Shown here in pieces: positions 1 through 64,000 of a DNA stretch of 64,000 nucleotides. The position numbers and the translations under genes were made by a program. Each line of letters begins with the position of its first letter. Position 1 is the first letter of the stretch. The notes under the pieces are model-generated. The model searched no databases, was not told where the DNA came from, and saw only the letters and a list, made by a program, of their open reading frames with translations. Source of the stretch: Mobula hypostoma (lineage: Eukaryota); the NCBI RefSeq assembly GCF_963921235.1, contig NC_086105.1:49848001-49912000 (forward strand), written 5' to 3'.

Positions 1-335
1 ATGCAAGCAGATTGTTTCCACTGAGGTTTGGTGAGAATACAATAGAAGTCATGGGTTAAAGGTGAAAAGTGAAATTTTAAGGGGAACACGAGGGGAAACT
101 TCTTCAGTCAGAAGGTGATCAATGTGTGGAATGAACTGCCAGTGCAAGTGGTAGATGCAATTTCGATTTCAACGTTTAAGAGGAGTTTGGATAGGTGCTG
201 TGTACATAGATGGGAAAGGTATGGAAGGCTGTGGTCCAGTGCAGGTTGAAAGGAGTAGGCAACTTAAATGGTTCGGCATGAACTAGATGCACCGATGGGC
301 CTGTTTCTGTACTGTAGGTTTCTATGATTCTATGA
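1..335 (+). mobile_element. CR1-type LINE 3' end
   Basis: Decayed ...FFSQKVINVWNELP... ORF2 tail, CR1-type 3' UTR and (TTCTATGA)n terminal repeat at ~320-335. Confidence 0.8.
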
Positions 336-384
336 GTATATGAAACAACTAATGAGAGAAGATAGAGGCTCCGGAAACATTGAC

Positions 385-896
385 ACAATCAAGAAGAAGG
401 GACCCAGCACCTGTACTTCATTAGGAGCTTGAAGAGATTTGGTATGTCACCAAATACTCTGATAAATGTCTGCAAATATACTGCAAAGAGCATTCTGACT
501 GGTTGGATCACTGCCTGGAATGCAAGCTTCAATGCACAGGATCAAAAGATGCCGTAGAGGGTTGTAGGCTCAGCCAGCATCATCATAGACACAACCCTCC
601 CACCATCAAGGAGAACTTCAAATGTTAGTACCTCAAGCAGTTGGTATCCATCATTAAGGACCCTCACTATCCAGGACTTGCCTGCTTTGTGTTACTACCT
701 TCTGTGAGGAGGTCAAAGAGCCCGAAGACCCACACTCTATGTTTTAGGATCAGCTTCTTCCCCTCTCCAATCAGACTTTCGAACAATCCATGAATTTTGC
801 CTCACTACTCTTTTTTTACTTTTTTTTGCAACTTAAAAGTAATTTTTAATGACTTGCACTGTATTGCCGTCACAAAACAACAAATTTCAGGACATA
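385..896 (+). mobile_element. Rex1/Babar-like LINE 3' fragment
   Basis: Resembles 4440-4990 (ESILTG.IT.W, PSGRR, FRNSFFP-like remnants); interrupted at a TA by Tc1. Confidence 0.7.
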
Positions 897-1945
897 CAGT
901 GCCTATACAAAGTATTCACTCCCCTTAGAAGCTTTCATGTTTTATTGTTCTACAATGTTGAATCACAGTGGATTTAATTTGGCTTTTTGATATGGATCAA
1001 TAGAAAAAGACTCGTGTCAAAGTGAAAACAGATCTCTACAATGTGATCTAAATTAACTACAAATATAAAACACAAAATTCTTAAATGCATAACTATTCAC
1101 CCCCACCCTCCTTTAATATGATGCAACAAATCATCACATATGTAGAAGTCACATAATTCGTTAAATGGATACCTGTTTTTGGAGATGTGTGCAGTCAAGG
1201 TGTTTCAATTACTGTAGTAAAAGTACACCTGTATCTGGAAGGTCCAACTGCTGGTGAGTATCTTGGCAAAAAGCACACCATGAAGACAAAAGAACACTCC
1301 AAGCAACTCAGTGAAAAGGTTATTGAAAAGCACAAGTCAGGAGATGGATACAAGAACATTTCCAAGTCACTGAATATCCCTTGGATTACAGTTAAGTCAA
1401 TCATCAAGAAATGGAAAGAATATGGCACAGCTGTAAATCTGCCTAGAGCAGGCCGTCCTCAAAACCTGAGTGACCATACAAGAAGGAGATTAGTGACGGA
1501 GACCTAAGACAACTCTGGAGGAGTTACAAGCTTCAGTGGCTGAGATGGGAGAAACGGTGCATACAACAACTAGGTCTAGGTGTTTAGGTGCTTCTCCAGT
1601 TACAGTTTTATGGGAGAGTGGCAAAGAGAAAGTCACTGTTGAAAAAAAACTCACATGAGATCTCGGCTGGAGGTTGCCAGAAGGCATGTGGGAGACTCTA
1701 AAGTCAGCTGGAAGAAGGTTCTATGATCTGATGAAACCAAAATTGAGCTTTTTGGCCATCAGATTAAACACTAAATTTCGCATAGGCCAAACAACTCACA
1801 TCATCAAAATCACACCATCCCCACTGTGAAGCATGGTGGTGGCTGCATCATGCTGTGGGGATGCTTCACTGCAGCAGGCCCTGGACGGCTTGTGAAAGTA
1901 CAGGTTAAAATGAATGCAGCAAAATACAGTGAAGTTCTGGAGGAA
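897..1945 (+). mobile_element. 3'-truncated Tc1/mariner transposon (left IR/DR and disrupted transposase)
   Basis: TA|CAGTGCCTATACAAAGTATTCAC terminus; transposase from ATG 1280 (MKTKEHSKQLSEKVIEKHKSGDGYKNISKSL...GRP), with SDETK and KHGGGCIMLWGCF remnants; no right TIR. Confidence 0.9.
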
Positions 1946-1959
1946 CCTCAGCTGGTGAC

Positions 1960-2260
1960 TCCATGAAGTTTATTCAACTCTGCACTGAACTGTGGCTGTG
2001 ACTTGGAATTGTCACAGTGTGGACTCACTTTTGTGAACTTCAGTTCTGAATGCTATTTGCTTTTTTTTATTATTTGCACATTTTTTTCTTTATTTCTCTG
2101 CATGTTGGGTGCTTGATGGTCTTTTATTTTAATGGGTTCTGTTGGGTTTATTTGTTTTATAGCTGCTTATAAGAAGACTAGTCTCAAGGTTGTATAAAGT
2201 ATACATCCTTTGATAATAAATGTTCTTTGACTTTGACTTAACTCTTGACACTTTTGAACT
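1960..2260 (+). mobile_element. LINE 3' UTR with AATAAA and (TTTGAC)n tail (Rex1-like)
   Basis: Same end architecture as 37740-37830. Confidence 0.55.
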
Positions 2261-2439
2261 TCACTACTTTTTTTCCTGGTATTTACAGGACAAAAGAAAT
2301 ATGGTAGAATTTTATAAAAAAATACACATAAACAGACAAAGACTGACCAACACCAATGTGCAAAATAAGACAAACTGTGCAAATAAAAATAATACTGATG
2401 AGCTGTAAAGAGTCCTTAGAAGTGAGTCAGTAGGTCATA

Positions 2440-3852
2440 GCAACACACACAAAATTGCTGGTGAACGCAGCAGGCCAGGCAGCATCCATAGGAAGAAGCA
2501 CAGTTGATGTTTCAGGCCGAGACCCTTCGTTAGGACTAACTGAAAGAAGAGATAGTAAGAGATTTGAGGGGGGGAGGGGGGGATCAAAAATGATAGGAGA
2601 AGACGGGAGGGGGACGTGATGGAGCTAAGAGCTGGAAAGTTGATTGGCAAAAGGGATACAAGGCTGGAGAAGGGAGGGGATCATGGGACGGGAGGCCTCG
2701 GGAGAAAGAAAGGGGGAGGGGAGCGCCAGAGGAAGACAGAGAGCAGACAAGGAGTAATTGTGAGAGGGAAAGAGAGAGAGAGAGAAAAAAGGGAAATAAA
2801 TAAATAAGGGATGGGGTGAGAACGGGAGGAGGGGCATTAATGGAAGTTAGAGAAGTCAACGTTCATGCCATCAGGTTGGAGGCTACCCAGACGGAATATA
2901 AGATGTTGTTCCTTCAACCTGAGTGTGGCTTCATTTTGACAGTAGAGGAGGCCATGGATAGACATATCAGAATGGGAATGGGATGTGGAATTAAAATGTG
3001 TGGCCACTGGGAGATCCTGCTTTCTCCGGTGGACAGAGCGTAGGTGTTCAGCGAAATGGTCTCAATCCGCGTCGGGTCTCGTCAATATATAGAAGGCCGC
3101 ATCGGGAGCACCGGACGTAGTATATCACACCAGCCGACTCACAGGTGAAGTGTCGCCTCACCTGGAAGGACTGTTTGGGGCCCTGAATGGTGGTAAGGGA
3201 GGAAGTGTAAGGGCATGTGTAGCACTTGTTCCACTTACAAGGATAAGTGCCGGGAGGGAGATCGATTGGAAGGGATGGGGGGAACGAATGGACAAGGGAG
3301 TCGTGTAGGGAGCGATCCCTGCGGAAAGCAGAACGAGAGGGTGAGGGAAAGATGTGTTGGTGGTGGGATCCTGTTGGAGGTGGCGGAAGTTACGGAGAAT
3401 AATATGTTGGACCCGGAGGCTGGTGGGGTGGTAGGTGAGGACAAGGGAAACCCTATCCCTAGTGGGGTGGCAGGAGGATGGGGTGAGAGCAGATGTGTGT
3501 GAAATGGGAGAGGTGCATTTGAGAGCAGAGTTGATGGTGGAGGAAGGGAAGCCTCTTTCTTTAAAAAAGGAAGACATCTCCTATGTCCTGAAATGAAGGG
3601 CCTCATCCTGAGAGCAGATGTGGTGGAGATGGAGGAATCGCAAGAAGGAGATGGAATTTTTGCAGGAGACGGTGAGAAGAGGAATAGTCTAGGTAGCTGT
3701 GAGAGTCTGTAGGCTTATAGTAGACATCAGTAGATAAGCTGTCTCCAGAGATAGAGACAGAAAGATCAAGAAAGGGGAGGGAGTTGTCAGAAATGGACCA
3801 GGTTAATTTGAGGGCAGGGTGAAAGTTGGAGGCAAAGTTAATGAAGTTAATG
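2440..3852 (-). mobile_element. 5'-truncated Penelope-like retroelement (RT C-terminus, GIY-YIG region, pLTR with hammerhead)
   Basis: ORF pieces FINFASNFHPALKLTWSISDNSLPFLDLSV...YYKPTDSHSYLDYSSSH and FFKERGFP...LVLTYHP are Penelope-type. Flanked by the direct repeat AGGTCATA (2432-2439 / 3853-3860) inside a minus-strand Rex1-like 3' end. Confidence 0.88.
2502..2537 (-). ncRNA. Degenerate hammerhead motif in a Penelope pLTR
   Basis: AGUC-CUAACGA-AGGGUCUCGGCCU-GAAAC-AUC-AACU. Confidence 0.6.
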
Positions 3853-4094
3853 AGGTCATAAATCTGCTTACAGCAGTGGTAAATGAAGTTAGCCATCCCA
3901 GTTTAGGAGCCGGATGGTTGTCGGGTAATAAATGCTGCTGACCTTGATGGTGTGACACCTAAGGCTCTGTACCTTCTTCCTAGCAGTAGGAGTGAGAAGG
4001 CGGCTTGGCCTGGCATGTGGGGATATTTAATGTTGGATGTAGTAGAATTCCAATCTGAACAATGACTGTCTTACTAGCAACATGATAGAAGATC

Positions 4095-5021
4095 TACTCT
4101 CTATATACACATGATTGTATGGCTAGGCACAGCTCAAGTACCATCTATAAATTTGCTGACAATACAACCATTGTTGGTAGAATCTCAGGTGGTGACAAGA
4201 GGGCGTACAGGAGTGAGATATGCCAGCTAGTGGAGTGGTGTCGCAGTAACAACCTGGCACTCAATGTCAGTAAGATGAAAGAGCTGATTGTGGACTTCAG
4301 GAAGGGTAAGATGAAGGAACACATATCAATGCTCATAGAGGGATCAGAAGTGGAGAGAGTGAGCAGTTTAAAGTTCCTGGATGTCAAGATCTCTGAGGAT
4401 CTAACCTTGTCCCAACTTATAGATGTTGTTAGAATTTGAAGAGATTTGACATGTCAGCAAATACACTCAAAAACTTCTATAGATGTACCGTGGAGAGCAT
4501 TCTGACAGGTTGCACCACTGTCTGGTATTGGGAGGGGAGGAGACTTCTGCACAGGACCGAAAGAAGCTTCAGAGGGTTATAAATCTAGTCAGCTGTATCT
4601 TGGGTACTAGCCTACATAGTACCCAGGACATCTTCAGGGAGCGGTGTCTCAGAAAGGTAGTGTCCTTTATTAAGGACCTCCAGCACCCAGGGCATGCCTT
4701 TTTCTCACTGTTACCATCAGGTAGGAGGTACAGAAGCCTGAAGGCACACACTCAGTGATTCAGGAACAGCTTCTTCCCCTCTGCCATCCGATTCCTAAAT
4801 GGACATTGAATCCTTGGACACTACTTCACTTTTTTTTAATATACAGTATTTCTGATTTTTGCACATTTTTTAATTTATTCAATAAACGTATACTGTAATT
4901 AATTAATTTATAATTTTTTTTCTCTCTTCTTTATTATATATTGCATTGAACTTCTGCTAAGTTAACAAATTTCATGTCACATGCCGGTGATAATAAACCT
5001 GATTCTGATTCTGATTCTGAT
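4095..5021 (+). mobile_element. Rex1/Babar-like LINE, 5'-truncated, with (CTGATT)n tail
   Basis: RT motif IYKFADNTTIVG, WCRSNNLALNVSK, PSGRRYRS; AATAAA followed by ctgattctgattctgattctga. Confidence 0.85.
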
Positions 5022-5559
5022 CACTAACTGTGATCTGAATTAGTATATTGATCATTGATGCTCAGGTTTGATTTTTCAAGTACCACTCAGCTTCAAACCT
5101 TATCAATTAAGAACTTCTTATTTATAACTTCTTCAGAAGAATATCTAAAGTTCTATGTTGTAAGTGCCTGCCCTTGACATCAGTGCAGCATTTGACCTAG
5201 TTGGAGTCAAGGACCTAGTAAAATTGAAGTCAGTGGAAAATAAGAGAAATCTTTCAACTAGCTAGACCCAGAGGCTATCAAATTATCTCAACTGATATTA
5301 TTATCCTAGAGTTCCTTAATTTATTACACTTGTAAACTTGACTTTTGTTCTCTTTAATGACCATGTTTAGTGACCTGTGAATGCATTGTTCTTGTGGATT
5401 CTATCACCTGGGAATAATGTTTAGTTTGACCAATAGAGATTCTCTGTTGGGCTTGTGATGCCTTAGTGTATGGAGTAAATGATAGAGACGTCATTAACAT
5501 CTGTACAGTTAAGTCAAATATCAGAAAATTGTTGGATAAAAAATAAACAAACGTAAGTA

Positions 5560-6985
5560 CTTTAGAGTTATAGTGCCATTACAGCACAGAAACAAGCCCT
5601 TTGGGCATCTAGTCCAAACAGAACTGTTAATTTGCCTAGTCCCATCAATTTGCATCCAGACCATAGCCCTCATTCAGATGCCTATCCAAATTGCTCTTAA
5701 ATGTTGAAATTGAACAGTCCATTCTCCACTTCTGCTGGCAGCTTGTTCCACACTCTCACCACCCTCTGAGTGAAGCTATTCCCCCTCATGTTTCCCTTAA
5801 ACATTTCACCTTTCACTGTTAACCCTCGTTCTAGTCTCACTCAACCTCAATGGAAAAGGCCTGCTTATATATACTCCTCATAACTTTGTATACCTCTATG
5901 AAAGCTCCACTCATTCTCCAACATTTGAGGATATAAAGTCCTAACCTATTCAACCTTGCCCTATAACTCAGGAACTCAAGTTTAGGGAACATCTTTACAA
6001 AGTTTTTCACCACTCTTATTAATCTTTTTGATATATTTTATATAGGTAGGTGACCAGAACTGCACACAATTACTCCACACAATTACTCCAATTTAGGTCT
6101 CACCAGTGTCTTACACAACTTCAACGTAACATCCCAACTCATTTTCTTTGTTTTATGAAGGCCATTGTTCCAAAAACTCTCCTTATGACCCTATCCACCT
6201 GTGACGCTACTTTCAAGGAATTTGTTCTACCACACACCTCAGTGCCCTACAGCTTACCGTGTAAATTATATTCTGATTTGTCCTCCCAAAGTGCAATACC
6301 ACACACTTGTCTGCATTAAATTCCATACACTTGTCTGCATTAATTTCCATCTGCCATTTTTCAGCTGGTCCAGATCCCGCTGCAAGCTTTCTCGCTATCT
6401 ATGCCTTCAATCTTAATGTCAAATTTATTATATAAATCATTATATAATATTATTATCACACAGTTGATATAGATGACAAACAACAAGAGCCCAGCACACC
6501 ACATCTCACAGGTCTCCAGTCAGAGAGGCAACCATCTACTACCACTGTCTGGCTTCTCCCATGAAGTCAATGTCTAATCCAATTTAGTACCTCATCCTGA
6601 TTGCCAAGTGACTGAACATTCTTGATCAACCTCCCAAGTGGGACCTTGGCAAAAGCTTTGCTAAAGTCCATGTAGACAAGATCCACTGCCTTGTCTTCAT
6701 CAACTTTCCTGGGAAATTACTCGAAAAACCAAAAGACTAGTTTGACACAATCTACTGCGCACAAAACCCAATTGACTGTTCCTAATCAGTCCCTGTCTAT
6801 CCAAATACATATATATTCAGTCCCTTAGAATATCTTCTATTAACTTACCCACTACTGATGTTAGGCTCACAAGCCTATAATTTCCTAGCTTATTCTTACA
6901 GCCTTTTTTAAACAATGGAACAACATTAGCTATCCTCCAATCCTCCAACACCTCATATACTGCTAAGGACTTTTAAATATCTCTG
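5560..6985 (-). mobile_element. CR1-type LINE ORF2 3' part (decayed)
   Basis: Reverse complement similar to 36472-37597. Confidence 0.8.
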
Positions 6986-9900
6986 CTAGGACCCCTGCAA
7001 GTTTACTTTTAAAAAAGAGAGTATTCCAAAATATACTTTCCTGGGCTTTTCTTTCCCTGTATTTCCTATGAATGACTTTTACAAAATCTGATTTACTTTG
7101 TAGTTGAGAGCAGCACTAATATCTGGAGCAAGCACAGAGCCAAACTAATATGTTTAATATCTGGGATATTTACAGTACTCATCCAGAGAGGGATGTAGTA
7201 ATGAGGCACTATTCATATTGGCCAATTTCTGAAACAACTACTCAGTCTGAGTCTTGTGGAATAGAGGGAATCTGATATTAATGGTGGAGAAATTTCTCCC
7301 TCTGCTGCTCAAATTTCTCCATTGCAAGTATCTCACATGGTGCTGTAAAGATGAACAAGTATATCCTTAACTCTTGTTTCTTAAACACCATGCAGTTGAA
7401 AGCCTCTCTTATAACACAGGTTTAGCACAAAAAACACATTTTTGTGCAGCATTCAATATTATTAGCAACACTTCTGTATATAGAAACATTAGGGTTTGGA
7501 GGAAATAGCGTGGGCTAATGATAATCTGCAAACGTTTTTGAACATTACTGAAATGACATCACATCTTTCTGATTAAGATACTGTACAGATCACTTTATTA
7601 AGACATTAACAGGGGACTTTATTGTCTCTGTATGCAGCATCTTGGATGACCAAGAATGAAGCAACAATAATTTTTTGAGCTAGAGAGCTCAAAACAACTT
7701 TTTTCATCTCTTTTCTTTTGCTATAGGTGCTCTAATGGTGGTCCACCTGAGTAAACTTTGCAACCAGTAGTAAGAGGAGAGGCCCAAAAGCATTGGAGTA
7801 CTATTACACACCCTCAGCAGAAGGATAATACAAAATCTTACTCAAAGGCACCTTGTCCAATGAGTGCACAAGGATCCGCAGTGCGACTTTCCCCAAGTCC
7901 AAGGTTTTCTTTTAGTGATGATGGAGCTACCTCTTATTCTGGAAACAGCTCCAGCAACTTATGCCTGTGCTGGTGAGGGAGGTATATTGTTTTGTTGATC
8001 TTTGGATCATTCCAGATGTTGACTGTTGATTGGTGATATATATCATAGACTCAGGCTCATTGTTGCCTTTGTCACTCTTGCTTCTACTGAAGAAGACGGA
8101 ATCACCATGTTGCTGAGCAGTAACTGTTAGCTTTATGGTCTCCTTTCTGAAGGTCCATGGAGTTCTGACTTGCATATGAACTCAGAGCCCTATATGAATT
8201 GTAATAGTTATGCCTTTCTAAATGTATTATCTGTCTTTGACTATGATATGATCACAGACATTGCCCTTTTTCTTTGGGGCTTACAAGACCCCTTCAACTT
8301 CAGTCAATCTTTGGTGCCTCTGAACAGAACAGACTGAAGAACAAAAGATTACATTTGTTGGAAATCCAAAATAAAAACAGGGAATTTTGGAAATACTCTT
8401 TAGGTCTAGCAGGATCTGTTGAAAGAGAAAGAGAATCAATATTTTCAGTCTTTGACCTTACATCAGAACTGATAAAAGTTAGAAATCAAACATTTTTTAA
8501 GTTTCAAAGAAGGTATGTCTGTGTTAGGGTGGAGAGCAAGAGAGACTGGATGTTGATGGTGCTGTCTGAGAGAAGGTGGAAAGACTTACTAATCTCTGCT
8601 GGAGGAGATATAAATGAAATAAAAAGAAAAATAATGTAATCCATAGAATCGGAATTTATACATAGAAGTGTCAAAAATGTTAATATAATGTCTTCTTCCT
8701 CTTCCGCACTGGAGTCTTATTGTTCAGCAGGGATGTGATATGAGAAGGTGCTGGCCTGATGGAGCTAGCCAGCATTTATTAGAGTTTAAAGTAAATTTAT
8801 TATCAAAGTATGTATATCATATACAACACTGAGATTCATTTTCTTGCAGGGACCCACAGGAAAGCAAAGAAGGAGGATGAGAGCTTAAAGTACACATATA
8901 GAAAAGATAAGGGGCAGTTTGTCCAAAGCTGGTCTTTTGTCACTGTCCATAGCAATTTGTTCTATGTTGTCTCAGCACACAAACTTCTGGTAGAGCCCTT
9001 CTCTCAGCCTGGCCAGGAGGTCGCTAATATTCAGGTGCAATCAGGGCGCAGTAAAAAATATTCTTTTTACATTTTAAAATAATACATGAATACAATAAAT
9101 TACTAAAAATATTTAATTTGTAAACAAATTCTACACTGTAATTTATTACAATATAATGTAAAAACCATGAAAACTGGTAGAAATAAACTCTCAGGTAACT
9201 ATTGAGAGGAAATTGGTAAAGATTTGAATGGAAAAGGAGGTAGGCAAAGAAGAGAAATTATCAGATGGCTATAGTTTTGGAAACACCCCTTCTGATTCTA
9301 TCTTTCTGTGGGGGAGAAAAAATCACCAGCTTCAATCATCTTTAAATTAAATATAGCTCAGCAAGATGAAAATAAATGTACTTTCTTTTCTTTCTTAACA
9401 ATATACTGTATATCTCCCTAAATGGAAAAGAATATTCACTACTGCACCAATATGATGTTTTCATCGCATAAATCATGCCAAGGTCCGCTCAGTGGGACTG
9501 GTAAACTTGAAGCAAATTTCATACTGTGATCCATAATTGCATTGAGTTGATTTAATGCTATCCAACTTCGGATTCAGATGGTGTGGTTTCCAATTTTTTT
9601 TTAATGTCCAAGGCACCTACTGAGCATCTGGATGGTTCATTTCCATTACATCATACCTTACACATTTTTTTGCCACAGTAAATGCGGAGCGTGGAATTAT
9701 TTTGAATGTGCTCTTTAGCATGTTATTCAAGAGGAAGGTACAGGAGTGAGGGTTTACATTCCTTAAAAATAGTTGGTATTGTGATTTTCCATAGCTTAAA
9801 GTTATGTAATCAGTGAATGTTGTATAAACACAGGTATGGAGATCCAAGAGGAAACACTGAGGAAGTCTCAGCTCTTATTCTTGTGGTGGTAATATGAGAT

Positions 9901-11029
9901 AGATATTGTTCCCTGCAGCTGTAAATGTGAGTTCTAAAGGCAATAGAAGCTAAGTAGATTTAGAATCTGGAGAGGAACGGAGTGGAAGGGAAAGGTACTT
10001 TTGTTTGGTCCTTCTAAGAACCTAGGACATAGAATAAAGTAAGGTTAAGGTGGAAGAATATGAGTGTTCTTTTGAAAAAAACATAACCACAAAGGTAATA
10101 ATCTTTGGACTTGATGGAGAAGCCAATTTCAGTTCATGGACACTGTCATCAGACTGATGAAGGAAGAAGCTGTTTCATTTGAATTGGTTTAACTTGAGTT
10201 ACGTTTGGACCAAATTTCGCAGATATAGTTAATAAAAAACTCCAGATCTAGTGTAAATAAGGAGCTCAGAAAAAAAAGTAAATAAGGAGCAAAAAAAAAG
10301 TACTGTATATTACTTTTGGAAAAAGTTAATGCAACTGAAAGGCTATAAATCGCCAGGACACTATGTCCTGTCTCCTACGGCTCTGCAGGAGATAGCTGTG
10401 GAGACAGCTGGTGCACAGAGTAGACATGCATGGACACAATGGCCTATCTTTTTATTCGTTCTTACAACCTATGTAACACATGAAGCTTCTTCCACCTTAA
10501 TTCATGTAATATACCCTTTATTCTCTTTATTTCTATGTACTTAACTAGCTTCCACTCAACTATAGTTAAACTACTACTTGTTCCACATTCCTGCTACTGA
10601 GTTTCTGAATTCTTTATTGAATTTATTTATGAATATCATAAATTTGTCACCCTTAGACTTGGAATCTCTGCTTGCTTTCAAATGTCTTTCAGATTTTGAA
10701 AACTCCTCAGCCTTTTTATTGATAGCTTGTTCACGTTAGACCAATTTTGTAAACTATTTTCAAAGGATTTTGCTTTTAATGTTAGAAATTTTTGTGATCA
10801 TGATATTTATACCGCTCAGTACAATAGTTAAATTGTTGCATTGTGGCTTCTTTCATGCCCAGTAATGTGCCACTAAAATCCCTTTAACTCTTAAAGTCAT
10901 TGGTAAGCCTTGACCTTATTGGATGATGGAAAAATTATTGTCTATTTCTTCCAGTTTAGATTTCGGCATTGTGTGCTGCTTGAGATTAATACTAAGTACC
11001 AAAGAATAATTTATAAAGTCTTTTGAAAG

Positions 11030-11505
11030 ATGCCATTAAGTCAGAAAGAGTGCAGAAAAGATTTAGAGGACGTTGACTGGACTTGAGGGACTGGGTTATT
11101 AGGAGAAGTTGGGTAGGCTTTAGAGTATAGGGATTGAGGTGTCATCTAATAGAGCGCATAAAATCATGGGACATAGATCGGTTGAATGCCCTCAGGCTTT
11201 TTTTAAGGTTGGGGATTAGGAGGCAATAGTTTAAAGTGAGAGGGGAAACTTTTTATAGGAACTTAAGGGGGAACTTTTTGATACGCGGGGTAGGATCTAT
11301 ATGGAACAGTTGGCAGAGGAAGTGGTTGAGTCAGGTAAAATAACAGCATTAAGAGGCATTTCACAAGTACATAGATTGGAAAGGTCTAGATTTAGAGGGA
11401 CATGGGTCAAACATAGCAGATGCGACTGACTTCGATGGGCATCAAGATTGGCAAAGGTGATTTTGGCTGAAGGGCCTGTTTAAGTGCTGTATGATTCTAT
11501 GACTT
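11030..11505 (+). mobile_element. CR1 3' end
   Basis: RVQKRF remnant and (ATTCTATG) tail. Confidence 0.7.
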
Positions 11506-12462
11506 TTTTTCCTTTCTCTGTGGTTGGGATATAGATGTGTAGGATACAAATCTATTGCTGCCTCTCTTTCATTTAACTTTATTTCTGGCCTCAACAACAG
11601 CCAAGGGAACAGTGGCAACCCCTTGGGAGAGTTGATGTGTTAGCCAAATATAAAAAGTTGCAGTTGAATAGAAAGTTGAATTTGAATGGAAAAGATGTGT
11701 GCTCTGTTCAGGGTGATTTTATTATCCATTGGAAAATTCATATCCTCATTTTTGGTGGATTTTTCATTATTCCTTATTCTTTTTTTGAGCTTGAATCTTC
11801 TGCAAAGGATGTTAACAATAGCGCAACAAGTAGAATTTGCTTACTGTGATTTTCAATCTCACTGAAAAGTGCAAGCTCCACTTCGTATAATAATGAACTT
11901 TTACCTACTGCATTTCCTCTGGGTGTGCTATTTAATGGTCAAACACTCAAACTGCATTATTTGTACTGAAATCTAAAAGCTCATACAGCTTTAGACACAA
12001 CCTCACACATGTGCTTTAACTATTGCTGAAGGAGAGCAAGGTTGTAGTCACATTCAGCCTCTCAGCACAGGATCATCAATCTCCACCATCTGAGTCATGC
12101 CATCTGTTCTCAGCCATCATTGGACTGAGGACACGGAAGCCTGAAATCCCTCACTACCAAGTTCAAGAACAGCTATTTCCTTTCAACCATTCAGTTTTTG
12201 ATCCAACCCATACAATCCTAATCACTAGTTTAGCACCACTATGACCACTTTGCAGTAAATGGATTTTTTTTGTTACAAACAAGAGAAAATCTGCAGATGG
12301 ATTTTTCTGTTGTTCTTTCTCAGAAAAATAGTGTATAATTTATGTTGATATTTTTCTTGTGAATGCTGCTTATATGTTGCTATGCGCCTGTGGTGCTGCT
12401 GCAAGTAAGTTTTTCATTGCACCTGTATGTACATGTTCTTCATGTTCGCATATGACAATAAA

Positions 12463-12577
12463 AAAACAAGAGAAAATCTGCGGATACTGGAGTCCTGCTG
12501 AAGGGTCTCAGCATGAAACATCGACTGTACTTTTTTCCATAGATGCTGCCTAGCCTGCTGAGTTTCTCCAGCATTTT
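12463..12577 (+). mobile_element. 115-bp non-autonomous Penelope-pLTR/hammerhead mini-element with 13-bp TSD
   Basis: ATATGACAATAAA at 12450-12462 and 12578-12590; an inverted pLTR terminus is followed by the hammerhead and pLTR. Confidence 0.8.
12491..12526 (+). ncRNA. Hammerhead motif (CUGCUGA variant) in a mini-element
   Basis: AGUC-CUGCUGA-AGGGUCUCAGCAU-GAAAC-AUC-GACU. Confidence 0.65.
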
Positions 12578-15500
12578 ATATGACAATAAACATGACTTTA
12601 ATCTCTGCTAAATCTTTCAATTTGCTTCACGGTTGTATTTAAAAGGTCATTTGAATTAAATATTCAAACAAAGTAAACCTACTTTTCCTTCAGTTCACAA
12701 ATGTTGACAGTGTGTATAAGTATTTGCATCATAGACTGGACGCAAATTTTTTACAGAGATATCTCTGGCCAAGAGTTTTTGGCTGAAGTAAGCGATCTCT
12801 GTAGTAGCCCATGTTGTTTATTGGATTTCAGTCTTGATATCAGGTCTATTATGCTGAATCTCATAAAACATCTGTTGGAAACTGCATTTCCCACATCAAC
12901 CCTGTAATTTATGAAAAAAATCATCAGTTAGATGTGATTTGCCTCTAACATATGTTAACCTATCCACGTGTTCAAATAACTGCTAATTCCCTAATAACCC
13001 TAATTCTGACCCTTATCATTATTTTAGAAATGTTCCCATTAGTATAGCTTGATCTATAGTTATCTGATTTGTTGCTATGCCTTTGTTTTGTTAGAACAAA
13101 GTTGTGGCATTTGCAATTTTCTCAGGCACCACTCTGAACTTATGCAAGTACATCTGCAATTTCAGCAACAAAGAAAACATCACATCTGCACCAGCTTTAC
13201 AAATGTCCAATACAAACTTCAAGTGCTAACAGATCACAACAGCACTATCTGAGTGTGCAATGGCATTACCCTGCAGCAGTTTTTTTTTTGACAATAATAC
13301 GCATCTACTTGCCTCCACTATTTGCTTCCAAAGAATCGCAGACTGGGCTCTACAGCTACCTTATTGAAATAGACCCAAAAATTATGACTTGGGTGAATGT
13401 TTTGGAGATGACGACATCACTCAGAATAGAGTTGTGAGCAAAGTTGGACAGGGTTCGCTAAACACAAATGGAAAATTACTCAGAAGACTGTGAACAATTT
13501 GCCTTTGCAGCTACATGTACTGTTTTCAATGAGCCACTGATCAAAACAATGGCACCAGATCAAGTTTCCTTTTAATGGCTTGAGGGTGTTTACAAAAAAC
13601 AAATTATTCAAGATAAAATATGCACTGTAGATCATTAATGCAGCTAAACTGAACATCAAGATTCACATGACTGGAAGAAAGTTGCCCTAAAATACTTTGA
13701 CTTCTTGAAACAACAATGAGTTGGGGTGGGGGAGGAGAAAGAGGATCAACTTAGTAATTTTTACTAGTAGTGCACTGGCAAACTGCCATTGCAGGAGTAT
13801 GTGGAAGTATCAATGAAGATTGGTGTGCTTTTTGAACCCCAATGCAGTTTAACGGGTAAAGAATACTAATTTAATGAAATTTGAAATGCTTTGATACTTA
13901 TGACAATATTGAAGTACTTCTGGTCCCCCATGGAGTTATGGAACGTCAAAGTGAACAACTGTTTGTCTCCTAGAATTGAGAAAAAGCATTTGCTCTGCTC
14001 TCTCTACACTCATGACTGTGTGGCTGGGCACATCTCAAAAGCCATGTATAAATTCGCCGATGTCTTCAAAGTAAATTTACAGTATATCACCCTGAGATTA
14101 ATTTTCTTGCAGGCATTCAATACAAAATAGACACAAGGAAACAATAGAATTTCAGATACGATCAGGAGATGTATATGTCGGCTGGTTGAGTGGTGTCAAA
14201 ACAACAACCTTGCATTCAGTATCAGTCGGACCAAGAAATTGGTTGTGAACTTTAGGAAGGGAAGTTGAGAGAACACACACTTGACAATCAAGGGGTTAGC
14301 AGCGGAAAAGGTGAGGAGCTTCAAATTGCTAGGTGTCAACATCTCTGAAGTTTGTTGGGCCCAACATTTTATGCAATTATGAAGAAGGCACACCAGCAGC
14401 TATATTTCATTAGGAGTTTGTGGTGCTGATCCAGAAGTTGATCATGACCTGTTAGGGAGGTGTAACTGCTTGGGGCCTGGAGGTCGAAAGGGGTCATAAA
14501 TTCAATGCTGGTTGTAAATAGATGAGGGTAAAAGATGGTCGGGACCATTCGGTGATTAGTAAGTGGCAAATTAGCTAAACTTTGTAATCTTGCAGTGTGC
14601 AGATGGAGATCCCATTGGATTTGGGGTGGGGGAGATATTAAGTAATTACATTAAAGAGACTATGCTGGGGGAAGTCTCCAAAATAGTAGTGTTATTAAGG
14701 TTTTGTTATTCTGTTGAAGTTCAATGACAGCTGCACTCCAGAACAATGTGATATCATTTCTACATCTGGCTGACATGGAATTCTCTAATCACTATGAATA
14801 CTATTAATGTTATAGAGTAATGCAGCACTTTTATCACAACATAAAATGCCCAGAAAAACTTACAAAAGTTCTGATCAATGATGGATGACCTGAAAGGTTA
14901 AGTGTTTTTCTTTCTACAAATTGCTACCAAATCTGTTAAATCTTTCTAGCATATTTCCATATGGAACTAGTCACAACACAATCTGTTTCAAAATTAAATG
15001 TTGTTCATTAGTGTAGCTTTATAAAAATCCATGTGACTGAATTTCACATGTACCTTGTCAATTCTTTGTTATTTTCTCACTGTGGAAGCTTATTAATATC
15101 TTCCTATATATTGTTCCACTTCTATTTTATTATACACCTAAATTTGGTTTATCCACAAATTTTGAAATTGCATTTGCATTCCTAGGTCCAAATCCATTGA
15201 ATAACTGAAGATCAGCTCTATTTCCAGCACCAATTTTTGTGGAATACCACTTTGTATCTCTTGTTAATCTGAGTTATCTCCTACTCTCTACCTACTGCCT
15301 TGTACCCAACATTCAACTATCTGAGTCACAACTCTCCATTTTCTGACACTTGTGTGTCTATTATGCCATATCTTATCAAAGACTTTCTCATGGAAATCCG
15401 TCATCATAAACAAATTAATTCACCTTTCTGCCTCTTCCTCATTTCCTAATCTGGTGAATCTTTACCAGTCAGCCAAGAATAATATCTTCACAAGTGATTT

Positions 15501-16399
15501 TTGCCTGTGGAGGTAATAGAAAAATGATAATAGTTGTGGAACCCTCATGGTCAGATGATCAGTGGTGCAATCTGAAATTAAAAACAGTGACATCATTTAT
15601 TTTGAATGCTATAAATGCTGCTTAGGTACTAAAATGTCACTGATATTGTGTGGACATGAATAAGCCATGGTAGACATATTAGCGAGGATGTACACAATGA
15701 ATACTTTCCAAAAATAGCCAAACTGGTAAATCATAATCTCAATTAGTGCAAAGCTGATATATAATTACGGCCATTTTGGAGTTCATTATTCCAACTACTA
15801 TTCTTAAGTACACATTGCAGAAGAAACATACAGAATGCCTCATTTAGAATTTGCTGATTAATTTCATTTGCCAGTTCCTGGAATTCTACATAGTGCATTT
15901 GATCATTGTTGGAGTTGCAAAGTTAAATATAATGGTGGACATGGAAGGAAATTTGCAGTTATCATGTTCCTGCACAAACCACATTCTTCTAGGTTTGTGG
16001 CATTCTTTTGGAGTAAATAAATGCTAGATATGAGGCCTGATAAATAGAGGATGCTGGAAGGTGAGTGAATACGTTTCTTGAACTATGCTGTCTGATGTTG
16101 GTGCTGCTGATAACAGACATTTGAATATGCTTCCCCTTGTATGAGGCAGTTGAAAGGTAATACAGATCAAGAGGTTTCTCTGTATATGCTGCTTCACCCA
16201 CCTAGTATCATCAACATTTCCAATTTCATTTGCTATTGATAAAGCAGTTTTTCCAAATATTGAGTCTTATTCAGAGTTGGTTTCCTGAAGGGTTATGTGT
16301 TGTGCTTAGACAAGCGGTTTGTTTTCTGAATTGCAGCAATGGGCATTTCATATTGGCTACAGTGTTTTTTTGATGAGTGAGATACCTAATTTGATTGAC

Positions 16400-17680
16400 T
16401 AAATTCAAAGTAGATTTGTTAGCAAAGTACATATATGTCAGCATATACAACACTGAGATTCATTTTCTTGTGGACATACTCAATAAATCTTTACATAATA
16501 GAATCAGTGAAAGACCACACCAACTTCAGTGTTCAACCAGCGTTCAAAAGACAACAAACTGTGCATATATAAAAATAAAGAAACAATAACAATGATAAAT
16601 AAATAAATAATAAACATTGAGAACGAGATGAAGAGTCCTTGAAAGTGAGTCTGTGGGTTGTGGGAATATTTCAATGATGAGGCAAGAGAAGTTGAGTGAA
16701 CTTATCCCCTTTGGTTCAAGAGCCCTGTGGTTGAGGTTTAATAACTGTTCCTGAATGTAGCGGGTGTGAACTAACTGATTGCTTGGAGGTATTGACTTTA
16801 ATCAGCTGATAATAAATGTTTATAATATCTTGATTAGCTTGGTCTTAGAAGAAAGGATAGTGGTGGAGGGGTCTTTCTTTGTCTGGTCTGTGATCAGTGG
16901 TGTTTCTCAAGGTTCAGCGTTGGGACTTTTGTTGTTTCTGCTACATATAAATGATGTGGATTAAAATGTACAATGGCTGTTCTGATTAGTAAGTTTGCAG
17001 ATGACACAGAAATTGTTTAAGTTCTGGATACTGATGAAAAGTGTTAAAGTATACAGCAGAATATAGACCAGGTGAAAATTTAAGTGAGAAATAAGAAGTG
17101 GAGTTTAATTCAGACAAATGTCAGATGATGCATTCTGGGAGGTCAAATGGAAGAGAAAAGTATACAGTAAATGATAGAACCCTTGGGAGCATTGATTCAT
17201 AGAAGAATCTTAGGTTGCAAATCTATAGTTCCCTGAAAATGGTCACACTAGTGGATAGAGTGTTAAAGGTGTACAAGAAGGTTGTCTGGTTAGGCAGTAT
17301 AAGGAGAAGCTGGACTAACTTGGATTGTTTTCTTCTTGAGCTGAGAAATGATGTGATAGAAGTATATATAATTATGAGAGGCATAGGTAGAGTCAGAGTC
17401 TTTTTCCTAAGCTAGAGACAGGAGCCTCAAGAGGATATTGTTTTAAAGGAGATGTATGAGGCAAGATTTTTTTTTACACAGAGAATGGCAAGTGCCTGCA
17501 ACACATTGCCTAGGGAAGTGAGAGGCAACTATGACAGCAACACTAAGTAGCACTTAGACATACAAATGAATGAGTAGGGATATAAACAGGTGCAGGTTGA
17601 TAGAAGTAATGAGATTGTCACTTGTACATGGTGGGCCAAAGAACCTGTTCCTGAGCTATACTGGTCTAAATTCTATGCCT
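16400..17680. mobile_element. Rex1-like 3' end (-, ~16400-16770) followed by a decayed CR1 RT and 3' end (+, ~16850-17680)
   Basis: SGVSQGSALG and KFADDT remnants; similar to other copies in the window. Confidence 0.7.
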
Positions 17681-18639
17681 CGAGCTGAACTATACACCAG
17701 AGTTTAATTTCATAAGAATCTCTCCCTTTGTCATGTTAAACAAAAGCACTTTATAATTGATTATGTTTAGACTTGCACAACTGCCCAACTAATTAATATC
17801 CTGTAGTTTTTAGTGTTTTAGACTAGCTCTTTGATTCAGCATAAGCATTCTTCACCTTATTTATTATGGTATCACCAGTGGCTAAGAACTTAGTGCTGAC
17901 TTACAGGTGAAATTTCTCTTTTTGCCTCCCCTCAACACGTTCTCAGTCACAGAATTCTTTTAGTTTCTCACTGATTGCCATATCTATTATTGCAGCTCAA
18001 ATTGAGACAGATAGGAATCTTTCCAAATAGGAGAGTTGAGGACAGAAAAGGATAAGAATTCAGAGAAATGAATAGAAAAATAGAGAAAGTATAAATGAGA
18101 GAGATAAAAGAAGCACAGAAGAATGACAGTCCAAAGATGATAGGAAAACAATTTAGGAAAAAGGTGTAAAGTAGAATGAAAATTTGTACTGGTGGGTGTC
18201 TGTGGAAAGAGAAACAGGATCAATGTTTCAAATCCATGACAGTTCCTCAGAATTGGTAAAGACCTCCAGTTAACTTTGTTTCTCTTTCCATACGTGCTGC
18301 CAAATCTGTTTTTATTTCAGATTTCAAGCATTTGCAGTGGTTCAGATTTTCATTGAAAGCCCACGGCATCCTGAGTAAAATGGCAGAATGTGAAGAAAAA
18401 AGTAAGTTTGTGGAAAAAAGAGAGGATGAAAATGATTAAATGTTTTAGAAGAGACAAAGATAGAAAAGAAAGAGCAGAGAGATCAGGGAATAGGCAGTTT
18501 TTTTTGTGGGAGTATGGAGATGGAGAAAAATAAGATGAAAGAGGTGGAAAAAGTAAGGGTATGAAAGAAAATGGATAAAAGAAAATGCAATGGCAAATAT
18601 CAGCATGAAATATAGTTTGAAAGGATGATCTTGTTGAAT

Positions 18640-19980
18640 AGTTAGAAATTAGCAGGTATGACGTTCTGGTCATTACTAAGTCGCGGTTGAAAGAAGGTCA
18701 CAGTTGGAAGCTTAATATTCTTGGATACACATTGTGTTGAAAAGGCAGGCAGGTGAGCATAGGAGTAGGGGATCAGTCAGTAAAAAAAATTAAATCAAAT
18801 CCTTAGAAAGAAATTACTTAGAAACAGAAAGCGTAGCATCCTTGTGGATTACGAAACTGCAAGGTTAAAAAGAACCAGATTTGATTAGGGAGCTTAAGAT
18901 AAAAGGACTCTTAGGAGGCAGTGATCATAATATAATGGAATTCACTCTTGCAGTTTCAGAGGAAGAAGCTGAAATCAGATGTATCGGTGTTACAGTGGAG
19001 TGAAGGGAACTACAGAGGCATGCCAGAGAAGCTGACCAAAATTGTTTGGAAGGGATGATGGCAGAGCAACAATGGCTGGAGTTTCTGAGAGTAAATCGAA
19101 ATCCACAGGATCGGTTCATCCCAAAGAAGGAGCAGTTTTCTAATGGGAGGTTGAGGCAACTGTAGCTGACAAGGGAAGTCAAAGACAGTATAAAAGCAAA
19201 AGGGAGGGCATACAATATAGCAACAATTAGTGGGAATCTTTGAATAAACAGAAAGCAATTCAAAAAAGCAATAAGGAAAGAAAAGTTGAAATATGAAGGT
19301 AGGCCAACCAATGATATACAAGAGGATACCAAAACTTTTATTGAATATATAAAGAATAAAAGAAAGATAAGAATGGATATCAGAATGCTGGAAAATCACA
19401 CTGGAGAGGTAGTAATAGGGACAAAAAATTAACTCAATAAATATTTTTGTCAGTCTTCATCAGTATGCCAGAAAATCAAGAGTATCAGGGAGCAGAATTG
19501 AGTGCAGTCACTATTTCTAAGTAAAAGCTGCTTGGGAAACTGAAACGTCTGAAGGTAGATAAGTCACCTGGACCAAATGAACTACACTGCAGTGTTCTGA
19601 AAGTGGTAGCTGAGGAGATTGTAGAAGCATTAGTAGTAATCAAATATCACTAGATTCTAGATTTGTTCCTGAGGTCTGAAATTTACAAATGTCACTCTTT
19701 AAGAAGGGTGAGTGGCAAAAGACAGGAAATTATAAACCAGTTAACCTGACTTCAGTTGGTAAGATGTTGGAATCTATTATTAAGGATGAGGTTTCAGGGT
19801 ACTTGGTGGCACATGTTAAAACTGGCCAAAGTCAAGATTTCTTCTTGCCTGAGCAATCTGTTGGAATTACTTGAGGAAATAACAGGCAATTTAGACAAAG
19901 GAAAGTCTGTGTATGTTGTATACTTGGCTTTACAGAAGGCATTTGACAAGGTGCCACACATGAGGCTACTTAAGATAAAA
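18640..19980 (+). mobile_element. CR1 ORF2 (EN to RT), interrupted; continues at ~24155-24240
   Basis: GNYKPVNLTS and VVYLALQKAFDKVPH motifs; the CR1 sequence resumes after the inserted Rex1 element. Confidence 0.8.
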
Positions 19981-22900
19981 GTCAAAGTTCAAAGAAAATT
20001 TATTATTAAAGTACACATACAGTGCATTTAAAAAGTATTCACTCTGCTTGGAAGTTTTCATGTTTTATTGTTTTAAAACATCGAATCACAGTGGATTTAA
20101 TTTGGCTTTTTCGACACTGATCAACAGAGAAAGACACTTTTGTGTCAAAGTGAAAACAGATCTCTACAAAGTAATCTCAACTAAAACACAAAATAATAGA
20201 TTGCATAAGTATTCACCCCCCCCCCTTTTAATATGACACACCAAGTCACTATTGGTGCAGCCAACTGGTTTTAGAAGTCACATAATTAGTTAAATGGAGA
20301 TCTGTTTTTGGAGACCTGTGTGCAGTCAAGGTGTCTCAATTGATTGTAGTAAAAATATACCTGTATCTAGAAGGTCCAACTACTGGTGAGTCAATATCCT
20401 GGCAAAAACTACACCATGAAGATAAAAGAACACTTGAAGTAGCTCTGCGAAAAGGTTATTGAAAAGCACAAGTCAGGAGATGGATACAAGAAAATTTCCA
20501 AGTCACTGTTTATCCCTTAGAGTACAATTGTAAACCATCAAGAAATGGAAAGAATATGGCATAGCTGTAAATCTGCCTAGAATAGGTGTCCTCAAAAACT
20601 AAATGACCATGCAAGAAGGGGCTATTGGGGGAGGCCACCAAGAGACCTATGACAATTGTGGAGGAGTTACAAGCTTCAGTGGCTGAGATGGGTGACTGCG
20701 CATACAACAACTGTTGCCTGGGTAGTTCACCAGTTGCAGCTTTATGGAAGAGTGGTAAAGAGAAAGCCATTGTTGAAAAGAAAAACTCACATGAAATCTC
20801 GGCTCGTGTTTGCCAGAAGGCATGTGGGAAACTCTAAAGTCAGCTGGAAGAAGGTTCTATGGGCTAATGAAACCAAAATTGAGCTTTTAGGCCATCAGAC
20901 TACACACAATGTTTGGCATAAGCCAAACACTGCACATCATCAAAAAAACACCATCCCTACTGTGAAGCATGGTGGTGGCTGCATCATGCTGTGAGGATGC
21001 CTCATTGCAGCAGGCCCTGGAAGTCTTGTGAAGGTAGAGAATGAATGCCGTAAAATACAGAGAAATCCAGGAGGAAAACCCGATGTAGTCTGCAAGGGAA
21101 CTGGGACTTGGGAGAAGATTTTTCGACAACGACCCCAAGCATAAAGCCAAAGCTGCACAGGAATGGCTTAAAAACAACAAAGTTAATGTCGTGGAGTGGC
21201 CAAGGCAGAGTCCAGACCTCAATCCAATTGAGAATTTGTGGCTGGACTTGAAAAGAGCTGTTCACTCATGATCCTCATGTAATCTGACAGAACTTGAGCA
21301 GTTTTGTAAATAAGAATGGGGAAAAATTGCAGTGTCCAGATGTGCAAAGCTGATAGAGACCTACCCACACAGACTCAAGGCTGTAATTGCTGCCAAAGGT
21401 GCATCTACTAAATACTGACTTGAAGGGGTGAACACTTACTCAGTCAATTATTTTGTGTTTTATATTTGTAATTAATTTAGGTCACTTTGTAGAGATCTGT
21501 TTTCACTTTGATAGGAAAGAGCCTTTTTCTGTTGATGAATGTCAAAAAAGCTAAATTAAATCCACTGTGATTCAATGTTGTAAAACAATAAAACATGAAA
21601 TCTTCTGGGGGGGGCGGGTGAATACTTTTTATAGGCACAGTATATCACCATATACAACCCTGGGATTTATTTTCTTCTAGCCATACTCAATAAATCTGTA
21701 GAATAAAAACTATAATAGAATCAATGAAAGACTGCATCAACTTGGGCATTCAACCATTGTGCAAATACAAAAGTAAAGAAATAATAATAATAAATAAATA
21801 AGCAATAAATATTGAGAACACGAGATAGAATTTCTTTGAAAGTGAGTCTAAAGGTCGTGGAAATATTTCAGTGATCACGCAAGTGAAGTTGAGTGCAGTT
21901 ATCCCCTTTGGTTCAAGAGCCTGATGGTTGAGGGGTAATCACTGTACTTGGATCTAGTTCTGAGTCCTGAGACTCATGTACCTTCTTCCTGATGGCAGCA
22001 GTGAGAAAAGAGCACATCCTGGGTTGTGGGAGTGCCTGAATATGGATGCTGCTTCCCTGCGATGTTTTGTGCAGATGTGCTCAATGGTGGAGTGGGCTTT
22101 ACCTGTGGTGGACTATACCATAGCCACTACTTTTTGTAGGATCTTCTGTTCAAGGGCATTAGTGTTTCCATACCAAGCTGTGATGCAGCCAGTCTATATA
22201 CTCTTCACTACACATCTATAGAAGTTGGTCAAAGTTTTAGATGTCATGCTGAATCTTCGCAAACTCCTAAGGAAATAGAGGTGCTGCTGTGCTTTCTTCG
22301 TAATTGCACTAACTGGGCCCGTGGCAATTCCTCCAAATTAATAGCACTGAGGAATTTAAAGTTGCTGACCTTCTCCACCTTTGATCCTTTGAGGAGGACT
22401 GGCTCATGGACTTCTGGTTTCCTTCTCCTGAATTCAATAATTAGCTCCTGGTCTTGCTGACATTGAGTGACAGGTTGTTGTTATGGAAACATTCAGCCAG
22501 ATTTTCAATCTCCCGCCTATATGCTGATTCGTCACCACCTTTGATTTGGCTTACGAAAGTGGTATTGTCAGCAAACTTGGCAATGGATCTATGCTTAGCC
22601 ACATAGTCGTGAGTGTAAAGTGAGTAGACTGGGCGCTAAGCACACTGTCTTGTAGTACACCTGCACTGATGGAGATCGTGGAAAAGATGTTATTGACAAT
22701 CCGAACTGACAGAGTCTGCAAGTGAGGAAATGGAGGATGCAATTGCACATGGAACTATTAAGGCTGAGGTCTTGATGCTTATTTATTAGATGTGAGGGAA
22801 TGATAGTGTTAAATATGAGCTGTAGTTGATAAAGAACATCCTGATGTATGCATCTTTGCTGCCCAGATATTCATGGTTGAGTGAAGAGCCAATGAGTTGG

Positions 22901-24153
22901 CAGCTGCTGTGGACCTGTTGCTCCAGTAGGCAAATTGGAGCAGATCCAAGTCACTTCTCAGGCACGAGTTGGTATGTTTCATCACCAACTTCTCAAAATA
23001 CTTCACCACTGTGGATGTAGGTGCTACTGAACAATAGTCACTGAGGTGGGTTACCATGTTCTTCATGGGCACTGGCACACTGTAGTTCAAGCCTGCTTGA
23101 AGCAGGTGGATACCTCAGATATGGGAGGTTAAATATGTCAGTGAACACTCCATCCAGTTGATCAGCACAGGTTTTCTGTATTTTTTCCAGGTACCCTGTC
23201 TGGGCTGGATGCTTCTCATGGGTTCACCCTCCTGAAGGCCGCTCACATGTGGGCTTCAGACAGTGAAATCTCAGAATCATCAGGGGCTGTTGTAGTTTGT
23301 GCTGGTTCCTTCATGTTTTGACAGTCAAAACAAGCATAGAAGGCATTGAGCTAATCTGGAAGCAAAACCCTGTTGTCATCAATGTCGCTTGATTTATCTT
23401 TGTAACAGCAACCTCCAGAGATCGTACCTGGACCTCTTGTAACTTTCTTGGTCACCAGACTTGGAGAGGGCATCATGCAGTATTTCAAGTGCTTGATTAT
23501 AGTCGGCCACTGGTGGTATGTAAACTGTGGTTAATATTATGGAGAAGAACTTGCTAGGTAAATAGAATGGACGGCATATGACCATTATGTGTTCAAGGTC
23601 AGGGGAACATGAGTTCAACAAAACTGACACATCAGAAAATCGTTGAGAGTTTACCGTGAAACACATGCCTTCACCTTTTGCCTTTTCTGAATCAGCAGTT
23701 TGATCCGTTTGGTAAATTGAGAAGCCTTCAGGTCTGACTGCTGTATCTGGCGTGCTGGGAGAAAGCCATGTCACACTCAGATATAGAACGCAACAAAATT
23801 TCATTTCCCTCAGATACAGCAATCTTGCCCTCAGGTCATCAATTTAATTTTCCAGTGACTGCGCATTTGCTAACAAGATGCTGAGTAGAGAAACCCTCAT
23901 GCTTCTGAGTTTCAGCCTGGCTTGGAGGCCTCCCCCATTCCTGCCTCACTTCCAGCAATGGTAATGAACCTGCATGGTCTGTCGAGTCCTTCAAAAGATC
24001 ATGAAATCTGTAGATCATCAAGTTGATATAGAAGTAAATTTCTTAAAGGGAAATTACTTGCTGCAGATGCAGTGCAAATAATTCAAAAGAGGTCCCTGAA
24101 GAAGTATTGTATGTAGGCTGCAGAACATTGCGGTGTTTCACCAGCGCCATCTT
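19981..24153 (-). mobile_element. Rex1/Babar-like LINE with both ends present, an internal deletion and a Tc1 insertion
   Basis: 5' end AAGATGGCG; APE endonuclease (CCVLYLSVTWL...CRPFYLP...TTVYIPP); RT (LQFAY..NRST); 3' AATAAA plus tttgaactttgac tail. Confidence 0.85.
20020..21640 (+). mobile_element. Full-length (1621 bp) IR/DR Tc1 transposon with pseudogenised transposase (20416-21418)
   Basis: TA duplications at 20018-20019 and 21641-21642; ~200-bp inverted repeats with inner and outer AAGTATTCAC direct repeats; catalytic-region remnants NETK, DNDPKH and [11 protein letters not shown]; stops and frameshifts present. Confidence 0.95.
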
Positions 24154-24254
24154 GCATCATATTACTGGAAATATACTAGTACTGACAGAAGATTGACTGA
24201 CAAGAGGAAAAGAGTGGGAATAAATGGGGCCTTTTCTAGTTTTACTTTTTAAAT

Positions 24255-26990
24255 ATAGATATAGAACAGTGCAGCACAGTAAAGGCTCTTAAGCATATGA
24301 TGTTTTGCCAAACTTTTATTGCATTCCGAAATTGACGCACTTGGAGTTGGAGCCGTGCTGGTTGGAGTGAACGATTCAAAGGGGAGAAGACGGGACAGAG
24401 GAGTTCTGATGCCTGTCCAACTAATCTGGTTTGGAGGGTGGATTGCTCTAAGCCATATTGGAGAAGTCGAAAACGAGTTCTTCAGCAGCAAAATCCAGGT
24501 CCAAAGCAAATCACTGGGCGGCTTGTTCAAGGCCCGGAACGAAATGCTGTGGTGAGGCCTGGGTCCTAATGCGAGGTAAAATCCACTGTTTGAACAGTCT
24601 AGATGCTGGCCCATATAAACTGGAAAGGCAAGGTGTTGAGAGTCAGGCAAGGCTGGATCATTCTGTGCACCAAGTGGATATGGAGAGGTCAAGAACGGCT
24701 CCTTCAGCAGCAAAATCAAGGCCCGGAGCAATATACCAGAGGCGGGGCCAATTCCTGGTACAAGGTCTGGACAATTTAAGGGCCAACCCAGATAGTCTGG
24801 GGGCTTCTCCCTCACAATACTAAGGCTGTAAAACTGCCATTGTATACACTTTCTATCATGTCACCTCTGATCTTTGTTCCAAAGGGAAAATCCTAGCTCA
24901 CTCAACCTATCCTTTTTGGGCATGCTCTCTAATCCAGGCAGCATCTGGTAAATCTCCTTGGCACTCTCTCTAAAGTTTCCACATCCTTCCTATAATGAGG
25001 CGACCAGAACTGAACACAATACTCCAGGTGCAGTCTAACCAGAGTTTTATAGAACATTATCTCATGCTCTTGAACTCAATCCACAAATAATGAAGGCCAA
25101 CATACCATACACTTTCCTAACCACCCTATCAGTCTTTGTGGAAATTTTGAGGGTCTATGGACATGGACCCTAAGATCTCTCTGTTTTTCAACATTCTAAG
25201 AATCCTGCCATTAATCTTGTCGCGTTCAAGTGTGACCTTCTGAAGTGTATCACTTCACACTTCTCCAGATTGAACTCTACCTGCCATTTCTCAGGCCAGC
25301 TCTGTGTCTTGTCAATGCCCAGTTGAAACCAACAGCAACCATTTACATTATCCAGAACACCACCAACCTTTGTGTCATCTGCGAACTTACTAACCTCTCC
25401 CCTTCACTTCATCCAAGTCATTTATAAAAATAGCTAAGAGCAGAGGTCCCAGATCAGATCTCTGTGGACAAACACTAGTCACTGACCTCCAGGTAAAATA
25501 CGCTCCATCTACTATTATCCTCTGCACTCAGTGAGCAAGACAATTCTGAATCAACATAGCCAAGTTTCCCTAGTTTCCATGCCACCTGACTTTCTGAATG
25601 AATCTACTATGAGGAATCTTCTTGCATGCCTTATTAAAACCTCTCTACCTTAATCAATTTGTTTCATCACATCCTCAAAGAAGTCAATCAGATGCATGAG
25701 ACATTCTATTTCTCTCACGAAGCCATGCTGACTATCCTTAATCAGACAATGTGTTTCCAAATGCTCATAAATACGTTCTCTTAAGAATCCTCTCTAATAG
25801 TTTTCCCATCACTGGTTTAGAATTCCCAGAATTATCCCTATTACCTTTCTTGAACGAAGACATAACATTTCCCACCCTCCAATCTTCTGTTACTATTCCT
25901 GTGGCCAGTAAGAACGCAAAGATCATCAACAAATGTGCAGCAAACTCTCTCCTCACTTCCAGTGCTAACCTGAAGTATATCCCATTCAAACCCAGGGACT
26001 TAGCTATTCTAATGTTTTTCAGAAGTTCCAGCACACTTTCTTTCTTACCTTGACATGTTCCAGCATACTGACCTCATATTTCTTACGATCCCTTTCAGAG
26101 GTGAATGTTGAAGCAGAGTATTCGTTAAAGGCCTTTCCTACCCCCTCCAACTGGAGGCACATGCTTCCTCTTTTATTTCTGATTGGTCCTGCCCTCACTC
26201 TAGTCATCCTGTTGTTCTTTACGTACATGTAGAACATCTTCAGGTTTTCCTTAATTCGACTCAATAAGGCCTTTTCATGTCCCCTTCTAGCTCTCCAAAG
26301 TCCCTTCCTAAGTTCCTTCCCAGCTACCATATAACTATCTTATCCATGCTTCCTGAACCTTAAATATGCTTCCTCTTGACTAGATATTCCACTTATCTGG
26401 TCAACCATGGTTCCTTCACTCAATCATCCTGTAACTGCCTCAATGAGACAAACCTCTCAAGAACTCCATTTGCTTTCTAATCAACCTCCACATTTCCAAT
26501 GTACATTTTGCTGAATTCATCTGATTCCAATTTATGCTTCCACGTTCCTGTCTAATGCATCATAATTCATCCCCCACCAATTAAATACTTTCCCATATTG
26601 TCTGCTCCTAAACCTATCCAAGACTATGGTAAAGGTCAGGGAGTTGTGATCTCTGTTTCTGAAATGCTCACTACCTGACCAGGCTCATTGTCTAGTACTA
26701 GATCCAGTGTGGCCTCTCCTCTAATAGGTCTCTCCACATAATGTGTCAGGAATCCTTCCTGAATACACCTATCAAACTCTACCCGATCTAATCGTTTTGC
26801 ACTAATCAATATTAGGAAAGTTGATGTTACCAATGACAACAACTCAGTTAATTTTGCAAAATCTGCCTCCCGATTTGTTCCTCAACATCTCAGTTGTTGC
26901 TTTGTGGGGCGGGGGGGGGTGGGGCTATTTAGTCTATAGAATACTCCCAAAAGAACATTTGCACCCTTCCTGTTTCTGACTTCCACACAT
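24255..26990 (-). mobile_element. CR1 LINE (EN to 3' end), decayed, with an unassigned insert at ~24320-24825
   Basis: YVERPIRGEATLDLVL, EDWRVGNV and CR1 3' UTR remnants. Confidence 0.8.
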
Positions 26991-27474
26991 TAATAGAACT
27001 TCTATCTCAAAAAGACTTCATATATTGGAAGGACATCACCTCAGTCAAAGAGTATTAGATTTGATGCTCCAAATTAGTAGGCAAGAATAGGTTATCCTCA
27101 AAGCACCAACCAACACAATTGTCAAGTGCAAAATCAGTTACTCTATTGAGTTTCCCTGTAGCCGTAGTGAAAGTTGGAAAGTCTCTGTTGTGTACAGTAA
27201 GCTGTTCTTCGTGACATTCAGGAATTGCCCTGATGTTTACTATAAATGTTATATGTCTTTAAATTTTATATGTTTGACTGCAGAACTTTCCTTACTGACT
27301 CATTAGAACAAGTACTTGCTGGTAAATTGAGAAACCTGCTTGCTGGCAAGTTTGGGTAGTCAAGCTGACACCAAGCCAACAAAAACAGCATGACTGGCAA
27401 GATTGACGGTAATCCCAATTTATACCTCTGCTTTGATGCTGCTGTATCCACTATTTTTATTTACAGCTTGATAG

Positions 27475-29370
27475 AAACATACAAGTTAGAGGGACAGAGA
27501 TAGGGTTATGCAGAATGGAATCAAGCCTTTGGCCTGAGTCTTACATGCCAAATGTGGTACCTTTCTATCTTAAATCCTATTTTCCTGCATCTGCCCCATA
27601 TCCCTTTATTCCTTTCTTCTTCTTCAAGGCTAATAAGTTTAATGACTTCTTCACTACCCTATACACCTGTGTCACCATTTCTGGGGAATTATGAACTTGT
27701 AGTTCAAGGACTCTCTGTACATTAATGCTTCTAAAAGTCTTGCTGTTTACTGTAAGTCCTGCAGTTTTAACATCCAGTGCATTACAGCACACTTGCCAGC
27801 AGAAAGTTGTATCTGCCACTGCTCTGCCCAACTTTCCAGAAGAGCTGTATCTCTCTGTATCCTTAGGCTACCATTTTTCACCCATCTTACTGTCACCAGC
27901 AAACTTATATATCAGACCAAAGCCATTCTCATCCAAGTCATATATATGACCTGAAAATCGCAGCATCATCACCATAGTACATCAGTGGTTACAGACTACC
28001 ATTTAGGGAAAACCTACCTCCTATCTCTTATCATTATAATTTTTGGATCCAGTCTGTCAAAGAACTTGGATCCCATGGACCAGCCTACCATGTGGAACCT
28101 TGTCAAAAACCTTGCTTGAGGCCATATCTATCAATTTGCCTTTATCAGTTTTCCTGGTAGACTCCTTTGAAGAACTCAATCAGATTTATGAGGCAGAATT
28201 TCCCAAGCACAAAATCACACTGACTCCATCAGCAGTCCCTGCCTTTCCAAGTGATAATTACTTCCATTACTAAGAGTCTTTTTTTCCATAATAATTTCCC
28301 TACTATTCCCATATGGCTCACTGGATTGTAGTTTCTTGGCTTATCCCCACCACTGTTCTTCAATATATTTACAGCATTAGCTATCCTCCATTCTGCTCAG
28401 AACCCCAGCAGTCTGGTACCTCATTGCCCATAACACGCTGGGATGGATGTCATCAGGCCCTTGTCACCTTAATGTACGTTAATATCTCTCACATGCATAT
28501 TCTAGTTAATCAGCAAATATTTTCCCTAACTTTTCATCCTCATCATCTTCCTGGAGAATACTAACACAAAGTATTCATTCAGCATACCATGCATATCCCT
28601 GGCTTTAAACAAAGATTTACCCTGGGGGGAATAACACTCTCCTAGCTACCCCTTTGCTTCTAATGTAATTTTAAAAGTGTTTTGGAATTTTATTTTTATT
28701 TATATTTGCCAGGGCATTTTCATGCTAGATTTGTCCTCCTAAATGTTTTCTTAATCTCTTTTATCCTCTAAGCTAGGGATAGTCAGCATGGTTTGGTGAA
28801 GGGTAGGTCATGACTCGTGAGCCAGATTGAATTATTTAAAGATGTGACAATGCATATTGATTAACGTAGAGCAGTGTATGTAGTGTATATAGATTTTAGT
28901 CAGGGGTTTGATAAGGATCCCCATGCTAAGCTCATTTAGAAAGTCAGGAGGATTGGGATCGAGGGAGATTTGGCGGTGTGCATTCAGAATTTGCTTGCCC
29001 ATAGAAGGGAGACGGTGGTTGTAGATTAAATATGCTTTGCCTGGAGGTCAGTGACCAGTGGTATTTCACAGAGATCTGTTCTGGGACCCCTGCTCTTTAT
29101 GATTTTATGATGTAAGTTTTTTTTTTAACATAGAGAGTGGTAGGTGCATGGAATGCCCAGCCAGGGATGGTGGTTGAGGAAGATACGTTTGGGGCATTTA
29201 AGAAACTCTTAGACACATGGATAATAGAAGAATGAAAGGCTATGTAGGAGGGAAGGGTTAAATTGATCTTAAGAGTAGATTAAAATGTTGGCACAGCATC
29301 ATGTGCCAATGGCCTGTACTGTGCAGTAATGCACAATACTGTGCAGACCATAAACCATATTCTATGGTCT
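27475..29370. mobile_element. Old CR1 fragments (- strand to ~28770, + strand ~28775-29370)
   Basis: RT and 3' UTR remnants. Confidence 0.65.
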
Positions 29371-32302
29371 ATATCTCAAAAGGGGCTCATAATAACAATT
29401 TTGCATTCCTGACAAGGGTTTAATTCTTTTCCCTAATCATACCTTCAATTTGTTCAGTTAACCATGGTTCTCTAATCTAACCATCCTTTCTTCTTACCCT
29501 TACAGCAATATCCTGACTCTAATTTCGTACTATTTCACTTTTAAACACCTTACACATTGGATAATCTTTTCCCTCTAGTAGGAGAGAATGGAGAGTTAGG
29601 GACGCCATGAGGCAGAAGGGATTCATTGTGTTATGCATTTAATTACTTATTAGCTTGGCGTAACATCATTGGTGGAAAGGCTGTCAATGTTCCAGGCACT
29701 CCCAATTGGTGTGTTTTCAAAATCTTTTCCCCATGATAAGGTTATTAGAAAGAAGAAAGCATAGTTTTAAGGGAGGAGGTGGGTGTATTAAAAAGGATCT
29801 AAGGTGTAATTATATTACACAGGTAATGGTTGATATCTGGAATGTCACCTGACAAACAACCTGTAAACTTCTAATCTCTGCTGAACTCAACCTTCCGGAT
29901 AATGGCTATCAATAATATGCCCTGAGGAGTGGATCCTGATTACAGAAGCCATTTTGGGTTTCCTGTGTGAAAATGGAAACATGGATTGGACAGTCCATAT
30001 TAGTTGGTTCAAGATCCTTTGTGGTGCTTTTGTTAATAATTCAAAGTGTGTGAAAAGAGGGACAAAACAATATTATCAATTTCAAGAGTGTGATGAATGA
30101 GGCATCACAAATTGGTTCTCAATAGACAAGTGTCCATTGTCACATTTAGAAATGCTCTAGAATTTTTTTTGGCCCAAAAATCCCTCAGAAGGCTGTACTT
30201 TCCAGCTACATTTCTGGTATATTTTAAAACTGCTGATCTAAGGAAGTCCATAAGTTTTAGGATCAATTATAATTCTCAGCAAGAGAGCATAAAATATTAG
30301 TTTTAAGTAAGTGTAGCAAGGGATGTAATTGATAACCAATTAAATAAATTCAAATACAGAACAACCATAATTTAACTGAATAATAAACCAAGCTTAATGG
30401 GTTTAACATCTAGCCGTGTTCCTCAGACTTGCTGTTTACTGCTATTAAGAAAATGGTGCAGTTGATAACATTCTTTTGTGACTGGATCTTTACAAGCAGC
30501 TTTCAGTGATCGTCATAACTCCTCAGCCAACAGCCAATTTATGAATGATGCAAAGCATCTATTTTGGTAGGCCTGATTGTACTTGGGTTTTAAGAGAGAA
30601 CAAGTAATCTAATTTGTTAATGCTTATTCAGCAACAGCACAGGCATAGTTTGATAGTTTGTCCTTAACTTTTGGGTGTTTATCTGCCAATTTACTTCTGT
30701 GGAGTTATTTGCATTTAGGAACAAGTGCAAATGCTGGGAGATTTAAGGGAAATGAGAGAAGAAAGAATGCATTTTCTCCAAGCTTCCAGACATTAAAGAC
30801 AAATCTTCAGGAGAGTGCTGTTAGGAACCCGAGAGGCAAAACATAGGTTATTACAGAAAGTTTTTAGGAAGTTTTCATTTGAACATTTAAAAATATTAAA
30901 TATATTAAAATCCTTATTGTTGGAGGTTGTGGGGGAGGTTGCAGGGCACTGCTACTAGACAATCACAAAAGAGCCAATTGACTAACAAAATATTTCATCC
31001 TATTGTCATCAGTAAGTTGGTGCATATTGATGATGGGCACACGTTAGATGATGTGGAGCGGGGAAGGGGCAGGCTTGTTGAAGGTAGAAGGTCATGTGAT
31101 GAAACTTTGAGGAATATGTCTGCAGTTGCCAGTCTTGTTGACAACAAACATAGGAAGCATTGTAGAGGCACAGAATCAGTCTGTCATGGGAAATTTATAT
31201 TTTTAAATTGCAAAATTAATTACAATAAAAATGTAACAATCAAGTATATGATCTGCAATAAGCAACAGCAATATTTACCTTTCACTATATGAACTTATAG
31301 ATGGTGAGATTTGTGTTCATGGCTTCTATCAATCCAGGCCCTCCTGCCCTCAGGTATACAGGACTCAAAATTAGCTTTCTCAATTCATCTTCACTAAATG
31401 ACTATTGGAGACAAATAAGCTAGGAGGTACCATTCGAAAGTCAGGAGTCATAGGTGAGGCGGTGACTGAAGAGGTGCTGGAAAGCTGAAAGGCCTGAGGG
31501 TGATTTAATCATCTGGACCAAATGGACTATACCCCAAAGTTCTGAGCAAGGTAGCCGTAGAGACATTAGTATTGATCTTATAAGAATTACTGGTCATGGA
31601 GGGTCCCAGAGAACTGGAAAATTACTAATATAATGGCATGTTCAAGAAAGGAGGGAGAAATGACAGGAACGTGTAGGCCATCAAGTCAGGCCTCAGCAGT
31701 TAATAAGTTTTAGAGTCCATTAATAAGGATGAAATTTTGGAGTGTTTGGAAATATGTGCTAAAATAGGGCACAGGAGCACGGTTTCATCAAGGAAAGAAC
31801 TTGCCTGACAAACCTGTTAGAATTAATTCTTTGAGAATACAACAAGCAGGTTAGGCAAAGGAGAGTAGGTGGATGTTATTTACTTGGATTTTCAGTAGGC
31901 CTTTCACCAGGCTCTGCACCAAAGGTTGCTAAATAAGCGGCTATGGTGTTAAGAGACAAGATATTAGATGGATAGAAAACAGGCTGACTGACAGAAGACA
32001 AAAATTAGGAATAAAGTGGGCCTTTTCAGGATGGCTGCAGGTATCTAGTGGAGTTCCATGGGATCATTGTTGAGACAAGAACTTTTCACTTTATACATTA
32101 ATGATCTAGATGAAGGAGCTAAAAGCATTGTGGTGAAGTTTGTGGACAATACCAAGATAGGTGAAGGGACAGGTTGTGTTGCAGAAGCAGAACATCTGCA
32201 GAAGGACTTAGATAGGTTTGGAGAGTGGGCAAAGAAGTGGCAGATGGAATATACCTTAGGGAAGCTGGGATTATGCACTTTGATGGGAAAATTAAATCTA
32301 TA

Positions 32303-32781
32303 CACAAACAAGAGAAAATATGCAGATGCTGGAAATCCAAGCAACACACACAAAGTGCTGGAGGAACTCAGCAGGCTAGGCAGCATCATGGATAAAGTAC
32401 GGTTGACGTTTCAGGCCAAGACCCTTCAGCAGGACTGCAGAAAAAATGATGAGTAGATTTAAAAGTTTGGGGGGGGGGCGGTTGGGGAGAGAGAAACACA
32501 AGGGATAGGTGAAACCAGGAGGGGGAGAGGTGAAGTAAAGAACTGAGAAGTTGATTGGTGAAAGGGATTCAGGACTGGAGAAGGGGGAGTGTGGAAGTCC
32601 ATGGAAGAAAGAAAAGAGGGGAGGAGCACCAAAGGGAGGCGATGGACAGGCAACGAGATAAGGTGAGAGAATGGTGAGGGGGCGGGGGAGACATTACTGG
32701 AAGCTTGAGAAATCAAAGTTCATGCCATCAAGTTGGAGGCTACCCAGACGGAATACTTGGTGTTGCTCCTCCAACCTGAGT
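32303..32781 (-). mobile_element. Penelope 3' fragment with complete pLTR end
   Basis: Similar to 2440-2930; flanked by the imperfect duplication ttaaatct(a/g)ta (32292-32302 / 32790-32800). Confidence 0.8.
32401..32436 (-). ncRNA. Hammerhead motif (CUGCUGA variant) in a Penelope pLTR
   Basis: AGUC-CUGCUGA-AGGGUCUUGGCCU-GAAAC-GUC-AACC. Confidence 0.65.
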
Positions 32782-34219
32782 ATGGAAGGTTAAATCTGTA
32801 GACTATTTTCTAAATGGAGAGAAAACTTAGAAATTGGAGGTGCAAAGGTACATGGGAGTCGTTTTTCAGGATTTCCTTGATTAACTTGATAGTTGAGTCT
32901 GTAGTAAGGAAGACAAATACAATGTTAGCATTCATTTTGAGAGGACTAGAATATAAAGGCAAGGTTGTCTGCCAAGTATTTATGAGGCATAGATCTGCCT
33001 ACATTAGAATATTATGAAAAATTTTAGGCTCCATATTTAAGGAAAGATGTGTCCGCAGAGAAGGTTTACAAGAGTTCAGAAAGATGTGTTGGGAAGATTA
33101 CATTGAAACCTACCAAATATTGAAAAGCCTGGGTAAAAGAGGACGTAGAGGGAATGTTTACATTAGTAGGAGATTCTCATATCTGACAGCATAGGCAAGA
33201 GTAAATGGTTGCCATTTAGCATTGAGATGGGGAGGAGTTTGTTCAGCCAGAGGGTGATAAATCTGTGGAATTTATTGCCTCGGAGTGCTGTGGAGGCAAG
33301 TTATTGAGTTTTATCTAAGGCAGAGTTCCACAAGTTCTTGATTGGTAAGGGAGTTAAGGATTATGGGGAGAAAGCAGGAGAATGGAGTTGAGTAAAGATC
33401 GTGGAGTAACATTTTGTACACCGGGGGATGGTGAATATATGGAACGAGTTGCCAGAGGAATTGGTTGAATGAGGTACAATAGTATCATTTAATAAGCGCT
33501 TGGATAGACATTGCTTAGAGGTAAATGGTTGAGAACAGGAAACTGGAACCAGTTGGGATGGTCTGCATGGACTCATTGAGTTGTATCTCTGCTATATTGC
33601 TCTAAATGAGAAAAAAAAACATGATTGAATGGCAGAGAAGATTCAATAGACTGAATGGCCTAATTATGCTGCTATGTTTTCTGACTTTATGATCATTCCT
33701 GTCTGTGGAACCTATGGGTACACCTTATCATTTTCAGTGTGTAAAATTCATACGTAAAAGTTAACATTTTAACAAGGGAAGCTGTAATGTCAGACTCATA
33801 ATTCTGAAATTTTAGTTTTATACTAGCTCAGCGAAGAGCAGCTGAACCAAGGAACAGTTTTGTAAATATTTGGGAAACGATGAAGAAGTCCCTATGGTCA
33901 GGACAATAAGTGCGGCTGTGGACAACTACATAAAACAGAGGAAATAGGTGAAGCTTCCGTTGCACTGGATGATGAATTGCAGATGCTTGGAAATTAGATT
34001 GCATTGCTATATTTTGCTCTGCTATGCATTATCACTTTCAGGGATTAAGGATTCACTGTAAGTTGCACAAAGCCTGCAATATTCCTCCTTTCTCCTCTAT
34101 GCATCTAACATACCAATGCACAGAGATACCTATGTAATGCTGCCACATGCCATAAAGATCTCTGCCTGCACAAGTCATAAACTGTGCTGTCCACTGATGG
34201 CACTTTTAAGTCACTATAT

Positions 34220-37200
34220 AGGTTGGCTGACCTGTAACACCAGAGGTCCCAACGCACTAGACCACTGTTATACTAAGATAAGGAATGCCTACCGTTCCAT
34301 ACTCAGACCTTATTTCAGGAAATCTGATCACTTGGCTGTCCTTCTCCTACCTGCATCCAGGCAGAGGCTAAAGAATAAGGCTCTAGAGTTTAGGACAACA
34401 AAGAGGTGATCACAGGAGGCAGTAGAGTGGATATGGAATTGCTTTGAGTCAGTGGACTGGGCCGTGTTCCAGAACTCATCTGTGGATCTGAATGAATTAG
34501 TTGTCACAGACTTTATAAAAACAGTAGTAGATCAGCGTGTCCTCACAAAACCATTCAGTCTTCCCCAAACAGGAGCCCTGGATGAACCATGAAATCCTCA
34601 ATCTTTTGAGGGCCAGATCAGAGGCATTCATGGCTGGTGACCAATTAAGTTACAAGATGTCCAGGTACTATCTCTGGAAAACTATCTCATGGATGAAGTG
34701 ACCATTCTGGACTAAAACTGAATCAATGAAGAATGCTTGACATTTGTGGCAAGGCTTGAATGCTATCCCTCTTATAAAGTAAAATCAAGCGATATAGGCA
34801 ACAACAGGACTTCACATCCAGAAGAGCTCAATACCTTCTATGTTCTCTTTGACCATCAAAACATGGAGGAACCATCACAAATTTCCACAGCCCATGATGA
34901 TCCTGTGATTTCAGTCTGAGGCTGACGTGCAAGCATCCTTCAGAAGGGTGAACCCATGGAAAGCATCTATCCAGTTGGGGAGTTGGGTACCTGACCAAGT
35001 ACTGAAGACCTGCACTAATCAACTGGCTGAAGTGTTCACTGAGACCTTTAACCCCTCACTTTGGCAGTCTGAACTACCAACCTGTTTCAAGCAGGCTTCA
35101 ATTATGCTGAAGAAGAGCTTGGTAACCTGCCTCAATGATTATCATGCACAGTGATGAAGTGTTTTGAGAAGTTAGTGATGAAACATAGCAATTACTGACT
35201 GAGAAGAAACTTGGATCTGCTCAAATTTGCCTATTGGCACAACAGGTTCACAGCAGGTGCTATCTCATTGGCTCTTCACTCAACCCTGGAATATCTGGAC
35301 AGTAAAGATGCATACATCAGAATGCTGTTTATCGACTACAGCTTGGCATTCAGTGCCATCATCCCCTCAATACTAATCAATAAGCTTCAAGACCTTGGCC
35401 TCAATACCTCCCTGTGCAACTAGATCCAATTTCCTAACTTGTGGACTCCAGTCAGTTTGGATTGGCAACAACATTTCCTCCACAATCTCTATCAGCACAG
35501 GTGTGCTTAGCTCCTGGTCTACTCACTTTACCCTTATGATGATGTGGCTAAGCATAGCTCCGTTGCTATATTCAAGTTTGCTGATGACACCACTGTCGTA
35601 GGCCAAATCAAAGGTGGTGATGAATCAGCATATAGGAGGGAGATTGAAAATCAGGCTGACTGGTGCCAGAACAACCACCTCTTACTCAATGTCAGCATGA
35701 CCAAGGAGCTGATTATTGACTTCAGGAGAAGGAAACCAGCGGTCCATGAGTCATTACTCATCACAGGATCAGAGTTGGAGAGGCTAAGCAGCTTTAATTT
35801 TTCATTGTTATCATTTGATGACCTGTCCTGGGTCCAGCGCATAAGTGCAATTACAAAGAAAGCACAAAGGCACCTCTGCTTGCTTAGGAGCTTGCAAACA
35901 TTCGGCATGACATCTAAAACTTCGAAAAATTTCTTTAGATGCATAGTGGTGGAAGGTATATTGGCTGGCCACATCACAGTCTGGTATGAAAACACCAATG
36001 CCCTTGAACAGAAAATCCTACAAAAAGTAGTGGATATGGCCCAGTCCATCTTGGGTAAAGCCCTCCCCACCATTGAGCACATCTACACAAAACGTCACAG
36101 GAAAGCAGCAGCTATTGTCAGGCACCCCAGCACACAGGACCTGCTCTTTTTTCGCTGCTGCCATCAGGAAGAAGGTACAGGAGCCTCAAGACTCAGACCA
36201 CAAGGTTCAGGAAAAATCATAAACACAAAATAATCTACAGATGCTGGGGTCAAAGCAACACTCACAACACGCTGGAGGAACTCAGCAGGTCAGGCAGCAT
36301 CCGTGGAAAAGGTCAGTCGATGTTTCGGGCCAACCTGCTGAGTTCCTCCAGCATGTTGTGAGTGTTGCTTCAGGAACAATTATTACCCCTCACCCATCAA
36401 GCCCTTGAAACATAAGGGATAACTTCACTCACCCCATCACTTGCTCCATCCCACAACCCATAGACTTACTCTTGATTCCACACGGTAGGCTTATTCAGAA
36501 AGTTAGAAGGCATGGGATCCAGGGAAGTTTGGCCAGGTGGATTCAGAATTGGCTTGCCTGCAGAAGGCAGAGGGTGGTGGTGGAGGGAGTACATTCAGAT
36601 TGGAGGATTGTGACTAGTGGTGTCCCACAAGGATCTGATCTGGGACCTCGACTTTTCGTGATTTTTATTAACGACCTAGATGTGGGGGTAGAAGGGTGGG
36701 TTGGCAAGTTTGCAGACGACACAAAGGTTGGTGCTGTTTTAGATAGTGTAGAGGATTGTCAAAGATTGTGGAGAGACATTGATAGGATGCAGAAGTGGGC
36801 TGAGAAGTGGCAGATGGAGTTCAACCAGGAGAAATACACTTTGGAAGGACAAACTCCAAGGCAGAGTACAAAGTAAGTGGCAGGATACTTGGTAGTGTGG
36901 AGGAGCAGAGGGATCTCGGGGTACATGTCCACAGATCCCTGAAAGTTGCCTCACAGGTGGATAGGGTAGTTAAGAAAGCTTATGGGGTGTTAGCTTTCAT
37001 AAGTCGAGGGATAGAGTTTAAGAGCCGCGATGTAATGATGCAGCTCTATAAAACTCTGACTCTGGTTAGGCCACACTTGGAGTATTGTGTCCAGTTCTGG
37101 TCACCTCACTATAGGAAGGATGTGGAAGCATTGGAAAGGGAACAGAGGAGATTTACCAGGATGCTGCCTGGTTTAGAAAGTATGCATTATGATCAGAGAT

Positions 37201-37830
37201 TAAGGGAGCTAGGGCTTTGCTCTTTGGAGAGGAGGAGGATGAGAGGAGACATGATAGAGGTGTACAAGATAATAAGAGGAATAGCCGAGTGGATAGCCAG
37301 CGCCTCTTCCTCAGGGCACCACTGCTCAGTACAAGAGGACATGGCTTTTAAGGTAAGGGGTGGGAAGTTCAAGGGGGATATTAGAGGAAGGTTTTTTACT
37401 CAGAGAGTGGTTGGTGCATGGAATGCACTGCCTGAGTCAGTGGTGGTGGCAGATACACTAGTGAAGTTTAAGAGACTACTAGACAGGTATATGGAGGAAT
37501 CTAAGGTGGGGGCTTATATGGGAGGCAGGCTTTGAGGGTCGGCACAACATTGTGGGCCAAAGGGCCTGTACTGTGCTGTACTATTCTATGTTCTATGTTG
37601 ATATTTATTGTTTGTTTATTTATTTATTATTATTTCATTCTTTTTGTATTTGCACATTTTGTTGGGTTTTTTTTGTCCATTGGTTGAACACCTAGTTGGT
37701 ACTGTCTTCTATTATAGTTATTATTTTATTATGGATTTATTAAGAATGCCCTCAAGAAAATGAATCTCAGGATTGTATATGGTGACATCTATGCACTTTG
37801 AGAATAAATTTACTTTGAACTTTGATCTTT
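34220..37830 (+). mobile_element. Rex1/Babar-like LINE ORF2 and 3' UTR, interrupted by a pLTR fold-back and a CR1
   Basis: TRGPNALDHCY...[24 protein letters not shown]; AATAAA plus tttgaactttga tail. Confidence 0.88.
36472..37597 (+). mobile_element. Relatively young 5'-truncated CR1 LINE
   Basis: Long ORF pieces [41 protein letters not shown]; (TTCTATG)n tail. Confidence 0.92.
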
Positions 37831-39329
37831 GTCTCCTCCACCCCAGAGCTTTAGGTGCAACACAAACAAGCCTCTCCTTCAACTACCAATCTAGCCACCC
37901 TCTACCCCAATGTCTACTATCTAACCACCACTCTCCAGCTCATTAGCCACCTGGATGATACGTCCAGCTATGACTACTTAACTCATTATTGATTGGACTG
38001 CATCATTAAAAACTTAATACATTTGATGTTATCCTAAAAAGCTGCCCACATCCTAATTTATAACCAGCAAAGTCTCATTCGCTCTCCTTTCTGCTTGCTT
38101 ACACACAGTGACTCCCAGTTAAGCAATGTCATAATTTTAAAATTCTCACTCTTTTCAATTCATGATTAAAGAACAGATTCCTGTTTTAGCTTCATCTGTT
38201 TTGCAGCTTGAGCTCTCATGAGGCAAAGAGAGTTGGCATTGCAAGTGACATGACATGTATTGATCGTGCATGGAGACAGATACAGGTAGAGGCAACATAA
38301 AGACTGGGTTGTGTGGTGACTTAAAACAGTTTAATGCAAATCCAAGACAGTGTGTGATTACATTTCTGCACATATACAATATGCATATGTGAGTGTATAT
38401 ATTCTGATTAGGAGATAAGCAGATTCACCTTGGAGACCGAAAAAATGATCAACAACCAGTGAACTACAAGCTAAACAGTTCACAACAATAGACCCCCTTT
38501 TCTCCCTACAGTTAGTAGTAACAGTTAAAATAACTATATACTCTATAATTTTTCCATTAAAATCTTCTTTTAATTTACAATGCTTCTAATATTAGTTTCA
38601 AGATGAGACCATAAAAATTTCCACTCATTCCTCCTACAACTGAAACAGTTAAGAGTGAGCTCACAACATCTTTTAAAAAACATTTAGTAGCTACGACTGA
38701 GTTTCTGGTTGAATTTTCTTTTTAAACACTCTACAATTCGGTAAAATAAACATTCTCATAACCATATCTAGAATATGGGGCAAAGATATAAATTTCTACA
38801 TTGTACATATAATCCTACAACATCTCACACCTCCCCCCACCCCACACCCTGCACCCATGCCTTTAAAAGACAACAAACCACAGAGCAAAAAGACAGTCCA
38901 CAAAGAAAAACAGAGAAACACTTTGATACACAAACCTACAGAGAATGAATACAGGTAATCAGATAACTTTGACGCCGAACGAGGATGAGATGAGATTCTT
39001 AGTTTAAAATAAAACTCAAAATGTATTTTGGATAAACCAGCACCAAACTTTGGATGTGGGTATTGTCCAATGATTCATGTGACTCCAATAAATGTGCCCC
39101 CGTACTGACAAATGACATTTCTCCTTGTTTCCCCTTTATTCTCCTCTTCTGCTAATTCAGACTGGTGAGATATTTAGAAAGTTATATCAATAAGTGGGAT
39201 CATTTCATATCTACCAGAATCTGAAAAACTTTTAAGTCCATGCACCTGTCAGGAAATTCAAAATGGCATTCTACCGCACATTTTGTCATGGTCAGCAAAA
39301 ATAAAACTCACGTAATAATTGTTTGAGTT

Positions 39330-40770
39330 GGTGGAAATGAAACTTGATTCCTTACTTCACTTAAGAGTTTTAAAGGAAGTGGTTGAAGAGATAATAAACC
39401 CATTGGTTGAATTTTTTCAAAATGCACTAAATTCAAGGAGGGTACCAGAGTGACTTGTTCAAAAAGGGAGAACAGAAGGTGAGAAACTATCAGCCTGTTA
39501 GTTTAGCAGTTATTTTTTGGCAAGATGCTAGAGTCCCTAATCAAACAACTAATTCTTCAGGAAAGCTAAATTTAATCAAATCTAGTCAGCATGTTTATAT
39601 GTAAGGTAATATACATTTGCCAAATTAGCTCAAATTCTTTGAAGATATCATTAGGAACACTTGATAGAGGGGAACCTGTTGATATAGTGTATTTGGATTT
39701 CCAAACGTTATTTGACAACATTACATATACCAGGCTGATAAATGAATGAAAACTAGCTGTCATATAGAAAACAAGGAGTTGGAGTAAGTGCAACTTTTTC
39801 TGGCTGGAGGGGTATAACTACTAGAGTAACCTAGGGGTTCATTCTTGACTTTCAACTGTTAGCTTTCTAACCTGAAGGAGGAAACAAAATATCTAATTTC
39901 CAAATTTGCTGATATAAATAAAGTTGGAAGGGCCTTTTATGATGAAGGCATTATGATTCTGCAAAGGAATACAGATAGATTGGATGAAAACCAGGCAAAT
40001 GGAATTTCATGTGACAAATTGTTGGAGCCATACACTTCAATAAGAAAAATCAAACGTGGATATAATCTAAATGGAGTGAGATTTCAAATGAGTGAAGTTA
40101 AGAGATTTAGATATTTTAGTGCATGAATCAATAAAAAAAAGTTAGTAGGCAGGTCCAACAAATAGTTCACAGGGAAGGCAAACAGCATTTTTTTGCAAAA
40201 GGATTGGAGTTTAAGAATAGGGAGACTTTATTACAGTTGTACAGAGTATTGGTGAGGCCTTACCTGGAAAACTGTGCAGTTTTGATTCCTTTACTTAAGA
40301 AAGGACATAGTAAGCAATCCAAAGAAGATTTACCAAGCTGATTTCTGAGATGAGAGGTCTGTCCTGTCAAGGGAGGTTAGACTGTTTTGATCTGTACTCC
40401 TTTGAGTTTAAAAGAATGAAGGTGACCTTGTTAAAATATACAGAATATTAAAGGGCTTTACAGGGTTGATCTTGAAATGTTCTTATTAGTGAGAGAGCTA
40501 CTAACGAGGGAACATAGCTACAATGTAAGGGACCAGTCATTTAAAACTAAGGTACATAGATTTTCTTTTTGTCTCAGAGTAGTGAGTCTCTAGAATTCTG
40601 TTCCTGACAGTGGTAGAGGCAAGATTGATATATATATTTAAGGTGTAGATAGGTAAAAATTTGAAAGATGGAGGAATTGAGGATTACAGGGAACTGGCAC
40701 AAATGAGACCAGTTTAGATCAACCATGATATGAAATGAAATGGCTGGACAGGCATGAGGAGCCTATTTTC
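39330..40770 (+). mobile_element. Old CR1 RT and 3' end
   Basis: DIVYLDFQ and KFAD remnants, heavily decayed. Confidence 0.7.
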
Positions 40771-41416
40771 TTGTGTTGTTGTATTTACCAAGACATTAAG
40801 GATAAGCAAATTTTTGTTTTGTGTGTGAGAAAATGTTATCTGTGTATTGTAGGTTAATCATTCTAACTTCTCACTTCATTGTTTTCCTGATTATTACTAT
40901 CCTTGGCTGGTTAGAGTGGAAAACCAGTCATCCTCCAACCTGCCTTGGCTGCTGTTTAGCCAGTTCTGTAATAGTAGTGAAACTAAGTGAGAGTATAACT
41001 ATGTGAGTGAATCTGTACAGTGTGTGCATCCTAAAAATAGGTAGTGCAAGAAGCATGAAGTAGACAGGGTATTTAAGCATTGCAGGATAGCAAGGAAGAA
41101 CAGAATGGTGTAACCATACCAGGCTGGACAGTTAAAATTTGGTAGGTCAGTGCAACGTTTGGGGTTTGACATTGTCCTTGCAGGACACAACAGTTTGAGG
41201 AAGGCTGTACAGAGTTCACTTAAACAGTATTGGCATTTTAGGACAGTGCTCGTTACAGTTCACTGTAACCTGGCTACTCCTGGCTAGTTTATATTCTGCA
41301 AAGTGTGAACAAGAACAGAGTCAGGCTTGGTTCTCGTTAAGACTATAACTGAATCAATTCAAAGGATCAAGATTCTCTCCAATGCGTAAAGCAGAATATT
41401 TAATGATGGTACAGAT

Positions 41417-41458
41417 TTTATTGGTGGAGGATACAAACCAATTACTTATAATTTTATT
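41417..41458 (-). terminator. Candidate distal polyadenylation signals (two AATAAA)
   Basis: tttatt on the + strand at 41417-41422 and 41453-41458, near the end of the transposon-free block. Confidence 0.55.
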
Positions 41459-44403
41459 TGAAAATATTGCAAGTGATGGACATTAAACTTTTACTCAAGC
41501 ATCTCAAAATGCAACTATAATATATACCAACTACATTACCAACCACAGTAACCTGCAAGTTTCCTTTTTGTGAATTATACACAATACAATTGTCCTGATT
41601 CATTGATTCTGTTACCTTAACCCTTCTCAATTTCTCACCAGACTCCATTCCTCTGCTTTTTGAAACCATCACACCAATCTCTCTCCTCATCAGCTCAGCT
41701 GCATGAACAATTTATCAACTTCACTATTCTTTCAATTCAGAACTGGAGTTGGTATGTATTATAGATGACAGTAAAGTGCCACTGAGCTTAAAATGTATAT
41801 ACTGTAATGGTTCAATAGTGTGTTTCCCTGATGGCTTAGTAAATTCTGTCAAGGAGTAGGAAATTCCAAGATTTACTTGGAGAACTACTTTGAGCAGGGC
41901 TAATGTTAGGGGCTTTGAAAAAGCCTCTTGGGTCATGATTCAGTTGTTGTTCTTTGTTTCGTTTCCTGGCAAATCCTGTCTCCACAAGTGATTGGCTACT
42001 TGAACAAGACATCAGATTAATCAGCATGACAGCAAAGAACCAGAAGGAAAGGGGGAAAACTGAAACTATTTTGGGAAAGAGGTCCCTTTCCTCCACCACG
42101 ATGTCAAATTTGAGTGCATCTAATTGGGAGCTTAAAAAAACACAGCCAGTTAATATAGTTGCAGGCCTAAATCAACAACTTTTTTTTATATATCTTGGTG
42201 AAGTTTAGTTCAATTGTGTAATAAAAATAATATTTGCACAAAATTAGTACTAGACCTAAATTTGTTATAGCCCAAGGCAGGAACTGTTACAATTTCTGCA
42301 ATCTGGCAGCTAATAAGAAAATCTGAATAGCACTGTGTATAGCTGAAATGCAGCTGCCCCACCCCATAAAGTTTCACACATTTCCGGCTGTGATAAACTT
42401 TATGCTTGAAAACTTCCAGAAAGCTATCAATATGATCAACAAAAAAGCAAAGAAAGTGATAGAATGAGGGAGGATGTAACTCCTGAATTTCTTTGGTGTT
42501 TTTCTTTAGCTTCTCTAAAATCCCAGATTTGTGGTGATTTGGGTCAGTCCTATCGATCATATTCTTGACCGTGTCATCCCCTCCCCCAAACTGATATATC
42601 ACAAACAATCTTCATCTTCATCTCCTGAAAATATAATGAAGGATACAGGAAAAATTTGTATAACACCACAGTTTCTCTTCTGGGTTTCTTTGAGCAACAT
42701 GTGGTTTAGTAAAATGTCCAATAAAATCCATGTCAAACTATGTTTCTTGTCTTCAATCTATATAATCCTACGCATGTGATAGTATCTCCCACATGTGACC
42801 ATGTCCATTTAACAGAATGATGTTCCTATGTGGTTGCCGAAGGGGAGCCTGCATTGGAGAATTGTGGCTAGTTTTTTGTTGTATCTATACTCCTTGCTTG
42901 GCATCAGAGAACTGGTGCAACGTTCTGCTGTATGTATGAAACCCACATTCTTTTGTAAAAGCCATGCATTATTGTCAATATACATGGGAGGTCTTCTGAA
43001 TGAAAGGCACTTTCAGCCGAATTGTAAAGATGCTCAAAACGCACCACTGCCATAGCATTTCACTTGGACGACAAAGCAAAAACGCTACCAGTTCATTTTT
43101 AACAACCAAAGTACAGTGAGCAGCAAAAAAATGTATTGCAAATAAGTCAGTATTATGAAAAGTCAAACATCAAATGGATTCAAGCTACCCAGAAATATCA
43201 GCCACACATTGATCTCAGATGAAATATTTGCATGTGTGATTGGTTAATCCCCATCAGCCCAAACCTGCTATCATCCACTGGCCTTGGAGGGTGCTTGTGG
43301 AGATTGTGGACAAGGGCTTGTGGTTGACACTGAGCAGACTGATGAACATTTGCATCTCAATATGTCTTTAAAAGGTACATGAATAAATTCATTAAACAGA
43401 ATAAAAATTGATTCTCATATGATTTTAAAATTATGCTGTGCAGACAGCTCACTTTACCTGGTACTCAGTAGATTTTTGAGACCCTTCTGGATTTGATGAT
43501 TAGGAACATTTGTTTTCTTCTTTTATATATATATAAATATGTATATACACACAGAACAGATATGGATTCACTCAAATGTATAAATACATCAAAATAGCAG
43601 CAATGCCAGTCATCATTAAACTAAGAAATTACAATCTAAAGAAAAAAAAACAAATTAGGAAATTAGAGTTAGTTACACAAGAGGAGGAACAAGTTTCAGC
43701 TCCCTCCTACTAAAAAGGGTGAAGACAACTTCATAAAATAATCAGTGGTCAAGGGGCAGCAAAGAACATATGATGCAATAAAATGTGGTTTCTTTGGTGA
43801 CAAGAGCCATTTTGTTTTACTATGCATGTTTTACTTGTTCTTTTCTTTGTGTTTCCATCCTTATACTAAACCAACTCTTTTCCCCATCTGGGTTGCAGCT
43901 GGCTGCTGTCAGAAGGCCCAAAATAAGACTCAGCCTTCAGAATGTACATAACTATTGTTGTCACCAGATCATTCAAATTGTGGAAAAGTTCCAATGCACT
44001 TCTTCCTTGGCCAGTTGGAACCCAGCTGATGCAGCTCATGTTGTCCTTTAAAATCACATCTGTGTTCAGAAATACATTCTCTACACTTTCATATTTTTAA
44101 CAGTTATTTGCCCCAAAGCAGTGTTAGATAAGACACTGACCACATGCTCATTGGGAAACAGTTGGAAACAGGTATCATATTCAAATGATCTACACAAATG
44201 AACCCTTTTTTTTACATTTCCTGGTAAAATGGCAAAATGAGAAGTAGTGTTGATCATCAGGACTGTTACATAGTTTTTGAGTGAGACAAGATGTTTCTCA
44301 AGTAGATGTATATGAGTTTTACATTTACCAGGACGGGATAATCTAACTAAAATGAGCATGGATGGCTATCATTAACTATAGATGGCCCTGTAGACGGCAG
44401 ATT

Positions 44404-44409
44404 TTTATT
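44404..44409 (-). terminator. Candidate proximal polyadenylation signal AATAAA
   Basis: tttatt on the + strand about 2.4 kb downstream of the HIPK2 stop, in a U-rich context on the mRNA strand. Confidence 0.4.
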
Positions 44410-46794
44410 GGACAACAGTGCTCCAATAGGAAATAAATACAATGCATGAAACAAATAGCAAGAAATTCAATAGTTCCCTCTAAATTATGTGGAGCTGGTT
44501 GTCATCAGAAGGAAATCCAGAGGCAAGGGAAAATAAAACAAAATCAATAGTCAATCAAAATATTTAAAACAGCAGCTACATTTAAAACCTATCTGACAAG
44601 GAAAAATTGAAATATTCTTTCAAAAATGTCAGTCACAAATTGTGTATTGATCAAGAAAATACTTCTAAAATATCTTCCCAAGAAAAAAGCCTAGTTTAAT
44701 TATGACAATGTACCAGTTAAAAAGATTCCTGTACTTGTATTTCTCATTCTGCCTTTTACTCCCCAAAACACACAAGCACGGACAGAATCACAATGCTTTT
44801 CACCATCAGGTGGTAATCAGAACCACTAATACTCTCTTTCTTTAAACTGTTTCATCCCTCTTGCCTCTGCCTATCAAATCAGTGACTTGTTGAAAATCCC
44901 GTTACAGGAGGCTTAGGCTGACTCAGTCAGGGGAGCCATATGTGGTCTTAATGTTTAGTAAAGGTTGAGCAGGTATAGCAGAACCCTCAGCCCATACCTT
45001 CACATTTGCCAATACATTTGGACAGAATGGGGCTGAGCTGTAATTCCATGTTGAGTGAAACAGCATATCAGTGCTTGCCAATGAAGTTCCAACAGAGTAC
45101 CCAGAAACATCAAACTAACATGCAGTTAAGGAGTTATAGGAACAGGAGTAGGCTAGTTTGCCTATGAGCTTATAGTACCATACAGTTAGGTCTAGGCTCA
45201 TCAATATTGCATGAAATTGGGAGAGCGAGGGAGAAAGATAGCAGGAAATCAAAGTCCTGCTTGGTCAGTATTGTGCACAACAGGAAATAGTCCACTGTTC
45301 TGACATCTACGTGAGTGATGCTGTCAGAGAAAAATAGCAGCAATTTGCTTGCTTCGTTGAAAAAGATGGCTGATATTGGAATGAGACATTGATGCAGCCA
45401 GGGATGAAAAATACTAAGCAGAACTAGTATGGGAGGGTTGAAGTTTATTGGTAATACTGAAATCTGATAATGCAACATAAACTAATCCCAAGACTTTGAG
45501 TGTTTTGGGGTACAGCAACTCTGTGTTACCTCACCTTACATTTTCTTTCTCCCTGATACGACAGGATCAACAATGCTGTAAAGCATTTTACCTGCCAGCA
45601 TCAATTAACTGAAGACAGTTATTGGTTCATTACAATTGATACCTCTAAGAGGAGGACACTGGTGATTTTATCATTGGCAAGAATTTAGATCTATTTTTCG
45701 GGGTGATGGATGTTCCAGAAATAGGCAAATTGATGTACTGTATAGGGGGAAAGGGAAAACCATTAATTAATTCCTCAATTAAATGAAAACTCGATGTACT
45801 TAAAGGGCTAAAAGGTGCATTCTTCTTTGAGACTTTGCTCTTCTACTGATGATGTCGGCCATGGGAAGAGGAATGCAATCGAGTAGGAACCAGTAGAGTT
45901 ATACCATGCGGAGTGGGAGTTCAAGAAAACAAGCATCTGCACGTTCTCTCTGCTTAAACACCACCCAAGTCCCTTTTCAAAGGTACCCTTATCCTGTCCT
46001 CTGGTGGTCTCCTCCAGCTAGTCCTTTCTGCCACCCAAGATCATAATGCCCAAGAGTCACTATTGGGAGACTGTCTCAGTATTGACATTGATCTATATGA
46101 AATCTGGTGGAATTCTCATCCTTTTCTGTAAGGCACTAAAAGGGAATATGTTCAAAACCAATGCCTATGCTAGGAAGCTCTCTGTTAAAGAAACCACAGA
46201 CAAGAATATCAGCACACATGCACACACACATACACACTGGAGCTCTGAACAGACACATCTAGTACGCCTTAAGAACAGAGTTAGGCTGAATCACAGTTGT
46301 GTAATCACAAGTAATATCTATTGGTATCGTGTCACCAAATGATGCTTTCCTTGACTCTCTACATTCTAAGGAGCCCTGGCAACCTTTACCTTCACAAGGA
46401 TGGTTTTATTTAGAAAAGGAAGAGCAGCTCTTTATTTTTCCAAAAAAAAAAGTAAAATTGGGAAAGTCAACAGCTGTAGTACATTTACTGAATTTCACTA
46501 ATAAAATTTCAACCAAACTCTGAGAGTCGTTTCCAGGTTGTAGATCCTTAATCTCCTCCATCCATCCACTATCGACTCCCCTTTGAAGGTCTTCGTCACT
46601 GACCAGTGGTCAATTAACAGACTTAAGTTTTGGTGATTTTTTTTTAAAAAAACAAACTTCTCATAAAAAGATTTGTTTTTCTCATTCTGTGACCAGGCAC
46701 ACTTCCTTCCAGCCCATTTCTGAAGTGCCTTCCCAAATGTGAGATGCATTGTTGCTTGTTTTAATTCAATATAATGTCTTATTGACCTCCAGTC

Positions 46795-47259
46795 TTAAAG
46801 ATAGGGATACTGGTTCACCTTGGTTGGGCTCAGTGGGTATCCTGTGTAGACAGCTGAGGCTGGCGAAGCATTGATGTATGTCTGATGGGCAAACTGGGGT
46901 TGGTACTGACTTGGATGGATGGTTGGAGAAGGCAGTACTCTTGGCCCCATGCCAACGGGCACTTGGTGAACTATTCCCCCAGGATGGGTAGCATAGGCGT
47001 GCCTGGCAGAGCCCTGCGATGTCACAAGGTGAGCCACCGTGCCTGTGGGGCCTAGGGCAGCAGGTGTGGCATAGGTATACAGATGAGGCTGACCCGGTAG
47101 ATGAGCTGCAGCCAAGTGAGGATGCACAGTTGTGTGTGAAGGACTACGATGTGGGAATGAATAAGGAGCCTGTGCAATAGTCGGTGTGATGTAAGCCTGT
47201 TGTCTTCGATGTCCATGGTTTCCACTCCGCTCCGGTATGCTTGTCGCATGTTGCTGAGC
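46795..47259 (-). CDS. HIPK2: HIPK2 terminal coding exon (155 codons including stop), Tyr/His-rich C-terminus
   Basis: [37 protein letters not shown]...[67 protein letters not shown] points to HIPK2 rather than HIPK1/3. Acceptor gctctAG at 47260-47261. Confidence 0.96.
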
Positions 47260-48222
47260 CTAGAGCACACATTCATTGTTAATTGAGACAGAGAGAAACT
47301 TTTGCATATCTTTTCAAGAAATATGACTTTATTTCCAAGATCAATCTTTCCCTCCAATAATAATATAAAGCAGTGATGATAACAGCATTTGAATCTCCTC
47401 ACCCATAAAGAGATCTCTTCATACTCAATCCTCACTTTAAAAGGTACAGAGATTGAAAGTGTGCAGATGTGGATCAGAAGTATTGTGGAGTCAATTGAGC
47501 TTAATCCTCTGTTTACAAATACAGGGATCCAGGCATGTCTATATTTTTCCACACAAGGTTTGACATTTCAGTTATATCTGGTATTTGTGGAGGAATCCCA
47601 GACATAGATCTCTCCAGGCAACCCATGCTTTTCTTTACACTGCAAATGCAGCCAGGAATGCCCAGTTTAACCCTTACTGCACTCTATTCTCTTTTCACAT
47701 CTAAAGGGATTCAGCCACAATCAATGAAAAAATGTAACACACATGAAGATGGTCACAGAGATCAGGAGCACGGGACAAGAAAATGAAGTGAAGCGAAATT
47801 GGGAGTGAGTATCGGATCTGAAGCAAGTGACCAGAGATCAAGGAGAGCAGACAAGGATCAGGAAAGAGCAGATAAGAATAGCTTGCAAGCAAACAGGAAT
47901 TGAGCACGAGTAGCTGTGGATCAGGCATGAGTAGATGGGGAAGATGGGACCAGACAGGAACTGGTAGTAAAGGCTATGTGGATCCAAATTCAGAGATGAG
48001 GAGTAAGCATTTGGGGATTGGGGTGAGCAAACCGCAGTCAGAAACATCACACTGGAATCAAGAACAGGTAGGTATATATTGAGAGTGTGATAAATAGTGA
48101 TTGAATAGGGTTAAAGAGTGAATGGACAGACTGGGAGAGGGAAAAAGGGATTGGGGATGAATAGACCTTGACAGTAACATATACTTTAACTTTGAATGAA
48201 TATAAAAGCATACATTAGGTAC

Positions 48223-48383
48223 CTGACTGAGATTAAGTGGTTGCTGTTGCAAGGAATGGGCCGTTGACCTCTGTTGCCGGTAAGGTGATATCCCCGAGAA
48301 ACTCCCTGAAGAGTGGCTTGTACTAGATGTTACTATGCTGGAGTTTTTGGTTTTGTGTCCCAATGAATGTTGCCCCTGTATAC
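48223..48383 (-). CDS. HIPK2: HIPK2 penultimate coding exon (161 nt)
   Basis: [54 protein letters not shown]; QQQPLNLSQ is typical of HIPKs. Acceptor tttttctttcAG, donor CAG|GTACCT, phases 1/0. Confidence 0.93.
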
Positions 48384-49539
48384 CTGAAAGAAAAATTCAA
48401 CATGAAAAGATGGAATAGCTCTACTACACAGGAGAGAAATCTTAAAATTTAATTTAGTTATATATAGTAAGAAAAAAGCATAAATAATTGGACAATATGT
48501 GCTCCACGTCTAAAACAGGTGTAGCCAATTAGCCTTTGCAATAGATCTCAGATTGATTGGTCTTTCATGAGATGAGCACCAAACTATTAACATATCTGGT
48601 ATATAATCAGAAATTCAAATAATGAAAAGTCATAAATAAAATTTGACTTCAATTAATTTAAAGTTTTAATATGGTTTATTAGCTGAATTGCTTATAGCAA
48701 TGCTAGTTAATCCCATCTGGCAATGCATACTGCAAAGCAAATTATATCCTCTTTACTGTTGAATACCAACTGAAAGATAATCCATTATTTAGCTGCAATT
48801 TAAATTAGTGACCTTGAAAGCCACAAGGTGTGTCAGTTGATGAAAGTTGTTTCTAGATTAACATGTGCTCCTGTAGATCCTGCCTGAGGCAGAGAAAGAC
48901 TAAAATTACCCTTTTTCTTTTCTTTTTATAAAATCAGTTCATAAAATCTTATAGCACAGAAGCAGGACTACCCTGGTGTTTTGAAATAGATGCACAATTA
49001 GGATCACTACCTTGCATTTCTTCAAAGGCTTTCAATTTTTTTTGTCAAGTATTTGGAGCAATTTTATTGGCTCACATTCTCAGGTGTGACTAGTACAAGG
49101 CACAGTACACAGAATGCCAGATTTTGTACATATTTGAATGACATTCATGGTATTATTGAGAACATGGTATATTTTTAAAGAGACAGGCCTGAAATTCTGC
49201 AGCAGCTCAATTGAGAACAGATAGATCTCCTTGTTCTCAATTCCAACGTCAATGGAACTAATTTCTTCAAAGAACTTTCAAGCAAGGCATAGCCAAAGCT
49301 GATGCTGGAGGCCACCTGAGTTGATTAAAAGAGACCGTATTTACTATCTGCAACACTGAGATACTCCTCAGAAACTGCCAATGTCAGCAACCGTCTACAT
49401 TCCTCTGTGTCAATGCATTTTGGAAGTTTAATTGCCAAATTAGTTCTTCTCCGAGTGCCACTGGTGGTCTGTGAATTTCCTGTACGGACTGAGACAATTG
49501 TGTGGGATAGAAGCAGCAAGACGGAAAAGCTGCAGCTAC

Positions 49540-49787
49540 CTGAGACAAGGCGATCACATCCTGCTACAGTATCACTTGACTGTGTCTTGAGGGGAGGGAC
49601 AATGATAGTCCGTGGGTTTCCACCATAGTGGCTGTCCGAGTGTCCTTTGGTCGAGTTGTAGGTGGTGTTGTTGCCAATGGTGTGTCGCTGTCGCACTGCA
49701 CTTGGACTGTTGCTGCTCGAGGAGTCTGAATCTGGCGAGTCATGAACTGTGACACAGCTGATCACATTCTTCCTCTGCTTTGATGAT
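49540..49787 (-). CDS. HIPK2: HIPK2 internal coding exon (248 nt)
   Basis: (R)[28 protein letters not shown]...[27 protein letters not shown]. Acceptor tttttaactccAG, donor G|GTAGCT. Phases 2/1 fit the neighbouring exons. Confidence 0.95.
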
Positions 49788-49879
49788 CTGGAGTTAAAAA
49801 AAGCAAGTGTTTTTTAAAAAATAATCAACTGGAGCAAAATTAACTTTTTATCTACAGCAGCTTATATCCCTTACGAAGG

Positions 49880-50590
49880 GCTTGAGATCATGCGAGCTGC
49901 TGCTTGTGGCAAATGTGGGATAGGGTTAGAGTGCAGGAGCTCAAAGCTTTGGCTCAAGAGTCTTCAGTGAGGGGAGGCAGAGGTGAAGGTAGATTTCCGG
50001 CAACTTGCTTTTATTCTGATTGCACAGGTAGAGCAGTAGAAATGTTACGCAGGATGGTGGAATGCTCCTCTTGTGGGTATGTGACAATACAGGGAGATCT
50101 CTGATGTTCCTGACAACTACACCTGCAAGAAGTACATCCAGCTGCAATTTCTTACAGACTGCATTAGGAGAATGGGGCTGGAGCTGGATGAACTCTAGAT
50201 CATTCAGGAGGCTGAGGGGTTAGTTAATTGACAGGAGATACAAGAAGGTAGGACACAGGTAACTGGGTGACTGTCAGGAGAGGAAAAGGGGATGAGCAGC
50301 CAGTCCAGGGTATGCCTGTGGCCATTTCCCTCAATAACAAGTATATTACTTTGGATACTGTTGGGGGAGGGAGTGGGGATGACAGTAAAGAAAACCACCG
50401 TATTCAGGTCTCTGGCATTGAGTCGAGACCCGTGACTCAGAAGGGAAGGGAAAAGAAGAGGCAAGCAGTAGTGATAGAGGATTCATTGGTTTGGGGAACA
50501 GGTAGGAGGATCTGTGGAAAAAAAATGAGATTCCCAGATGTTATATTGCCTCTCTGATGCCAGGGTTAGGGAGATCGTGGATCGTGTCTG
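49880..50590 (+). mobile_element. CR1 5' part (ORF1 zinc finger and start of SGNH esterase)
   Basis: MVECSSCG, YTCKKYIQ and AVVIEDSLVWG remnants. Confidence 0.7.
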
Positions 50591-51569
50591 TTGGCTAACA
50601 AGGAATTAAAATATGGATTAAAACACCTAACAGGAATCAGTCAGGAGACAGTGGAGGTCGCCATTTTGTGAAACTGTTTAGTAAACTCCACTGAGAACTG
50701 TCCTGTGAACTGGTTTTGCTCTGGAATAGCTGGATCTAAAGTACTAAGCAAAAAATCTTAGGTACATATATATAGCTAGGGTGACCATAGACCTGGAGCA
50801 GAGAGTGTGTTCCTAAATCTGGTGAGAGCAAAAGATGTTGGGAATAACGAGGGTGGAGCGCAACAGGAGGGATGTGGAACAGGTGGCAGAGAAAGAGTTT
50901 TAATCAGTTTTCCAGGTATTCCTGATCAGCTGAAACACTAAATGTTAATTATCATTGAGAATGAACTTTAAACTAAATTAACAGATAGATACCAATTATA
51001 TTGATAGCTGGCATCAAGAGGAACAGGGTGACTTCATGAGTTTCCTTATGGTGATAAACGTGATAGCTGCTTTGTAAAAAGCAGTAAGAATTTTTTAGTT
51101 GCTTGACAAGCTATATTGCCAGACCCTTGGAGACGGTGCCTTATCCTTAAGAGACCTCAAATTGTCTGCTAATCACAGCTATTGTGGATCAAATTTTGTT
51201 TGCTCCCTTCAAGGATATTGTTAGTCAAAGTATTTTATCAATGATGCATCTTATTGCCAATAATTCACCATTTGCAAAATTCAGGGGTAGTTATTTCAAG
51301 GGAATTAAAGGCATGAAGAATTAACAATGGAAAATAACAAAGTGGCAGACCGACATAGGTTATCTATCTGTTGTTATGATAGAAGACACTATTAGTATTC
51401 CAATTATGATGTAAAAAGGGCAAAATATTCAGTCATTGGAGGCAAATTTAAGGGAATGAAGGCTGAGAAATCACCTGAGCCTGGAGAACTGAGCCTAGAC
51501 TGTATGGATACAATAATTCTGTTCTTCCAAAACACCTAAATTCCAGATGATGAAACCTACCCAGATTTT

Positions 51570-53460
51570 CGCCATTTTAGAGCTGCCATTATGAGAGTGG
51601 GCCAGTGTAGGAATGGGAATCTCAGGATTTGGCTGGAGAGGCGTCAGCAAGTAGGCACACGTGAGTAGCCCAGATAGCTAGAGTGGTAATGGCTAATACA
51701 AGGGGACCAGGTAAGATGTTTTTTATATAGTAGTTAAATAGAAAGACACCAAAATTAGAACTAATTAAATAAAATATGGATGCAGGGTGAAGTGATGTGT
51801 TGTAGCTGCATGATATTAGAGCAGGTAGAACCTATTATGGTTCCTGGTAACCACATCTGCACTAAATGATGGTTGCTCAAGGAACTCAGGCTCAAAATTG
51901 ATGATGTGGAATCTGAGCTTCAAACACGGCAATGCATCAGGGAAGGGGCAAGTTACCTGGGCACAGTGTTTGCAGAGACAGTCACACCCATTAGATTAAC
52001 TACTTCAAATTTAGTCTGTGATCAGCGACAAGAGGGTGTGACTGTGCGTGAGTCAGGTAGAGGGATGCAAAAGGTATTGCTGGGGGAGCATTTCCATCAG
52101 GCCTGAGATCCTCGCTCCCTGCACAAATAGGAGTGAGGGCCTTAGGAAAGGTAAGTAACCAAACCGTGGCACCGTGGTTTAGGAGGGAAGAAAAATATCT
52201 CAGCAGGTGGGGATAGTATAGTCAGGGTTGGAAGTCCCAAAGGTTGTGTTACCCTGCCTGGTGCCTGGATTTGGGAATTCTCCTCAAGAATTCAGAGTGA
52301 AATGAGGAAGTTACGGTTGTCTGGTCCATGTGGGTACCAACAACGTAGGAAGAACAAGAAGAGATTCTACTCAGGAAATTTGAGGAGCTAGGGACTAAAT
52401 TAAAATGCAGAACTAAAAAGGTAATAATCTCTGGATTGTTACCTGAGCCATGCACAAATTGGGCCAAGGTTAATAAGATCAGACTTAAATGTATGGCTCA
52501 AATATTGATGTGGAGAAGTGGGATTGAATTCATGGAACATTGGCACCATTAATAAGGAAGCAAAAAGCTGCTCCAAAGGAATAGGCTCCACTTGAACCAT
52601 GCCAGGACCAGGATCCTGGCAAATCACATAACTAGAGCTGTGGATATGGCTTTAAACTAAGTGGGACAGCTTGGAAAGGCATGAATAAAGTAAAACTGAA
52701 GGAGAGTGCAGGAAAGGTTACTGGAATCTTCAGAATAAAGAATAAGATAGAAAGTTTAGAAAGGGATGAGAATTTGACTTCAGACAACATAGAATCAAAA
52801 TTGAAAAGGGCGGTGAATAATTATTAACCGTGTGGAGGAACAGAGAGATCAGGTTAGATCACACTTGGAGTATTGTGTTCGGTTCTGGTTGCCTCACTAG
52901 AGGAAGGACGTAGAAGCTTTAGAGAGGGTGCAAAGGTGATTTATCAGGATGTTGCCTGGACTATAGAGCATGCCTTAAAGGTTGAGTGAGATAGGGATTT
53001 TCTCTTTGGACTGAAGGAGAATGAAAGGTAACTTGATAGAGGTGTTAAAGATGATAAGAGGCATAGATAGACCAGATAGCTAGAGTGGTAATGGCTAATA
53101 CAAGGGGACCAGGTTGGTAATGGCTAATACAAGGGGCCCAGGGTAGTAATGTCTAATAAAAGGGGACTGGGGTAGTAATGGCTAATACAGGGGGACCAGG
53201 GTAGTAAGGTCTAATAAAAGGGGACTGGGGTAGTAATGGATAATACAAGGGGACCAGGGTGGTAATGGCTAATACGAGGGGACATAATTTTAAGCTGACT
53301 GACTGGAGGGAAGTATAGGTGGCGGGGGGGTGGGGGGAGTCAGAGGTAAGTTCCTTACACAGAGAGTGGTTGTTGTGTGGAACATCCTGCCAGGGTGGTG
53401 GTAGAGGTTGTTATGTTAGGAGCATTTAAGAAACTGTTAGGTAGGCACATGGATGATAGA
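51570..53460 (+). mobile_element. CR1 ORF1 (zinc finger, coiled coil, esterase) followed by a CR1 3' end that contains a minisatellite
   Basis: CCSC..HIC..LKELRLKIDDVESELQT, VHVGTN, GLLPEP remnants; YY1-like CGCCATTTT at 51570-51578. Confidence 0.75.
53083..53283 (+). repeat. 29-bp minisatellite, 7 units (consensus GGGTAGTAATGGCTAATACAAGGGGACCA)
   Basis: Units start at 53083, 53112, 53141, 53170, 53199, 53228 and 53257. Confidence 0.95.
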
Positions 53461-53709
53461 AAAATGTTCTGCCCTGCAGTCATCTGGTCTCCTTTTGAAG
53501 GTTTGCTTTCCTTCCACATCCCAGAGATGTGCTGGCTGCTAGGTTAGTTGAATACTGTAAATTTCCCCAAGTGTAAGAGTGAGTGACAGGAATATGGATG
53601 GGATGGGGTGCTGATGCAAAAGGAATTAGTGCAGAATGGTGTTTAAAGCTCAGCACAGATGCAGCAGGAATAAAAAATCCTCAATAGGTCAATGAAGATG
53701 CACCCTGTA

Positions 53710-54535
53710 CCTCAGCAGGTCAGACAGCATCTATGCAGAGGAATAAACAGTCGAAGTTTTGGGCTGAGACCCTTCATCAGGACTGGACAGGAAGGGGGAA
53801 GGTGCCACAATAAAGTGTTGTGGGAAGGAGAAGGAGTACAAGCTGACAGGTTATAGGTGAGGGGGAATGTGGGTGTGTGGGAGTGGGGAAGGAAGGATGA
53901 ATTTAAGAAGCTTAGGAAGTGATAGGTGGAAAAGATAAAGGGCTGAAGAAGGGATCTGTTAGGAGAGGACAGTGGGTCATAGGAAGAAGGGAAGGAGGGA
54001 GGGGCCACCAAAGGGATGTGATGGGCAGATTGGAAGAAGAGAAGGGGAGCCAGAATGGGGAATGGAAAAAGATAGTATGGGGAAGAGTGAGAAATCACTA
54101 GTAGTTAGAGAAATCGATGTTCATACTATCAGTTTAGAGGCTACCCGGACAGAAAATGAGGTTGCTTTTCCAATATAAGTGTAGCCTCATCAGGGCAGTA
54201 GAGAAGGCCATGGACTGACATGTCAAAATGGGAAGTTGAATTGAAATGAGAAATCCCACATTTGAGGTGGACTGAGTGAAGGTGCTTGATGAAGCAGTTC
54301 TCAAATCTATATTGTGAGCACTGGATACAGTTGATGACCCCAGTAGACTCTCAGGTCACTTGGAAGGACTATTTGGGGCCTAGAATGGTGGTGAAGGAGG
54401 TGTTGCACTTGTCTCACTTGCAGGGATAAGAGCCAGGAGGGAGATCAGTGGGAAAGGATGAATGGACAAGGGAGTCACATAGAGAGCAATTTCTGTGGAA
54501 AGCAGAGAATGATGAGGATGGAAAGATGTGCCTTA
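53710..54535 (-). mobile_element. Penelope-like 3' fragment with pLTR
   Basis: Similar to 2460-3350. Confidence 0.8.
53749..53784 (-). ncRNA. Hammerhead motif with GAAA mutated to AAAA (probably inactive)
   Basis: AGUC-CUGAUGA-AGGGUCUCAGCCC-AAAAC-UUC-GACU at a Penelope end. Confidence 0.65.
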
Positions 54536-54745
54536 GGTGATGCAAAGGGACCTTGACGTCCTAGTGCAGGATTCTCTAAAGATTAACTTGCAAGTTGTAG
54601 TAGTAAGGAAGGCAAATACAAAGTTAACATTCATTTTGAGAGGACTAGAATAGAAAAGCAAGGAAGAAAAGCTGAGGCTTTAGAAGGCATTGGTCATTAC
54701 GAGTATTGTGAGCAGTTTTGAATCTCATATCTAAGGATGGATGTA

Positions 54746-54862
54746 AAAACGCAAACACGAGGAAATTCCTGACAAAGAGTCTCGGCCCGAAACGTCGACT
54801 GTACCTCTTCCTAGAGATGCTGCCTGGCCTGCTGCGTTCACCAGCAACTTTTATGTGTGTTG
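54746..54862 (+). mobile_element. 117-bp non-autonomous Penelope-pLTR/hammerhead mini-element with perfect 15-bp TSD
   Basis: CTAAGGATGGATGTA at 54731-54745 and 54863-54877. Confidence 0.88.
54765..54800 (+). ncRNA. Hammerhead motif (core CUGACAA, mutated) in a mini-element
   Basis: AUUC-CUGACAA-AGAGUCUCGGCCC-GAAAC-GUC-GACU. Confidence 0.65.
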
Positions 54863-55327
54863 CTAAGGATGGATGTATTGGCTTTGGAGAAGGTCCATAA
54901 GTGGTTTACAAGAATGATCCTGGGAATGAAAACTTTAATATATAAGGTGCATTTGATGGCCTTGGATCTGTACTCACTAAGGTTTAGAAGAATGAGAGGG
55001 CATCTCATTGAACTGGACAGAATAACATTCAGCAGGACTGAATGGGCCGAAGGACCTGTTTCTGTGCTGTAGTGCTCTATGACTGTGAAACCTACAAATA
55101 TTGAAAGGCCTGGATTAATTGGACATGGAGAGGATGCTTTCAATAGTGGGAGAATCTGGGACCAGAGGGCACAGCCTCAGGGTAGAAGGAATGCTGACCC
55201 CCTTCCCCTTTAGAATGGAGATGAGGAGGGACTTCTTTAGCCAGTTGGTGGTGAGTCTGTGGAATTCATTTACACAAATAGCTCTGGACAGCAAGTCATT
55301 GTGTATGTTTAACGAGGAGGTTGCTAC

Positions 55328-55612
55328 TTTATCTATTTATTTAGAGATATATAATCAGTCTTCCCAGCTCAATGAGCCACACCATCCAGCAACACACCTA
55401 CTTAACCCGAGCCTAATCACAGGACAATTTTATAATCACCAATGCACCAGTACATCTTTGGAATGTGGGAGGAAACTATAGAGCACCCGGAGGATACCCA
55501 CAAATACCCGGGAAGGATGTTCAAACTTCTTACAGACGGCATTGGAATTGAACTCCAAACTCTAATGTCCGAGCTGTAATAGCATCATGCTAACTGCTGT
55601 GCTACCATGGCA
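55328..55612 (-). mobile_element. tRNA-derived V-SINE (HE1-like)
   Basis: A-box-like TAGCACAGCAG, B-box GAGTTCAATTCC, V-domain-like CCTCCGGGTGCTC...TTTCCTCCCACATTCCAAAGA, TAAA-rich tail. Confidence 0.8.
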
Positions 55613-57159
55613 TCCTAAGTAAGAGTGTTAAAGGTTACTGGGAGAAGGCAGGAGAATGGGGTTGAGAGGGAAAATAAATCAGCCATGATCGAATGACGGA
55701 ACAGACTCAATGGGCTGAATGGCCTAAATCTGATCCTATATCTTATGGAAAAGTGCAAAGTTAAGGAATTGATTCAAGAAAGGAAGCAAATAGAAAGCAG
55801 AAAAACAAATATCGACCAGTTAGCTTCGCATCTGACATGGGAAAAATCCATGTTGAAACCCATTACTAAAATAGTAGCAAAATACCTATTGAATACTATC
55901 ATAATCAAGCAGAATCAACATTTTTTTGAAAAGATAATCATGTTTAACAGACCTGTAGAGCTCTTTGAGAATGAAATGAGCAGGGTGGATAAAGGAGAAC
56001 TCAGCAGATGTAGTATATTTGGAGTTCCTGAAGGCATTCGATAAGAAGCTGCATAAAAGCTTGCATCACACAGCTCATAAATTACCATTAGCTTTGAAAT
56101 ATGAGAGATAATATTGAGATATGTAAGATACTGACATAGCTTGACAAAATTAAATGCTGAGTGGTATCTTTTCTCATGCTGGAAGCAAGAACTTTGGAGG
56201 GAACAGCTTCAGAACGTTCAAAAGGAATTTCAGGAGTCTTCGGAATTCTCCGTGCTAGAGAGCTTTTAAGACTGAATAATTGAATATATTCATGGCCAAA
56301 CTGGGTAAGGTTTTCAGCTGTAGAGAATTCAAGAATTATGTGAAATAGGCAGGAAAGTGGAGCTGTGGCTAAGATGGCATCAGTCATGATCTTAGTGAAT
56401 GACAGAGTAGGCTCAAGGGACCATATGGCCTGTTTTTGCCACATCTTTTAATGTTCTTATGAGGCAGAAAAGTACGTGACTAGGATACTGTTGACAGGTG
56501 ATGCATAGAGTGTGACCAAACTCCCTTGTGTGTCTAGGAATATTGCACTGTACCTTTTACCGCAGTACCATTATGAGGCTTAGATTTTTGTACGCAGCCA
56601 TGTAAATATCCAGTTTGATTTTTGTTTTTGTTATGTGGCCAATAATTGAGTAATGTGATATGCACTGTAGCTAAATGTGCTCTGATGAAGTAGTGATGAA
56701 TAACAGCTGGGGAGCTCAATCAGGCTATTAAAATGACTTTAAAAGTATGGTCATGTATAGTGTCTCTCATGAAGCAAGTCACTTATCAGAATGTATGTAG
56801 TGACCGATTATCACGCTCTTTATTGTCATCTCTCCCTTGTTCTTTTTTTGGCTGATTAGCCTCAGGCAGTGCAGCGATCTGATAGCATGATGCAACATAC
56901 CAAGGCAAAGAGCCCACATCCGTTAGAACTATACTTCCATGCTCTCCTCAACTGAATCAGGTATGGATCTCTTGAGAATGCAATGCATTTTCAACAAGAA
57001 TTACTAGTTGTGCTGTGGTTGTCATTGGAGTGATGTTCTGCAGGAGTAGGTAGACTTGCACAGGAGTGAAAAAGTAGGCTTTTTGTTCAATGTCCAGTCT
57101 TTGGACTTCTGACTGAGAAAATTCCTGCCGTGGTCAAATGACAACTTTGTTGCTAGGAT

Positions 57160-58075
57160 AGCTTTGTTGCCAAGTTTGCAAATGACACTAAGACTGGTGG
57201 AGGGGCAGGAAGTGTTTAAGAGATAGGAAGGCTGCAGGAGGACTTAGACAAATTATGAGAATGGGCAAGAAAGTGGCAAATGAAATAGAATGTTGGAAAA
57301 TGTATGGTCATGCACTTTGGTAGAAGAAATAAACGTGCAGACTGTTTTCTAAATGGGCAGAAAATCCAAAAATCGGAGATGCAAAGGGGCTTGGGAGTCC
57401 TTGTGCAGAACACCCTAAAGGTAAACGTGGAGTGGTGAGGGAGGCAAATGCAAAGTTAGCATTAATTTCAAGAGGTCTAGAATATAAGAGCAGGGATGTG
57501 ATGCTAAGACTTTATAAGTCACTGGTGAGGCCTCACCTTGAGTATTCTGAACAGTTTTGGGCTCCTTATCTAAGAAAATATGTGCTGGCATTGGAGAGGG
57601 TTCAGAGGAGATTCACAAGGATGATTCCAGGAATTATGAGGAGCTTTTGATGGCTCTGGGCCCGTACTCGCTGGAATTTAGAAGGATCGGGGGAGATTTC
57701 ATTGAAACCTTTCGAACGTTGGAAGTCCTAGACAGAGTAGATGTGGAAAGGACGTTTCCCATGGTGGCAAAGTTTAGGACAAGATGGCACAGCCTCAAGA
57801 TAAAGGAGCGTCCATTTAAAACAGAGATGTAGAGAAATTTTTTTAGCCAGAGGGTGGTAAATTTGTGGAATTTGTTGCTGCAGGCAACTGTGGAGGTCAG
57901 GTTGTTGGGTGTTTTTAAAGAGGAAACTGCTAAGTTCTTGATTGGTCACGGCATCAAAGGTTATGGGGAGAAGGCAGAGGAGTGGGGCTGAGGAGGGGAA
58001 AAAAGGATCAGCCATGATTGAATGTTAGAGCAGACTTGATAGGCCAAAATGGCCTAATTCTGCTCCATGTCTTAT
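57160..58075 (+). mobile_element. CR1 RT and 3' end
   Basis: LYKSLVRPHLEYSEQFWAPY...ERVQRRFTRMIPG. Confidence 0.88.
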
Positions 58076-58819
58076 GGTCCAATTTGGACTTTAGGTAAGT
58101 GGAAGGGTTCTCTATTTATTGAACTCTAGATAGGTTCTGCAGAGGAGCCCATGTACAAGTGACCTCTCGAAAACAGTGCTGAGCTACAGTAATACAGGGC
58201 ATGGATTTATTACAGCTCCTGAGGTTGCTGTCACCTTGATCTCCATGGGCAAAGCAGATCAGTCACTTGTACATGGCCATCCATTCATAGAAAGTTACTT
58301 CTTAGAGGCCTCAGTAAACCAGTGCGAGGGAGACATTTTTCCTGGGAGAGGTCAGGCTAAGAGCACATGTGCAAGTTAATTCCATGATAGTAGAGTCTTT
58401 AAATGGTCCACCTTTGGCATCTTACCTAAAGATCACAGTCACAAAGTACTATCCCCATGGAAACACCTACAGTAAGTAATTAGCATTTTTAAATGGCTGT
58501 GGTGACTATGAGTACTTTTGAGCTGAGAGCTACCAGAGAGCGCTGGTGAAGTTTTCATCTTTAATATTAAGAGCTCCTTCAATGGATTTTCAACCATATA
58601 GCATTGACGATACTTTTCAGTGGATGTCACATGACAGTGGCTACCTATACTTGAGAACTCTGAATTATATTGGGAATGCTGTAGAATAATGTCATACAAT
58701 AGTAAGTGTCATCACTTTTCAACTGACCTGAGATATCGCGAGCCATTGCTTGTTTGGGGATGAGTGAGCTGAGTGCAAAATTTAAATCACAACTGGGGCC
58801 TTTTGGAACTTCTTGGTGG

Positions 58820-59156
58820 CAATGTTCCCCCTAACTTGTAATGATCAGTGTGCACAAAAATCTTGTGCTGTGCAATTTTTTACCCAGTGACAACAACATG
58901 TGCACACTGAATAATTTCTTCAAGAAACAGTATAAGTAAGCCAGTTCTAAAATCTACGGACAAATCATCGCAAACTCTTCGTTGTCAACACCGCCCGGAT
59001 CAGAAACTGGAAAAGGAAGTGTGATAGTGTACGATCGTGAAACATACTTAACATGCCAACGAGGTAGACAGTGATAACATTTTGTGCGCAGTTTAAATTC
59101 CTTTGTGTGTTAGTAGCAAAAGATGTGTGCATGCACACACCCCAGAGGGAACAGTG
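58820..59156. mobile_element. hAT-type MITE (337 bp)
   Basis: TIRs CAATGTTCCCCCT and (reverse complement) CACTGTTCCCTCT, 11/13 identical; 8-bp TSD CTTGGTGG (58812-58819) / CTTAGTGG (59157-59164). Confidence 0.8.
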
Positions 59157-59199
59157 CTTAGTGGGCTTCAGATATCATGGTTCAATAGGCAGTTGGCAA

Positions 59200-61290
59200 A
59201 GGCCTCTACAAGGAAGTGATGTTTAAATAGAAGGGCCATTGTGTGAGTGGACAGTGATAGAGTGGAGAACTTTATGGTAAGTTTCTTTCTTTCTTTGTCT
59301 ATTAAGTCCAGCTAGAGTAATGGGAATAGTTCCAAGATCAGTGGTGTGTTCTTCATGCCAGATATCGTAGTTTTGAAAGCTCTCCAGTCACCCTGCTAAC
59401 TACATCTGTTATGTACATCCAGCTGGAACCCTTACAGACTGTGTTAGGGAACAGGGGCTGAAGCTGGATGACCTACAGTTCATACAGGAGAATGAGGAGG
59501 TGATAGCTGAGAGCTACAGGGCAGTAGTCACCCCTAAGTTGTCTGAGGCAGTTTAGCTGGGAGACTGTAAAGAGAGGGTAAGAGAATAGGCATATGGTGC
59601 AGAGAAACCCTGTTGCGGTAATCCTCAATAAGAATTATATCGCTTTGGATTCTGTTGTGGTGGGAGGAGGAAATGACCTTCCAGGGGAAAGCCATAGCAA
59701 CTAGGTCTCTGGCACTGAGTCTGGTTCTATTTCTCAGCAGGGAAGTGGGGAGAAGAGAAGTGCAGTTATGATAAGGGAATCAATAGTTAGGGAAGTAGAC
59801 AGGAGATTCTGTGGTTGTGAAAGAGACGACCAGATGGTATGTTACTTCCAAAGTTCCAGGATCAGGGATGTGTCAGATTGAGTCCACAACATTCTAAGGG
59901 GAGGGTGAGCAGCCAGAAGTCATTGTACATACAATACAAGTACATACAGTAATGACATAGGGAGGAATAGGAATGAGGTCCTGAAAAGAGAATAAAGGGA
60001 GCTAGGCAGGAAGCTGAAAAGCAGGATCTCAAGGGTGGTGATCTCTGGAGTGCTGCCTATACCAATGAGGGTAAGAATTGGATGATTTGGTAGGTGAAAG
60101 TGTGGCTGAGGAATTAATGGAGTGGTCAGTATTTCGGATTTGTGGATCACTGGGATCTCTGCCGGGGAAGAGACCTGTACAAAAAGGTTAGGTTTCATCT
60201 AAACTTGAGAGATACCAATTTTCTTGAGCTGTTGGGGAGGGTTTAACCTAGCTTGGCAGAGGAATGGGAACCAGAGTGATAGGTCAGAGGATGGGGTAGT
60301 TGGTATGCAGGTAGATACAGCATATAGAGAGACTGTGAGGAAAATAGGCAGTTGATAAGGCAACATTGCATTTGGGGATGGGTCAATGTGTGTCTGTTTT
60401 AGAACATTGGTCAGCATATGGAACTACGATGTTGTGGCCGTTATGGGCACTAGGGTGTCACAAGGCAGAATGGCTGCTGAATGTTCCAGGGTTTAGATCT
60501 TACAAAAGAGACAGAGAGGTAGATAAAAGAGGTGGTGAGCTGGCATTGTTAATCGGGGATAGTATCACAGATGCAGAAAGGGAGAACATCGTGGGGGAAT
60601 TGTCTACTGAGTTTTTTTTATGGGCGGAAGACAGGAAGAAGGGAGCAATCACTCTATTGGGAGTATTCTATAGATCCCCCTCATTCCACTGAGGAGCAGA
60701 TAAGAAGGCAGATTTTGGAAAGGTGCAAAAAATAACAGGGTTGTTGTCATACATTACTTCAACTTCACTAATATTGATTGGCACCTCCTTAGTATAAAAG
60801 ATATAGATGGAGTGGAACTTGTTAGATGTGTCCAGGAAGGATTCTTGATGCAATACATAGATAGGCTGACTAGAGGAGAGGCCATACTGGATCTAGTGCT
60901 AGGCAGTAATATAAATCAGGTGTCAGATCTCGTAGCGGGGGAGTGTTTCGGAGACAGTGACCACACTCCCTAACCCTATAGGGCTAACGCCCTATAGGCT
61001 TGGAGAGGAAATGTCAGCATGGGAAAGTATTTAACTGGGATAGGAGAAATGATAGTGCTAATAATCAGGAACTTGGGAGCATAGATTGGAAATGGAGGTA
61101 CTCAGGGACATGCACCATGTAAATCTGGGCCTTGTTCTGGGAGCATTTGCATGGAGTCCCGGATAGGTTGGTCCTGTTGAGTCAGAGATAGGAATGGTAA
61201 AGTGAAGGAGCCAAAGTTTTCAAGAGATGTTGAACATCTCGTCAAGAGGAAGAAAGAAGTTTACTTCAGGTTTAGGAAGCACATTAGATA
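59200..61290 (+). mobile_element. CR1 5' portion (ORF1 esterase and ORF2 endonuclease), decayed
   Basis: VVCSSC, VVISGVLP, WLLNVPGFRSYKRDR..KRGG, LGVFYRSP, TRGEAILDLVL. Confidence 0.82.
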
Positions 61291-61815
61291 CGGAAAATGC
61301 ATCAGACATAAAACACTATAGCATTATTACAGGTCTTTCTGCCCATGGTGTTGTGGCAAAGTTTATCCTACTCAAAGATCAATCTAACCCTTCCCTTCTA
61401 CATTGCCCTCAATTTTTCATGTGCCTATCCTAGTTTCTTAAATGTCCCTAACCTATCTGCCTCTACCACCACCCTTGGCAAGGCATTCCAAGCACCCACC
61501 ACTCTTTGTATATAAAAAAATACCACTGGCACCCCCGCCCCCATAATTTCCTCCAGTCACCTTAAAATTATGCCCCCTCATATTGGCCATTTCTGCCATA
61601 ATCAGTGTACCCAGTAAAGAATTTAAAAGAAAACTCTTCATTTCAGGTTGGAATGGATTTACCGTCACATACATGGATGCACAACATGTAGATGAAGAAT
61701 TAAACAAAGGACCATATTAACGTGGTAACATAAAATAATACCAGATGAAGCTACTGTTAGGTATAATCAAGACCCTGCTACTCTGGTATAAATTCTAATA
61801 CCCTTATTCCATCAC

Positions 61816-62094
61816 CTGTTGGGTACACGTTTGCGTTCTTCTTCATCATCCGTATCACTGCTGATGGTTATGACGCTGACCGCTGGGCTGGGTGTGTCTG
61901 GAATGACAATGGTCTGCCTCTGATTCTCCTGGGTTGTGCTGGTGGCCTCTCCCCAGCCACATGTCAAGGTGTTACAGGCCGGACTGTCCTGCACTACAGC
62001 ACAGCGAGGAGGAGTGTTCTCCTTGACGCGTTTTGAGCGCTGCGGTGAGTGTGAGCTGAAGCTACGGGAGGAGGACACTTCGTATGAAGTATTT
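61816..62094 (-). CDS. HIPK2: HIPK2 internal coding exon (279 nt) encoding the KRVK NLS region and the SUMO-interacting motif
   Basis: Translates (R)[31 protein letters not shown]...[34 protein letters not shown], closely matching vertebrate HIPK2 as I recall it. Acceptor ccacAG at 62095-62096, donor AG|GTGATG. Phase 2 joins the next exon in frame. Confidence 0.95.
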
Positions 62095-63141
62095 CTGTGG
62101 GGATAAATATAGAAATGTTATACACAAAAAATAATATCCTATGCAGTGGGTCAAATTAAACATAAGGCACAGAAAATTATTTAACCATGTTTAATATGGG
62201 ATTGATTTCCTTTACTTTGAAATGTGGCCACCAATGTAAAACTTATTTCGATATCTTTATATGAATAATTTGACTTGTGTCAACTAAAAGTACATATTGG
62301 AGAATTCCATTCTGCCTCAAATCACCTCAATAAATTCAAAGACAAGGGAGCTGTTACTAATAATTCTGATTTTTCTTCCTTTCAAATTATAAGATTTTAA
62401 TTTAATTTCCAATGGATATGATATACAACTAGTTTTCCAAATGAATTTAGCACTGGAAGATTTGAAAGAACCGGGATGTAAAAGTATACATGGAAAAGCA
62501 AATTAAAAGTCAATGCAGGGAGTTGTGTTGAGGCTTTATTGAGAAATGATGTGCTGGATATGTTTGCGGGAAATGGGTGACACTGGATCGATGATTCCCA
62601 AACCTCTCTACTTCTGGGATTTCTCTTATATCTTATCTGGGTCTTATTGCTACCATTAGAAAACAAATCCATTATCATTATATTCTGCTTTTACCAGGCT
62701 GGTGGTAGGAAAACTTGTAGGTTGTTAATTTTGTTTGTCAAATAGTTGCTGTGTTTCTAATGTACTGAATAGATTGAGTGCCTTTTGCATAGTTTTGTTC
62801 GCTCAGCTCAAAATGTACTGTATTACTTGTAGTTTAGAAGAATAAGAGGTGCCCTGATTCAAACATCAAGGACCCAGCAGGGCTTGACAGGGTAGATATT
62901 GAAGTGTCTTCACTAGCGGGAGAGTAACACAACAGAACTTTACAGCACAGGAACAGGCTCTTTGGCCCATGAATCTAACTGTTCCTATCTGCATTCACAT
63001 AGTTCATATCCCTCTGTTCCATGTCTGGTCATGTGTCTGTCCAAATGGCTTCTGGACATTTCTTTTGTATCTGTTTTTATCACCTCACCTGGCAACACGA
63101 TCCAGGTACCTAACATTTTATCTTAAAACAAACTTGCATCA

Positions 63142-63765
63142 TACATCAAAGTTGCTGGTGAACGCAGCAGGCCAAGCAGCATCTATAGGAAGAGGCGCAG
63201 TCGACGTTTCAGGCCGAGACCCTTCGTCAGGACCAACTGAAGGAAGAGTGAGTAAGGGATTTGAAAGCTGGAGGGGGAGGGGGAGATGCAAAATGATAGG
63301 AGAAGACAGGAGGGGGAGGGATAGAGCCGAGAGCTGGACAGGTGATAGGCAAAAGGGGATACGAGAGGATCATGGGACAGGAGGCCTAGGGAGAAAGACG
63401 GGGGGGGGGTGACCCAGAGGATGGGCAAGAGGTATATTCAGAGGGAGAAAAAGGAGAGTGAGAGAAAGAATGTGTGCATAAAAAGGAGTAACAGCTGGGG
63501 TACGAGGGGGAGGTGGGGCCTAGCGGAAGTTAGAGAAGTCAATGTTCATGCCATCAGGTTGGAGGCTACCCAGACGGAATATAAGGTGTTGTTCCTCCAA
63601 CCTGACTGTGGCTTCATCTCTACAGTAGAGGAGGCCGTGGATAGACATGTCAGAATGGGAATGGGATGTGGAATTAAAATGTGTGGCCACTGGGAGATCC
63701 TGCTTTCTCTGGCGGACAGAGCGTAGATGTTCAGCAAAGCGGTCTCCCAGTCTGCGTCGGGTCTC
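63142..63765 (-). mobile_element. Penelope-like 3' fragment (624 bp) with 10-bp TSD, inserted in a minus-strand CR1 3' end
   Basis: ACTTGCATCA at 63132-63141 and 63766-63775; very similar to 2450-3080. Confidence 0.88.
63199..63234 (-). ncRNA. Minimal type I hammerhead ribozyme motif with intact core (Penelope pLTR)
   Basis: Minus strand reads GGUC-CUGACGA-AGGGUCUCGGCCU-GAAAC-GUC-GACU: CUGANGA, GAAA and the GUC cleavage triplet are all present, stem I is GGUC/GACU, stem II is short, and a palindromic ACGU replaces stem III. Confidence 0.8.
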
Positions 63766-64000
63766 ACTTGCATCACGCAGCTTTTTTAAACATTCCCACT
63801 CTCATCTTAAACCTATGCTCTATAGTATTTGACAATGCCCCCCTGGGGAAAAAAGATGCTGAATATCTATGCCTCTCAATTTTCTATCAGGTTATCTCTC
63901 AGCGAAAACAAACCAAGTTTGTCCAACCCTCCTTACAGCTAATACACTCCAACCCTTTCTGCACTGTCTCCGAAGCCTCCACATCCTTCTTGCAGCATAT

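What the first reader, a model, noticed from the sequence alone, without database searches (positions are those of the whole stretch)
63199..63234. Core-intact minimal hammerhead ribozyme in sense orientation inside a HIPK2 intron
Seen: the minus strand reads GGUC CUGACGA AGGGUCUCGGCCU GAAAC GUC GACU, with every canonical core nucleotide present. It lies ~1.1 kb upstream of the HIPK2 SIM exon on the transcribed strand, in a well-preserved TSD-flanked Penelope fragment. Established: Penelope-like elements carry minimal type I hammerheads that lack a stable stem III and cleave as dimers through a palindrome (here ACGU). Inference: HIPK2 pre-mRNA carries a potentially self-cleaving RNA. It could pair with the second sense copy at 53749 or, in trans, with other pLTR transcripts, and so affect HIPK2 processing. 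The stem II register is ambiguous because of the extra A after CUGANGA.
Basis: partly seen in the sequence, partly recalled or inferred. Interest (0 to 1): 0.8.

Follow-up and report, generated by a model that had tools for sequence, protein, structure and literature searches.

The report
Ordinary Penelope hammerhead copy in intron
The hammerhead-ribozyme motif in this ray HIPK-family intron is real, but it is one of more than 100,000 copies left by a Penelope-like jumping gene, and nothing suggests it cuts the host gene's RNA.

Summary
Window 63198-63235 (minus strand) carries a complete minimal type I hammerhead (min-HHR): a CUGACGA box, a bulged A, a 4-bp stem II, GAAA, the ACGU palindrome, a GUC cleavage site and a 5-bp stem I. 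It lies 56 nt from the 3' end of a 624-bp, 5'-truncated Penelope-like element (PLE; 63142-63765). That element is flanked by a 10-bp target-site duplication. It is in sense orientation, about 1.1 kb upstream of a spliced HIPK-family exon.

The copy is not special.
- The genome holds 54,913 core-intact copies of the motif and 116,607 copies within 3 mismatches.
- It holds 962 copies identical to this one over 36 nt.
- A related organism has the empty site, so the insertion is recent and not conserved.

The extra A is the known bulge between positions 9 and 10.1 of PLE hammerheads.

The functional inference is not supported.
- The proposed partner at 53749 is core-dead and has lost the palindrome.
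- No second intact copy lies within the 72 kb examined.
- The predicted ground state is an inactive rod hairpin.
- Published PLE min-HHRs cleave poorly even as dimers, or need PLE protein.

This scan has already flagged the same motif in introns of at least eight other genes of this genome. My verdict is a new member of a known kind, most likely a neutral passenger.

The parts
63198..63235 (-). Minimal type I hammerhead (min-HHR): stem I UGGUC/GACUG, CUGACGA, bulged A, stem II GGGU-CUCG-GCCU, GAAA, ACGU palindrome, GUC. The predicted cleavage is between 63203 and 63202.
   Evidence: The same 36-mer occurs 962 times in the genome. It differs at one position (63234) from the commonest 36-mer.
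63142..63197 (-). 56-nt PLE 3' tail downstream of the hammerhead. It ends at the target-site duplication.
   Evidence: The tail is shared with sister copies in L001-L030. Its 3' end is defined by the TSD and the empty site.
63236..63519 (-). C/T-rich 3' untranslated stretch between the PLE stop codon and the hammerhead.
   Evidence: Other subfamilies lack it, shown by contig joints from 63233 to 63532-63540 (table 5).
63520..63765 (-). Remnant of the PLE ORF: the last 81 codons plus the stop, open throughout. It starts inside the GIY-YIG endonuclease domain (ETRRRLGDRFAEHL...). This is the point of 5' truncation.
   Evidence: Translation. The sister copy L011, 96.5% identical, carries a 291-aa open frame with GIY-YIG PF01541 (E=1.9e-4, 22.1 bits against a cut-off of 22.6). 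Atlas clusters of GIY-YIG/HTH_animal/reverse transcriptase score 0.96-0.97.
63132..63141 (.). Target-site duplication TGATGCAAGT, on the 3' side of the element.
   Evidence: The empty-site contig has a single copy.
63766..63775 (.). Target-site duplication TGATGCAAGT, on the 5' side of the element.
61816..62094 (-). HIPK-family exon encoding the SIM-like [15 protein letters not shown] stretch. It is the next exon downstream of the hammerhead on the transcript.
   Evidence: ORF. Spliced contigs of X1 (0 differences) and X5 appear, where the alignment overhangs to 62097.
53750..53780 (-). It is a decayed hammerhead (AAAAC, UUC; palindrome lost) in the next intron.
46795..47127 (-). Last coding stretch and stop codon of the HIPK-family gene (...[14 protein letters not shown]). 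It fixes the gene's strand and its 3' end.

Best explanation
The motif is the minimal hammerhead carried near the 3' end of a Penelope-like retrotransposon. A 5'-truncated 624-bp copy was inserted by target-primed reverse transcription into an old LINE fragment. That fragment lies inside an intron of a ray HIPK-family gene, and the insertion made a 10-bp target-site duplication. The insertion happened after the split from a related organism that still has the empty site.

The core is intact because the copy is young, not because the host selects it. All four CpGs of the motif survive, and the nearest sister copies are 96.5% identical.

In the element's own life cycle the hammerhead is thought to process PLE transcripts as a dimer or with help from the PLE protein (inferred from the literature). 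In the HIPK pre-mRNA it is most likely a silent passenger. As a lone monomer it folds into a rod hairpin that sequesters the core, and it has no competent partner nearby. Any residual slow cleavage inside an intron would be tolerated by co-transcriptional splicing.
For: -
- The family holds 54,913 intact 31-nt motifs, with 0 in the reversed control. It holds 116,607 copies within 3 mismatches, split 58,281 and 58,326 between the strands. There are 962 copies of this exact 36-mer.
- The TSD and the exact empty site (63131 joined to 63766) are seen in run X21, whose flanks are 2.6% diverged.
- Sister copies are up to 96.5% identical.
- A GIY-YIG domain is found in a sister ORF.
- All other copies in the window and in L031 carry core-killing changes.
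- The monomer MFE structure pairs core GACG with CGUC (-10.8 kcal/mol). The double-hammerhead conformer scores -10.3, against -21.6 for two monomers and -29.9 for the extended duplex.
- Spliced mRNA contigs cross this intron in the same species.
- Literature: min-HHRs lack helix III, carry the 9/10.1 bulge, show no monomer activity and low dimer activity (PMC4209133). The Anolis PLE hammerhead cleaves only with PLE protein, is dispensable for insertion in vitro and leaves no RNA-seq ends at its site (PMC11167929). Slow hammerhead cleavage within an intron does not prevent splicing (PMC2995048).
Against: - Cleavage itself could not be tested. All available runs are stored as contigs, which cannot show RNA ends.
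- The family is young and may still be active, so PLE protein and abundant PLE-tail transcripts could exist as trans partners. Summed contig depth over the motif is about 4x10^5 in the RNA-like run X1, against 222 for the exon.
- The upstream copy at 64016-64046 keeps the ACGU palindrome and a cleavable GUU.
- Nearest-neighbour energies ignore hammerhead tertiary contacts.
Confidence: 0.85

Rival explanations
1. The motif is catalytically active in vivo on the HIPK pre-mRNA. It dimerises through ACGU and stem I with another PLE-tail RNA, or it is folded by PLE protein. It then cleaves the intron and lowers or modulates HIPK mRNA output. The partner could be the upstream copy at 64016-64046 or transcripts of other copies.
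For: - All core nucleotides are present, along with the palindrome, a 5-bp stem I and a 4-bp stem II.
- The upstream copy 816 nt away keeps the palindrome and stem I.
- Family sequences are very abundant in the RNA-like runs.
- PLE protein can activate a PLE hammerhead in vitro (PMC11167929).
Against: - The upstream partner has G12A. In a double hammerhead its crippled core would face this copy's GUC, so only the partner's GUU could be cut.
- The 10.1-11.1 pair is G.U instead of the conserved G-C.
- The active conformer is about 11-20 kcal/mol less stable than the alternatives.
- In vitro activity of min-HHR dimers is low (PMC4209133).
- No RNA-seq ends were seen at the Anolis PLE hammerhead site (PMC11167929).
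- Spliced mRNA across the intron is readily assembled.
- About 55,000 intact copies are tolerated genome-wide.
Confidence: 0.07
2. The conserved 36-nt module acts mainly as a rod-like hairpin rather than as a ribozyme. The hairpin comprises stem I, GACG/CGUC and stem II. It could serve as a recognition or template-switch structure for the PLE reverse transcriptase, in which case the hammerhead boxes would be only partly relevant.
For: - The MFE of the monomer is this hairpin.
- Both N7 variants, C and U, keep the GACG/GAUG-CGUC pairing.
- Many head-to-head junctions fall in or next to the motif.
- The most prolific subfamily has a weakened G.U at 10.1-11.1: 83 of the first 100 intact copies.
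- Hammerhead cleavage is dispensable for insertion in vitro (PMC11167929).
Against: The same CUGANGA/GAAA/UH boxes, the 9/10.1 bulge and the palindromic 15.2-16.2 pair recur in PLEs from very distant eukaryotes. Some of those PLEs have canonical, active hammerheads (PMC4209133). Core mutants C3G and G8C abolish cleavage and the double mutant restores it in the Anolis element (PMC11167929).
Confidence: 0.06
3. The motif has been exapted by the host as a regulatory ribozyme of the HIPK gene, comparable to the conserved intronic hammerheads or the CPEB3 ribozyme of amniotes.
For: Only the sense orientation and the intact core.
Against: - The insertion is absent from the orthologous site of a related organism.
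- There are 962 identical copies and more than 10^5 similar copies elsewhere.
- Intactness is explained by the copy's youth.
Confidence: 0.01

Closest known systems
Minimal hammerheads (min-HHR) of metazoan Penelope-like elements (Cervera & de la Pena 2014, PMC4209133; Lunse et al. 2017, cited in PMC6765202)
   Same: Type I topology with no helix III or loop 3 (GAAA-CG-UC). It has an unpaired nucleotide between A9 and 10.1, a palindromic 15.2-16.2 pair and a short helix I. It sits in the terminal repeat or 3' end of a GIY-YIG PLE. Copies are dispersed in large numbers, mostly solo or in opposite-strand pairs.
   Different: - The 10.1-11.1 pair is G.U in this copy and in about 83% of intact family members, instead of the highly conserved G-C.
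- Helix II has only 4 bp with two wobbles, against 6-8 bp in the Schistosoma and Drosophila examples.
- N7 is C.
- The copy number (about 55,000 intact) is well above the 4,000-9,000 reported for coelacanth and Xenopus.
- Activity was not tested.
Poseidon PLE of Anolis carolinensis (PAc) hammerhead (PMC11167929)
   Same: A vertebrate PLE hammerhead next to a 3' 'tail' from which reverse transcription starts, so insertions end a short distance downstream of the ribozyme.
   Different: In PAc the hammerhead overlaps the start of the ORF. Here it follows the ORF and a roughly 280-nt C/T-rich untranslated stretch. Protein-assisted cleavage was shown for PAc and was not tested here.
Double-hammerhead self-cleavage of newt satellite 2 and ASBVd RNAs (Forster et al. 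1988, cited in PMC4209133 and PMC6765202)
   Same: An unstable helix III means an active site can form only between two copies.
   Different: Those RNAs are tandem multimers, so a partner is always in cis. This copy is solo in its intron.
Conserved intronic ribozymes of amniotes: HH9/HH10 hammerheads (Rfam RF02275, RF02277; named from my own knowledge) and the CPEB3 HDV-like ribozyme (PMC10919898)
   Same: A self-cleaving-type motif in sense orientation inside an intron of a protein-coding gene.
   Different: Those are single-copy, conserved across species and fold as stable monomers. This one is a recent, unconserved copy of a repeat, gets no Rfam hit and is dimer-dependent.
Non-LTR retrozymes of animals (PMC7229834; bioRxiv 10.64898/2026.07.22.740005)
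   Same: Type I hammerheads related to PLE terminal repeats. Short non-autonomous derivatives exist in this window (54731-54877 and 12450-12590).
   Different: Retrozymes are tandem repeats with a hammerhead in each unit and give circular RNAs. The element here is a solo 5'-truncated autonomous-type copy.

Membership tests
PLE minimal hammerhead (min-HHR, Cervera & de la Pena 2014) | Catalytic boxes CUGANGA and GAAA, and a UH cleavage site, in type I order | tested here: met
   CUGACGA, GAAA and GUC at 63230-63203(-).
PLE minimal hammerhead (min-HHR, Cervera & de la Pena 2014) | No helix III or loop 3; 15.2-16.2 palindromic, so that two copies can form a shared helix III | tested here: met
   GAAA-CG-UC. 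ACGU is self-complementary. The double-hammerhead pairing scheme is nested and can be drawn.
PLE minimal hammerhead (min-HHR, Cervera & de la Pena 2014) | [quoted passage not shown] | tested here: met
   A at 63223 precedes the GGGU/GCCU stem. The feature is described in PMC4209133.
PLE minimal hammerhead (min-HHR, Cervera & de la Pena 2014) | Highly conserved G10.1-C11.1 pair | tested here: not met
   This copy has G.U (GCCU). So do 83 of the first 100 intact family copies; 17 have C. G10.1 itself is kept.
PLE minimal hammerhead (min-HHR, Cervera & de la Pena 2014) | Helices I and II supported by pairing | tested here: met
   Stem I has 5 bp (U.G, G.U, G-C, U-A, C-G). Stem II has 4 bp (G.U, G-C, G-C, U.G) with a CUCG loop. 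Covariation between subfamilies is too sparse in my sample to count.
PLE minimal hammerhead (min-HHR, Cervera & de la Pena 2014) | Self-cleavage as a dimer | not testable with these tools
   Only contig-level runs were available. Energetics disfavour the active conformer.
Rfam hammerhead families (Hammerhead_1, _3, _II, HH9, HH10) | Score at or above the curated covariance-model threshold | tested here: not met
   No hit at gathering score over the whole window. No hit at E<=10 over 62600-63800. This is expected, because these models require a helix III hairpin.
Penelope-like element (PLE) | C-terminal GIY-YIG endonuclease domain following a reverse transcriptase | tested here: met
   The window fragment keeps only the last 81 codons, which give no Pfam hit. 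The sister copy L011 (96.5% identical) has GIY-YIG PF01541 at E=1.9e-4, 22.1 bits, just under the 22.6 cut-off. Atlas clusters GIY-YIG/HTH_animal/reverse transcriptase score 0.96-0.97. An RT motif ...RYIDDC... is seen in the L029 and L023 frames. Support is moderate rather than strong.
Penelope-like element (PLE) | Hammerhead-bearing terminal region and 3' tail; 5'-truncated copies with TSDs; frequent head-to-head inverted partners | tested here: met
   10-bp TSD and empty site. Inverted pairs 40-90 bp apart are seen in the genome list and loci.
Host-exapted intronic ribozyme | Orthologous presence and sequence constraint across species | tested here: not met
   A contig of run X21 (organism J) joins 63131 to 63766 with a single TSD copy.

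The most novel reading that the evidence does not exclude
When this young PLE family is expressed, its protein and abundant tail transcripts could switch on otherwise latent sense-oriented min-HHRs in thousands of host introns. The HIPK intron would be one of them. There, the intact core at 63198-63235 could pair through ACGU with the G12A copy 816 nt upstream and cut at that copy's GUU (window-equivalent 64019|64018). That would couple transposon activity to host pre-mRNA cleavage.
Probability: 0.04. Interest if true: 0.7.

Novelty: new member of a known kind. Interest (0 to 1): 0.15.

Why it matters
For the HIPK gene it probably does not matter. The motif is a recent, unconserved passenger copy.

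The family as a whole is of some interest. This 3.5-Gb ray genome carries about 55,000 core-intact minimal hammerheads, roughly one per 63 kb, so thousands of host pre-mRNAs must contain one in sense orientation. That makes the genome a natural test bed for two questions. One is whether dimer- or protein-dependent PLE hammerheads ever cleave in vivo. The other is whether selection removes sense intronic copies. Both could be answered with end-mapping data and a gene annotation, and neither was available here.

Tried and rejected
- Rfam covariance models gave nothing at gathering score or at E<=10. This is uninformative for min-HHRs, which lack helix III.
- I looked for RNA 5'/3' ends at the cleavage site. 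All 23 runs found are stored as Logan contigs. Read laying reported no places where molecules begin or end, and contigs cannot show them.
- I tried to fetch the remaining upstream 200 kb of the gene to look for intact cis partners.
- Pfam gave no hits on the 81-aa ORF remnant or on two ORFs of the older copy at 3161-3896. A longer sister frame was needed. PDB sequence search gave nothing.
- An Atlas search with the C-terminal 110 aa of the host gene was uninformative, with a best score of 0.82. The HIPK2-versus-HIPK1/3 assignment therefore rests on reading the SIM-like and C-terminal peptides, not on a tool.
- The Lunse et al. 2017 paper (PMC5785218) is not held. I used its summary in PMC6765202 instead.
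- I rejected pairing with the copy at 53749. It has G12A, UUC and a lost palindrome, and it lies in another intron.
- I rejected host exaptation because of the empty site.
- I did not compare hammerhead-versus-flank conservation in L001-L030. Those loci were selected for an intact motif, so the test would be circular.

Full report
**Observation**

A descriptor of CTGANGA, a 6-30 nt gap and GAAACGTC matches once in the window, at 63203-63230(-), and never in 100 shuffles. My stricter min-HHR descriptor requires stem I of at least 4 bp, stem II of at least 3 bp, a palindromic helix III and a UH site. It finds this site alone in the window plus the next 8 kb, and nothing in 20 shuffles.

The anatomy is as follows.
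- Stem I is UGGUC/GACUG (63235-63231 with 63202-63198).
- The CUGACGA box is followed by one unpaired A.
- Stem II is GGGU/GCCU closed by a CUCG loop.
- Then come GAAA, C15.2-G16.2 and U16.1-C17.
- Predicted cleavage falls between 63203 and 63202.

**Host gene**

ORFs on the minus strand encode ...[27 protein letters not shown]... (61812-62078) and a C-terminus ...[14 protein letters not shown] (46795-47127). From my own knowledge I recognise these as the SUMO-interaction region and the C-terminus of a HIPK-family kinase. The paralogue was not verified with a tool, because the Atlas search was uninformative.

A 1,544-nt contig of run X1 has 0 differences from the window, and a 10,280-nt contig of run X5 also matches. 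Both match only at 61816-62097. They are therefore spliced transcripts, and the exon is expressed. The splice sites put the exon at 61816-62094, with an AG acceptor and a GT donor. The hammerhead is thus in sense orientation, about 1.1 kb upstream of that exon, as claimed.

**The element**

Reading outward on the minus strand, the insertion spans 63142-63765 (624 bp).
- It begins inside a GIY-YIG-type endonuclease ORF (ETRRRLGDRFAEHL...). That frame stays open for 81 codons up to its stop.
- About 280 nt of C/T-rich untranslated sequence follows.
- Then come the hammerhead and a 56-nt tail.
- The element is flanked by TGATGCAAGT at 63132-63141 and 63766-63775.

A 511-nt contig of run X21 (organism J) aligns to 62943-63131 and then, without a gap in the contig, to 63766-63995. 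It shows 11 differences in 419 nt (table 8). That is an exact empty site with one TSD copy. The insertion is therefore real, recent and not shared with that relative.

The sister copy L011 is 96.5% identical. Its 291-aa open frame hits GIY-YIG PF01541 at E=1.9e-4, just under the curated cut-off. The frame also resembles Atlas clusters annotated GIY-YIG, HTH_animal and reverse transcriptase at 0.96-0.97. Other sister frames show an RT-like ...RYIDDC... motif. Taken with the hammerhead-plus-tail terminus and the frequent head-to-head partners, this supports a Penelope-like element.

**Family size**

- The 31-nt intact motif, allowing Y/R at three CpG-decay positions, occurs 27,460 + 27,453 times. 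The reversed control gives none.
- The commonest 36-mer occurs 58,281 + 58,326 times within 3 mismatches.
- The exact 36-mer of this window occurs 962 times.
- The window copy differs from the commonest form at one stem I position (A to G at 63234), which still pairs as G.U.

The motif contains four CpGs, and all four are intact here. The decayed copies in the window show mostly CpG-type transitions. Intactness therefore reflects youth. This scan has also flagged sense intronic copies of the motif in at least eight other genes of this genome. Those notes are unchecked, but they agree with the counts.

**Is it likely to cleave the pre-mRNA?**

Several points argue that it is not.

1. There is no competent partner nearby.
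G12 is lost, the palindrome is now ACUU, and the copy lies in the next intron.
   - The other copies in the window have CUAACGA, CUGCUGA or CUGACAA boxes, or lie antisense.
   - The nearest upstream copy is at window-equivalent 64016-64046, 816 nt away. It keeps ACGU and a GUU site but has G12A.
   - In a double hammerhead each core acts on the other molecule's site. The crippled core would therefore face this copy's GUC. Only the partner's GUU could be cut by the intact core.
2. Thermodynamics disfavour the active conformer. The monomer's minimum-energy fold is a rod hairpin in which core GACG pairs with CGUC (-10.8 kcal/mol). The double-hammerhead conformer evaluates at -10.3, against -21.6 for two monomers and -29.9 for an extended duplex. 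For the pairing with the upstream copy the figures are -12.5 and -28.1. These energies ignore tertiary contacts.
3. The 10.1-11.1 pair is G.U rather than the conserved G-C, both here and in 83 of the first 100 intact copies.
4. The published record points the same way.
   - Min-HHR monomers show no activity, and dimers show low activity mostly at non-physiological Mg2+ (PMC4209133).
   - The Anolis PLE hammerhead cleaves only with PLE protein. It is dispensable for insertion in vitro and leaves no RNA-seq ends at its site (PMC11167929).
   - A slow hammerhead placed in an intron does not prevent splicing (PMC2995048).
5. Spliced mRNA across this intron is readily assembled in the same species.

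**What could not be done**

- Cleavage ends could not be examined, because every run is held as contigs.
- The upstream part of the gene beyond window-equivalent 72 kb could not be fetched.
- Orientation bias relative to genes needs an annotation that I do not have.

**Comparison and verdict**

The motif meets the defining features of the PLE min-HHR except for the G10.1-C11.1 pair. It fails the Rfam hammerhead models, as expected for a motif without helix III. It is not an exapted host ribozyme, given the empty site and the hundreds of identical copies.

I file it as a new member of a known kind. It is a solo, young, 5'-truncated PLE copy whose hammerhead is most likely silent in the host transcript (confidence 0.85). 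The active reading keeps about 0.07. The residual novel possibility is that PLE protein or abundant tail transcripts conditionally activate sense intronic copies genome-wide. That possibility is testable by end mapping and an orientation census.

Noticed in passing
window 54731-54877 (+): A roughly 117-bp mini-element made only of a decayed hammerhead (CUGACAA box) plus the PLE tail. It is flanked by a perfect 15-bp TSD, CTAAGGATGGATGTA. It lies antisense to the HIPK gene.
   Followed up: partly
window 12450-12590 (+): A second mini-element (hammerhead with a CUGCUGA box, plus tail) from a different tail subfamily. It is flanked by a 13-bp TSD, ATATGACAATAAA.
   Followed up: partly
L031 2016-2110 (window-equivalent 64016-64110), minus strand: A decayed hammerhead (G12A, GUU) preceded directly by an inverted copy of the PLE tail. 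A transcript through it would form a long hairpin extending stem I. It lies 816 nt upstream of the studied copy, in the same intron and orientation.
   Followed up: partly
G000 contig C1, e.g. 109232/109303, 1088316/1088404, 2546805/2546844, 4659451/4659500; loci L001, L003, L017, L021: Many intact copies sit as head-to-head inverted pairs 40-90 bp apart. In L001 and L017 the inversion junction lies inside the hammerhead itself.
   Followed up: no
window 2450-3900 (-): An older, larger 3' portion of the same PLE family. It is about 81% identical over the shared 630 bp, and its ORF pieces resemble the RT C-terminal region and the GIY-YIG region. Its hammerhead is dead (CUAACGA, GAAACAUCAAC). 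It lies downstream of the HIPK stop codon.
   Followed up: partly
window 63233 to 63532-63540 (contig joints in runs X1 and X5): Other subfamilies join the ORF end almost directly to the hammerhead. They lack the roughly 300-nt C/T-rich stretch present in this copy. Similarity among contigs breaks most often at 63198 and 63233, which are the edges of the 36-nt hammerhead module.
   Followed up: no
window 63198-63235 (-): The core GACG (G5-G8, with N7 = C) is complementary to CGUC (15.2-17). The whole module can therefore fold as a rod hairpin that hides the catalytic core. The CUGAUGA variant keeps this pairing through a U.G pair.
   Followed up: partly
window 35544-37535 (+) and 63776-64010 (-): Fragments of LINE-type retroelements, with ORFs holding ...FADDTK... 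and ...RGGKFKGD.RG.FFTQRVV..WN.LP... motifs. The PLE copy studied here inserted into one such fragment.
   Followed up: no
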